A stretch of 64,000 nt of DNA from Eukaryota sp. TZLM1-RC (lineage: Eukaryota > Protista > Metamonada: BaSk clade), in the NCBI GenBank assembly GCA_040285825.1, contig JAUPSS010000015.1, positions 31,392-95,391 of the forward strand, in the 5' to 3' direction. The number at the start of each line of letters is the position of its first letter. Position 1 is the first letter of the stretch. Both the position numbers and the translations under genes were made by a program. This document shows positions 1 through 64,000 of the stretch, piece by piece. The notes beneath the pieces are model-generated. The model had not been told where the DNA came from. It ran no database searches and was given only the letters and a program-made list of their open reading frames with translations.

Positions 1-203
1 TCTTCTGTGAACCAAAGTATCGTTTGCAACATTACATGAGACAAAGTCAACAATAGCTTCAGAATTATCAATCCAATCACAGTATACATCACCTCTATCA
101 TCAGAACCAAAATTATTCAGAGAAAGTGTTTCCTTCAGCAGGGGCTCTTTGATACACGATATCCTTGCAGTTTGTGCCATATTGAAAACAGTGTCTCTAA
201 CAG
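1..203 (-). mobile_element. Family C non-LTR retrotransposon fragment (endonuclease region)
   Basis: Near-identical to 49864-50066. Joined to the family B 3' end through a 4-bp ACAG overlap. Confidence 0.8.
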
Positions 204-3200
204 TCTAAAAGTCAATATCTTCAAAACAAGCTTCCACACCATCAAACCTCACAACAGCAATTTCTTCGTAATGTGCACTGACAGACATCAAAGCTTTCGA
301 AATCATTTTAGGAATTGATTTGAAAATAGTAAAAACAATACGATTTAGCCACAAGCGACGATCAAAACGCTTATTCATTCTTCTTTTCACAAGATTTTCA
401 AAATCATCAATAAAATTCATAGCAGTTTTTCCAAGACGACCATACAACGATATAGCAAATGGGCAAATTTGGTAATCTACATGGCGAACATGTTTCAATT
501 CTTTTAAAGGATTTGCATATTTTTTCCGTTTGTACAATTCGGAGTCATCAAGGGGGATACTTCAGATTGAGCATTTTTTTCAAGGCATTTTTTTCTTGCA
601 AACATCCACTGTTACGACATCAACAACATTCATGACATCATCAAACGAGGGCACAACAACATCAGCACGTCGTTTTTCCATATTCTGAATCTCTTACGCT
701 TTCATTTTATATCAAGAGACCTCAACAAAGGTTCTACAAAAAGATTCAATATGATAGGAATTACACATTGCATGGATTTGATCTCTGACTGCATCATGCA
801 ACGTAGAACGATAGGAAATAAATCTATTACAATTAAATAAATGTGATAATGTTAAACCAGCTCCACATTTGCAAAAACAAATCATTGGGCAAATTACAAG
901 GCCATAAATAACAACGCATTCTCATAGCAGTGGTCCATTGGTCGTCATTCAAAAATAGGACAAAAATCTGGGGAATTTGATTTATCGAAACTGCAGATGA
1001 ACTGTCCTTCAAATCAATCAAAAAATTTGCAAAAGCAGGATTTAAAAATGCTTTTTAATTCTGTAAAAGCGAGAAGCAATTTTTTTGAAGTTATTAAATC
1101 TGATTTTTCCTGAGCTATCGAGTTTTTTTACCATTTTTTTATGGGAAAGAATCAGATTTAATTTTTTTAATTCATTTGGACTTAAATCATCTTCTGGTGT
1201 GAAGCAAGGTGATCCTTTAGGTCCATTATTGTTTTGGTTTAGCTATTCACAAAACTTTTAAATATCATTAAGCAAAAATACCCTTCCATAAAAAAATAGT
1301 TGCTTATATGGATGATATATCCTTGATTGGTTCATTTGATTTACTAGAATTGGTTGCTCAAGAAATTGCCGATTCATATGAAAATATTGGGCTTCATCTT
1401 AATGCCAGCAAATGCCTTCTGATTGGCTCTTCTGCTCAAGACCTCGTGATAAACGATTCTATTGTCCCTTTTACTAATTATAGTAGTGATGCTTTTTAAG
1501 TTCCTTGGTTGTTGGTTAGGAAATGTGTCTCAAATTCATAATGAATTGCAAGTTATTTTTGGAAAAAAAATGAAAATTGAACTTGATTCAATTTCTTCTT
1601 TAGATATAGAAAAGCATATTAAATTTTTTTCATGCTTAAAATTTGCTACACTGGGAGAATAACCCACATTTTTGAGATCTTGTGCTCCTTCCATAGCATT
1701 AGATTTTTTTGTCGTTCATTCAATTCATTGAGAACAGAATTTTTTTGCTGATTTATTGGATGTAGAACCAGGAATGTTGAAAAGTCACTTATTTTCTTCC
1801 AGCAAATTTGGGGGTATTGGATTTACTAAATCTTCAATTTTTGTGTCAATCAGCATTCTTGGGTGGTGGCAAAAATTTTATTTATGAATTTTTCTCGTAG
1901 ATTTCCTGATGATTCTCATCTGTTAGTCCCCAATTGTAGTCCCTATTTGTATGAGTTATCTTGTGAACTTGAAAAATTGCCGCCACAAATTTGGACCAAA
2001 TGTTTTCCTCAATCAATTCAAGAAATTCCAAACCGATCTCTATTTAATTTACAGATTTGCTGTAAAAAGCTTCAACAAAAAAATTGTCAAAGATTTTTGA
2101 AAGCTTGGATTTTGATGTTAGACTTGGCTTGGCCAAGAAAAAGAATCCCGCTTTTGCAAATCTTTTACAAGATATGTGTGACAGTACTTCTGCCTTAGTA
2201 ACAACAATTCCACAAGTTTATGGTACTCTCTTATCCGATTCTGCTTGGACTCTGAATATGAGATTTCGTTCCTTTATCTGGCCTGATAATTTACCTCATA
2301 ATTTAATTTGTAAATGTTCTCGAGAAATTACAACTACTCATTTGTTAAATTGTAAACATTTTATTACTTTTAGAAGCAAGGTTCATGATGCTGTAAGAGA
2401 CCAGTTATATTGTATGTGTAAATCTCATAGAATTGAATCCTTCTTGGAACCTCTGTTGTCAAATCTGTTTGATGCTGAAAATGATTTTCATAAGAATAAT
2501 AGAGGTGATGTCATATTTCCTGGATTAGATGGAAGCTTCATTTTATTGGATGTAATGTCTGTTGATCCTTGTAATGCCTCAAATGAAAGGCTTGTTAATT
2601 CTGAAATTCATAATCCCCTTTCAAATGTTGAAAATTTTAAATTCAAAAAATACAATGAACCTTTGTCCAAATTGGCCAGTCTACAGCATGCAAAATACAA
2701 TTTGTATCCATTTGTATTTTCCCTTTTTGGTTCACTTGCACCAACTGCTTTACGTTTTTTGGATGATTTTGAAATGATTGTAAAGAGAAGAACTGGCAGA
2801 AATTTCAACAGATTGTTTTGGCAAAATAGAATTGTGTTTTCTATTTTTAAGGGGATGATGAAGATGGTTTCTGATGCTTTGCTTTCTCTTGGATCTCACT
2901 ATGAGAGAGTTGCATCTAGTGTTTTTGTTTTGGGAGAGATGGATTTTTTAGATGTTGATTTATAGGTTTAGAATAAAATTAAATTTTAAAAAAAAGCAGG
3001 ATTTTTTTTTCTTAGCCGTGCTAAGTCGAACAATAAAATCCTTGCTTTCAAATTTTCTCAAAAGATGTCGTTGGAGCTTTTTCAACGCAAATTTTAATGA
3101 ATACAAACTTCTGTCTGGAATTTCTTGAATGGATATGGGGAAACATGATTGCCATAAGTCGGGAGATAAACTGGATATTTCTTCTTTTAAGTTATCGAGG

Positions 3201-3331
3201 AATAAGCTATTTGTAGTTTCAAGAAGATTTTCGGAAAAAGGATATCTTCTAGAGAATTCAAATACAAAATTTTTTCCACCACCAATAAATGCAGCTTTGG
3301 TCAAATATTTTGATGAATTGAATCCAACACC
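204..3331 (-). mobile_element. Family B 3' portion (Zn motif + restriction-like endonuclease), interrupted by a family A insertion
   Basis: Encodes CKC..HLFNC..HDAVRD and RRADVVVP..DVVTVD, ending ACFEDIDF*. Split at AAGCAGGATTT, which is duplicated at 1033-1043 and 2994-3004. Confidence 0.85.
1044..2993 (+). mobile_element. Family A 5'-truncated copy (RT C-terminal half + endonuclease + A-rich tail)
   Basis: QGDPLGP and AYMDD RT motifs; ORF 2084-2965 ends MDFLDVDL*; A-rich tail; ~11-bp TSD. Confidence 0.9.
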
Positions 3332-6300
3332 TTTTTACAATCATTTCAAAATCATCCAAAAACGTAAAGCAGTTGGTGCAAGTGAACCAAAAAGGGAAAG
3401 TACAAATGGATACAAATTGTATTTTGCATGCTGTAGACTGGCCAATTTGGACAAAGGTTCATATTATTTTTTTAATGAAAAATTTTAATTTATTATTAAA
3501 CTACAGTCTAAAAGTCAATATCTTCAAAACAAGCTTCCACACCATCAAACCTCACAACAGCAATTTCTTCGTAATGTGCACTGACAGACATCAAAGCTTT
3601 CGAATTCATTTTAGGAATTGATTTGAAAATGGTAAAAACAATACGATTTAGCCACAAGCGACGATCAAAACGCTTATTCATTCTTCTTTTCACAAGATTT
3701 TCAAAATCATCAATAAAATTCATAGCAGTTTTTCCAAGACGACCATACAACGATATAGCAAATGGGCAAATTTGGTAATCTACATGGCGAACATGTTTCA
3801 ATTCTTTTAAAGGATTTGCATATTTTTTCCGTTTGTACAATTCGGAGTCATCAAGGGGGGATACTTCAGATTGAGCATTTTTCAAGGCATTTTTCTTGCA
3901 AACATCCACTGTTACGACATCAACAACATTCATGACATCATCAAACGAGGGCACAACAACATCAGCACGTCGTTTTTCCATATTCTGAATCTCTTACGCT
4001 TTCATTTTATATCAAGAGACCTCAACAAAGGTTCTACAAAAAGATTCAATATGATAGGAATTACACATTGCATGGATTTGATCTCTGACTGCATCATGCA
4101 ACGTAGAACGATAGGAAATAAATCTATTACAATTAAATAAATGTGATAATGTCAAACCAGCTCCACATTTGCAAAACAAATCATTGGGCAAATTACAAGG
4201 CCATAAATAACAACGCATTCTCATAGCAGTGGTCCATTGGTCGTCATTCAAAAATAGGCCAAAAATCTGGGGAATTTGATTTATCAAAACTGCAGATGAA
4301 CTGTCCTTCAAATCAATCAAAAAATTTGCAAAAGCAGGATTTAAAAATGCTTTTAATTCTGTAAAAGCGAGAAGCAATTTTTTTGAAGTTATTAAATCTG
4401 ATTTTCCTGAGCTATCGAGTTTTTTCTACCATTTTTATGGGAAAGAATCAGATTTAATTTTTCATTCATTTGGTCTTAAATCATCTTCTGGAGTGAAGCA
4501 AGGTGATCCTTTAGGTCCATTATTGTTTTGTTTAGCTATTCACAAAACTTTAAATATCATTAAGCAAAAATACCCTTCCATAAAAATAGTTGCTTATATG
4601 GATGATATATCCTTGATTGGTTCATTTGATTTACTAGAATTGGTTGCTCAAGAAATTGCCGATTCATATGAAAATATTGGGCTTCATCTTAATGCCAGCA
4701 AATGCCTTCTGATTGGCTCTTCTGCTCAAGACCTCGTGATAAACGATTCTATTGTCCCTTTTACTAATTATAGTAGTGATGCTTTTAAGTTCCTTGGTTG
4801 TTGGTTAGGAAATGTGTCTCAAATTCATAATGAATTGCAAGTTATTTTGGAAAAAAAATGAAAATTGAACTTGATTCAATTTCTTCTTTAGATATAGAAA
4901 AAGCATATTAAATTTTTCATGCTTAAAAATTTGCTACACTGGGAGAATAACCCACATTTTGAGATCTTGTGCTCCTTCCATAGCATTAGATTTTTTTGTC
5001 GTTCATTCAATTCATTGAGAACAGAATTTTTTTGCTGATTTATTGGATGTAGAACCAGGAATGTTGAAAAAGTCACTTATTTTCTTCAGCAAATTTGGGG
5101 GGGTATTGGATTTACTAAATCTTCAATTTTGTGTCAATCAGCATTCTTGGGTGGTGGCAAAAAAATTTTTATTTATGAATTTTTCTCGTAGATTTCCTGA
5201 TGATTCTCATCTGTTAGTCCCCAATTGTAGTCCCTATTTGTATGAGTTATCTTGTGAACTTGAAAAAAATTGCCGCCACAAATTTGGACCAAATGTTTTT
5301 CCTCAATCAATTCAAGAAATTCCAAACCGATCTCTATTTAATTTACAGATTTGCTGTAAAAAGCTTCAACATAAAAATTGTCAAGATTTTGAAAGCTTGG
5401 ATTTTGATGTTAGACTTGGCTTGGCCAAGAAAAAAAGAATCCCGCTTTTGCAAATCTTTTTACAAGATATGTGTGACAGTACTTCTGCCTTAGTAACAAC
5501 AATTCCACAAGTTTATGGTACTCTCTTATCCGATTCTGCTTGGACTCTGAATATGAGATTTCGTTCCTTTATCTGGCCTGATAATTTACCTCATAATTTA
5601 ATTTGTAAATGTTCTCGAGAAATTACAACTACTCATTTGTTAAATTGTAAACATTTTATTACTTTTTAGAAGCAAGGTTCATGATGCTGTAAGAGACCAG
5701 TTATATTGTATGTGTAAATCTCATAGAATTGAATCCTTCTTGGAACCTCTGTTGTCAAATCTGTTTGATGCTGAAAATGATTTTCATAAGAATAATAGAG
5801 GTGATGTCATATTACCTGGATTAGATGGAAGCTTCATTTTTATTGGATGTAATGTCTGTTGATCCTTGTAATGCCTCAAATGAAAGGCTTGTTAATTCTG
5901 AAATTCATAATCCCCTTTCAAATGTTGAAAATTTTAAATTCAAAAAAATACAATGAACCTTTGTCCAAATTGGCCAGTCTACAGCATGCAAAAATACAAT
6001 TTGTATCCATTTGTATTTTCCCTTTTTGGTTCACTTGCACCAACTGCTTTACGTTTTTTTGGATGATTTTTGAAATGATTGTAAAGAGAAGAACTGGCAG
6101 AAATTTCAACAGATTGTTTTGGCAAAAATAGAATTGTGTTTTTCTATTTTTTTAAGGGGATGTTGAAGATGGTTTCTGATGCTTTGCTTTCTCTTGGATC
6201 TCACTATGAGAGAGTTGCATCTAGTGTTTTTTTGTTTTTGGGAGAGATGGATTTTTTTAGATGTTGATTTATAGGTTTAGAATAAAATTAAATTTTAAAA

Positions 6301-6651
6301 AAGAAGCAGGATTTTTCTTTCTTAGCCGTGCTAAGTCGAACAATAAAAATCCTTGCTTTCAAATTTTCTCAAAAAGATGTCGTTGGAGCTTTTTTTCAAC
6401 GCAAAATTTTTAATGAATACAAACTTCTGTCTGGAATTTCTTGAATGGATATGGGGAAACATGATTGCCATAAGTCGGGAGATAAACTGGATATTTCTTC
6501 TCTTAAGTTATCGAGGAATAAGCTATTTGTAGTTTCAAGAAGATTTTTCGGCAAAAGGATATCTTCTATAGAATTCAAATACAAAAATTTTTTTCCACCA
6601 CCAATAAATGCAGCTTTGGTCAAATATTTTTGATGAATTGAATCCAACACC
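3332..6651. repeat. Second copy of a 3.3-kb unit (B- monomer carrying the same A+ insertion at 4343-6303)
   Basis: Same insertion point and TSD (4332-4342 / 6304-6314) as in 204-3331, so the unit was duplicated after the insertion. Confidence 0.85.
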
Positions 6652-8019
6652 TTTTTACAATCATTTCAAAAATCATCCAAAAACCTAAAAGCAGTTCGTG
6701 CAAGTAAACCAAAAAGGGAAAGTACAAATGGATACAAATTGTATTTTTGCATGCTGTAGACTGGCCAATTTGGACAAAGGTTCATTGTATTTTTGTTAAT
6801 GAAAAAAATTTTTAATTTATTATTCAACTACAGTCTAAAAGTCAATATCTTCAAAACAAGCTTCCACACCATCAAACCTCACAACAGCAATTTCTTCGTA
6901 ATGTGCACTGACAGACATCAAAGCTTTCGAAATCATTTTTAGGAATTGATTTGAAAATAGTAAAAAAACAATACGATTTAGCCACAAGCGACGATCAAAA
7001 ACGCTTATTCATTCTTCTTTTTCACAAGATTTTTCAAAAATCATCAATAAAAATTCATAGCAGTTTTTTTCCAAGACGACCATACAACGATATAGCAAAT
7101 GGGCGAATTTGGTAATCTACATGGCGAACATGTTTCAATTCTTTTAAAGGATTTGCATATTTTTTTCGTTTGTACAATTCGGAGTCATCAAGGGGATACT
7201 TCAGATTGAGCATTTTTTTCAAGGCATTTTTTTCTTGCAAACATCCACTGTTACGACATCAACAACATTCATGACATCATCAAACGAGGGCACAACAACA
7301 TCAGCACGTCGTTTTTCCATATTCTGAATCTCTTGCGCTTTCATTTTATATCAAGAGACCTCAACAAAGGTTCTACAAAAGATTCAATATGATAGGAATT
7401 ACACATTGCATGGATTTGATCTCTGACTGCATCATGCAACGTAGAACGATAGGAAATAAATCTATTACAATTAAATAAATGTGATAATGTTAAACCAGCT
7501 CCACATTTGCAAAACAAATCATTGGGCAAATTACAAGGCCATAAATAACAACGCATTCTCATAGCAGTGGTCCATTGGTCGTCATTCAAAAAAATAGGAC
7601 AAAAAAATCTGGGGAATTTGATTTATCAAAACTGCAGATGAACTGTCCTTCAAATCAATCAAAAAATTTGCAAAAGCAGGATTTTCTTTCTTAGCCGTGC
7701 TAAGTCGAACAATAAAATCCTTGCTTTTCAAATTTTCCTCAAAAGATGTCGTTGGAGCTTTTTCCAACGCAAATTTTAATGAATACAAACTTCTGTCTGG
7801 AATTTCTTGAATGGATATGGGGAAACATGATTGCCATAAGTCGGGAGATAAACTGGATATTTCTTCTCTTAAGTTATCGAGGAATAAGCTATTTGTAGTT
7901 TCAAGAAGATTTTTCGGAAAAAAAGGATATCTTCTAGAGAATTCAAATACAAAAATTTTTTTCCACCACCAATAAATGCAGCTTTGGTCAAATATTTTTG
8001 ATGAATTGAATCCAACACC
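6652..8019 (-). repeat. Uninterrupted ~1.36-kb chimeric monomer (~1.2 kb of B 3' end with tail + ~140 bp of A endonuclease region)
   Basis: Bounded by the recurrent junction AATCCAACACC|TTTTTACAATC and contains the recurrent junction GGTTCATTGTATTTT|..AATGAAAAA. Confidence 0.85.
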
Positions 8020-8806
8020 TTTTTTACAATCATTTCAAAATCATCCAAAAAACGTAAAGCAGTTGGTGCAAGTGAACCAAAAAGGGAAAATACAAATGGA
8101 TACAAATTGTATTTTGCATGCTGTAGACTGGCCAATTTGGACAAAGGTTCATATTATTTTTTTAATGAAAAAAATTTTTAATTTATTATTAAACTACAGT
8201 CTAAAAGTCAATATCTTCAAAACAAGCTTCCACACCATCAAACCTCACAACAGCAATTTCTTCGTAATGTGCACTGACAGACATCAAAGCTTTCGAATTC
8301 ATTTTTAGGAATTGATTTGAAAAATGGTAAAAAAACAATACGATTTAGCCACAAGCGACGATCAAAACGCTTATTCATTCTTCTTTTCACAAGATTTTTC
8401 AAAATCATCAATAAAAATTCATAGCAGTTTTTTTCCAAGACGACCATACAACGATATAGCAAATGGGCAAATTTGGTAATCTACATGGCGAACATGTTTC
8501 AATTCTTTTAAAGGATTTGCATATTTTTTCCGTTTGTACAATTCGGAGTCATCAAGGGGGGATACTTCAGATTGAGCATTTTTCAAGGCATTTTTCTTGC
8601 AAACATCCACTGTTACGACATCAACAACATTCATGACATCATCAAACGAGGGCACAACAACATCAGCACGTCGTTTTCCATATTCTGAATCTCTTACGCT
8701 TTCATTTATATCAAGAGACCTCAACAAAGGTTCTACAAAAGATTCAATATGATAGGAATTACACATTGCATGGATTTGATCTCTGACTGCATCATGCAAC
8801 GTAGAA

Positions 8807-11657
8807 TTTTTTTTTTTTAAATTTAATTTTATTCTAAACCTATAAATCAACATCTAAAAAATCCATCTCTCCCAAAACAAAAACACTAGATGCAACTCTC
8901 TCATAGTGAGATCCAAGAGAAAGCAAAGCATCAGAAACCATCTTCAACATCCCCTTAAAAATAGAAAACACAATTCTATTTTGCCAAAACAATCTGTTGA
9001 AATTTCTGCCAGTTCTTCTCTTTACAATCATTTCAAAATCATCCAAAAAACGTAAAGCAGTTGGTGCAAGTGAACCAAAAAGGGAAAATACAAATGGATA
9101 CAAATTGTATTTTGCATGCTGTAGACTGGCCAATTTGGACAAAGGTTTATTGTATTTTTTTGAATTTAAAATTTTTCAGCATTTGAAAGGGGATTATGAA
9201 TTTCAGAATTAACAAAGCCTTTCATTTGAGGCATTACAAGGATCAACAGACATTACATCCAATAAAAATGAAGCTTCCATCTAATCCAGGTAATATAACA
9301 TCACCTCTATTATTCTTATGAAAATCATTTTCAGCATCAAACAGATTTGACAACAAAGGTTCCAAGAAGGATTCAATTCTATGAGATTTACACATACAAT
9401 ATAACTGGTCTCTTACAGCATCATGAACCTTGCTTCTAAAAAGTAATAAAATGTTTACAATTTAACAAATGAGTAGTTGTAATTTCTCGAGAACATTTAC
9501 AAATTAAATTATGAGGTAAAATTATCAGGCCAGATAAAGGAACGAAATCTCATATTCAGAGTCCAAGCAGAATCGGATAAGAGAGTACCATAAACTTGTG
9601 GAATTGTTGTTACTAAGGCAGAAGAAGTACTGTCACACATATCTTGTAAAAGATTTGCAAAAGCAGGGATTCTTTTTTTCTTGGCCAAGCCAAGTCTAAC
9701 ATCAAAATCCAAGCTTTCAAAAATCTTTGACAATTTTTGTTGAAGCTTTTTACAGCAAAACTGTAAATTAAATAGAGATCGGTTTTGGAATTTCTTGAAT
9801 TGATTGAGGAAAACATTTGGTCCAAATTTGTGGCGGTAATTTTTTTCAAGTTCACAAGATAACTCATACAAATAGGGACTACAATTGGGGACTAACAGAT
9901 GAGAATCATCAGGAAATCTACGAGAAAATTCATAAATGAAATTTTTGCCACCACCCAAGAATGCTGATTGACACAAAAATTGAAGATTTAGTAAAACCAA
10001 TACCACCCAAATTTGCTGAAGAAAATAAATGGCTTTTCAACATTCCTGGTTCTACATCCAATAAATCAGCAAAAAAATTCTGTTCTCAATGAATTAAAAG
10101 AACGACAAAAAAATCTAATGCTATGGAAGGAGCACAAGATCTCAAAATGTGGGTTATTCTCCCAGTGTAGCAAATTTTAAGCATGAAAAAAATTTAATAT
10201 GCTTTTTCTATATCTAAAGAAGAAATTGAATCAAGTTCAATTTTCATTTTTCCAAAATAACTTGCAATTCATTCTGAATTTGAGGCACATTTCCTAACCA
10301 ACAACCAAAGGAACTTAAAAGCATCACTACTATAATTAGTAAAAGGGACAATAGAATCGTTTATCACGAGGTCTTGAGCAGAAGAGCCAATCAGAAGGCA
10401 TTTGCTGGCATTAAGATGAAGCCCAATATTTTCATATGAATCGGCAATTTCTTGAGCAACCAATTCTAGTAAATCAAATGAACCAATCAAGGATATATCA
10501 TCCATATAAGCAACTATTTTTTTATAGAAGGGTATTTTTTTGCTTAATGATATTTAAAGTTTTGTGAATAGCTAAACAAAACAATAATGGGCCTAAAGGA
10601 TCTCCCTGCTTCACTCCAGAAGATGAATTAAGACCAAATGAATTAAAAAAATTAAATCTGATTCTTTCCCGTAAAAAAATGGTAGAAAAAAACTCGATAG
10701 CTCAGGAAAAATCAGATTTAATAACTTCAAAAATTGCTTCTCGCTTTACAGAATTAAAAAGCATTTTTTTAAAGTCGAGATTAAAAATAAAATTATTTTT
10801 CCTCTGCATTAAAAAAAGGTATCAGAGGCAATAGCAGCAACAGAAGCACCATCAATTGTTTTGATTCCAAATTGATGAGGATTCAAAAATGTAGAAGCTT
10901 TGTCTTTGACACGATCGAAGACAATTGATGCTAGCAAACGAGAAAGAGATTCACCAACAGCAATTGGGCGTATTCCATCAGGTTTGATTCCGTTTCCAGG
11001 CTTTACTAAAGCAATCAGACGTGCTGCGAGTAATTCAAATGGAGGATTAATTTTCAAAACAATCAATTGTTGAAAATAGTGGGCTAGATCATCAGCAATT
11101 TCGGGAGCACTGGAACACGCTATTATTAACAGATCAAAAGAAATTCCAGATGGGCCTGCTGCTTTCCCCTTTGGCAATTTTTGAATAGTTTTAAGAACTT
11201 CAATTGCAGTAATAGGATTTTCAATCCAAAAAGGACACACTTCAGGCTTGCTGCACTTGAAATTTTCTTGAGGATGCAACTTTTGAAGTTTTTCAAGGGT
11301 ATCAGAGTTTGCATCAGCCAAAGAAGAGGAAAACAAAGACTGCATTGCGGCACCATAACGACCACGTAAGCACAATTTACGGCAAATTTTTGATTTTACA
11401 ATTTTTCTATTTCCAAATTTTTTCTTAAAACAATTTTTGTTTTTTCGAGCAAAATATTTCCAGAAGGATGAAATATTCCACTTATTATTCAGAAGTAAAA
11501 TTTCTCATTACCATTGAGAAGGGGATTGTGCTGGCGGGACTTATTTCTACTGGGATCCGGATCGGGGGTCTTACGGTATCAACGGCTTTACAATTCGTAC
11601 AAAACAGAAGTTTTCGACCATTTCTTGAATCTGCAACATCTTTTTTGCAAAATCTTT
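8807..11657 (-). mobile_element. Family A near-full-length copy inserted into a B monomer
   Basis: Poly-T at 8807; RT motifs GPSG, RPIAVGE, QFG, AYMDD; 15-bp TSD TCATGCAACGTAGAA (8792-8806 / 11658-11672). Confidence 0.9.
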
Positions 11658-12191
11658 TCATGCAACGTAGAACGATAGGAAATAAATCTATTACAATTCA
11701 ATAAATGTGATAATGTCAAACCAGCTCCACATTTGCAAAACAAATCATTGGGCAAATTACAAGGCCATAAATAACAACGCATTCTCATAGCAGTGGTCCA
11801 TTGGTCGTCATTCAAAAATAGGCCAAAAATCTGGGGAATTTGATTTATCAAAACTGCAGATGAACTGTCCTTCAAATCAATCAAAAAATTTGCAAAAGCA
11901 GGATTTTCTTTCTTAGCCGTGCTAAGTCGAACAATAAAATCCTTGCTTTCAAATTTTCTCAAAAGATGTCGTTGGAGCTTTTTCAACGCAAATTTTAATG
12001 AATACAAACTTCTGTCTGGAATTTCTTGAATGGATATGGGGAAACATGATTGCCATAAGTCGGGAGATAAACTGGATATTTCTTCTCTTATGTTATCGAG
12101 GAATAAGCTATTTGTAGTTTCAAGGAGATTTTCGGCAAAAGGATATCTTCTAGAGAATTCAAATACAAAATTTTTTCCACCACCAATAAAT

Positions 12192-14646
12192 CATAGAATT
12201 GAATCCTTCTTGGAACCTCTGTTGTCAAATCTGTTTGATGCTGAAAATGATTTTCATAAGAATAATAGAGGTGATGTCATATTACCTGGATTAGATGGAA
12301 GCTTCATTTTATTGGATGTAATGTCTGTTGATCCTTGTAATGCCTCAAATGAAAGGCTTGTTAATTCTGAAATTCATAATCCCCTTTCAAATGCTGAAAA
12401 TTTTAAATTCAAAAAATACAATGAACCTTTGTCCAAATTGGCCAGTCTACAGCATGCAAAATACAATTTGTACCCATTTGTATTTTCCCTTTTTGGTTCA
12501 CTTGCACCAACTGCTTTACGTTTTTTGGATGATTTTGAAATGATTGTAAAGAGAAGAACTGGCAGAAATTTCAACAGATTGTTTTGGCAAAATAGAATTG
12601 TGTTTTCTATTTTTAAAGGGATGTTGAAGATGGTTTCTGATGCTTTGCTTTCTCTTGGATCTCACTATGAGAGAGTTGCATCTAGTGTTTTTGTTTTGGG
12701 AGAGATGGATTTTTTAGATGTTGATTTATAGGTTTAGAATAAAAAGGTTTCGCTTAAAAAAAATAAAAAAAAAACCACCAATAAATGCAGCTTTTTGAAA
12801 GATTTTTGAAAGCTTGGATTTTGATGTTAGACTTGGCTTGGCCAAGAAAAAGAATCCCGCTTTTGCAAATCTTTTACAAGATATGTGTGACAGTACTTCT
12901 TCTGCCTTAGTAACAACAATTCCACAAGTTTATGGTACTCTCTTATCCGATTCTGCTTGGACTCTGAATATGAGATTTCGTTCCTTTATCTGGCCTGATA
13001 ATTTACCTCATAATTTAATTTGTAAATGTTCTCGAGAAATTACAACTACTCATTTGTTAAATTGTAAACATTTTATTACTTTTAGAAGCAAGGTTCATGA
13101 TGCTGTAAGAGACCAGTTATATTGTATGTGTAAATCTCATAGAATTGAATCCTTCTTGGAACCTCTGTTGTCAAATCTGTTTGATGCTGAAAATGATTTT
13201 CATAAGAATAATAGAGGTGATGTCATATTACCTGGATTAGATGGAAGCTTCATTTTATTGGATGTAATGTCTGTTGATCCTTGTAATGCCTCAAATGAAA
13301 GGCTTGTTAATTCTGAAATTCATAATCCCCTTTCAAATGCTGAAAATTTTAAATTCAAAAAATACAATGAACCTTTGTCCAAATTGGCCAGTCTACAGCA
13401 TGCAAAATACAATTTGTACCCATTTGTATTTTCCCTTTTTGGTTCACTTGCACCAACTGCTTTACGTTTTTTGGATGATTTTGAAATGATTGTAAAGAGA
13501 AGAACTGGCAGAAATTTCAACAGATTGTTTTGGCAAAATAGAATTGTGTTTTCTATTTTTAAAGGGATGTTGAAGATGGTTTCTGATGCTTTGCTTTCTC
13601 TTGGATCTCACTATGAGAGAGTTGCATCTAGTGTTTTTGTTTTGGGAGAGATGGATTTTTTAGATGTTGATTTATAGGTTTAGAATAAAAAGGTTTCGCT
13701 TAAAAATAAAAACCACCAATAAATGCAGCTTTTTGAAAGATTTTTGAAAGCTTGGATTTTGATGTTAGACTTGGCTTGGCCAAGAAAAAGAATCCCGTTT
13801 TTGCAAATCTTTTACAAGATATGTGTGACAGTACTTCTTCTGCCTTAGTAACAACAATTCCACAAGTTTATGGTACTCTCTTATCCGATTCTGCTTGGAC
13901 TCTGAATATGAGATTTCGTTCCTTTATCTGGCCTGATAATTTACCTCATAATTTAATTTGTAAATGTTCTCGAGAAATTACAACTACTCATTTGTTAAAT
14001 TGTAAACATTTTATTACTTTTAGAAGCAAGGTTCATGATGCTGTAAGAGACCAGTTATATTGTATGTGTAAATCTCATAGAATTGAATCCTTCTTGGAAC
14101 CTCTGTTGTCAAATCTGTTTGATGCTGAAAATGATTTTCATAAGAATAATAGAGGTGATGTCATATTACCTGGATTAGATGGAAGCTTCATTTTATTGGA
14201 TGTAATGTCTGTTGATCCTTGTAATGCCTCAAATGAAAGGCTTGTTAATTCTGAAATTCATAATCCCCTTTCAAATGCTGAAAATTTTAAATTCAAAAAA
14301 TACAATGAACCTTTGTCCAAATTGGCCAGTCTACAGCATGCAAAATACAATTTGTACCCATTTGTATTTTCCCTTTTTGGTTCACTTGCACCAACTGCTT
14401 TACGTTTTTTGGATGATTTTGAAATGATTGTAAAGAGAAGAACTGGCAGAAATTTCAACAGATTGTTTTGGCAAAATAGAATTGTGTTTTCTATTTTTAA
14501 AGGGATGTTGAAGATGGTTTCTGATGCTTTGCTTTCTCTTGGATCTCACTATGAGAGAGTTGCATCTAGTGTTTTTGTTTTGGGAGAGATGGATTTTTTA
14601 GATGTTGATTTATAGGTTTAGAATAAAAAGGTTTCGCTTAAAAAAA
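12192..14646 (+). mobile_element. Three head-to-tail 5'-truncated family A copies (12192-12774, 12795-13712, 13733-14646)
   Basis: Open C-terminal ORFs 12814-13677 and 13752-14615; shared variant tail AAAAAGGTTTCGCTT-An; separated by duplicated pieces of the B target CCACCAATAAATGCAGCTTT. Confidence 0.9.
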
Positions 14647-14666
14647 ATAAATGCAGCTTTGGTCAA

Positions 14667-17600
14667 GCTTTTAAAAAATAATTTATATGTATGCCATGTT
14701 TGCTCCTCGCTTGATACATTACGGCCTCCATGTAAGATTCCGAATGTTCTCAGTCCCAAGGCTTCCATTCCCTTTTCTGTTGCGTTTAGAACATTCAGTC
14801 TTGCTTTGAAAAAAGGAGAATGGGATATATTTTCTATTTGGAAATTCTTCCTTGAACAAAAATCAGGTTCTCGTCCCCAAAAGGCTTTCACTCCAAAGAA
14901 ACAACCCAAGAATAAGACTGTACGAAAATTTTTGCTACGTGGGAGATATGGTTCAGGGAAAAACGCTCTGTTCTCATCTGATCTTGCTCCTGTGACTGAT
15001 GAAACTGTAAATCAATTAGTGGATCTGCATCCAGCTGAATTTCTTCATTTGGATAAACCATCTGCTTCACAATTTTGGAAACAAAATCCACTTTCTGAAA
15101 AAGAAGTTGAAACTGCCATTTTCCGTCTTCCATCTGGAAAAGCTCCAGGTCCATCTGGAATTACTTTTGATATGCTGAAATCTGTGTGCCGCCAAAATGC
15201 CTTTATTATTAAAGATTTATGTTCCTTTTTTCAAGATGTTTTGACAATGAAAATTGTTCCACCAAAAGAATTAAGTGCATCACGGTTAGTGGCTTTAACT
15301 AAACCTAATGGAAAAGTTCGCCCAATTGCCATTGGTGAAGCCATTTATCGCCTGATGTCTTCAGTAATTTTTAATCGAGTTTCAACAAAAGCTAAAGAAT
15401 ACTTTTCTCCATTCCAATATGGAATCAAAACCATAGATGGAGCTTCAGTTGCAGCTTTGACATCTGATCTGTTTTTCAATTGTCACGAAAATAGTTGCAT
15501 TTTTAATCTTGATTTCAAAAATGCTTTCAATTCAGTGAACTTGTTCAGTAAATTGTAGACAATTTAACAAAATACGTACCCAATTTTTGGCTTATTTAAT
15601 GTCTGTTGATCCATCAATTTTGAAAAATCATATTTTTTCTGATGTTCAACTTGGCGGTGTTGGATTCAATTCATCAAAATATTTGACCAAAGCTGCATTT
15701 ATTGGTGGTGGAAAAAATTTTTGTATTTGAATTCTCCAGAAGATATCCTTTTGCCGAAAATCTTCTTGAAACTACAAATAGCCTATTCCTCGATAACTTA
15801 AGAGAAGAAATTTCCAGTTTATCTCCAGACTTATGGCAATCATGTTTCCCCATATCTATTCAAGACATTCCAGACAGAAGTTTGTATTCTCTAAAATTTG
15901 CGTTGAAAAAGCTCCAACGACATCTTTTTGAAAAAAATTTGAAAAGCAAGGATTTTTATTGTTCGACTTAGCACGGCTAAGAAAGAAAATCCTGTTTTGC
16001 AAATTTTTGATTGATTGAAGGACAGTTCATCTGCAGTTTTGATAAATCAAATTCCCCAGATTTATGGTCTATTTTTTTGAATGACGACCAATGGACCACT
16101 GCTATGAGAATGCGTTGTTATTTATGGCCTTGTAATTTGCCCAATGATTTGTTTTTGCAAATGTGGAGCTGGTTTGACATTATCACATTTATTTAATTGT
16201 AATAGATTTATTTCCTATCGTTCTACGTTGCATGATGCAGTCAGAGATCAAATCCATGCAATGTGTAATTCCTATCATATTGAATCTTTTGTAGAACCTT
16301 TGTTGAGGTCTCTTGATATAAATGAAAGCGTAAGAGATTCAGAATATAGGAAAACGACGTGCTGATGTTGTTGTGCCCTCGTTTGATGATGTCATGAATG
16401 TTGTTGATGTCGTAACAGTGGATGTTTTGCAAGAAAAAAATGCCTTGAAAAATGCTCAATCCGAAGTATCCCCCTTGATGACTCCGAATTGTACAAACGG
16501 AAAAAAAGTATGCAAATCCTTTAAAAAGAATTGAAACATGTTCGCCATGTAGATTACCAAATTTGCCCATTTGCTATATCGTTGTATGGTCGTCTTGGAA
16601 AAAAACTGCTATGAATTTTATTGATGATTTTTGAGAAATCTTGTAGAAAGAAGAATGAATAAGCGTTTTTGATCGTCGCTTGTGGCTAAATCGTATTGTT
16701 TTTACTATTTTCAAATCAATTCCTAAAATGATTTCAAAGCTTTGATGTCTGTCAGTGCACATTACGAAGAAATTGCTGTTGTGAGGTTTGATGGTGTGGA
16801 AGCTTGTTTTGAAGATATTGACTTTTTAGACTGTAGTTTAATAATAAATTAAAAATTTTTCAAAAATTCAGTGAAAAAGAGATTCAATTTGGAAAGAAAT
16901 CAAATCAAATTTTTCCTGAACTCGAAACCTTTTTTATAGGTTTTTATGGTAATTCATCTGATTTAATTTTTAATTCTTTTTAATCTGGATTCTTTATCAG
17001 GAGTTAAACAAAGGAGACCCTTTAGGTCCTTTCTTTTTGTCGTGCAATTCACCCAATTTTGGAAAAAATTAAAGAAGAAAATTCTGACCTTCAAGTGGTA
17101 GCTTACATGGATGACATTTTCTTGTATTGGTCCAGAAAGTACAATTAATAGGGTTGCTAATGAAGCTGCTACATTATACCAATCCATAGGTCTTGATTTG
17201 AATGTTCAAAAAAATGTTTTTTTGTATTTCTAGGAAAAAAATGTTAAGTTAATAATTAATTCCCTCGAAGTTCCATATATTGATTATACTTCAACTAGTT
17301 TCTGCTTTCTGGGTTGGTATTTAGGTTCCGCCGAAAAAGACACTTGACAGCCTTGAAAATTATTTAAATTCAATTAAAAAGAGCTAGAAGTCATAAAGAC
17401 TCTTGGATTGGAAGAAACATCTTAAATTTTTTTCTTTTTGAAAATTTGTTATGCTGGAAAAAAATTACTCATTTACTGCGATCATTACCTCCATCCCTAA
17501 CTTACAATTTTTTTGTAGACAATTTAACAAAAATACGTACCCAATTTTTTTGGCTTATTTAATGTCTGTTGATCCATCAATTTTGAAAAAAATCATATTT

Positions 17601-18840
17601 TTTTCTGATGTTCAACTTGGCGGTGTTGGATTCAATTCATCAAAATATTTGACCAAAGCTGCATTTATTGGTGGTGGAAAAAAATTTTTGTATTTGAATT
17701 CTCTAGAAGATATCCTTTTGCCGAAAATCTTCTTGAAAATACAAATAGCATATTCCTGGATAACTTAAGAGAAGAAATATCCAGTTTATCTCCCGACTTA
17801 TGGCAATCATGTTTCCCCATATCCATTCAAGAAATTCCAGACAGAAGTTTATATTCATTAAAATTTGCGTTGAAAAAGCTCCAACGACATCTTTTTGAGA
17901 AGATTTGAAAGCAAGGATTTTATTGTTCGACTTAGCACGGCTAAGAAAGAAAATCCTGCTTTTGCCAATTTTTTGATTGATTTGAAGGACAGTTCATCTG
18001 CAGTTTTGATAAATCAAATTCCCCAGATTTATGGTCTATTTTTTTGAATGACGACCAATGGACCACTGCTATGAGAATGCGTTGTTATTTATGGCCTTGT
18101 AATTTTGCCCAATGATTTGTTTTTGTAAAATGTGGAGCTGGTTTGACATTATCACATTTATTTAATTGTAATAGATATATTTCCTATCGTTCTACGTTGC
18201 ATGATGCAGTCAGAGATCAAATCCATGCAATGTGTAATTCCCTATCATATTGAATCTTTTTGTAGAACCTTTTGTTGAGGTCTCTTGATATAAAATGAAA
18301 GCGTAAGAGATTCAGAATATGGAAAACGACGTGCTGATGTTGTTGTGCCCTCGTTTGATGATGTCATGAATGTTGTTGATGTCGTAACAGTGGATGTTTG
18401 CAAGAAAAATGCCTTGAAAAATGCTCAATCCGAAGTATCCCCCTTGATGACTCCGAATTGTACAAACGGAAAAAGTATGCAAATCCTTTAAAAAGAATTG
18501 AAACATGTTCGCCATGTAGATTACCAAATTTGCCCATTTGCTATATCGTTGTATGGTCGTCTTGGAAAAACTGCTTTGAATTTTATTGATGATTTTGAAA
18601 ATCTTGTGAAAAAAAGAATGAATAAGCGTTTTGATCGTCGCTTGTGGCTAAATCGTATTGTTTTTACTATTTTCAAATCAATTCCTAAAATGATTTCGAA
18701 AGCTTTAATGTCTGTCAGTGCACATTATGAAAACATTGCTGCTGTAAGGTTTGATGGTGTGGAAGCTTGTTTTGAAGATATTGACTTTTAGACTGTGGTT
18801 TTGAAAATAAATTAAAAGTATGTTAAAAATTAAAAAAAAA
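14667..18840 (+). mobile_element. Family B near-full-length copy (subfamily B2 tail) with a nested B1 copy at 15540-16864
   Basis: RT N-terminus KAPGPSG, RPIAIGE, QYG, LDFKNAFNS; TSD GCTTTGGTCAA (14656-14666 / 18841-18851); nested copy TSD (AA)TTCAGTGAA (15529-15539 / 16865-16875). Confidence 0.88.
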
Positions 18841-19057
18841 GCTTTGGTCAAATATTTTGATGAATTGAATCCAACACCTTTTTACAATCATTTCAAAATC
18901 ATCCAAAAAACGTAAAGCAGTTGGTGCAAGTGAACCAAAAAGGGAAAGTACAAATGGATACAAATTGTATTTTGCATGCTGTAGACTGGCCAATTTGGAC
19001 AAAGGTTCATTGTATTTTTTTAATGAAAAATTTTAATTTATTATTAAACTACAGTCT

Positions 19058-19783
19058 ATATTTGCAGCTCGGCTGTTTTAAATCAAGATCTTCACTCATT
19101 GTTATTGGAAAAGGGTGTTTGTGAAAACAAGGCGTCAGATTCTTCACTTTTTGTAACCATTGTACCACGAAGATTTGGATTGTGTGCCACTAATGAAGCA
19201 TTTGTAACAAAAATGAGATTATATTTGAACATCCCCATTAACCAATTATTATCAAAAGAAAAATGTATTTGTTCGAATTCACCTCAACTCACTTTGCGCC
19301 ATGCTCTAAATTGCTCTAAATTGATAACTTATCGTTCTTCATTACATGATGCTGTTAGAGACACTGTTTTCAATATGGCACAAACTGCAAGGATATCGTG
19401 TATCAAAGAGTCCCTGCTGAAGGAAACACTTTCTCTGAATAATTTTTGGTTCTGATGATAGAGGTGATGTATACTGTGATTGGATTGATAATTCTGAAGC
19501 TATTGTTGACTTTTGTCTCATGTAATGTTGCAAACGATACTTTGGTTCACAGAAGAAAACTTAATCCTGTGGCTGCTCTGGATTTTTAAAGCAAAAAGAA
19601 AAAAACATAGAAAATATGATAAAGAAATTGAAGATGCAAATGTCGATAGAAATACACAGCTGGTTTTTATTGCTTTTCCCATTTTTCGATAAATGGAAGA
19701 TTATCAGTTGAAGCAGAAACTTTTTGAAAAATTTTTAATTTATTATTAAAACTAAACTTTTTGGATGACTTCCAAAAATGGTG
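19058..19783 (+). mobile_element. Family C fragment (Zn motif + endonuclease)
   Basis: Reverse complement of ~49675-50369; CICSN..HALNC..HDAVRD and DRGDVYC. Confidence 0.8.
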
Positions 19784-20142
19784 CAAAAATGGAATTTGAT
19801 AAATCAAATTCCCCAGATTTATGGTCTATTTTTTTGAATGACGACCAATGGACCACTGCAATGAGAATGCGTTGTTATTTATGGCCTTGTAATTTGCCCA
19901 ATGATTTGTTTTTGTAAATGTGGGCTGGAATTTCTTGAATGGATATGGGGAAACATGATTGCCATAAGTCGGGAGATAAACTGGATATTTCTTCTCTTAA
20001 GTTATGGAGGAATAAGCTATTTGTAGTTTCAAGAAGATTTTTCGGCAAAAGGATATCTTCTAGAGAATTCAAATACAAAATTTTTCCACCACCAATAAAT
20101 GCAGCTTTGGTCAAATATTTTTGATGAATTGAATCCAACACC

Positions 20143-21498
20143 TTTTACAATCATTTCAAAATCATCCAAAAACCTAAAAGCAGTTGGTGCAAGTGAACCA
20201 AAAAAGGAAAGTACAAATGGATACAAATTGTATTTTTGCATGCTGTAGACTGGCCAATTTGGACAAAAGGTTCATTGTATTTTTGTTAATGAAAATTTTA
20301 ATTTATTATTAAACTACAGTCTAAAAGTCAATATCTTCAAAACAAGCTTCCACACCATCAAACCTCACAACAGCAATTTCTTCGTAATGTGCACTGACAG
20401 ACATCAAAGCTTTCGAAATCATTTTTAGGAATTGATTTGAAAATAGTAAAAACAATACGATTTAGCCACAAGCGACGATCAAAACGCTTATTCATTCTTC
20501 TTTTTCACAAGATTTTTCAAAATCATCAATAAAATTCATAGCAGTTTTTCCAAGACGACCATACAACGATATAGCAAATGGGCAAATTTGGTAATCTACA
20601 TGGCGAACATGTTTCAATTCTTTTAAAGGATTTGCATACTTTTTCCGTTTGTACAATTCGGAGTCATCAAGGGGGGATACTTCAGATTGAGCATTTTTTT
20701 CAAGGCATTTTTTTCTTGCAAACATCCACTGTTACGACATCAACAACATTCATGACATCATCAAACGAGGGCACAACAACATCAGCACGTCGTTTTCCAT
20801 ATTCTGAATCTCTTACGCTTTCATTTATATCAAGAGACCTCAACAAAGGTTCTACAAAAGATTCAATATGATAGGAATTACACATTGCATGGATTTGATC
20901 TCTGACTGCATCATGCAACGTAGAACGATAGGAAATAAATCTATTACAATTAAATAAATGTGATAATGTCAAAACCAGCTCCACATTTGCAAAAACAAAT
21001 CATTGGGCAAAATTACAAGGCCATAAATAACAACGCATTCTCATAGCAGTGGTCCATTGGTCGTCATTCAAAAAAATAGGCCAAAAAAATCTGGGGAATT
21101 TGATTTATCAAAACTGCAGATGAACTGTCCTTCAAATCAATCAAAAATTTGCAAAAGCAGGATTTTCTTTCTTAGCCGTGCTAAGTCGAACAATAAAATC
21201 CTTGCTTTCAAATTTTCTCCTCAAAAGATGTCGTTGGAGCTTTTTCAACGCAAATTTTTAATGAATACAAATTTCTGTCTGGAATTTCTTGAATGGATAT
21301 GGGGAAACATGATTGCCATAAGTCGGGAGATAAACTGGATATTTCTTCTCTTAAGTTATCGAGGAATAAGCTATTTGTAGTTTCAAGAAGATTTTTCGGC
21401 AAAAGGATATCTTCTAGAGAATTCAAATACAAAAATGTTTTCCACCACCAATAAATGCAGCTTTGGTCAAATATTTTTGATGAATTGAATCCAACACC
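20143..21498 (-). repeat. Uninterrupted 1.36-kb chimeric monomer
   Basis: Same two junctions as 6652-8019. Confidence 0.85.
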
Positions 21499-21640
21499 TT
21501 TTTACAATCATTTCAAAATCATCCAAAAACCTAAAGCAGTTGGTGCAAGTGAACCAAAAAGGAAAGTACAAATGGATACAAATTGTATTTTTGCATGCTG
21601 TAGACTGGCCAATTTGGACAAAGGTTCATTGTATTTTTGT

Positions 21641-24600
21641 TAATGAAAAATTTTTAATTTATTATTAAACTACAGTCTAAAAAGTCAATATCTTCAAAAC
21701 AAGCTTCCACACCATCAAACCTCACAACAGCAATTTCTTCGTAATGTGCACTGACAGACATCAAAGCTTTCGAAATCATTTTAGGAATTGATTTGAAAAT
21801 AGTAAAAAAACAATACGGATTTAGCCACAAGTGATGATCAAAACGCTTATTCATTCTTCTTTTCACAAGATTTTCAAAATCATCAATAAAATTCATAGCA
21901 GTTTTTCCAAGACGACTATACAACGATATAGCAAATGGGCAAATTTGGTAATCTACATGGCGAACATGTTTCAATTCTTTTAAAGGATTTGCATACTTTT
22001 TCCGTTTGTACAATTCGGAGTCATCAAGGGGGGATACTTCAGATTGAGCATTTTTCAAGGCATTTTTCTTGCAAACATCCACTGTTACGACATCAACAAC
22101 ATTCATGACATCATCAAACGAGGGCACAACAACATCAGCACGTCGTTTTCCATATTCTGAATCTCTTACGCTTTCATTTATAACAAGAGACCTCAACAAA
22201 GGTTCTACAAAAGATTCAATATGATAGGAATTACACATTGCATGGATTTGATCTCTGACTGCATCATGCAACGTAGAACGATAGGAAATAAATCTATTAC
22301 AATTAAATAAATGTGATAATGTCAAACCAGCTCCACATTTGCAAAACAAATCATTGGGCAAATTACAAGGCCATAAATAACAACGCATTCTCATAGCAGT
22401 GGTCCATTGGTCGTCATTCAAAAATAGGCCAAAAATCTGGGGAATTTGATTTATCAAAACTGCAGATGAACTGTCCTTCAAATCAATCAAAAAATTTGCA
22501 AAAGCAGGATTTTCTTTCTTAGCCGTGCTATGTCGAACAATAAAATCCTTGCTTTCAAATTTTCTCAAAAGATGTCGTTGGAGCTTTTTCAACGCAAATT
22601 TTAATGAATATAAACTTCTGTCTGGAATTTCTTGAATGGATATGGGGAAACATGATTGCCATAAGTCGGGAGATAAACTGGATATTTCTTCTCTTAAGTT
22701 ATGGAGGAATAAGCTATTTGTAGTTTCAAGAAGATTTTCGGCAAAAGAATATCTTCTAGAGAATTCAAATACAAAATATTTTCCACCACCAATAAATGCA
22801 GCTTTGGTCAAATATTTTGATGAATTGAATCCAACACCGCCAAGTTGAACATCAGAAAAATATGATTTTTCAAAAATTGATGGATCAACAGACATTAAAT
22901 AAGCCAAAAATTGGGTACGTATTTTGTTAAATTGTCTACAAAAATTGTAAGTTAGGGATGGAGGTAATGATCGCAGTAAATGAGTAATTTTTCCAGCATA
23001 ACAAATTTTCAAAAGAAAAAACTTAAGATGTTTTTCCAATTCAAGAGTCTTTATGACTTCTAGCTCCTTTTTAATTGAATTTAAATAATTTTCAAGGCTG
23101 TCAAGTGTCTTTTCATGGAACCTAAATAGCAACCCAGAAAGCAGAAACTAGTTGAAGTATAATCAATATATGGAACTTCGAGGGAATTAATTATTAACTT
23201 AACATTTTTCCTAGAATTACAAAAACATTTTTGAACATTCAAATCAAGACCTATGGATTGGTATAATGTAGCAGCTTCATTAGCAACCCTATTAATTGTA
23301 CTTTCTGGACCAATACAAGAAATGTCATCCATGTAAGCTACCACTTGAAGGTCAGAATTTTCTTCTTTTAATTTTTTCAAAATTGGGTGAATTGCACGAC
23401 AAAAAAAGAAAGGACCTAAAGGGTCTCCTTGTTTAACTCCTGATAAAGAATCCAGATTAAAAGAATTAAAAATTAAATCAGATGAATTACCATAAAACCT
23501 ATAAAAAAAGGTTTCGAGTTCAGGAAAATTTGATTTGATTTCTTTCCAAATTGAATCTCTTTTCACTGAATTTTTTTTTGAAAAATTTTAATTTATTATT
23601 AAACTACAGTCTAAAAGTCAATATCTTCAAAACAAGCTTCCACACCATCAAACCTCACAACAGCAATTTCTTCGTAATGTGCACTGACAGACATCAAAGC
23701 TTTCGAAATCATTTTAGGAATTGATTTGAAAATAGTAAAAACAATACGATTTAGCCACAAGTGATGATCAAAACGCTTATTCATTCTTCTTTTCACAAGA
23801 TTTTCAAAATCATCAATAAAATTCATAGCAGTTTTTCCAAGACGACTATACAACGATATAGCAAATGGGCAAATTTGGTAATCTACATGGCGAACATGTT
23901 TCAATTCTTTTAAAGGATTTGCATACTTTTTCCGTTTGTACAATTCGGAGTCATCAAGGGGGGATACTTCAGATTGAGCATTTTTCAAGGCATTTTTCTT
24001 GCAAACATCCACTGTTACGACATCAACAACATTCATGACATCATCAAACGAGGGCACAACAACATCAGCACGTCGTTTTCCATATTCTGAATCTCTTACG
24101 CTTTCATTTATATCAAGAGACCTCAACAAAGGTTCTACAAAAGATTCAATATGATAGGAATTACACATTGCATGGATTTGATCTCTGACTGCATCATGCA
24201 ACGTAGAACGATAGGAAATAAATCTATTACAATTAAATAAATGTGATAATGTCAAACCAGCTCCACATTTGCAAAACAAATCATTGGGCAAATTACAAGG
24301 CCATAAATAACAACGCATTCTCATAGCAGTGGTCCATTGGTCGTCATTCAAAAATAGGCCAAAAATCTGGGGAATTTGATTTATCAAAACTGCAGATGAA
24401 CTGTCCTTCAAATCAATCAAAAAATTTGCAAAAGCAGGATTTTCTTTCTTAGCCGTGCTAAGTCGAACAATAAAATCCTTGCTTTCAAATTTTCTCAAAA
24501 GATGTCGTTGGAGCTTTTTCAACGCAAATTTTAATGAATATAAACTTCTGTCTGGAATTTCTTGAATGGATATGGGGAAACATGATTGCCATAAGTCGGG

Positions 24601-25706
24601 AGATAAACTGGATATTTCTTCTCTTAAGTTATGGAGGAATAAGCTATTTGTAGTTTCAAGAAGATTTTCGGCAAAAGAATATCTTCTAGAGAATTCAAAT
24701 ACAAAATATTTTCCACCACCAATAAATGCAGCTTTGGTCAAATATTTTGATGAATTGAATCCAACACCGCCAAGTTGAACATCAGAAAAAATATGATTTT
24801 TCAAAATTGATGGATCAACAGACATTAAATAAGCCAAAAATTGGGTACGTTTTTTGTAAAATTGTCTACAAAAATTGTAAGTTAGGGATGGAGGTAATGA
24901 TCGCAGTAAATGAGTAATTTTTCCAGCATAACAAATTTTCAAAAGAAAAAATTTAAGATGTTTTTCCAATTCAAGAGTCTTTATGACTTCTAGCTCTTTT
25001 TTAATTGAATTTAAATAATTTTCAAGGCTGTCAAGTGTCTTTTCGGCGGAACCTAAATACCAACCCAGAAAGCAGAAACTAGTTGAAGTATAATCAATAT
25101 ATGGAACTTCGAGGGAATTAATTATTAACTTAACATTTTTTCTAGAAATACAAAAACATTTTTGAACATTCAAATCAAGACCTATGGATTGGTATAATGT
25201 AGCCGCTTCATTAGCAACCCTATGAATTGTACTTTCTGGACCAATACAAGAAATGTCATCCATGTAAGCTACCACTTGAAGGTCAGAATTTTCTTCTTTT
25301 AATTTTTTCAAAATTGGGTGAATTGCAAGACAAAAAAAGAAAGGACCTAAAGGGTCTCCTTGTTTAACTCCTGATAAATAATCCAGATTAAAAGAATTAA
25401 AAATTAAATCAGATGAATTACCATAAAACCTATAAAAAAGGTTTCGAGTTCAGGAAAATTTGATTTGATTTCTTTCCAAATTGAATCTCTTTTCACTGAA
25501 TTGAAAGCATTTTTGAAATCAAGATTAAAAATGCAACTATTTTCGTGACAATTGAAAAACAGATCAGATGTCAAAGCTGCAACTGAAGCTCCATCTATGG
25601 TTTTGATTCCATATTGGAATGGAGAAAAGTATTCTTTAGCTTTTGTTGAAACTCGATTAAAAATTACTGAAGACATCAGGCGATAAATGGCTTCACCAAT
25701 GGCAAT
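21641..25706 (-). mobile_element. Two tandem family B copies (21641-23570 and 23571-25706)
   Basis: ORFs 21654-23132 and 23611-25311 share private variants (DHHLW, YSRLG, GKYF). The tail is followed by TTCAGTGAA, as at 16865. Confidence 0.88.
23611..25311 (-). CDS. Family B polyprotein, C-terminal 566 aa (RT AYMDD, thumb, Zn motif, restriction-like endonuclease)
   Basis: ORF-track translation contains all the listed motifs; N-terminus broken by a frameshift. Confidence 0.8.
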   Translation of the reverse strand: MKKLKEENSDLQVVAYMDDISCIGPESTIHRVANEAATLYQSIGLDLNVQKCFCISRKNVKLIINSLEVPYIDYTSTSFCFLGWYLGSAEKTLDSLENYLNSIKKELEVIKTLELEKHLKFFLLKICYAGKITHLLRSLPPSLTYNFCRQFYKKRTQFLAYLMSVDPSILKNHIFSDVQLGGVGFNSSKYLTKAAFIGGGKYFVFEFSRRYSFAENLLETTNSLFLHNLREEISSLSPDLWQSCFPISIQEIPDRSLYSLKFALKKLQRHLLRKFESKDFIVRLSTAKKENPAFANFLIDLKDSSSAVLINQIPQIFGLFLNDDQWTTAMRMRCYLWPCNLPNDLFCKCGAGLTLSHLFNCNRFISYRSTLHDAVRDQIHAMCNSYHIESFVEPLLRSLDINESVRDSEYGKRRADVVVPSFDDVMNVVDVVTVDVCKKNALKNAQSEVSPLDDSELYKRKKYANPLKELKHVRHVDYQICPFAISLYSRLGKTAMNFIDDFENLVKRRMNKRFDHHLWLNRIVFTIFKSIPKMISKALMSVSAHYEEIAVVRFDGVEACFEDIDF

Positions 25707-25729
25707 AAAATTTGCTAAATAAAATTTAT

Positions 25730-27174
25730 CCAAATTTGCTGAAGAAAATAAGTGACTTTTCAACATTCCTGGTTCTACATCCAATAAATCAGCAAAAAAT
25801 TCTGTTCTTAATGAATTGAATGAACGACAAAAATCTAATGCTGTGGAAGGAGCACAAGATCTCAAAATGTGGGTTATTCTCCCAGTGTAGCAAATTTTAA
25901 GCATGAAAAATTTAATATGCTTTTCTATATCTAAAGAAGAAATTGAATCAAGTTCAATTTTCATTTTTTCCAAAATAACTTGCAATTCATTCTGAATTTG
26001 AGGCACGTTTCCTAACCAACAACCAAGGAACTTAAAAGCATCACTACTATAATTAGTAAAAGGGACAATAGAATCGTTTATCACGAGATCTTGAGCAGAA
26101 GATCCAATCAGAAGGCATTTGCTGGCATTTTGGAATTTCTTTTGATCTCTTAAAAATAGCGTGTTCCAGTGTTCCCGAAATTGCTGATGATCTAGCCCAT
26201 TATTTTCAACAATTAATTGTTTTGAAAATTAATCCTCCATTTGAATTACTCGCAGCACGTCTGATTGCTTTAGTAAAGCCTGGAAACGGAATCAAACCTG
26301 ATGGAATACGCCCAATTGCTGTTGGTGAATCTCTTTCTCGTTTGCTGGCATCAATTGTCTTCGATCGTGTCAAAGACAAAGCTTCTACATTTTTGAATCC
26401 TCATCAATTTGGAATCAAAACAATTGATGGTGCTTCTGTTGCTGCTATTGCCTCTGATACCTTTTTTAATGCAGAGGAAAATAATTTTATTTTTAATCTC
26501 GACTTTAAAAATGCTTTTAATTCTGTAAAGCGAGAAGCAATTTTTGAAATTATTAAATCTGATTTTCCTGAGCTATCGAGTTTTTTCTACCATCTTTATG
26601 GGAAAGAATCAGATTTAATTTTTAATTCATTTGGTCTTAAATCATCTTCTGGTGTGAAGCAAGGTGATCCTTTAGGTCCATTATTGTTTTGTTTAGCTAT
26701 TCACAAAACTTTAAATATCATTAAGCAAAAATACCCTTCTATAAAAATAGTTGCTTATATGGATGATTTATCCTTGATTGGTTCATTTGATTTACTAGAA
26801 TTAGTTGCTCAAGAAATTGCCGATTCATATGAAAAAATTGGCCTTTATCTTAATGCCAGCAAATGCCTTCTGATTGGCTCTTCTGCTCAAGACCTCGTGA
26901 TAAACGATTCTATTGTCCCTTTTACTAATTATAGTAGTGATGCTTTTAAGTTCCTTGGTTGTTGGTTAGGAAACGTGCCTCAAATTCAGAATGAATTGCA
27001 AGGTATTTTGGAAAAAATGAAAATTGAACTTGATTCAATTTCTTCCTTAGATATAGAAAAGCATATTAAATTTTTCATGCTTAAAATTTGCTACACTGGG
27101 AGAATAACCCACATTTTGAGATCTTGTGCTCCTTCCACAGCATTAGATTTTTGTCGTTCATTTAATTCATTGAG
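25730..27174. mobile_element. Family A internal fragments in inverted arrangement (minus 25730-26129, plus 26131-27174)
   Basis: ORF 26222-27202 is the RT core; inversion junction GCTGGCATT|TTGGAATTTC. Confidence 0.85.
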
Positions 27175-27341
27175 TGTTGTTGTTGAACTCAAATTGAATT
27201 AGTAGGTTTCTTTGTATTTCGACTGATGACGTGATACTCATTTATGAATCAGTTTTATTAATAAACTACAGATTTTTTCTCTCTCCTTCGTGTGTTCATC
27301 TGCCTAACGGCATCAATAATTATTGGCCCTTCTTATTTCAG

Positions 27342-28096
27342 ATGACTGTTCCTTCTGTCAACCTCCGTCTCTTTCTTCCATGAAAGTTGAAAGTGTTCTC
27401 TTGTTCCTACAAGAGTGGAAGATCTATTCTTCTGTGACTTCTAAGAAAGAGCTTGTTCCAGCAAGACTCTTGGTCGATTCTTTTCTGTTAGAGTCCCTAT
27501 CTCTCCAGAAATCCGACGTCTCTTCCAGTGACGATGTTCTTCTTAGACATCTTCAATCTGTCGTATCGTTCGCCACGTACGAAGATTTTAGTCTGGCTAT
27601 GTCAAAACTGAAGCTTGATGTCCGTATTGGTGACGTCCGAGAACGTATGTCCTGTTACCTGCGACGTTTTCTCCAGGTAAAGAGTAGGGCTTCCGGACTG
27701 AAGTTACCAGACACAGCTTTTCTGAATCGATTTGCCAGAGGAATTCTTCCCGTAGGTCTTCAACGTTCTCTACTAGCGAGCATTCGAGATGATGTATTCC
27801 CAGATCTTCACTCTCTTGTCGAAACCACTACTGATGAGCTGTTGGACTGCTCTAGGGTTGCTTCATGGACTCGTGGTTTCAAAACCTCAGTGAATGATGT
27901 GGAACGTACGGCTGGCACTAAAACGAGGTCCTCTTGGCGCTCTCAGGATTTAAAAAATCAATCGTGCTTCAAGTGCCACAAGCCTGGACACATCTCCCGC
28001 GATTGTCCATCTAAAATCAAACATGAGGTAAATTATTTGTGTCACACAAACGATGCACCAAAGAGTTTAACAAACCCCATATCTTCCCTCTATTGA
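27342..28096 (+). CDS. gag: Gag-like protein with CCHC zinc knuckle (1-bp frameshift near the start)
   Basis: CFKCHKPGHISRDC; near-identical to the intact copies apart from one missing C in a C-run. Confidence 0.75.
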
Positions 28097-28251
28097 GCCA
28101 GTACTGTATTTGTCCTCAGAAAAGTGGGAAAAAGTAGTGTTGTTGTTGAACTCAAATTGAATTAGTAGGTTTCTTTGTATTTCGACTGATGACGTGATAC
28201 TCATTTATGAATCAGTTTTATTAATAAACAACAGATTTCTCTCTCTCCTTC

Positions 28252-28303
28252 GTGTGTTCATCTGCCTAACGGCATCAATAATTATTGGCCCTTCTTATTT
28301 CAG
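28252..28303 (+). other. 52-nt spliceosomal-type intron spanning the LTR 3' end and primer-binding region
   Basis: GTGTGT...CCTAAC...CCCTTCTTATTTCAG|ATG; exactly this segment is absent at 29215/29216. Confidence 0.8.
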
Positions 28304-28990
28304 ATGACTGTTCCTTCTGTCAACCTCCCGTCTCTTTCTTCCATGAAAGTTGAAAGTGTTCTCTTGTTCCTACAAGAGTGGAAGATCTATTCTTCTGTGA
28401 CTTCTAAGAAAGAGCTTGTTCCAGCAAGACTCTTGGTCGATTCTTTTCTGTTAGAGTTCCTATCTCTCCAGAAATCCGACGTCTCTTCCAGTGACGATGT
28501 TCTTCTTAGACATCTTCAATCTGTCGTATCGTTCGCCACGTACGAAGATTTTAGTCTGGCTATGTCAGAACTGAAGCTTGATGTCCGTATTGGTGACGTC
28601 CGAGAACGTATGTCCTGTTACCTGCGACGTTTCCTCCAGGTAAAGAGTAGGGCTTCCGGACTGAAGTTACCAGACACAGCTTTTCTGAATCGATTTGCCA
28701 GAGGAATTCTTCCCGTAGGTCTTCAACGTTCTCTACTAGCGAGCATTCGAAATGATGTATTCCCAGATCTTCACTCTCTTGTCGAAACCACTACTGATGA
28801 GCTGTTGGACTGCTCTAGGGTTGCTTCATGGACTCGTGGTTTCAAAACCTCAGTGAATGATGTGGAACGTACGGCTGGCACTAAAACGAGGTCCTCTTGG
28901 CGCTCTCAGGATTTAAAAAATCAATCGTGCTTCAAGTGCCACAAGCCTGGACACATCTCCCGCGATTGTCCATCTAAAAATCAAACATGA
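28304..28990 (+). CDS. gag: Gag-like protein (A-run frameshift after the knuckle)
   Basis: CCHC knuckle; the ATG directly follows the intron-acceptor AG. Confidence 0.8.
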   Translation: MTVPSVNLPSLSSMKVESVLLFLQEWKIYSSVTSKKELVPARLLVDSFLLEFLSLQKSDVSSSDDVLLRHLQSVVSFATYEDFSLAMSELKLDVRIGDVRERMSCYLRRFLQVKSRASGLKLPDTAFLNRFARGILPVGLQRSLLASIRNDVFPDLHSLVETTTDELLDCSRVASWTRGFKTSVNDVERTAGTKTRSSWRSQDLKNQSCFKCHKPGHISRDCPSKNQT

Positions 28991-29215
28991 GGTAAATTAT
29001 TTGTGTCACACAAACGATGCACCAAAGAGTTTAACAAACCCCATATCTTCCCTCTATTGAGCCAGTACTGTATTTGTCCTCAGAAAAGTGGGAAAAAGTA
29101 GTGTTGTTGTTGAACTCAAATTGAATTAGTAGGTTTCTTTGTATTTCGACTGATGACGTGATACTCATTTATGAATCAGTTTTATTAATAAACAACAGAT
29201 TTCTCTCTCTCCTTC

Positions 29216-29971
29216 ATGACTGTTCCTTCTGTCAACCTCCCGTCTCTTTCTTCCATGAAAGTTGAAAGTGTTCTCTTGTTCCTACAAGAGTGGAAGATCT
29301 ATTCTTCTGTGACTTCTAAAAAAGAGCTTGTTCCAGCAAGACTCTTGGTCGATTCTTTTCTGTTAGAGTCCCTATCTCTCCAGAAATCCGACGTCTCTTC
29401 CAGTGACGATGTTCTTCTTAGACATCTTCAATCTGTCGTATCGTTCGCCACGTACGAAGATTTTAGTCTGGCTATGTCAGAACTGAAGCTTGATGTCCGT
29501 ATTGGTGACGTCCGAGAACGTATGTCCTGTTACCTGCGACGTTTCCTCCAGGTAAAGAGTAGGGCTTCCGGACTGAAGTTACCAGACACAGCTTTTCTGA
29601 ATCGATTTGCCAGAGGAATTCTTCCCGTAGGTCTTCAACGTTCTCTACTAGCGAGCATTCGAGATGATGTATTCCCAGATCTTCACTCTCTTGTCGAAAC
29701 CACTACTGATGAGCTGTTGGACTGCTCTAGGGTTGCTTCATGGACTCGTGTTTTCAAAACCTCAGTGAATGATGTGGAACGTACGGCTGGCACTAAAACG
29801 AGGTTTTCTTGGCGCTCTCAGGATTTAAAAAATCAATCGTGCTTCAAGTGCCACAAGCCTGGACACATCTCCCGCGATTGTCCATCTAAAATCAAACATG
29901 AGGTAAATTATTTGTGTCACACAAACGATGCACCAAAGAGTTTAACAAACCCCATATCTTCCCTCTATTGA
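29216..29971 (+). CDS. gag: Gag-like protein, 251 aa, intact (spliced unit)
   Basis: CX2CX4HX4C knuckle; no protease, RT or integrase follows. Confidence 0.85.
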   Translation: MTVPSVNLPSLSSMKVESVLLFLQEWKIYSSVTSKKELVPARLLVDSFLLESLSLQKSDVSSSDDVLLRHLQSVVSFATYEDFSLAMSELKLDVRIGDVRERMSCYLRRFLQVKSRASGLKLPDTAFLNRFARGILPVGLQRSLLASIRDDVFPDLHSLVETTTDELLDCSRVASWTRVFKTSVNDVERTAGTKTRFSWRSQDLKNQSCFKCHKPGHISRDCPSKIKHEVNYLCHTNDAPKSLTNPISSLY

Positions 29972-30152
29972 GCCAGTACTGTATTTGTCCTCAGAAAAGT
30001 GGGAAAAAGTAGTGTTGTTGTTGAACTCAAATTGAATTAGTAGGTTTCTTTGTATTTCGACTGATGACGTGATACTCATTTATGAATCAGTTTTATTAAT
30101 AAACAACAGATTTCTCTCTCTCCTTCGTGTGTTCATCTGCCTAACGGCATCA

Positions 30153-30585
30153 CCAGTTTTTGACAATAGTAGAGAAATCATCTAGAAATAATAAAGCGGT
30201 TTTACCCAAGGTTCCAAATAAAGAAAAAGCAAAAGGACAAAGAAGGTATTGAGTATGTGAGTTGGAATTCAGATTATTGATTTTTTCTGTGTACTTGATA
30301 ATTTTCGCTTCTTCAGCTCTACGTAAAGGTGAATTATAAGATTGTGCCAGTTTTTCATTTGAGCTGTTTGATACATCAGTAGATCTGATATCAATATGAT
30401 CATTGATCCATCAAGTCGGGGAACTAGCACATCACCACGGCTGTCACCAGAAGAATTTTTGTCAGATTCATCAGCCAGATTTGAAAGCAAAGGTTCTAAA
30501 AAAGATTCAATCCGGTAGGACTTAAACATACAATAGAGCTGATCACGAACTGCATCATGCACTTTTGATCTAAAAGTAATAAATT
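30153..30585 (-). mobile_element. Family F fragment (divergent A-like endonuclease region)
   Basis: HDAVRDQLYCMFKSYRIESFLEP..SRGDVLVP; nucleotide sequence distinct from A. Confidence 0.75.
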
Positions 30586-32748
30586 TTGTTTATTAATTTT
30601 CATTTTATTCAAAACCTACAAATCAACATCTAAAAAATCCATCTCTCCCAAAACAAAAACACTAGATGCAACTCTCTCATAGTGAGATCCAAGAGAAAGC
30701 AAAGGATCTGAAACCATCTTCAACATCCCCTTAAAAATAGAAAACACAATTCTATTTTGCCAAAACAATCTGTTGAAATTTCTGCTAGTTCTTCTCTGTA
30801 CAATCATTTCACAATCATCCAAAAAACGTAAAGCAGTTGGTGCAAGTGAACCAAAATGGGAAAATACAAATGGATACAAATTGTATTTTGCATGCTGTAG
30901 ACTGGCCAATTTGGACAAAGGTTCATTGTATTTTTTGAATTTGAAATTTTCAGCATTTGAAAGAGGATTATGAATTTCAGAATTAACAAGCCTTTCATTT
31001 GAGGCATTACAAGGATCAACAGACATTACATCCAATAAAATGAAGCTTCCATCTAATCCAGGTAATATGACATCACCTCTATTATTCTTATGAAAATCAT
31101 CTTCAGCATTAAACAGATTTGACAACAGAGGTTCCAAGAAGGATTCAATTCTATGAGATTTACACATACAATATAACTGGTCTCTTACAGCATCATGAAC
31201 CTTGCTTCTAAAAGTAATAAAATGTTTACAATTTAACAAATGAGTAGTTGTCATTTCTCGAGAACATTTACAAATTAAATTATGAGGTAAATTATCAGGC
31301 CAGATAAAGGAACGAAATCTCATATTCAGAGTCCAAGCAGAATCGGATAAGAGAGTACCATAAACTTGCGGAATTGTTGTTACTAAGGCAGAAGAAGTAC
31401 TGTCACACATATCTTGTAAAAGATTTGCAAAAGCGGGATTCTTTTTCTTGGCCAAGCCAAGTCTAACATCAAAATCCAAGCTTTCAAAAATCTTTGACAA
31501 TTTTTGTTGAAGCTTTTTACAGCAAAACTGTAAATTAAATAGAGATCGATTTGGAATTTCTTGAATTGATTTTTTTTAATTTAATTTTAATTTATTTTCA
31601 AAACCACAGTCTAAAAGTCAATATCTTCAACACAAGCTTCCACACCATCAAACCTTACAGCAGCAATGTTTTCATAATGTGCACTGACAGACATTAAAGC
31701 TTTCGAAATCATTTTAGGAATTGATTTGAAAATAGTAAAAACAATACGATTTAGCCACAAGCGACGATCAAAACGCTTATTCATTCTTTTTTTCACAAGA
31801 TTTTCAAAATCATCAATAAAATTCAAAGCAGTTTTTCCAAGACGACCATACAACGATATAGCAAATGGGCAAATTTGGTAATCTACATGGCGAACATGTT
31901 TCAATTCTTTCAAAGGATTTGCATACTTTTTCCGTTTGTGCAATTCGGAGTCATCAAGGGGGGATACTTCGGATTGAGCATTTTTCAAGGCATTTTTCTT
32001 GCAAACATCCACTGTTACGACATCAACAACATTCATGACATCATCAAACGAGGGCACAACAACATCAGCACGTCGTTTTCCATATTCTGAATCTCTTACG
32101 CTTTCATTTATATCAAGAGACCTCAACAAAGGTTCTACAAAAGATTCAATATGATAGGAATTACACATTGCATGGATTTGATCTCTGACTGCATCATGCA
32201 ACGTAGAACGATAGGAAATATATCTATTACAATTAAATAAATGTGATAATGTCAAACCAGCTCCACATTTACAAAACAAATCATTGGGCAAATTACAAGG
32301 CCATAAATAACAACGCATTCTCATAGCAGTGGTCCATTGGTCGTCATTCAAAAATAGACCATAAATCTGGGGAATTTGATTTATCAAAACTGCAGATGAA
32401 CTGTCCTTCAAATCAATCAAAAAATTGGCAAAAGCAGGATTTTCTTTCTTAGCCGTGCTAAGTCGAACAATAAAATCCTTGTTTTCAAAATTTTTCAAAA
32501 GATGTCGTTGGAGCTTTTTCAACGCAAATTTTAATGAATATAAACTTCTGTCTGGAATTTCTTGAATGGATATGGGGAAACATGATTGCCATAAGTCGGG
32601 AGATAAACTGGATATTTCTTCTCTTAAGTTATCCAGGAATATGCTATTTGTATTTACTTGAATTGATTGAGGAAAACATTTGGTCCAAATTTGTGGCGGC
32701 AATTTTTCAAGTTCACAAGATAACTCATACAAATAGGGACTACAATTG
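30586..32748 (-). mobile_element. Family A 5'-truncated copy with a nested B2 copy (31572-32656); 5' end abuts the virus-like island
   Basis: ORF 30616-31500; B2 TSD CTTGAATTGATT (31560-31571 / 32657-32668). Confidence 0.85.
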
Positions 32749-33136
32749 TAATGTTGCGAGTTTTACAAAAATCTATATATTCCTTTCGCTCAACACTTAA
32801 ATCACCAATTACATATCCATTACATAGATCCAATATCTTACAACACAGAATTATTTTTACTGGTTTAATTTTTGCCAATTCAAAATATTTTATTGGACAA
32901 CCCAATACTTTTTCCCAAGCAGAACCACTTGAAGTCCAATTCATTGATTTGATTTCTAAGAAATAATTTGGAGTTTCAATATCAGGACATGGATAATTTT
33001 GATATTTCTTTTTAAATTCATTAATAGATGTTCTTTCAAAACTTAAATATTTTGCAATTACATGTTCACAATAATTTCCATTTTTGTAACTATTGCATTA
33101 TAAATCATAATCGACATTTTCATAAAGCCAATTCAT
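32749..33136 (-). pseudogene. PD-(D/E)xK restriction-endonuclease-like protein, giant-virus type; in-frame TAA at 33098-33100; 3' end cut by element A
   Basis: Manual translation from ATG 33136: ..GNYCEHVI..PCPDIETPNYFLEIKSMNWTSSGSAWEKVLGCPIKY. Confidence 0.6.
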
Positions 33137-33151
33137 TTTAAAATTAAATAA

Positions 33152-33475
33152 TCATTTTTTTAATTTTAAACCAATTACGTTTTCCAAAACCATTCTTATA
33201 AATTCAAATTCATCACTATCAAAATCAAAGAATTTCCAATAATGATAAATTCGTTCAATTTGTTCTTGTGGACTTCCTTTAATTCTAATATATTTAAAAG
33301 TTGATATTTCTTCTGGATCATAATCACTTAATATATTTTTAATAATTTCATCATTTGGTTTTGCAACTATAACTTCGGATTCAGCAATCATAGATAAATC
33401 AACATCTTCTTCATATGCAAAAGTTCCAAGAATTTCTGCGAGAATCATATTTAAAAAGTTTTCTTCAAAACTCAT
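33152..33475 (-). CDS. Hypothetical protein, 107 aa (virus-like island)
   Basis: Clean ATG-to-stop ORF preceded by AAAAATG, with 15-25 bp intergenic gaps. Confidence 0.6.
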   Translation of the reverse strand: MSFEENFLNMILAEILGTFAYEEDVDLSMIAESEVIVAKPNDEIIKNILSDYDPEEISTFKYIRIKGSPQEQIERIYHYWKFFDFDSDEFEFIRMVLENVIGLKLKK

Positions 33476-33498
33476 TTTTGGTATATTTTTTAGTATAT

Positions 33499-34434
33499 TT
33501 ACAAATTTAATTGTTCAACTATATTTTTTATAATATGTGTTTTATTGGTTCTTTTTATTGTTTTTATATATAAAATCATATCATCAAATTCATTGTTGTT
33601 AAACATTTTCATTCGTTTTAATAAAAATTTACAATATACTTGATTTAATTCATTTTTTCTAAACACTTTCCAAAAACTATCTACATACCATCTGGATGTA
33701 AAATATTCCTATTAAATGTCATTCCAGCCACACCTTCCATTCCAATTTTTTCAGATGAAAATAAGGCAAAATCAGATCTATTTGTCTTTACTGATAAATC
33801 TTTATAATCCAAAACACCAAGTGCTTGAGCAACATCCATTACTTTGTAAACATTTTTTCCAAATTGTTTGAAAAATTCTTTTACATCAACAATTTCTCCA
33901 TCTCTAGATGAAATTAATGGAACAATAACCATTCTAATTCTGTGAAATATTTCTGAATCAATTTCATCTGTATAAACAAATTCAATATTTTTTGCAGCAA
34001 GAATTTTTTCAATTGATGGATGATTGCCAGGATGTAAAGCAACAACCATATTTGGAAATTTTTCTTTAAATGTACCCAATAATCCATTCATTAAACATGT
34101 CACACTGTTACCAAACACTGTTATAAATTCACTTTCTGGTGTTTCCTCATTATTTGCTTTATCAAACATTTGTTTATATTCTTTATCTGAAATGTTACTA
34201 CTATCTAAACCAGATGAATAATATTTTCGAGTTAATTTAAAATATGGATTTCTAAAACCCTGCACACCTTCTCCAATTAATTTCGAAATTGAAAGTCTAC
34301 ATTTTTCTAAAAAAATCTTTTGATGTTCTTCCTCTTATATGTAATTCATTTGATGGATTTCCAAAAATACAATTACGAAATAAATATTTTGCAGTATTGA
34401 TTGAACAATAACCCTCACATGCAGTGAAATTCAT
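33499..34434 (-). pseudogene. NifS/IscS-like class V PLP aminotransferase, divergent, two frameshifts
   Basis: FGNPSNELHIRG..LEKCRLSISKLIG (upstream frame), then NHPS, MDVAQALG and DFALFSSEK (PLP lysine motif). Confidence 0.7.
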
Positions 34435-34487
34435 TTTTTCTTTTAAATATGTTCTTTTTATTAAATGATTTTAATCTTTATTTCAAA

Positions 34488-34676
34488 ATGGCATTATCAC
34501 TATCAGCACTTACATCTGGTGATTTATCAAAATTTGTGAAAAAAGATGAAGTTGAAGAATTGGATGATGAAGATGAACAATCATTTGATACATCAAATTT
34601 TATAGATTTAATTGGAGACAAAAAAGATGAATTTGAAAATGAAGATGATGAACAATCAGATAATGAATCAGTATAA
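34488..34676 (+). CDS. Small acidic hypothetical protein (62 aa)
   Basis: CAAAATGG start context, D/E-rich; divergent from the NifS-like gene across ~50 bp. Confidence 0.45.
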   Translation: MALSLSALTSGDLSKFVKKDEVEELDDEDEQSFDTSNFIDLIGDKKDEFENEDDEQSDNESV

Positions 34677-35399
34677 TAAATTATTTTAAGTTTTGTTTTC
34701 GACACATCTAAAATTTGGGTGATTAATGATAATAAATATGGCTCGTGTTTTATCATATTTTCCTCATCTTCAAATTTACGTTTTAAAAATTCGATACAAT
34801 TGTATTTTTCATTAAAATCAATTATATTTTTTGTACTAAATGATTCTTTATCTTTTATTTTTAGTAGTAATTTTTCTAGAATAAGATCTCGTAACATTTT
34901 CAAAAAATAAAATCATTTTTCAGAATTTAATAAAAATATCGAAATCTACATTTTCAAAAGCTTTAATACATTTTTGATAGAGTTCAATTCCATTTTCACT
35001 TACTTTTCCATTTAAAAAAGTTTCCTTAATGTACTCTAGTGGTAATTTTTTTTGATTAATAAAACTAATATTTTTATTAATTTCAGAATCAAACAAAATG
35101 TTCAATGCATCTAAAGTATTTGTGTAAACGTGTACACACAAATATTGTCATAATTAATAAATCCACGAACAAATTCATCTCCAACATTAAACTCAATTTC
35201 ATCATCTTCAACATTTAAACTATATTTTGCAATTCTATGTTCATCATTAAACAAAGCATCATCACTAGCATTAAATGATGCTTCAACGATCGAAGACGAT
35301 CGTTCGATCCAATACCCCCCAAATTTGCTGAAGAAAATAAGTGACTTTTCAACATTCCTGGTTCTACATCCAATAAATCAACAAAAAATTCTGTTCTCA

Positions 35400-36508
35400 T
35401 GATGCCGTTAGGCAGATGAACACACGAAGGAGAGAGAGAAAAAATCTGTAGTTTATTAATAAAACTGATTCATAAATGAGTATCACGTCATCAGTCGAAA
35501 TACAAAGAAACCTACTAATTCAATTTGAGTTCAACAACAACACTACTTTTTCCCACTTTTCTGAGGACAAATACAGTACTGGCTCAATAGAGGGAAGATA
35601 TGGGGTTTGTTAAACTCTTTGGTGCATCGTTTGTGTGACACAGATAATTTACCTCATGTTTGATTTTAGATGGACAATCGCGGGAGATGTGTCCAGGCTT
35701 GTGGCACTTGAAGCACGATTGATTTTTTAAATCCTGAGAGCGCCAAGAGGACCTCGTTTTAGTGCCAGCCGTACGTTCCACATCATTCACTGAGGTTTTG
35801 AAACCACGAGTCCATGAAGCAACCCTAGAGCAGTCCAACAGCTCATCAGTAGTGGTTTCGACAAGAGAGTGAAGATCTGGGAATACATCATCTCGAATTC
35901 TCGCTAGTAGAGAACGTTGGAGACCTACGGGAAGAATTCCTCTGGCAAATCGATTCAGAAAAGCTGTGTCTGGTAACTTCAGTCCGGAAGCCCTACTCTT
36001 TACCTGGAGGAAACGTCGCAGGTAACAGGACATACGTTCTCGGACGTCACCAATACGGACATCAAGCTTCAGTTCTGACATAGCCAGACTAAAATCTTCG
36101 TACGTGGCGAACGATACGACAGATTGAAGATGTCTAAGAAGAACATCGTCACTGGAAGAGACGTCGGATTTCTGGAGAGATAGGGACTCTAACAGAAAAG
36201 AATCGACCAAGAGTCTTGCTGGAACAAGCTCTTTCTTAGAAGTCACAGAAGAATAGATCTTCCACTGTTGTAGGAACAAGAGAACACTTTCAACTTTCAT
36301 GGAAGAAAGAGACGGGAGGTTGACAGAAGGAACAGTCATCTGAAATAAGAAGGGCCAATAATTATTGATGCCGTTAGGCAGATGAACACACGAAGGAGAG
36401 AGAGAAAAAATCTGTAGTTTATTAATAAAACTGATTCATAAATGAGTATCACGTCATCAGTCGAAATACAAAGAAACCTACTAATTCAATTTGAGTTCAA
36501 CAACAACA
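35400..36508 (-). mobile_element. Complete 1109-bp Gag-only LTR element inserted in family A
   Basis: 143-bp LTRs at 35400-35542 and 36366-36508; TG..CA ends; PPT; 4-bp TSD TGAG (CTCA at 35396-35399 and 36509-36512). Confidence 0.92.
35584..36339 (-). CDS. gag: Gag-like protein, 251 aa, intact
   Basis: CCHC knuckle; the only substantial ORF between the LTRs. Confidence 0.88.
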   Translation of the reverse strand: MTVPSVNLPSLSSMKVESVLLFLQQWKIYSSVTSKKELVPARLLVDSFLLESLSLQKSDVSSSDDVLLRHLQSVVSFATYEDFSLAMSELKLDVRIGDVRERMSCYLRRFLQVKSRASGLKLPDTAFLNRFARGILPVGLQRSLLARIRDDVFPDLHSLVETTTDELLDCSRVASWTRGFKTSVNDVERTAGTKTRSSWRSQDLKNQSCFKCHKPGHISRDCPSKIKHEVNYLCHTNDAPKSLTNPISSLY

Positions 36509-37130
36509 CTCAATGAATTAAATGAACGACAAAAATCTAATGCTGTGGAAGGAGCACAAGATCTCAAAATGTGGGTTATTCTCCCAGTGTAGCAAATTTT
36601 AAGCATGAAAAATTTAATATGCTTTTCTATATCTAAGGAAGAAATTGAATCAAGTTCAATTTTCATTTTTTCCAAAATACCTTGCAATTCATTCTGAATT
36701 TGAGGCACGTTTCCTAACCAACAACCAAGGAACTTAAAAGCATCACTACTATAATTAGTAAAAGGGACAATAGAATCGTTTATCACGAGGTCTTGAGCAG
36801 AAGAGCCAATCAGAAGGCATTTGCTGGCATTTTGGAATTTCTTTTGATCTCTTAAAAATAGCGTGTTCCAGTGTTCCCGAAATTGCTGATGATCTAGCCC
36901 ATTATTTTCAACAATTAATTGTTTTGAAAATTAATCCTCCATTTGAATTACTTGCAGCACGTCTGATTGCTTTAGTAAAGCCTGGAAACGGAATCAAACC
37001 TGATGGAATACGCCCAATTGCTGTTGGTGAATCTCTTTCTCGTTTGCTGGCATCAATTGTCTTCGATCGTGATTCGATCGTTGATTCAAATAAAATATCA
37101 CTTTCTTGTTCATAGATTATATATTCATTA

Positions 37131-37545
37131 TTATTTATATAAAATGTTTGTTTCATTTTTGTTAAAAAAATCATTTTTTATTTCACACAACATTATGTTA
37201 ATTATTTTTATTTTCTACATTGTGGACATCCATTATCCCACATATCAATACAACTCATACAATATGTGTGATTACAATTCAAATCAACTGGATTGATAAA
37301 ATCATCATAACAAATTGGACAATTATGATTGTACTTAATTGTTGGTGGTAAATAATCATTTTTACAAACAATTACATTCTCATCACATATTAATTCACAA
37401 TTTTTGTTAATAAAGAAACTTTATTAATTTCTCGTTTAATAAATCCATAATAAACAATAACATCTTCAGTTTCAAATTTTTCCATTTTTTCATTGAAAAA
37501 TTTTTTATAGTTTTTATACAATGGTATATATAATTGATTATTCAT
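37131..37545 (-). CDS. C3HC4 RING-finger protein (missed by the ORF track; frameshift in an A-run near 37400)
   Basis: Manual translation of 37321-37217: CPICYDDFINPVDLNCNHTYCMSCIDMWDNGCPQC. Confidence 0.75.
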
Positions 37546-37582
37546 ATTTTCAAAATATAATTGGAATTGATTCGAGTGATAA

Positions 37583-38762
37583 AATAAAAATTGTTCAATA
37601 CAAAAAGAAGCCACACACACACTTCCAATTGAGTGGATTGAAAATGGTATTTCTGTTAATGAAATTTTAATAAAAGAAAAAATAAAAGTATCATCTGGTA
37701 CCACATTAACATATGGTTCAGTTGATTTAATTAGTTTTAATTCTTCTGGTGTGTTTATTAAATCAGTTTCAACAGACAATATGAATGTGAGTGGTGATGT
37801 TGTTGTAGGTGGAAATGTTTATGTTCAAGGTGAAAATGTCAAAGTCACAACAACTGATTTAAAAGTTGAGAATGAAAATATTTATCTTCGAAAAGGCGCT
37901 GAACATTCATTATTGGATGGAGTATTCACAGGATTAATTGCAACTAAATATGATGGAGAAAATGATGGTAGACTTGGTTTTGACAAAAATGGAATTGCTT
38001 ATGTTGGAGATATTGGGGATGAACAACCACTTGCAACTAGAGAATTAGAACCAGTTGATGGAACAATTCAAATATGGAATGGTGGGGAACAAAGATTAAC
38101 TAGTGGAGTTTTAGCATCTGATTTGGCAAGAATAAATGAAGCAAATTCTTTTACTGAACCACAAACATTTGATAATATTTATTTAAATTCCATTGAGTTT
38201 GAATATGGTGGTAAACAACTTCCTGCGATCTTTTCTTCAGCCCCTCAAACTATTGACTTGAGAACAATTCACGATAGATTTAGTGAGGGAACAATTGTTC
38301 TTGGAAGAAATGATACTGATGCTCGTTCACATTCTATTGCCTACAAATGTAATTCGGGATTTGACACTTCCTACATTAAATTTAACATTCACAATCCTGG
38401 GGAAGGAGATGATGTGAAAAAAAAATGTAATGACTTTGCAATCAAATGAAGTTCAAATTTTCAATTCAAACTTTACTGAAAATAGTGGAAACTTGGGCGA
38501 TGCTTTATCTTGGGAAAATGGAAGAATTAAAAGTGATATTAGATTTGTAACAGATAATGCTTTACGTTTTACTACTAGTGCTAGTAATTATTACATTCGT
38601 TACTTTAACAATAATACATTTGATGGAACTCATCCAAGAGGAAGTGCATCAGTAGGAGAAAGTGTTTTGATTGGAACTGCTTCAAATACCGATGATACAG
38701 AAAGACAATTGTCTGCAGTATTTCATAAAGATTACACAATAAACAAAACAAAAAACTCTTAA
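37583..38762 (+). pseudogene. Viral fibre / tail-fibre-like structural protein fragment (A-run frameshift near 38420)
   Basis: GDVVVGGNVYVQG..TTTDLKVEN..IYL and DGRLGFD..GIAYVGDIGDEQPLATRE resemble virion fibre proteins; the frame is open upstream to 37583. Confidence 0.5.
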
Positions 38763-38800
38763 ATGTAATTAAATTAAATAGATTATTAAATAGATTATTA

Positions 38801-39147
38801 AATGAACCTTTGTCCAAATTGGCCAGTCTACAGCATGCAAAATACAATTTGTATCCATTTGTATTTTCCCTTTTTGGTTCACTTGCACCAACTGCTTTAC
38901 GTTTTTTGGATGATTTTGAAATGATTGTAAAGAGAAGAACTGGCAGAAATTTCAACAGATTGTTTTGGCAAAATAGAATTGTGTTTTCTATTTTTAAGGG
39001 GATGTTGAAGATGGTTTCTGATGCTTTGCTTTCTCTTGGATCTCACTATGAGAGAGTTGCATCTAGTGTTTTTGTTTTGGGAGAGATGGATTTTTTAGAT
39101 GTTGATTTATAGGTTTAGAATAAAATTAAATTTTTTTTAAAAAAAAA
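38801..39147 (+). mobile_element. Short 5'-truncated family A copy; 5' end abuts the virus-like island
   Basis: Ends MDFLDVDL* plus tail; a TTAAATAGATTA stutter precedes its 5' end. Confidence 0.85.
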
Positions 39148-39165
39148 TTGTGCCAGAAATTGAAG

Positions 39166-41894
39166 GATCCCAGTAGAAATAAGTCCCGCCAGCACAATCC
39201 CCTTCTCAATGGAAATGAGAAATTTTACTTCTGAATTGAAAAATAATAAGTGGAATATTTCATCCTTCTGGAAATATTTTGCTAGAAAAAACAAAAATTG
39301 TTTTAAGAAAAAATTTGGAAATAGAAAAATTGTAAAATCAAAAATTTGCCGTAAATTGTGCTTACGTGGTCGTTATGGTGCCGCAAAGCAGTCTTTGTTT
39401 TCCTCTTCTTTGGCTGATGCAAACTCTGATACCCTTGAAAAACTTCAAAAGTTGCATCCTCAAGAAAATTTCAAGTGCAGCAAGCCTGAAGTGTGTCCTT
39501 TTTGGATTGAAAATCCTATTACTGCAATTGAAGTTCTTACAGCTATTCAAAAATTACCTAAGGGGAAAGCAGCAGGCCCATCTGGAATTTCTTTTGATCT
39601 CTTAAAAATAGCGTGTTCCAGTGTTCCCGAAATTGCTGATGATCTAGCCCACTATTTTCAACAATTAATTGTTTTGAAAATTAATCCTCCATTTGAATTA
39701 CTCGCAGCACGTCTGATTGCTTTAGTAAAGCCTGGAAACGGAATCAAACCTGATGGAATACGCCCAATTGCTGTTGGTGAATCTCTTTCTCGTTTGCTAG
39801 CATCAATTGTCTTCGATCGTGTCAAAGACAAAGCTTCTACATTTTTGAATCCTCATCAATTTGGAATCAAAACAATTGATGGTGCTTCTGTTGCTGCTAT
39901 TGCCTCTGATACCTTTTTTAATGCAGAGGAAAATAATTTTATTTTTAATCTCGACTTTAAAAATGCTTTTAATTCTGTAAAGCGAGAAGCAATTTTTGAA
40001 GTTATTAAATCTGATTTTCCTGAGCTATCGAGTTTTTTCTACCATTTTTATGGTAGAGAATCAGATTTAATTTTTAATTCATTTGCTCTTAAATCATCTT
40101 CTGGAGTGAAGCAGGGAGATCCTTTAGGCCCATTATTGTTTTGTTTAGCTATTCACAAAACTTTAAATATCATTAAGCAAAAATACCCTTCTATAAAAAT
40201 AGTTGCTTATATGGATGATATATCCTTGATTGGTTCATTTGATTTACTAGAATTAATTGCTCAAGAAATTGCCGATTCATATGAAAATATTGGGCTTCAT
40301 CTTAATGCCAGCAAATGCCTTCTGATTGGCTCTTCTGCTCAAGACCTCGTGATAAACGATTCTATTGTCCCTTTTACTAATTATAGTAGTGATGCTTTTA
40401 AGTTCCTTGGTTGTTGGTTAGGAAATGTGCCTCAAATTCAGAATGAATTGCAAGTTATTTTGGAAAAAATGAAAATTGAACTTGATTCAATTTCTTCTTT
40501 AGATATAGAAAAGCATATTAAATTTTTCATGCTTAAAATTTGCTACACTGGGAGAATAACCCACATTTTGAGATCTTGTGCTCCTTCCATAGCATTAGAT
40601 TTTTGTCGTTCATTCAATTCATTGAGAACAGAATTTTTTGCTGATTTATTGGATGTAGAACCAGGAATGTTGAAAAGTCACTTATTTTCTTCAGCAAATT
40701 TGGGGGGTATTGGATTTACTAAATCTTCAATTTTGTGTCAATCAGCATTCTTGGGTGGTGGCAAAAATTTTATTTATGAATTTTGTCGTAGATTTCCTGA
40801 TGATTCTCATCTGTTAGTTCCCAATTGCAGTCCCTATTTGTATGAGTTATCTTGTGAACTTGAAAAATTGCCGCCACAAATTTGGACCAAATGTTTTCCT
40901 CAATCAATTCAAGAAATTCCAAACCGATCTCTTTTTTTAATTTACAGTTTTGCTGTAAAAAGCTTCAACAAAAATTGTCAAAGATTTTTGAAAGCTTGGA
41001 TTTTGATGTTAGACTTGGCTTGGCCAAGAAAAAGAATCCCGCTTTTGCAAATCTTTTACAAGATATGTGTGACAGTACTTCTTCTGCCTTAGTAACAACA
41101 ATTCCACAAGTTTATGGTACTCTCTTATCCGATTCTGCTTGGACTCTGAATATGAGATTTCGTTCCTTTATCTGGCCTGATAATTTACCTCATAATTTAA
41201 TTTGTAAATGTTCTCGAGAAATTACAACTACTCATTTGTTAAATTGTAAACATTTTATTACTTTTAGAAGCAAGGTTCATGATGCTGTAAGAGACCAGTT
41301 ATATTGTATGTGTAAATCTCATAGAATTGAATCCTTCTTGGAACCTCTGTTGTCAAATCTGTTTGATGCTGAAGATGATTTTCATAAGAATAATAGAGGT
41401 GATGTCATATTACCTGGATTAGATGGAAGCTTCATTCTATTGGATGTAATGTCTGTTGATCCTTGTAATGCCTCAAATGAAAGGCTAGTTAATTCTGAAA
41501 TTCATGATCCCCTTTCAAATGCTGAAAATTTTAAATTCAAAAAATACAATGAACCTTTGTCTAAATTGGCCAGTCTACAGCATGCAAAATACAATTTGTA
41601 TCCATTTGTATTTTCCCTTTTTGGTTCACTTGCACCAACTGCTTTACGTTTTTTGGATGATTTTGAAATGATTGTAAAGAGAAGAACTGGCAGAAATTTC
41701 AACAGATTGTTTTGGCAAAATAGAATTGTGTTTTCTATTTTTAAGGGGATGTTGAAGATGGTTTCTGATGCTTTGCTTTCTCTTGGATCTCACTATGAAA
41801 GAGTTGCATCTAGTGTTTTTGTTCTGGGAGAGATGGATTTTTTAGATGTTGATTTATAGGTTTTGAATAAAATTAAAATTTTGGTAAAAAAAAA
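39166..41894 (+). mobile_element. Family A, most intact copy, inserted into family D
   Basis: TSD AGAAATTGAAG (39155-39165 / 41895-41905); the rejoined target reads ELNFNFWH in family D. Confidence 0.92.
39209..41859 (+). CDS. RT + Zn motif + restriction-like endonuclease polyprotein (single T-run frameshift near 40935; N-terminus truncated)
   Basis: GPSG, RPIAVGE, QFG..GA, LDFKNAFNS, GVKQGDPLGP, AYMDD, KFLG, GGIG, CKC..HLLNC..HDAVRD, RGD..D..K. Confidence 0.88.
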
Positions 41895-42448
41895 AGAAAT
41901 TGAAGTTCAATTCTTTTCCTGCTCTTTCTTTTATTAAACTTCTGAAACCTTCAAGAAATTTAATGCCAGATATTCCAATGTTACCAAAAAGAGAAACAGC
42001 AAATGGAACCAACTGATACTTAACATGCTCAACACGTCCTAGCTGAGATAAGGGTTCATTGTACTTTTTGATTTTGCTCTTTTCAGCAAAGCAAAGTGGA
42101 GTTTCATCTCTTTTAGCAAAGTCAATTGCTGAGTCTTTACAAACATCAACAGTGACAACATCAACAACTTTAATAACACCATCAGACGCAGGGGTAATTA
42201 AATCAGCACGGCGTTTCCCAAAAGTATTTTCATTTTCATTTTCAGATGACAACCTTCGCACAAGTGGTTCAACAAAAGCTTCAATGTGATGGCTTTTGCA
42301 CATAGCGTATAGTTGGTCTCTAACAGCATCGTGAACAACTGAGCGATATGTAATATTAAATTTGCAATTAAATAAATGATTCAGATTAATGAGCTGACCA
42401 CAACGACAAATCAAATCATTTGGCACACTACATGGCACACTACATGGC
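41895..42448 (-). mobile_element. Family D fragment (B-like endonuclease region)
   Basis: CRCG..HLFNC..HDAVRD..KRRADLITP..DVVTVD. Confidence 0.8.
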
Positions 42449-43143
42449 CAGTTCTTCACTTTACAATCATTTCAAAATCATCCAAAAAACGTAAAGCAGT
42501 TGGTGCAAGTGAACCAAAAAGGGAAAATACAAATGGATACAAATTGTATTTTTGCATGCTGTAGACTGGCCAATTTGGACAAAGGTTCATTGTATTTTTT
42601 GAATTTAAAATTTTCAGCATTTGAAAGGGGATGATGAATTTCAGAATTAACAAGCCTTTCATTTGAGGCATTACAAGGATCAACAGACATTACATCCAAT
42701 AAAATGAAGCTTCCATCTAATCCAGGTAATATGACATCACCTCTATTATTCTTATGAAAATCATTTTCAGCATCAAACAGATTTGACAACAGAGGTTCCA
42801 AGAAGGATTCAATTCTATGAGATTTACACATACAATATAACTGGTCTCTTACAGCATCATGAACCTTGCTTCTAAAAGTAATAAAATGTTTACAATTTAA
42901 CAAATGAGTAGTTGTAATTTCTCGAGAACATTTACAAATTAAATTATGAGGTAAATTATCAGGCCAGATAAAGGAACGAAATCTCATATTCAGAGTCCAA
43001 GCAGAATCGGATAAGAGAGTACCATAAACTTGTGGAATTGTTGTTACTAAGGCAGAAGAAGTACTGTCACACATATCTTGTAAAAGATTTGCAAAAGCGG
43101 GATTCTTTTTCTTGGCCAAGCCAAGTCTAACATCAAAATCCAA
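42449..43143 (-). mobile_element. Family A fragment
   Basis: ORF 42478-43143 matches the family A C-terminus. Confidence 0.85.
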
Positions 43144-43148
43144 AGGTT

Positions 43149-46100
43149 ACTCGCAGCACGTCTGATTGCTTTAGTAAAGCCTGGAAACGGAATCAAACCT
43201 GATGGAATACGCCCAATTGCTGTTGGTGAATCTCTTTCTCGTTTGCTGGCATCAATTGTCTTCGATCGTGTCAAAGACAAAGCTTCTACATTTTTGAATC
43301 CTCATCAATTTGGAATCAAAACAATTGATGGTGCTTCTGTTGCTGCTATTGCCTCTGATACCTTTTTTAATGCAGAGGAAAATAATTTTATTTTTAATCT
43401 CGACTTTAAAAATGCTTTTAATTCTGTAAAGCGAGAAGCAATTTTTGAAGTTATTAAATCTGATTTTCCTGAGCTATCGAGTTTTTTCTACCATTTTTAT
43501 GGTAAAGAATCAGATTTAATTTTTAATTCATTTGCTCTTAAATCATCTTCTGGAGTGAAGCAGGGAGATCCTTTAGGCCCATTATTGTTTTGTTTAGCTA
43601 TTCACAAAACTTTAAGTATCATTAAGCAAAAATACCCTTCTATAAAAATAGTTGCTTATATGGATGATATATCCTTGATTGGTTCATTTGATTTACTAGA
43701 ATTGGTGGCTCAAGAAATTGCCGATTCATATGAAAATATTGGGCTTCATCTTAATGCCAGCAAATGCCTTCTGATTGGCTCTTCTGCTCAAGACCTCGTG
43801 ATAAACGATTCTATTGTCCCTTTTACTAATTATAGTAGTGATGCTTTTAAGTTCCTTGGTTGTTGGTTAGGAAATGTGCCTCAAATTCAGAATGAATTGC
43901 AAGTTATTTTGGAAAAAATGAAAATTGAACTTGATTCAATTTCTTCTTTAGATATAGAAAAGCATATTAAATTTTTTATGCTTAAAATTTGCTACACTTT
44001 TTTTTTTAAATTTAATTTTATTCTAAACCTATAAATCAACATCTAAAAAATCCATCTCTCCCAAAACAAAAACACTAGATGCAACTCTCTCATAGTGAGA
44101 TCCAAGAGAAAGCAAAGCATCAGAAACCATCTTCAACATCCCCTTAAAAATAGAAAACACAATTCTATTTTGCCAAAACAATCTGTTGAAATTTCTACCA
44201 GTTCTTCTCTTTACAATCATTTCAAAATCATCCAAAAAACGTAAAGCAGTTGGTGCAAGTGAACCAAAAAGGGAAAATACAAATGGATACAAATTGTATT
44301 TTGCATGCTGTAGACTGGCCAATTTGGACAAAGGTTCATTGTATTTTTTGAATTTAAAATTTTCAGCATTTGAAAGGGGATTATGAATTTCAGAATTAAC
44401 AAGCCTTTCATTTGAGGCATTACAAGGATCAACAGACATTACATCCAATAAAATGAAGCTTCCATCTAATCCAGGTAATATGACATCACCTCTATTATTC
44501 TTATGAAAATCATTTTCAGCATCAAACAAATTTGACAACAGAGGTTCCAAGAAGGATTCAATTCTATGAGATTTACGCATACAATATAACTGGTCTCTTA
44601 CAGCATCATGAACCTTGCTTCTAAAAAGTAATAAAATGTTTACAATTTAACAAATGAGTAGTTGTAATTTCTCGAGAACATTTACAAATTAAATTATGAG
44701 GTAAATTATCAGGCCAGATAAAGGAACGAAATCTCATATTCAGAGTCCAAGCAGAATCGGATAAGAGAGTACCATAAACTTGTGGAATTGTTGTTACTAA
44801 GGCAGAAGAAGTACTGTCACACATATCTTGTAAAAAGATTTGCAAAAGCGGGATTCTTTTTTTCTTGGCCAAGCCAAGTCTAACAAATTTGCTACACTGG
44901 GAGAATAACCCACATTTTGAGATCTTGTGCTCCTTCCATAGCATTAGATTTTTGTCGTTCTTTTAATTCATTGAGAACAGAATTTTTTGCTGATTTATTG
45001 GATGTAGAACCAGGAATGTTGAAAAGCCATTTATTTTCTTCAGCAAATTTGGGTGGTATTGGATTTACTAAATCTTCAATTTTGTGTCAATCAGCATTCT
45101 TGGGTGGAGGCAAAAATTTTTATTTATGAATTTTTCTCGTAGATTTCCTGATGATTCTCATCTGTTAGTTCCCAATTGCAGTCCTTATTTGTATGAGTTA
45201 TCTTGTGAACTTGAAAAAAATTGCCGCCACAAATTTGGACCAAATGTTTTTCCTCAATCAATTCAAGAAATTCCAAACCGATCTCTTTATAATTTGCAGT
45301 TTTGCTGTAAAAAGCTTCAACAAAAATTGTCAAAGATTTTTGAAAGCTTGGATTTTGATGTTAGACTTGGCTTGGCCAAGAAAAAGAATCCCGCTTTTGC
45401 AAATCTTTTACAAGATATGTGTGACAGTACTTCTTCTGCCTTAGTAACAACAATTCCACAAGTTTATGGTACTCTCTTATCCGATTCTGCTTGGACTCTG
45501 AATATGAGATTTCGTTCCTTTATCTGGCCTGATAATTTACCTCATAATTTAATTTGTAAATGTTCTCGAGAAATTACAACTACTCATTTGTTAAATTGTA
45601 AACATTTTATTACTTTTTAGAAGCAAGGTTCATGATGCTGTAAGAGACCAGTTATATTGTATGTGTAAATCTCATAGAATTGAATCCTTCTTGGAACCTC
45701 TGTTGTCAAATCTGTTTGATGCTGAAAAATGATTTTCATAAGAATAATAGAGGTGATGTCATATTACCTGGATTAGATGGAAGCTTCATTTTATTGGATG
45801 TAATGTCTGTTGATCCTTGTAATGCCTCAAATGAAAGGCTTGTTAATTCTGAAATTCATAATCCCCTTTCAAATGCTGAAAATTTTAAATTCAAAAATAC
45901 AATGAACCTTTGTCCAAATTGGCCAGTCTACAGCATGCAAAATACAATTTGTATCCATTTGTATTTTCCCTTTTTGGTTCACTTGCACCAACTGCTTTAC
46001 GTTTTTTGGATGATTTTGAAATGATTGTAAAGAGAAGAACTGGCAGAAATTTCCACAGATTGTTTTGGCAAAATAGAATTGTGTTTTCTATTTTTAAGGG

Positions 46101-46243
46101 GATGTTGAAGATGGTTTCTGATGCTTTGCTTTCTCTTGGATCTCACTATGAGAGAGTTGCATCTAGTGTTTTTGTTCTGGGAGAGATGGATTTTTTAGAT
46201 GTTGATTTATAGGTTTTGAATAAAATTAAAATTAAAATTAAAA
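43149..46243 (+). mobile_element. Family A copy with a nested antisense A copy (43999-44884)
   Basis: Outer TSD AAAATCCAAAGGTT (43135-43148 / 46244-46257); inner TSD AAATTTGCTACACT (43985-43998 / 44885-44898). Confidence 0.88.
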
Positions 46244-47411
46244 AAAATCCAAAGGTTCATTGTATTTTTTTAATGAAAAATTTTAATTTATTGTTAAACT
46301 ACAGTCTAAAAGTCAATATCTTCAAAACAAGCTTCCACACCATCAAACCACACAACAGCAATTTCTTCGTAATGTGCACTGACAGACATCAAAGCTTTCG
46401 AAATCATTTTAGGAATTGATTTGAAAATAGTAAAAACAATACGATTTAGCCACAAGCGACGATCAAAACGCTTATTCATTCTTCTTTTCACAAGATTTTC
46501 AAAATCATCAATAAAATTCATAGCAGTTTTTCCAAGACGACCATACAACGATATAGCAAATGGGCAAATTTGGTAATCTACATGGCGAACATGTTTCAAT
46601 TCTTTTTAAAGGATTTGCATATTTTTTTCCGTTTGTACAATTCGGAGTCATCAAGGGGGGATACTTCAGATTGAGCATTTTTCAAGGCATTTTTTTCTTG
46701 CAAACATCCACTGTTACGACATCAACAACATTCATGACATCATCAAACGAGGGCACAACAACATCAGCACGTCGTTTTTCCATATTCTGAATCTCTTACG
46801 CTTTCATTTTATATCAAGAGACCTCAACAAAGGTTCTACAAAAGATTCAATATGATAGGAATTACACATTGCATGGATTTGATCTCTGACTGCATCATGC
46901 AACGTAGAACGATAGGAAATAAATCTATTACAATTAAATAAATGTGATAATGTTAAACCAGCTCCACAATTTGCAAAAACAAATCATTGGGCAAATTACA
47001 AGGCCATAAATAACAACGCATTCTCATAGCAGTGGTCCATTGGCCGTCATTCAAAAAAATAGGCCAAAAAAATCTGGGGAATTTGATTTATCAAAACTGC
47101 AGATGAATTGTCCTTCAAATCAATCAAAAAAATTTGCAAAAAGCAGGATTTTTCTTTTCTTAGCCGTGCTAAGTCGAACAATAAAATCCTTGCTTTCAAA
47201 TTTTTCTCAAAAAGATGTCGTTGGAGCTTTTTCAACGCAAATTTTTAATGAATACAAACTTCTGTCTGGAATTTCTTGAATGGATATGGGGAAACATGAT
47301 TGCCATAAGTCGGGAGATAAACTGGATATTTCTTCTCTTAAGTTATCGAGGAATAAGCTATTTGCAGTTTCAAGAAGATTTTTCGGCAAAAGGATATCTT
47401 CTAGAGAATTC

Positions 47412-50400
47412 TTGTATTTATTGAATTTGCACACTTGATTAAATTAAATCATAACTTATGGGACGACCTTCTGATACCTTTTTTTAATGCAGAGGAAAAT
47501 AATTTTATTTTTAATCTCGACTTTAAAAATGCTTTTTAATTCTGTAAAGCGAGAAGCAATTTTTTTGAAGTTATTAAATCTGATTTTCCTGAGCTATCGA
47601 GTTTTTTTCTACCATTTTTTTATGGTAAAGAATCAGATTTAATTTTTTTAATTCATTTGCTCTTAAATCATCTTCTGGTGTGAAGTAAGGTGACCCTTTA
47701 GGCCCATTATTGTATTGTTTAGCTATTCACAAAACTTTAAATATCATTAAGCAAAAATACCCTTCTATAAAAAAATAGTTGCTTATATGGATGATATATC
47801 CTTGATTGGTTCATTTGATTTACTAGAATTGGTTGCTCAAGAAATTGCCGATTCATATGAAAATATTGGGCTTCATCTTAATGCCAGCAAATGCCTTCTG
47901 ATTGGCTCTTCTGCTCAAGACCTCGTGATAAACGATTCTATTGTCCCTTTTACTAATTATAGTAGTGATGCTTTTTAAGTTCCTTGGTTGTTGGTTAGGA
48001 AATGTGCCTCAAATTCAGAATGAATTGCAAGTTATTTTGGAAAAAAATGAAAAATTGAACTTGATTCAATTTCTTCTTTAGATATAGAAAAGCATATTAA
48101 ATTTTTTTATGCTTAAAATTTGCTACACTGGGAGAATAACCCACATTTTGAGATCTTGTGCTCCTTCCATAGCATTAGATTTTTTTGTCGTTCTTTTTAA
48201 TTCATTGAGAACAGAATTTTTTTGCTGATTTATTGGATGTAGAACCAGGAATGTTGAAAAAGCCATTTATTTTTCTTCAGCAAATTTGGGGGGTATTGGA
48301 TTTACTAAATCTTCAATTTTGTGTCAATCAGCATTCTTGGGTGGTGGCAAAAATTTTTATTTATGAATTTTCTCGTAGATTTCCTGATGATTCCCATCTG
48401 TTAGTCCCCAATTGTAGTCCCTATTTGTATAAGTTATCTTGTGAACTTGAAAAAAATTACCGCCACAAATTTGGACCAAATGCTTTCCTCAATCAATTCA
48501 AGAAATTCCAAACCGATCTCTATTTAATTTACAGTTTTTGCTGTAAAAAGCTTCAACAAAAATTGTCAAAGATTTTTTTGAAAGCTTGGATTTTGATGTT
48601 AGACTTGGCTTGGCCAAGAAAAAAAGAATCCCGCTTTTTGCAAATCTTTTTACAAGATATGTGTGACAGTACTTCTTCTGCCTTAGTAACAACAATTCCG
48701 CAAGTATATGGTACTCTCTTATCCGATTCTGCTTGGACTCTGAATATGAGATTTCGTTCCTTTATCTGGCCTGATAATTTACCTCATAATTTAATTTGTA
48801 AAATGTTCTCGAGAAATTACAACTACTCATTTGTTAAATTGTAAACATTTTATTACTTTTTAGAAGCAAGGTTCATGATGCTGTAAGAGACCAGTTATAT
48901 TGTATGTGTAAATCTCATAGAATTGAATCCTTCTTGGAACCTCTGTTGTCAAATCTGTTTGATGCTGAAAATGATTTTCATAAGAATAATAGAGGTGATG
49001 TCATATTACCTGGATTAGATGGAAGCTTTATTTTATTGGATGTAATGTCTGTTGATCCTTGTAATGCCTCAAATGAAAGGCTTGTTAATTCTGAAATTCA
49101 TAATCCCCTTTCAAATGCTGAAAATTTTTAAATTCAAAAAAATACAATGAACCTTTGTCCAAATTGGCCAGTCTACAGCATGCAAAATACAATTTGTATC
49201 CATTTGTATTTTTCCCTTTTTGGTTCACTTGCACCAACTGCTTTACGTTTTTTTGGATGATTTTGAAATGATTGTAAAGAGAAGAACTGGCAGAAATTTC
49301 AACAGATTGTTTTTGGCAAAAATAGAATTGTGTTTTTCTATTTTTTTAAGGGGATGTTGATGATGGTTTCTGATGCTTTGCTTTCTCTTGGATCTCACTA
49401 TGAGAGAGTTGCATCTAGTGTTTTTTTGTTTTTGGGAGAGATGGATTTTTTTAGATGTTGATTTATAGGTTTAGAATAAAATTAATTTTTTTAAAAATAT
49501 GGGACGACTATCATTAAACCAAGATTTCCTCTACAAAATCTTGATTTGCTTGCTGTCTAGCTAAAAGCTTCCCTAATTCGATTGAAAAAAACCGCGGTAA
49601 TCTATTAATAATGGCAAATTGAATCCGTGAACGCCATAAAAAAATATCAAATCTTTTTCATTGTTTTTTTCTTTCACCATTTTTTTGGAAGTCATCCAAA
49701 AAAAGTTTCTGCTTCAACTGATAATCTTCCATTTATCGAAAATGGGAAAGCAATAAAAAAACCAGCTGTGTATTTCTATCGACATTTGCATCTTCAATTT
49801 CTTTATCATATTTTCTATGTTTTCTTTTGCTTTAAAATCCAGAGCAGCCACAGGATTAAGTTTTCTTCTGTGAACCAAAGTATCGTTTGCAACATTACAT
49901 GAGACAAAGTCAACAATAGCTTCAGAATTATCAATCCAATCACAGTATACATCACCTCTATCATCAGAACCAAAATTATTCAGAGAAAGTGTTTCCTTCA
50001 GCAGGGGCTCTTTGATACACGATATCCTAGCAGTTTGTGCCATATTGAAAACAGTGTCTCTAACAGCATCATGTAATGAAGAACGATAAGTTATCAATTT
50101 AGAGCAATTTAGAGCATGGCGCAAAGTGAGTTGAGGTGAATTCGAACAAATACATTTTTTTCTTTTTGATAATAATTGGTTAATGGGGATGTTCAAATAT
50201 AATCTCATTTTTTTGTTACAAATGCTTCATTAGTGGCACACAATCCAAATCTTCGTGGTACAATGGTTGCAAAAAAAGTGAAGAATCTGACGCCTTGTTT
50301 TTCACAAACACCCTTTTTCCAATAACAATGAGTGAAGATCTTGATTTAAAACAGCCGAGCTGCAAATATTATTATAAAGATCTTTTTCATACATTCCAGT

Positions 50401-52866
50401 CAATCTTTTTCTGTAATGTTCGAAGAGTGTACTTCAAATTTAAAACATTTTTTTCTGGAATATTGCCATTGAATGATTGGGGAAAACATCGACCCCATTT
50501 TTTTCTACATCAATTCTTGAAATTTCTTCATTTAATGCAAAAAAACAGTGGAACTTTGCGTTGTCATCAATAAATCTTCCCAATCTGCAAATCTTTCGGA
50601 AAACTCAAAGATTGCATTTCTGCATCCACCAACAAAAAGCACCCGAGGTAAGAATAGAAGCCTTCGTTCACCCTAAACCACCATAATGTGGACTAAGGTA
50701 AGCATGATCTGGAATTTGAAACATTTTACATCCCAGTAATTGAGACAGAACTTTTTGCACGTAACTCATTCAACTTTTTGAGCCAAAGGTCTAGTGACGA
50801 GAGGATTTGTAGATCGAAATATATGATTAAAATTGGAACTAAAAACACAGTCTTATAATGGTAAATTTGATGTGTTTTTTTATATCTAAATTCATCATTC
50901 GGTCAATTTTGTCAGAAATTGAGTTCAACTTTTCAAACAATTTTTTTGGTAATTTCATCATTATTTCCTAAAAAAACGAACCCAAATGACGAATAGCATC
51001 AATTGAATATAATTTGGCTTGAATTTCAATATCATCAATTATTGTGGAAACTGGAGAATTCGATAACAAAACACATTTAAGTAAAATTAAGTCGGAGACC
51101 AATTTTTGGTAAATAATTCTTTAAAACATACAGTTGCTTTTTTTCACAATATCTAAATCACCAATAAGCACAACATCATCCATATATGCAATCATTTTTT
51201 TAGTGAAGGAAACATCTCTTGAATTTGCAGTAGAATAGGATGAATGGCCAAACAAAAACAAAAGAGGTCCTAACGGATCTCCTTGCTTTACGCCACTTGA
51301 TGAACTCAAAATGTTGTTACCAAAATGTAAATTAGAATATGTGCAATATGTTGATTGAAAATATGGTATTAATTCCGGCATATATTGCAATAGAGCACCA
51401 TGGATACTGCGACGACTTAGTGAATTGAAAGCATTACTAAAATCCAATGACATGCAAACATTGGATTCATTTTTGACGAAATAAGACATCAGTAGCAAAA
51501 AAATCGCTGAAGAGACTCCATCTGTAGTATTTATACCATATTGAAAGGGTAATAAAATCTTTTTAGCTTTTTCATTGAACCTGCTTAAAGCAACACGCAG
51601 AAAAAAATATTGTGTAAGCTCTCAGAGACTGCAATAGGACGAACATCCATTTTTTTGAATTTTTTTGACAAGTGCAGTCAAACGAGAACTTCTTAATTCT
51701 TCTGGGTATTTGCGTTGACCAGATAATATTTGGTTGAAAAAAATTTGGTCAATAAACCAAGGCAATCTTCTGAAGAAATAATCGCGGCTTTTTACATGAT
51801 CAATAGTAATACCAGAAAGTCCGGCAGACTTACCACGAGGTCTCTTTTTGATAACCGAAAAAAACTTCTGATGGCATCAATGGATAATTTTTCCCAGTAT
51901 GTGCCGTAAAAATTTTTGATCCATTATAGGGTCTTCATAAGGATGAAGTATTTTCAGTTTATCTATTGTATTTTTCATTGTTCGGTGCTTTAACTCCGGG
52001 ACTTAAAGCTGACAAAAGCCTTGGACCATTTGTTGTCAAAGCATTTGTCTTCAAAAAAATTTTACTTAATTTCTCGGATGACTGATTTCTCGGTGCTATA
52101 TTAGTTAAATCTTCGGAAATATTAACAAAAATTTTTTGTTCAAAAAGGAGGACAAAAAGAACCAAAAAAATTCCCAAATAATATTGATAGCATACTTTCC
52201 TTTACATAATTGATCCAAAAATCTTTGAAAAAAACGAAAAGCAAATTCATTGCATTTGGTCGGATGAATTTCTTGAGGTATTCTTATAGGAGGATGGTAG
52301 TTATCAACTATGCGGCATTTCAAGCAGCGGTCAGAAGTTTTTTTCCTTTTGCATTTTTTTCTAAAAGAAATACCACAAGTGTTGCAAGTTTTGTGCTTTT
52401 AAACGGTTGCAAACTGGTTTTGCAACAATTTGTGGAGCATTATTTATGGGTTCTACCTTAGACTCTTTTCCTTCTAATAAATTTTTCTTTTTACATTTTG
52501 GTTCAGAATTTGCCGCATCATTTTTTTCCAACATTGGGGCATGTTCGAGCATTATGTCCCTGTTGTCGACACTTTGAGCATCTGTAGGAGCGTGGCTTTT
52601 GTTTTTTGAACAAACTTTGTTTTTCATCGTGATTGTCTAAAAATTCTTGATCAGAATTTTTTTGTCCAAAAAAATGAAGAGAAGAGGTTGAGGAGGAGAG
52701 GTGGAAAAGGACGTCTTGAGCATCTTGTTGACTATCGTTCTTTCTTTTGACTCCATTAGAATCAGAAACTGATTCAGGCATCAACAAGAAAGAATAGAAG
52801 CAATGATCTCAGTTCAGCCAGGTTTTAAGTTAAACGGTTATATGTAGAGGAAAGTAGAGAAAAAAA
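47412..52866 (-). mobile_element. Family C full-length element (copy 1) in a B monomer; A+ insertion (47468-49497) in its 3' UTR
   Basis: TSD TCTAGAGAATTC (47400-47411 / 52867-52878); A insert TSD TATGGGACGAC (47457-47467 / 49498-49508). Confidence 0.88.
49514..52781 (-). pseudogene. Family C single ORF (~1080 codons): N-terminal CCHC knuckle, Cys cluster, RT, endonuclease; many homopolymer frameshifts
   Basis: YRCSKCRQQGHNARTCP, CNTCG..CLKC, LDFSNAFNS, GVKQGDPLGP, AYMDD, HALNC..HDAVRD, RGDVYC. Confidence 0.75.
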
Positions 52867-54250
52867 TCTAGAGAATTCAAATACAAAAATTTTTTTCCAC
52901 CACCAATAAATGCAGCTTTGGTCAAATATTTTTGATGAATTGAATCCAACACCTTTTTACAATCATTTCAAAATCATCCAAAAAAACCTAAAGCAGTTCG
53001 TGCAAAGTAAAACCAAAAAGGGAAAGTACAAATGGATACAAATTGTATTTTTGCATGCTGTAGACTAGCCAATTTGGACAAAAGGTTCATTGTATTTTGT
53101 TAATGAAAAAAATTTTTAATTTATTGTTAAACTACAGTCTAAAAGTCAATATCTTCAAAACAAGCTTCCACACCATCAAACCACACAACAGCAATTTCTT
53201 CGTAATGTGCACTGACAGACATCAAAGCTTTCGAAATCATTTTTAGGAATTGATTTGAAAATGGTAAAAAAACAATACGATTTAGCCACAAGCGACGATC
53301 AAAACGCTTATTCATTCTTCTTTTTCACAAGATTTTTCAAAATCATCAATAAAATTCATAGCAGTTTTTTTCCAAGACGACCATACAACGATATAGCAAA
53401 TGGGCAAATTTGGTAATCTACATGGCGAACATGTTTCAATTCTTTTTAAAGGATTTGCATATTTTTTTCCGTTTGTACAATTCGGAGTCATCAAGGGGGG
53501 GATACTTCAGATTGAGCATTTTTTTCAAGGCATTTTTTTCTTGCAAACATCCACTGTTACGACATCAACAACATTCATGACATCATCAAACGAGGGCACA
53601 ACAACATCAGCACGTCGTTTTTCCATATTCTGAATCTCTTACGCTTTCATTTTATATCAAGAGACCTCAACAAAGGTTCTACAAAAGATTCAATATGATA
53701 GGAATTACACATTGCATGGATTTGATCTCTGACTGCATCATGCAACGTAGAACGATAGGAAATAAATCTATTACAATTAAATAAATGTGATAATGTTAAA
53801 ACCAGCTCCACAATTTGCAAAACAAATCATTGGGCAAATTACAAGGCCATAAATAACAACGCATTCTCATAGCAGTGGTCCATTGGTCGTCATTCAAAAA
53901 AATAGGCCAAAAAAATCTGGGGAATTTGATTTATCAAAACTGCAGATGAATTGTCCTTCAAATCAATCAAAATAATTTGCAAAAGCAGGATTTTTCTTTC
54001 TTAGCCGTGCTAAGTCGAACAATAAAATCCTTGCTTTCAAATTTTCTCAAAAGGATGTCGATGGAGCTTTGTCAACGCAAATTTTAATGAATACAAACTT
54101 CTGTCTGGAATTTCTTGAATGGATATGGGGAAACATGATTGCCATAAGTCGGGAGATAAACTGGATATTTCTTCTCTTAAGTTATCGAGGAATAAGCTAT
54201 TTGTAGTTTCAAGAAGATTTTTCGGCAAAAGGATATCTTCTAGAGAATTC

Positions 54251-57200
54251 TTGTATTTATTGAATTTGCACACTTGATTAAATTAAATCATAACTAATGG
54301 GACGACTATCATTAAACCAAGATTTCCTCTACAAAATCTTGATTTGCTTGCTGTCTAGCTAAAGCTTCTCTAATTCGATTGAAAAAAACCGCGGTAATCT
54401 ATTAATAATGGCAAATTGAGTCCGTGAACGCCATAAAAAAATATCAAAATCTTTTTCATTGTTTTTTTCTTTCACCATTTTTTTGGAAGTCATCCAAAAA
54501 AAGTTTCTGCTTCAACTGATAATCTTCCATTTATCGAAAATGGGAAAGCAATAAAAAAACCAGCTGTGTATTTCTATCGACATTTGCATCTTCAATTTCT
54601 TTATCATATTTTTCTATGTTTTTCTTTTTGCTTTAAAAATCCAGAGCAGCCACAGGATTAAGTTTTTCTTCTGTGAACCAAAGTATCGTTTGCAACATTA
54701 CATGAGACAAAGTCAACAATAGCTTCAGAATTATCAATCCAATCACAGTATACATCACCTCTGTCATCAGAACCAAAAATTATTCAGAGAAAGTGTTTCC
54801 TTCAGCAGGGGCTCTTTGATACACGATATCCTAGCAGTTTGTGCCATATTGAAAACAGTGTCTCTAACAGCATCATGTAATGAAGAACGATAAGTTATCA
54901 ATTTAGAGCAATTTAGAGCATGGCGCAAAGTGAGTTGAGGTGAATTCGAACAAATACATTTTTTTCTTTTGATAATAATTGGTTAATGGGGATGTTCAAA
55001 TATAATCTCATTTTTGTTACAAATGCTTCATTAGTGGCACACAATCCAAATCTTCGTGGTACAATGGTTACAAAAAGTGAAGAATCTGACGCCTTGTTTT
55101 CACAAACACCCTTTTTCCAATAACAATGAGTGAAGATCTTGATTTAAAAACAGCCGAGCTGCAAATATTATTATAAAGATCTTTTTCATACATTCCAGTC
55201 AATCTTTTTCTGTAATGTTCGAAGAGTGTACTTCAAATTTAAAACATTTTTTTCTGGAATATTGCCATTGAATGATTGGGGAAAAACATCGACCCCATTT
55301 TTTTCTACATCAATTCTTGAAATTTCTTCATTTAATGCAAAAAAACAGTGGAACTTTGCGTTGTCATCAATAAATCTTCCCAATCTGCAAATCTTTCGGA
55401 AAACTCAAAGATTGCATTTCTGCATCCACCAACAAAAAGCACACGAGGTAAGAATAGAAGCCTTCGTCCACCCTAAACCACCATAATGTGGACTAAGGTA
55501 AGCATGATCTGGAATTTGACACATTTTACATCCCAGTAATTGAGACAGAACTTTTTGCACGTAACTCATTAAACTTTTTGAGCCAAAGGTCTAGTGACGA
55601 GAGGATTTGTAGATCGAAATATATGATTAAAATTGGAACTAAAAACACAGTCTTATAATGGTAAATTTGATGTGTTTTTTTATATCTAAATTCATCATTC
55701 GGTCAATTTTGTCAGAAATTGAGTTCAACTTTTCAAAACAATTTTTTTGGTAATTTCATCATTATTTCCTAAAAACGAACCCAAATGACGAATAGCATCA
55801 ATTGAATATAATTTGGCTTGAATTTCAATATCATCAATTATTGTGGAAACTGGAGAATTCGATAACAAAACACATTTAAGTAAATTAAGTCGGAGACCAA
55901 TTTTTTAACTAAAACTTTTTATTCAACAACAAATATGAAATACACAATTAAAACTCCACATCCTCAAAACCTGCCTCCCTACATCAAAACAATTAATCGC
56001 TAAAGATTCAGAAAATTTCCCAAAAGAAGATAGTGAATCAGAAATTAGTGTTACCATTCCCTTAAAAATAGAAAAATACAATCCTGTTTTTGCCAGTAAA
56101 CACGATTGAAAATTCTTCCAGTTCTTTCCTTTACAACTACAACAAAATCCTCAAGGAAAGCCATAGCAGCCTTACCTAGAGATCCAAGCAAAAGAAAAAA
56201 ACAAATGGACATAAAATTATATTGGGCATGAGAATTTTTCATTAACCGAGGAAATGGGTTTCGCATATTTAGCAATTTTTATATTTTTTTCGCCTGCAAG
56301 AAGAGGATTATTTACATCCGAGTTAATGAAATGTTCGTTAGAGGAATTACAAGGGTCAATAGACATGGCGTCCAAAATAGTAAAACTACCATTTTAAACC
56401 AGGAACAACTAGATCACCTCTAGTCAGACCCATAGAAGCTCTGTTGTAACGCATACTATCAATATTGGGATCATCAAGAATTAATTTTTGATAACAGCGG
56501 TTCTAAAAAGGAATCTACACGATATGATTTGCACATTACATAAATTTGGTCCCTGACGTTATTATGCACTTTGCTTCTAAACGTAATGAAATGTTTACAG
56601 TTCAAAAGATGAGTAAACAAAAGAGGTTTACCACATTTACAAGTTAAATGATTGGGCAAATTGTTTGGCCACAGAAAACAACGAAAAACGCATGTTTAGA
56701 AGCCATTCATTGTCTTTTTAACAAAAGTCCATAAACAGAGGAACTTGAGTTACTAAAAGCAGCAGCTGAACTATCACGAATATCCTTTAAAAAAATTACC
56801 GAAAGCGGGATTTTTTTAGTTTTGGCCAAGCCAAGTCTAGACCAATTTTGGTAAATAATTCTTTAAAACATACAGTTGCTTTTTTCACAATATTTAAATC
56901 ACCAATAAGCACAACATCATCCATATATGCAATCATTTTTAGTGAAGGAAACATCTCTTGAATTTGCAGTAGAATAGGATGAATGGCCAAAACAAAAACA
57001 AAAGAGGTCCTAACGGATCTCCTTGCTTTACGCCACTTGATGAACTCAAAATGTTGTTACCAAAATGTAAATTAGAATATGTGCAATATGTTGATTGAAA
57101 ATATGGTATTAATTCCGGCATATATTGCAATAGAGCACCATGGATACTGCGACGACTTAGTGAATTGAAAGCATTACTAAAATCCAATGACATGCAAACA

Positions 57201-58602
57201 TTGGATTCATTTTGACGAAATAAGACATCAGTAGCAAAAAAATCGCTGAAGAGACTCCATCTGTAGTATTTATACCATATTGAAAGGGTAATAAAATCTT
57301 TTTTTAGCTTTTTTTCATTGAACCTGCTTAAGCAACACGCAGAAAAAAAATATTGTGTAAGCTCTCAGAGACTGCAATAGGGAGGAACATCCATTTTTGA
57401 ATTTTTTTGACAAGTGCAGTCAAACGAGAACTTCTTAATTCTTCTGGGTATTTGCGTTGACCAGATAATATTTGGTTGAAAAATTTGGTCAATAAACCAA
57501 GGCAATCTTCTGAAGAAATAATCACGGCTTTTACATGATCAATAGTAATACCAGAAAGTCCGGCAGACTTACCACGAGGTCTCTTTTTTTGATAACCGAA
57601 AAAAACTTCTGATGGCATCAATGGATAATTTTTCCCAGTATGTGCCGTAAAAATTTTTGATCCATTATAGGGTCTTCATAAGGATGAAGTATTTTTCAGT
57701 TTATCTATTGTATTTTTCATTGTTCGGTGCTTTAACTCCGGGACTTAAAAGCTGACAAAGCCTTGGACCATTTGTTGTCAAAGCATTTGTCTTCAAAAAA
57801 ATTTTACTTAATTTCTCGGATGACTGATTTCTCGGTGCTATATTAGTTAAATCTTCGGAAATATTAACAAAAATTTTTGTTCAAAAGGAGGACAAAAAAA
57901 GAACCAAAAAAATTCCCAAATAATATTGATAGCATACTTTCCTTTACATAATTGATCCAAAAATCTTTGAAAAAAACGAAAAGCAAATTCATTGCATTTG
58001 GTCGGATGAATTTCTTGAGGTATTCTTATAGGAGGATGGTAGTTATCAACTATGCGGCATTTCAAGCAGCGGTCAGAAGTTTTTTCCTTTTGCATTTTTT
58101 TCTAAAAGAAATACCACAAGTGTTGCAAGTTTTGTGCTTTAAACGGTTGCAAACTGGTTTTGCAACAATTTGTGGAGCATTATTTATGGGTTCTACCTTA
58201 GACTCTTTCCTTCTAATAAATTTTCTTTTACATTTTGGTTCAGAATTTGCCGCATCATTTTTTTCCAACATTGGGGCATGTTCGAGCATTATGTCCCTGT
58301 TGTCGACACTTTGAGCATCTGTAGGAGCGTGGCTTTGTTTTTTTGAACAAACTTTGTTTTCATCGTGATTGTCTAAAAATTCTTGATCAGAATTTTTTTG
58401 TCCAAAAAAATAAAAGAGAGGTTGAGGAGGAGAGGTGGAAAAGGACGTCTTGAGCATCTTGTTGACTATCGTTCTTTCTTTTGACTCCATTAGAATCAGA
58501 AACTGATTCAGGCATCAACAAGAAAAGAATAGAAGCAATGATCTCAGTTCAGCCAGGTTTTAAGTTAAACGGTTATATGTAGAGGAAAAATAGAGAAAAA
58601 AA
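54251..58602 (-). mobile_element. Family C full-length element (copy 2) with a nested family E
   Basis: Same TSD TCTAGAGAATTC (54239-54250 / 58603-58614). Confidence 0.88.
55905..56838 (-). mobile_element. Family E 5'-truncated copy
   Basis: CKCG..HLLNC..VHNNVRDQ; TSD AGACCAATTTT (55894-55904 / 56839-56849). Confidence 0.82.
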
Positions 58603-58689
58603 TCTAGAGAATTCAAATACAAAAATTTTTTTCCACCACCAATAAATGCAGCTTTGGTCAAATATTTTTGATGAATTGAATCCAACACC

Positions 58690-61600
58690 TTTTTACAATC
58701 ATTTCAAAATCATCCAAAAAAACGTAAAGCAGTTGGTGCAAGTGAACCAAAAAGGGAAAGTACAAATGGATACAAATTGTATTTTTGCATGCTGTAGACT
58801 GGCCAATTTGGACAAAGGTTCATTGTATTTTTGTTAATGAAAAATTTTTAATTTATTATTAAACTACAGTCTAAAAGTCAATATCTTCAAAAACAAGCTT
58901 CCACACCATCAAACCTCACAACAGCAATTTCTTCGTAATGTGCACTGACAGACATCAAAGCTTTCGAAATCATTTTTAGGAATTGATTTGAAAATAGTAA
59001 AAACAATACGATTTAGCCACAAGCGACGATCAAAACGCTTATTCATTCTTCTTTTTCACAAGATTTTTCAAAATCATCAATAAAATTCATAGCAGTTTTT
59101 CCAAGACGACCATACAACGATATAGCAAATGGGCGAATTTGGTAATCTACATGGCGAACATGTTTCAATTCTTTTTAAAGGATTTGCATATTTTTTTCCG
59201 TTTGTACAATTCGGAGTCATCAAGGGGGATACTTCAGATTGAGCATTTTTTTCAAGGCATTTTTTTCTTGCAAACATCCACTGTTACGACATCAACAACA
59301 TTCATGACATCATCAAACGAGGGCACAACAACATCAGCACGTCGTTTTTCCATATTCTGAATCTCTTGCGCTTTCATTTTATATCAAGAGACCTCAACAA
59401 AGGTTCTACAAAAGATTCAATATGATAGGAATTACACATTGCATGGATTTGATCTCTGACTGCATCATGCAACGTAGAACGATAGGAAATAAATCTATTA
59501 CAATTAAATAAATGTGATAATGTTAAACCAGCTCCACATTTGCAAAACAAATCATTGGGCAAATTACAAGGCCATAAATAACAACGCATTCTCATAGCAG
59601 TGGTCCATTGGTCGTCATTCAAAAATAGGACAAAAAAATCTGGGGAATTTGATTTATCAAAACTGTCCTTCAAATCAATCAAAAAATTTGCAAAAGCAGG
59701 ATTTTCTTTCTTAGCCGTGCTAAGTCGAACAATAAAATCCTTGCTTTCAAATTTTCTCAAAAGATGTCGTTGGAGCTTTTTCAACGCAAATTTTAATGAA
59801 TACAAACTTCTGTCTGGAATTTCTTGAATGGATATGGGGAAACATGATTGCCATAAGTCGGGAGATAAACTGGATATTTCTTCTCTTAAGTTATCGAGGA
59901 ATAAGCTATTTGTAGTTTCAAGAAGATTTTTCGGCAAAAGGATATCTTCTAGAGAATTCAAATACAAAATTTTTTTCCACCACCAATAAATGCAGCTTTG
60001 GTCAAATATTTTTGATGAATTGAATCCAACACCTTTTTACAATCATTTCAAAATCATCCAAAAACCTAAAGCAGTTCGTGCAAGTAAACCAAAAAGGGAA
60101 AGTACAAATGGATACAAATTGTATTTTTGCATGCTGTAGACTAGCCAATTTGGACAAAAGGTTCATTGTATTTTTGTTAATGAAAAATTTTTAATTTATT
60201 ATTAAACTACAGTCTAAAAGTCAATATCTTCAAAACAAGCTTCCACACCATCAAACCTCACAACAGCAATTTCTTCGTAATGTGCACTGACAGACATCAA
60301 AGCTTTCGAAATCATTTTTAGGAATTGATTTGAAAAATAGTAAAAACAATACGATTTAGCCACAAGCGACGATCAAAACGCTTATTCATTCTTCTTTTTC
60401 ACAAGATTTTTCAAAATCATCAATAAAAATTCATAGCAGTTTTTCCAAGACGACCATACAACGATATAGCAAATGGGCGAATTTGGTAATCTACATGGCG
60501 AACATGTTTCAATTCTTTTTAAAGGATTTGCATATTTTTTTCCGTTTGTACAATTCAGAGTCATCAAGGGGGATACTTCAGATTGAGCATTTTTCAAGGC
60601 ATTTTTTTCTTGCAAACATCCACTGTTACGACATCAACAACATTCATGACATCATCAAACGAGGGCACAACAACATCAGCACGTCGTTTTTCCATATTCT
60701 GAATCTCTTACGCTTTCATTTTATATCAAGAGACCTCAACAAAGGTTCTACAAAAGATTCAATATGATAGAATTACACATTGCATGGATTTTGATCTCTG
60801 ACTGCATCATGCAACGTAGAACGATAGGAAATAAATCTGTTACAATTAAATAAATGTGATAATGTTAAACCAGCTCCACATTTGCAAAACAAATCATTGG
60901 GCAAATTACAAGGCCATAAATAACAACGCATTCTCATAGCAGTGGTCCATTGGTCGTCATTCAAAAAAATAGGACAAAAATCTGGGGAATTTGATTTATC
61001 AAAACTGCAGATGAACTGTCCTTCAAATCAATCAAAAAAATTTGCAAAAGCAGGATTTTTCTTTCTTAGCCGTGCTAAGTCGAACAATAAAATCCTTGCT
61101 TTCAAATTTTTCTCAAAAAGATGTCGTTGGAGCTTTTTCAACGCAAATTTTAATGAATACAAACTTCTGTCTGGAATTTCTTGAATGGATATGGAAACAT
61201 GATTGCCATAAGTCGGGAGATAAACTGGATATTTCTTCTCTTAAGTTATCGAGGAATAAGCTATTTGTAGTTTCAGAAGATTTTTCGGCAAAAGGATATC
61301 TTCTAGAGAATTCAAATACAAAAATTTTTCCACCACCAATAAATGCAGCTTTGGTCAAATATTTTTGATGAATTGAATCAACACCTTTTTACAATCATTT
61401 CAAAATCATCCAAAACCTAAAGCAGTTCGTGCAAGTAAACCAAAAAGGAAAGTACAAATGGATACAAATTGTATTTTTGCATGCTGTAGACTGGCCAATT
61501 TGGACAAAAGGTTCATTGTATTTTGTTAATGAAAAATTTTTAATTTATTATTAAACTACAGTCTAAAAGTCAATATCTTCAAAACAAAGCTTCCACACCA

Positions 61601-62306
61601 TCAAACCTCACAGCAGCAATTTCTTCGTAATGTGCTGACAGACATCAAAGCTTTCGAAATCATTTTTAGGAATTGATTTGAAAATAGTAAAAACAATACG
61701 ATTTAGCCACAAGCGACGATCAAAACGCTTATTCATTCTTCTTTTCACAAGATTTTCAAAATCATCAATAAAATTCATAGCAGTTTTTCCAAGACGACCA
61801 TACAACGATATAGCAAATGGGCGAATTTGGTAATCTACATGGCGAACATGTTTCAATTCTTTTAAAGGATTTGCATATTTTTTCCGTTTGTACAATTTGG
61901 AGTCATCAAGGGGGGATACTTCAGATTGAGCATTTTTCAAGGCATTTTTCTTGCAAACATCCACTGACATTCATAACATCATCAAACGAGGGCACAACAA
62001 CATCAGCACGTCGTTTTCCATATTCTGAATCTCTTGCGCTTTCATTTATATCAAGAGACCTCAACAAAGGTTCTACAAAGATTCAATATGATAGGAATTA
62101 CACATTGCATGGATCTGATCTCTGACTGCATCATGCAATGTAGAACGATAGGAAATAAATCTATTACAATTAAATAAATGTGATAATGTTAAACCAGCTC
62201 ACATTTGCAAAACAAATCATTGGGCAAATTACAAGACCATAAATAACAACGCATTCTCATAGCATGGTCCATTGGTCGTCATTCAAAAATAGGCCAAAAA
62301 TCTGGG
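58690..62306 (-). repeat. Tandem run of 1.36-kb chimeric monomers (two complete, one partial)
   Basis: Junction repeats at ~58688, ~60032 and ~61384. Confidence 0.85.
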
Positions 62307-62339
62307 AATACGAGATGGAATACGAATGGAATACGCTTG

Positions 62340-63410
62340 GTGCTGTTGGTGAATCTCTTTCTCATTTGCTAGCATCAATTGTCTTTGATCGTGTCAAAGA
62401 CAAAACTTCTACATTTTTGAATCCTCATCAATTTGGAATCAAAACAATTGATGGTGCTTCTGTTGCTGCTATTGCCTCTGATACCTAATGCAGAGGAAAA
62501 TAATTTTTATTTTTAATCTCGACTTTAAAAATGCTTTTAATTCTGTAAGCGAGAAGCAATTTTTGAAGTTATTAAATCTGATTTTCCTGAGCTATCGAGT
62601 TTTTCTACCATTTTTATGGGAAAAAGAATCAGATTTAATTTTTAATTCATTTGGTCTTAAATCATCTTCTGGAGTGAAGCAGGGAGATCCTTTAGGCCCA
62701 TTATTGTTTTGTTTAGCTATTCACAAAACTTTAAATATCATTAAAGCAAAAATACCCTTCTATAAAAATAGTTGCTATATGGATGATATATCATGATTGG
62801 TTCATTTGATTTACTAGAATTGGTTGCTCAAAGAAATTGCCGATTCATATGAAAATATTGAGCTTCATCTTAATGCCAGCAAATGCCTTCTGATTGGCTC
62901 TTCTGCTCAAGACCTCGTGATAAACGATTCTATTGTCCCTTTACTAATTATAGTAGTGATGCTTTTTAAGTTCCTTGGTTGTTGGTTAGGAAATGTGCCT
63001 CAAATTCAGAATGAATTGCAAGTTATTTTGGAAAAATGAAAAATTGAACTTGATTCAATTTCTTCTTTAGATATAGAAAAAGCATATTAAATTTTTCATG
63101 CTTAAAATTTGCTACACTGGGAGGATAACCACATTTTGAGATCTTGTGCTCCTTCCATAGCATTAGATTTTGTCGTTCTTTTAATTCATTTGAGAACAGA
63201 ATTTTTGCTGATTTATTGGATGTAGAACCAGGAATGTTGAAAAGCCATTTATTTTTCTTCAGCAAATTTGGGTGGTATTGGTTTTTACTAAATCTTCAAT
63301 TTTTGTGTCCAATCAGCATTCTTGGGTGGTGGCAAAAATTTTATTTATGAATCTTTTCTCGTAGATTTCCTGATGATTCTCATCTGTTGGTCCCCAAATT
63401 GTAGCTCTAT
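62340..63410 (+). mobile_element. Family A internal RT fragment
   Basis: AVGE, QFG, LDFKNAFNS, QGDPLGP, YMDD. Confidence 0.8.
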
Positions 63411-64000
63411 CTTATTTCTTTGCAACAGGAAATTGAAACTCTTTCACCCAATATTTGGTAAAATGTTTCCCCTCTGATATTGTGGAACTTCCTTCAGAAG
63501 CTTGCTCTCTCCTTACGTGACTTTTTGCCAAAATTGCAGAGATTTTGAAAGTTTTAGAAAACTTGGAGTTATGTTGTACGTCTTGAAAGCTTGGCTGAGG
63601 ATCCGTTTTGCAAACTTTTGATTGATCTTGAAGACAGTTGCTCAAGTTGCTTAATCTCCCAAATTCCCAACATTTACGGCTGCTTAATGATCACTGTGGA
63701 CCACTGCAATGAGATTGAGATGTTTTCTATGGCGCTTGCTCATTGCCAAATGATTTAATTTGTCGCTGCAGAGTGTTGTTTACGCTTTCATATTTTAAAC
63801 TGTAAGTATTTCATAACTTATCGCTCACTTGTTCATGACTCAGTTCGTGATCAGTGTATACCATGTCTGCAAAAGTTTCAATATAGAGGCATTTGTTGAG
63901 CCACTAGTACGTAAGCTGTCTTCAGATCAAACTGATGATTCCTTTGAAGAGACGTTTAGTAGCTCAGGATCGATGGTGTTCTCAATGTTGTAGACGTTGT
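63411..64000 (+). mobile_element. Family G fragment (B/D-like), running off the window
   Basis: WTTAMRLRCFLW..NDLICRC..HDSVRDQ..EAFVEPLVRKL in broken frames. Confidence 0.65.

Follow-up and report, generated by a model that had tools for sequence, protein, structure and literature searches.

The window, by which we mean the whole 64,000-nucleotide stretch analysed here, is part of contig JAUPSS010000015.1 of assembly GCA_040285825.1 (window position = record position - 31391) from strain TZLM1-RC, the type strain of Skoliomonas litria, an anaerobic metamonad obtained from a soda lake (PMC11603281). Positions 27175-30152 are occupied by a plus-strand tandem of a 963-bp element, which is a non-autonomous, Gag-only LTR retrotransposon of this organism. 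The element is ordered as a 140-nt LTR, a 26-nt leader, gag (251 aa, with a CCHC knuckle), a polypurine tract and an LTR; the zinc knuckle of its Gag matches zf-CCHC (Pfam PF00098, E = 6.7e-06), and the 963-bp unit holds this one ORF, pol being absent. Relatives of the Gag-only element are present in three Skoliomonas strains, and we sampled element copies from 13 loci. Transposable elements go unmentioned in the genome paper for this group, and an Rfam search gave no match.

The tandem reads LTR-leader-gag-LTR-leader-gag-truncated LTR-gag-LTR, i.e., neighbouring units share a single LTR, and a full LTR closes the array. Unit 1 begins with a 141-nt LTR (27175-27315, TG...CA) whose left flank is a non-LTR reverse transcriptase (RT) ORF ending in ...CATTGAG, and its gag (27342-28096) is broken by a 1-nt deletion after codon 8. 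The presumed polypurine tract, GAAAAGTGGGAAAAAGTAG (28119-28137), lies directly upstream of the LTR of unit 2 (28138-28277, 140 nt), in which AATAAA occupies LTR positions 86-91 and a putative 5' splice site falls at position 115; a purine run directly precedes each LTR. Spanning the end of the unit 2 LTR and the leader is the palindrome TCAATAATTATTGG (28274-28287), probably a priming or dimerisation site. The gag of unit 2 (28304-28990) encodes 228 aa with the CCHC zinc knuckle and is shortened by a 1-nt insertion near its end. In unit 3, the LTR (29102-29215) comprises LTR positions 1-114 and is fused directly to the ATG of an intact gag (29216-29971; 251 aa, zf-CCHC), so that this unit measures 911 bp, as against 963-964 bp for a full unit. 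The terminal LTR (30013-30152) is full, and the right flank begins with CCAGTTTTTGAC at 30153.

Elsewhere in the window, a single copy retaining the candidate intron described below lies on the minus strand at 35400-36508, within a non-LTR RT ORF; it has direct LTRs, TG...CA ends and a 4-bp target-site duplication, TGAG, and the tandem has no target-site duplication of its own. The empty form of the TGAG site is represented by one short-read contig that runs from 27174 straight into AACAGAATTTTTTGCTG. No tRNA genes were found in the window or in the fetched loci.

Alignment of the three units and the terminal LTR shows one clean gap in unit 3, bearing out the claim of the initial annotation that this unit lacks exactly 52 nt. 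The counterpart of the gap is found at 27290-27341 in unit 1 and at 28252-28303 in unit 2 (both on the plus strand), and the unit 3 junction lies between 29215 and 29216 (CCTTC/ATGACT). The missing segment starts with GTGTGT, contains CTAAC and ends in TTTCAG, directly abutting the gag ATG. Because the LTR end (...GGCATCA) is fixed by the junctions between terminal LTRs and flanks at five loci, the segment consists of the last 26 nt of the LTR and the whole 26-nt leader; it had been described correctly in every detail. With C/G at the left boundary and G/A at the right, the bases on the two sides of each boundary differ, so that the gap cannot be slid, and microhomology is absent. The truncated junction is seen in the NCBI assembly alone, in nine units on two contigs, namely in unit 3 and in all eight units of a second array (L010, see below), in line with the proposal that the intron-less form is fixed in the genome.

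The initial annotation had also proposed a comparison of the segment with the splice signals of the host. Host introns were sought in the called genes of the fetched loci as GT...AG pieces that restore the annotated protein length with an open frame, and 11 were recovered, all 26-35 nt long. Their donors read GTATG in eight cases and GTT in the remaining three, and 10 of the 11 carry an A exactly at -7 from the 3' end in a YTNAY context. For four of these introns, the exons were compared one at a time with Pfam, and the profile coordinates run on from one exon to the next (kinase, 180 to 182; Aa_trans, 169 to 205; CLN3, 93 to 122, a 26-codon exon lying in between). When the 11 introns are turned into a position profile (six 5' and ten 3' positions), the 52-nt segment obtains 14.3 bits, which falls among the leave-one-out scores of the host introns themselves (10.1-18.7). 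It is the top-scoring 52-mer in the unit, the runner-up reaching 8.4 bits, and among the 63,948 plus-strand 52-mers of the window only the segment's own two copies attain 14.3 bits; a coincidental match to the host intron signals is unlikely.

The segment had been said to show the host's intron signals, and the profile fit agrees with this, but the signals that matter are the GTATG-type start and the A at -7 and not the CTAAC and pyrimidine tract originally pointed out. The 3' end of the segment, CTTATTTCAG, has its A at -7 in a YTNAY context, while CTAAC, 34 nt away from that end, probably does not serve as the branch site; we dropped it as a branch point because host introns put the branch A at -7. 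The donor GTGTGT matches GTATGT at five of six positions; a G at position 3 is absent among the 11 host introns, which have A or T there. A hairpin that would shorten the intron was also considered and is unsupported, RNA folding of the segment being no better than that of shuffles. As regards the claim that the missing 52 nt are a real host intron, the GT and AG ends, the A at -7 and the profile score thus speak for it, but the length does not, since it exceeds that of every one of the 11 host introns, a small sample. All in all, the segment would, with somewhat better than even probability, be an intron of this host.

Counterparts of the segment occur in two further families. In family B (~72% nucleotide identity), which includes a 21-unit array in locus L006, the counterpart is 45 nt long and runs from GTATTT to CTCATTGCAG immediately before the ATG; in the family of strain GEM-RC1 (locus L007; Gag identity 64%), it is 49 nt long and runs from GTATCA to CTCACTGCAG, again immediately before the ATG. 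The GT, the AG adjoining the ATG and the A at -7 are kept in both families despite indels; position 5 of the donor deviates in both. Families A and B differ by 3 nt in the spacing between the palindrome and the A at -7, as would be expected if the A were constrained relative to the 3' splice site. All 22 family B units sampled (21 in the L006 array and one in locus L013) retain the stretch. When older family A copies are compared, the 52 nt vary least of all parts of the element (1/156 differences, versus 30/346 for the remaining LTR and 86/1303 for gag), a conservation that is not specific to splicing, as priming and integration signals can equally explain it.

Indeed, part of the segment is found outside these families. 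A Gypsy-type element in locus L004 has an identical copy of the 20-nt core that spans the LTR end and the leader; the shared core ACGGCATCAATAATTATTGG lies there without a matching GT...AG frame, and the palindrome across the LTR end, ACGGCATCA/ATAATTATTGG, is present as well. In a tblastn search against this Gypsy-type element, the Gag showed no similarity to its ORFs. A more distant Gag-only family (locus L012) has a perfect 22-nt palindrome at the same place and no AG before the ATG. With the core present in the Gypsy-type element and a palindrome in the distant family, the core probably serves as a signal for priming, dimerisation or integration, and an intron, should it be real, would belong to the clade that comprises families A, B and GEM. 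When the conserved 20-nt core was used to scan metagenomes, it gave six matches, all by chance and in unrelated coding DNA.

The second array, L010 (contig JAUPSS010000006.1), was found via Gag homologues and comprises eight units with a period of 910-913 bp. All eight, including the first, flank-adjacent one, lack the same 52 nt, the terminal LTR is full, and an intact 251-aa ORF is retained in five of the eight, as in unit 3. The two arrays are linked by their flanks. To the right of L010, the sequence (16411-19074) corresponds to the right flank of the minus-strand copy (window 35399-32744; 99.4% over 2.7 kb), and the left flank of the window tandem (26852-27174) is identical to that copy's left flank (36509-36831; 100% over 323 nt), other repeat copies reaching at most 98.1%. 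CCAG ends the left flank of L010 and starts the right flank of the window tandem; joined by one CCAG, these two flanks encode consecutive C-terminal pieces of a non-LTR protein (...FLDDFSTIVK followed by KTGRIFDRTFWQNRIVFS...EEIDF-stop), albeit with the reading frame shifted by 1 nt in the T5 run next to the junction. Direct search of the window and the loci did not find an empty CCAG site, which is thus reconstructed from the two flanks. We distinguish two insertions accordingly, S1 with the duplication TGAG and S2 with the probable duplication CCAG, and the minus-strand copy at 35400-36508 is the unrecombined form of S1. Given the flank identities, the window tandem (S1 on the left, S2 on the right) and L010 (S2 on the left, S1 on the right) are reciprocal recombinants of the two insertions.

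Single-nucleotide differences are distributed as a mosaic: position 379 is T in all window units and A in all L010 units, and the window tandem shares C at position 607 with L010 units 1-6, a pattern expected after exchange and conversion. In the LTR, T at position 93 or the longer T run marks unit 1 and the minus-strand copy, and C at position 59 marks the copies in locus L003, while the nine intron-less units all carry 93A and 59G. Since unit 3 adjoins the right flank of S2 and L010 starts at its left flank, one loss in the S2 lineage is the simplest account, and all nine intron-less units probably trace to one such loss. Independent losses in unit 3 and in L010 were considered and rejected, as the mosaic SNPs and the flanks argue for one lineage. 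Neither an independent recurrence of the loss nor a direct cDNA signature was found, the nine units constituting one linked lineage; with only one loss event supported, recurrence cannot be used as an argument.

From these observations we infer splicing, an RNA-mediated step and an order of events. Most likely, the element RNA contains a 52-nt spliceosomal intron, with its donor in the LTR, 26 nt before the LTR end, and its acceptor abutting the gag ATG. By position, the donor (LTR position 115 of 140) is upstream of the priming region, and the palindrome is within the segment; splicing would hence remove the LTR end together with the palindromic priming region. In the initial annotation, this splicing was proposed to set a translatable gag mRNA apart from genomic RNA that can be primed; the 52 nt contain no upstream ATG, and Gag could therefore be made from the spliced or the unspliced form. 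On one occasion, spliced RNA would have been copied back into DNA, either because its cDNA recombined with a resident element (in-place conversion) or because its cDNA integrated after the first strand had been primed on co-packaged unspliced RNA, in which case strand transfer from the unspliced RNA would have left both outer LTR ends intact for integration. The two routes are indistinguishable here.

The founder would have been a truncated LTR-gag-LTR copy at the CCAG-flanked site: an intron-less leftmost unit in S2, taken with the L010 pattern, points to such a single-copy founder. Unequal exchange between its truncated 5' LTR and full 3' LTR may then have produced an all-intron-less tandem, which would yield precisely the arrangement in L010, where the internal junctions are all truncated and the terminal LTR is full. 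A subsequent exchange with an intron-containing copy at the TGAG site would have split this array, leaving unit 3 in the window and eight units in L010. This scenario as a whole, i.e., an intron in the element RNA, one cDNA-mediated loss, tandem amplification and exchange between insertions, we regard as moderately probable. A more specific version, in which the intron is functional and gives a dedicated, non-packageable gag mRNA and in which the founder is an integrated spliced-RNA cDNA primed on co-packaged unspliced RNA, is on the sequence evidence doubtful; such direct integration would explain why the leftmost L010 unit, beside the 4-bp duplication, is intron-less.

Several other explanations have to be weighed against this scenario. 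A plain 52-bp deletion during replication or repair, perhaps favoured by the palindrome and followed by amplification between LTRs, could mimic a GT...AG intron. Such an accident would suit the traceability of all nine intron-less units to one event, the 12-14-nt palindrome inside the segment and a length outside the 26-35-nt range of host introns; yet, with no microhomology at the gap ends, it would have had to place both ends exactly on a host-like donor and on an acceptor with an A at -7, and to stop exactly at the ATG. No unrelated plus-strand 52-mer among the ~64,000 in the window scores as high as the deleted one, and two diverged families keep the same signals, and we consider a deletion unlikely. 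Another way to the same junction is a template switch during reverse transcription, fusing U3-R to the start of gag and skipping U5 and the leader without splicing. LTR position 114 lies 23 nt after the conserved AATAAA and may be the poly(A) site, i.e., the R/U5 border, in which case the truncated LTR would equal exactly U3-R; moreover, families A, B and GEM all have an AATAAA that precedes the putative donor by 21-28 nt. The junction, however, shows neither poly(A) remnants nor homology, and a switch would leave both the landing on the ATG unexplained and the host-type acceptor motif unaccounted for, which makes it very improbable in our estimation.

Where the intron itself is accepted, the initial annotation had offered two origins for the intron-less unit. 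In one of these, a multi-unit read-through RNA would have been spliced at an internal LTR and reverse-transcribed whole, with the result that spliced units always stand behind an unspliced first unit. The order of the window array (two units with the intron followed by one without) fits this origin, and tandem arrays are common for this element. But the window array lacks a target-site duplication and joins the flanks of two insertions, i.e., it is a recombinant, and the first L010 unit, at the flank, is intron-less like all eight, contrary to the predicted intron-containing first unit; we give this origin little credence. The other, cDNA conversion, is possible, and either of the two routes set out above fits better than a read-through origin. 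Finally, the gap or the mixed array could have been introduced in error during long-read assembly, on a contig that is small and repeat-rich; the short-read contigs of 3-4 runs are fragmentary, show no joint and do not span the junction or the array borders, although contigs drop minor variants by design. Set against this are the identical, exact gap in nine units on two contigs, each with SNPs of its own, and the fact that long-read errors do not make clean 52-nt gaps, so that an artefact is highly improbable.

The preferred reading, an element intron lost once through cDNA, has partial counterparts in other systems. In foamy viruses, the major splice donor lies in the R region of the LTR (PMC5035957). 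As in these viruses, the donor predicted here is in the 5' LTR upstream of the primer-binding site, the spliced RNA would lose the LTR end and the priming region, and in foamy viruses it is the unspliced RNA that is the replication template. The donor of deltaretroviruses (HTLV-1, BLV) is likewise situated within the LTR and precedes the priming site. The S. litria element differs from foamy viruses in being Gag-only and in having an acceptor that abuts gag, whereas foamy Gag is made from unspliced RNA; its predicted intron is 52 nt long, resides in a metamonad with 26-35-nt introns and is known here from DNA sequence. Dedicated Gag mRNAs arise by splicing in the Ty1/Copia elements EVD of Arabidopsis (PMC5580714) and BARE of barley (PMC3735527). 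The idea of splicing that partitions RNA into a translated Gag pool and a replication pool, known from these elements, would apply to the present one as well; their intron, however, is in the pol region and removes coding sequence, whereas the leader intron predicted here would remove cis signals in an element without pol.

Reverse-transcriptase-mediated intron loss and processed copies are known from yeast and many other eukaryotes, as are spliced proviral copies. The present case resembles them in its precise removal, its untouched flanks and a genome full of active reverse transcriptases, but differs in that a retroelement would have lost its own candidate intron along with its LTR end and priming site, and in that the product would be a replication-dead gag gene that was subsequently multiplied as DNA. 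Giardia and Trichomonas have short introns whose branch point is fixed near the 3' end. The segment shares with short metamonad introns the A at -7 before the AG in a YTNAY context, while differing from the host-gene introns in its donor-to-branch-A distance (~45 nt versus ~20-28 nt) and in its donor, GTGTGT instead of GTATGT. Tandem LTR-element arrays with shared LTRs are also formed by Ty1 multimers, which have the same LTR-gag-LTR-gag arrangement, adjacent units sharing a single LTR and the last LTR being full; in contrast to these, one of the arrays described here (L010) is built wholly of a unit whose 5' LTR is truncated at the putative splice donor.

Taken together, what would be new is the combination of a Gag-only element, a leader intron that removes the element's own priming region and a fixed and amplified spliced copy, all in a metamonad with very small introns. 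At the level of annotation, the loss accounts for the occurrence of arrays with two different periods, 911 bp and 963 bp. More broadly, the locus offers an example of element-driven genome change, comprising the probable loss of an intron, amplification in tandem and an exchange between two insertions through which chromosome arms were swapped. If direct integration of the spliced cDNA founded the intron-less lineage, its unprimable gag arrays could act as suppliers of Gag or as brakes on the copy number of the family. If the intron is real and confirmed at the RNA level, it would be the first intron of a retroelement to be reported from the Barthelona-Skoliomonas branch of metamonads and a natural reporter of how a spliceosome used to introns of 26-35 nt handles a 52-nt intron with a weak donor, and the element would be a Gag-only parasite that uses a retroviral trick, splicing off its own priming and packaging region.

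The search for splice signals brought up a second intron-like piece within the Gag-only element (family A). Scored against the profile built from introns of host genes, a 32-nt piece inside gag (GTATGT...CTCCAG, window 28608-28639) reached 15.8 bits, exceeding the score of the leader piece. This gag-internal piece has no A at -7, the position of the branch-type A seven bases from the 3' end; its removal would shift the reading frame, and it is probably not used as an intron. Among the 11 host introns, the sole exception to an A at -7 is an intron of a kinase gene (L009, 3398-3428; GTATGTTCTACATGCTCTTCTCACCCTACAG), which presents a C at this position and has its nearest A's at -4 and -9.

We also examined the surroundings of the Gag-only insertions. 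Adjoining the tandem, at window 25404-27202, are two copies of a non-LTR RT region in inverted orientation, and the homology between the left flanks of the two Gag-only insertions ends after 323 nt at an inversion breakpoint, a sign that this area has been rearranged in a complex way. The 2.7-kb right flank of the minus-strand Gag-only copy (window 32744-35399) matches positions 16411-19074 of L010, a locus on contig JAUPSS010000006.1, at 99.4% identity. Given this second copy, either the flank is duplicated in the genome or arms were exchanged between the two contigs. A mixed arrangement was seen in one X1 short-read contig with a loose end at window 28261, in which an LTR end of the type of family B, the diverged relative (...CTTTACTTCTTTGGTATT), is fused to a family A leader and gag; this contig represents either a recombinant family or a chimera formed via the shared 31-nt core.

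Across the LTR end and leader lies a palindrome (window 28274-28287), which reads CAATAATTATTG in family A, family B, the related family of strain GEM-RC1 (L007) and the Gypsy-type element (L004, minus strand near 18586). In a more distant GEM-RC1 family (L012, near 3975-3996), the palindrome is perfect and spans 22 nt, GGCAACAATAATTATTGTTGCC. This distant family carries no TGG past its LTR end (ATAATTATTGTTGCCT, then ATG), and family A differs from the Gypsy-type element in the bases that follow TGG (TGGCCC versus TGGTCA), suggesting that the 3' end of a tRNA may not be used for priming.

An AATAAA motif at LTR positions 86-91 (window 28223-28228) is kept in all families, at equivalent sites in L006 (the family B array), L007 and L012. 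The putative splice donor of families A, B and GEM follows this motif at a distance of 21-28 nt. From this spacing, the poly(A) site (the R/U5 border) may be near the donor. In some retroviruses, a splice donor located shortly after the poly(A) signal suppresses 5' polyadenylation, and by analogy the putative donor described here could also act in this manner.
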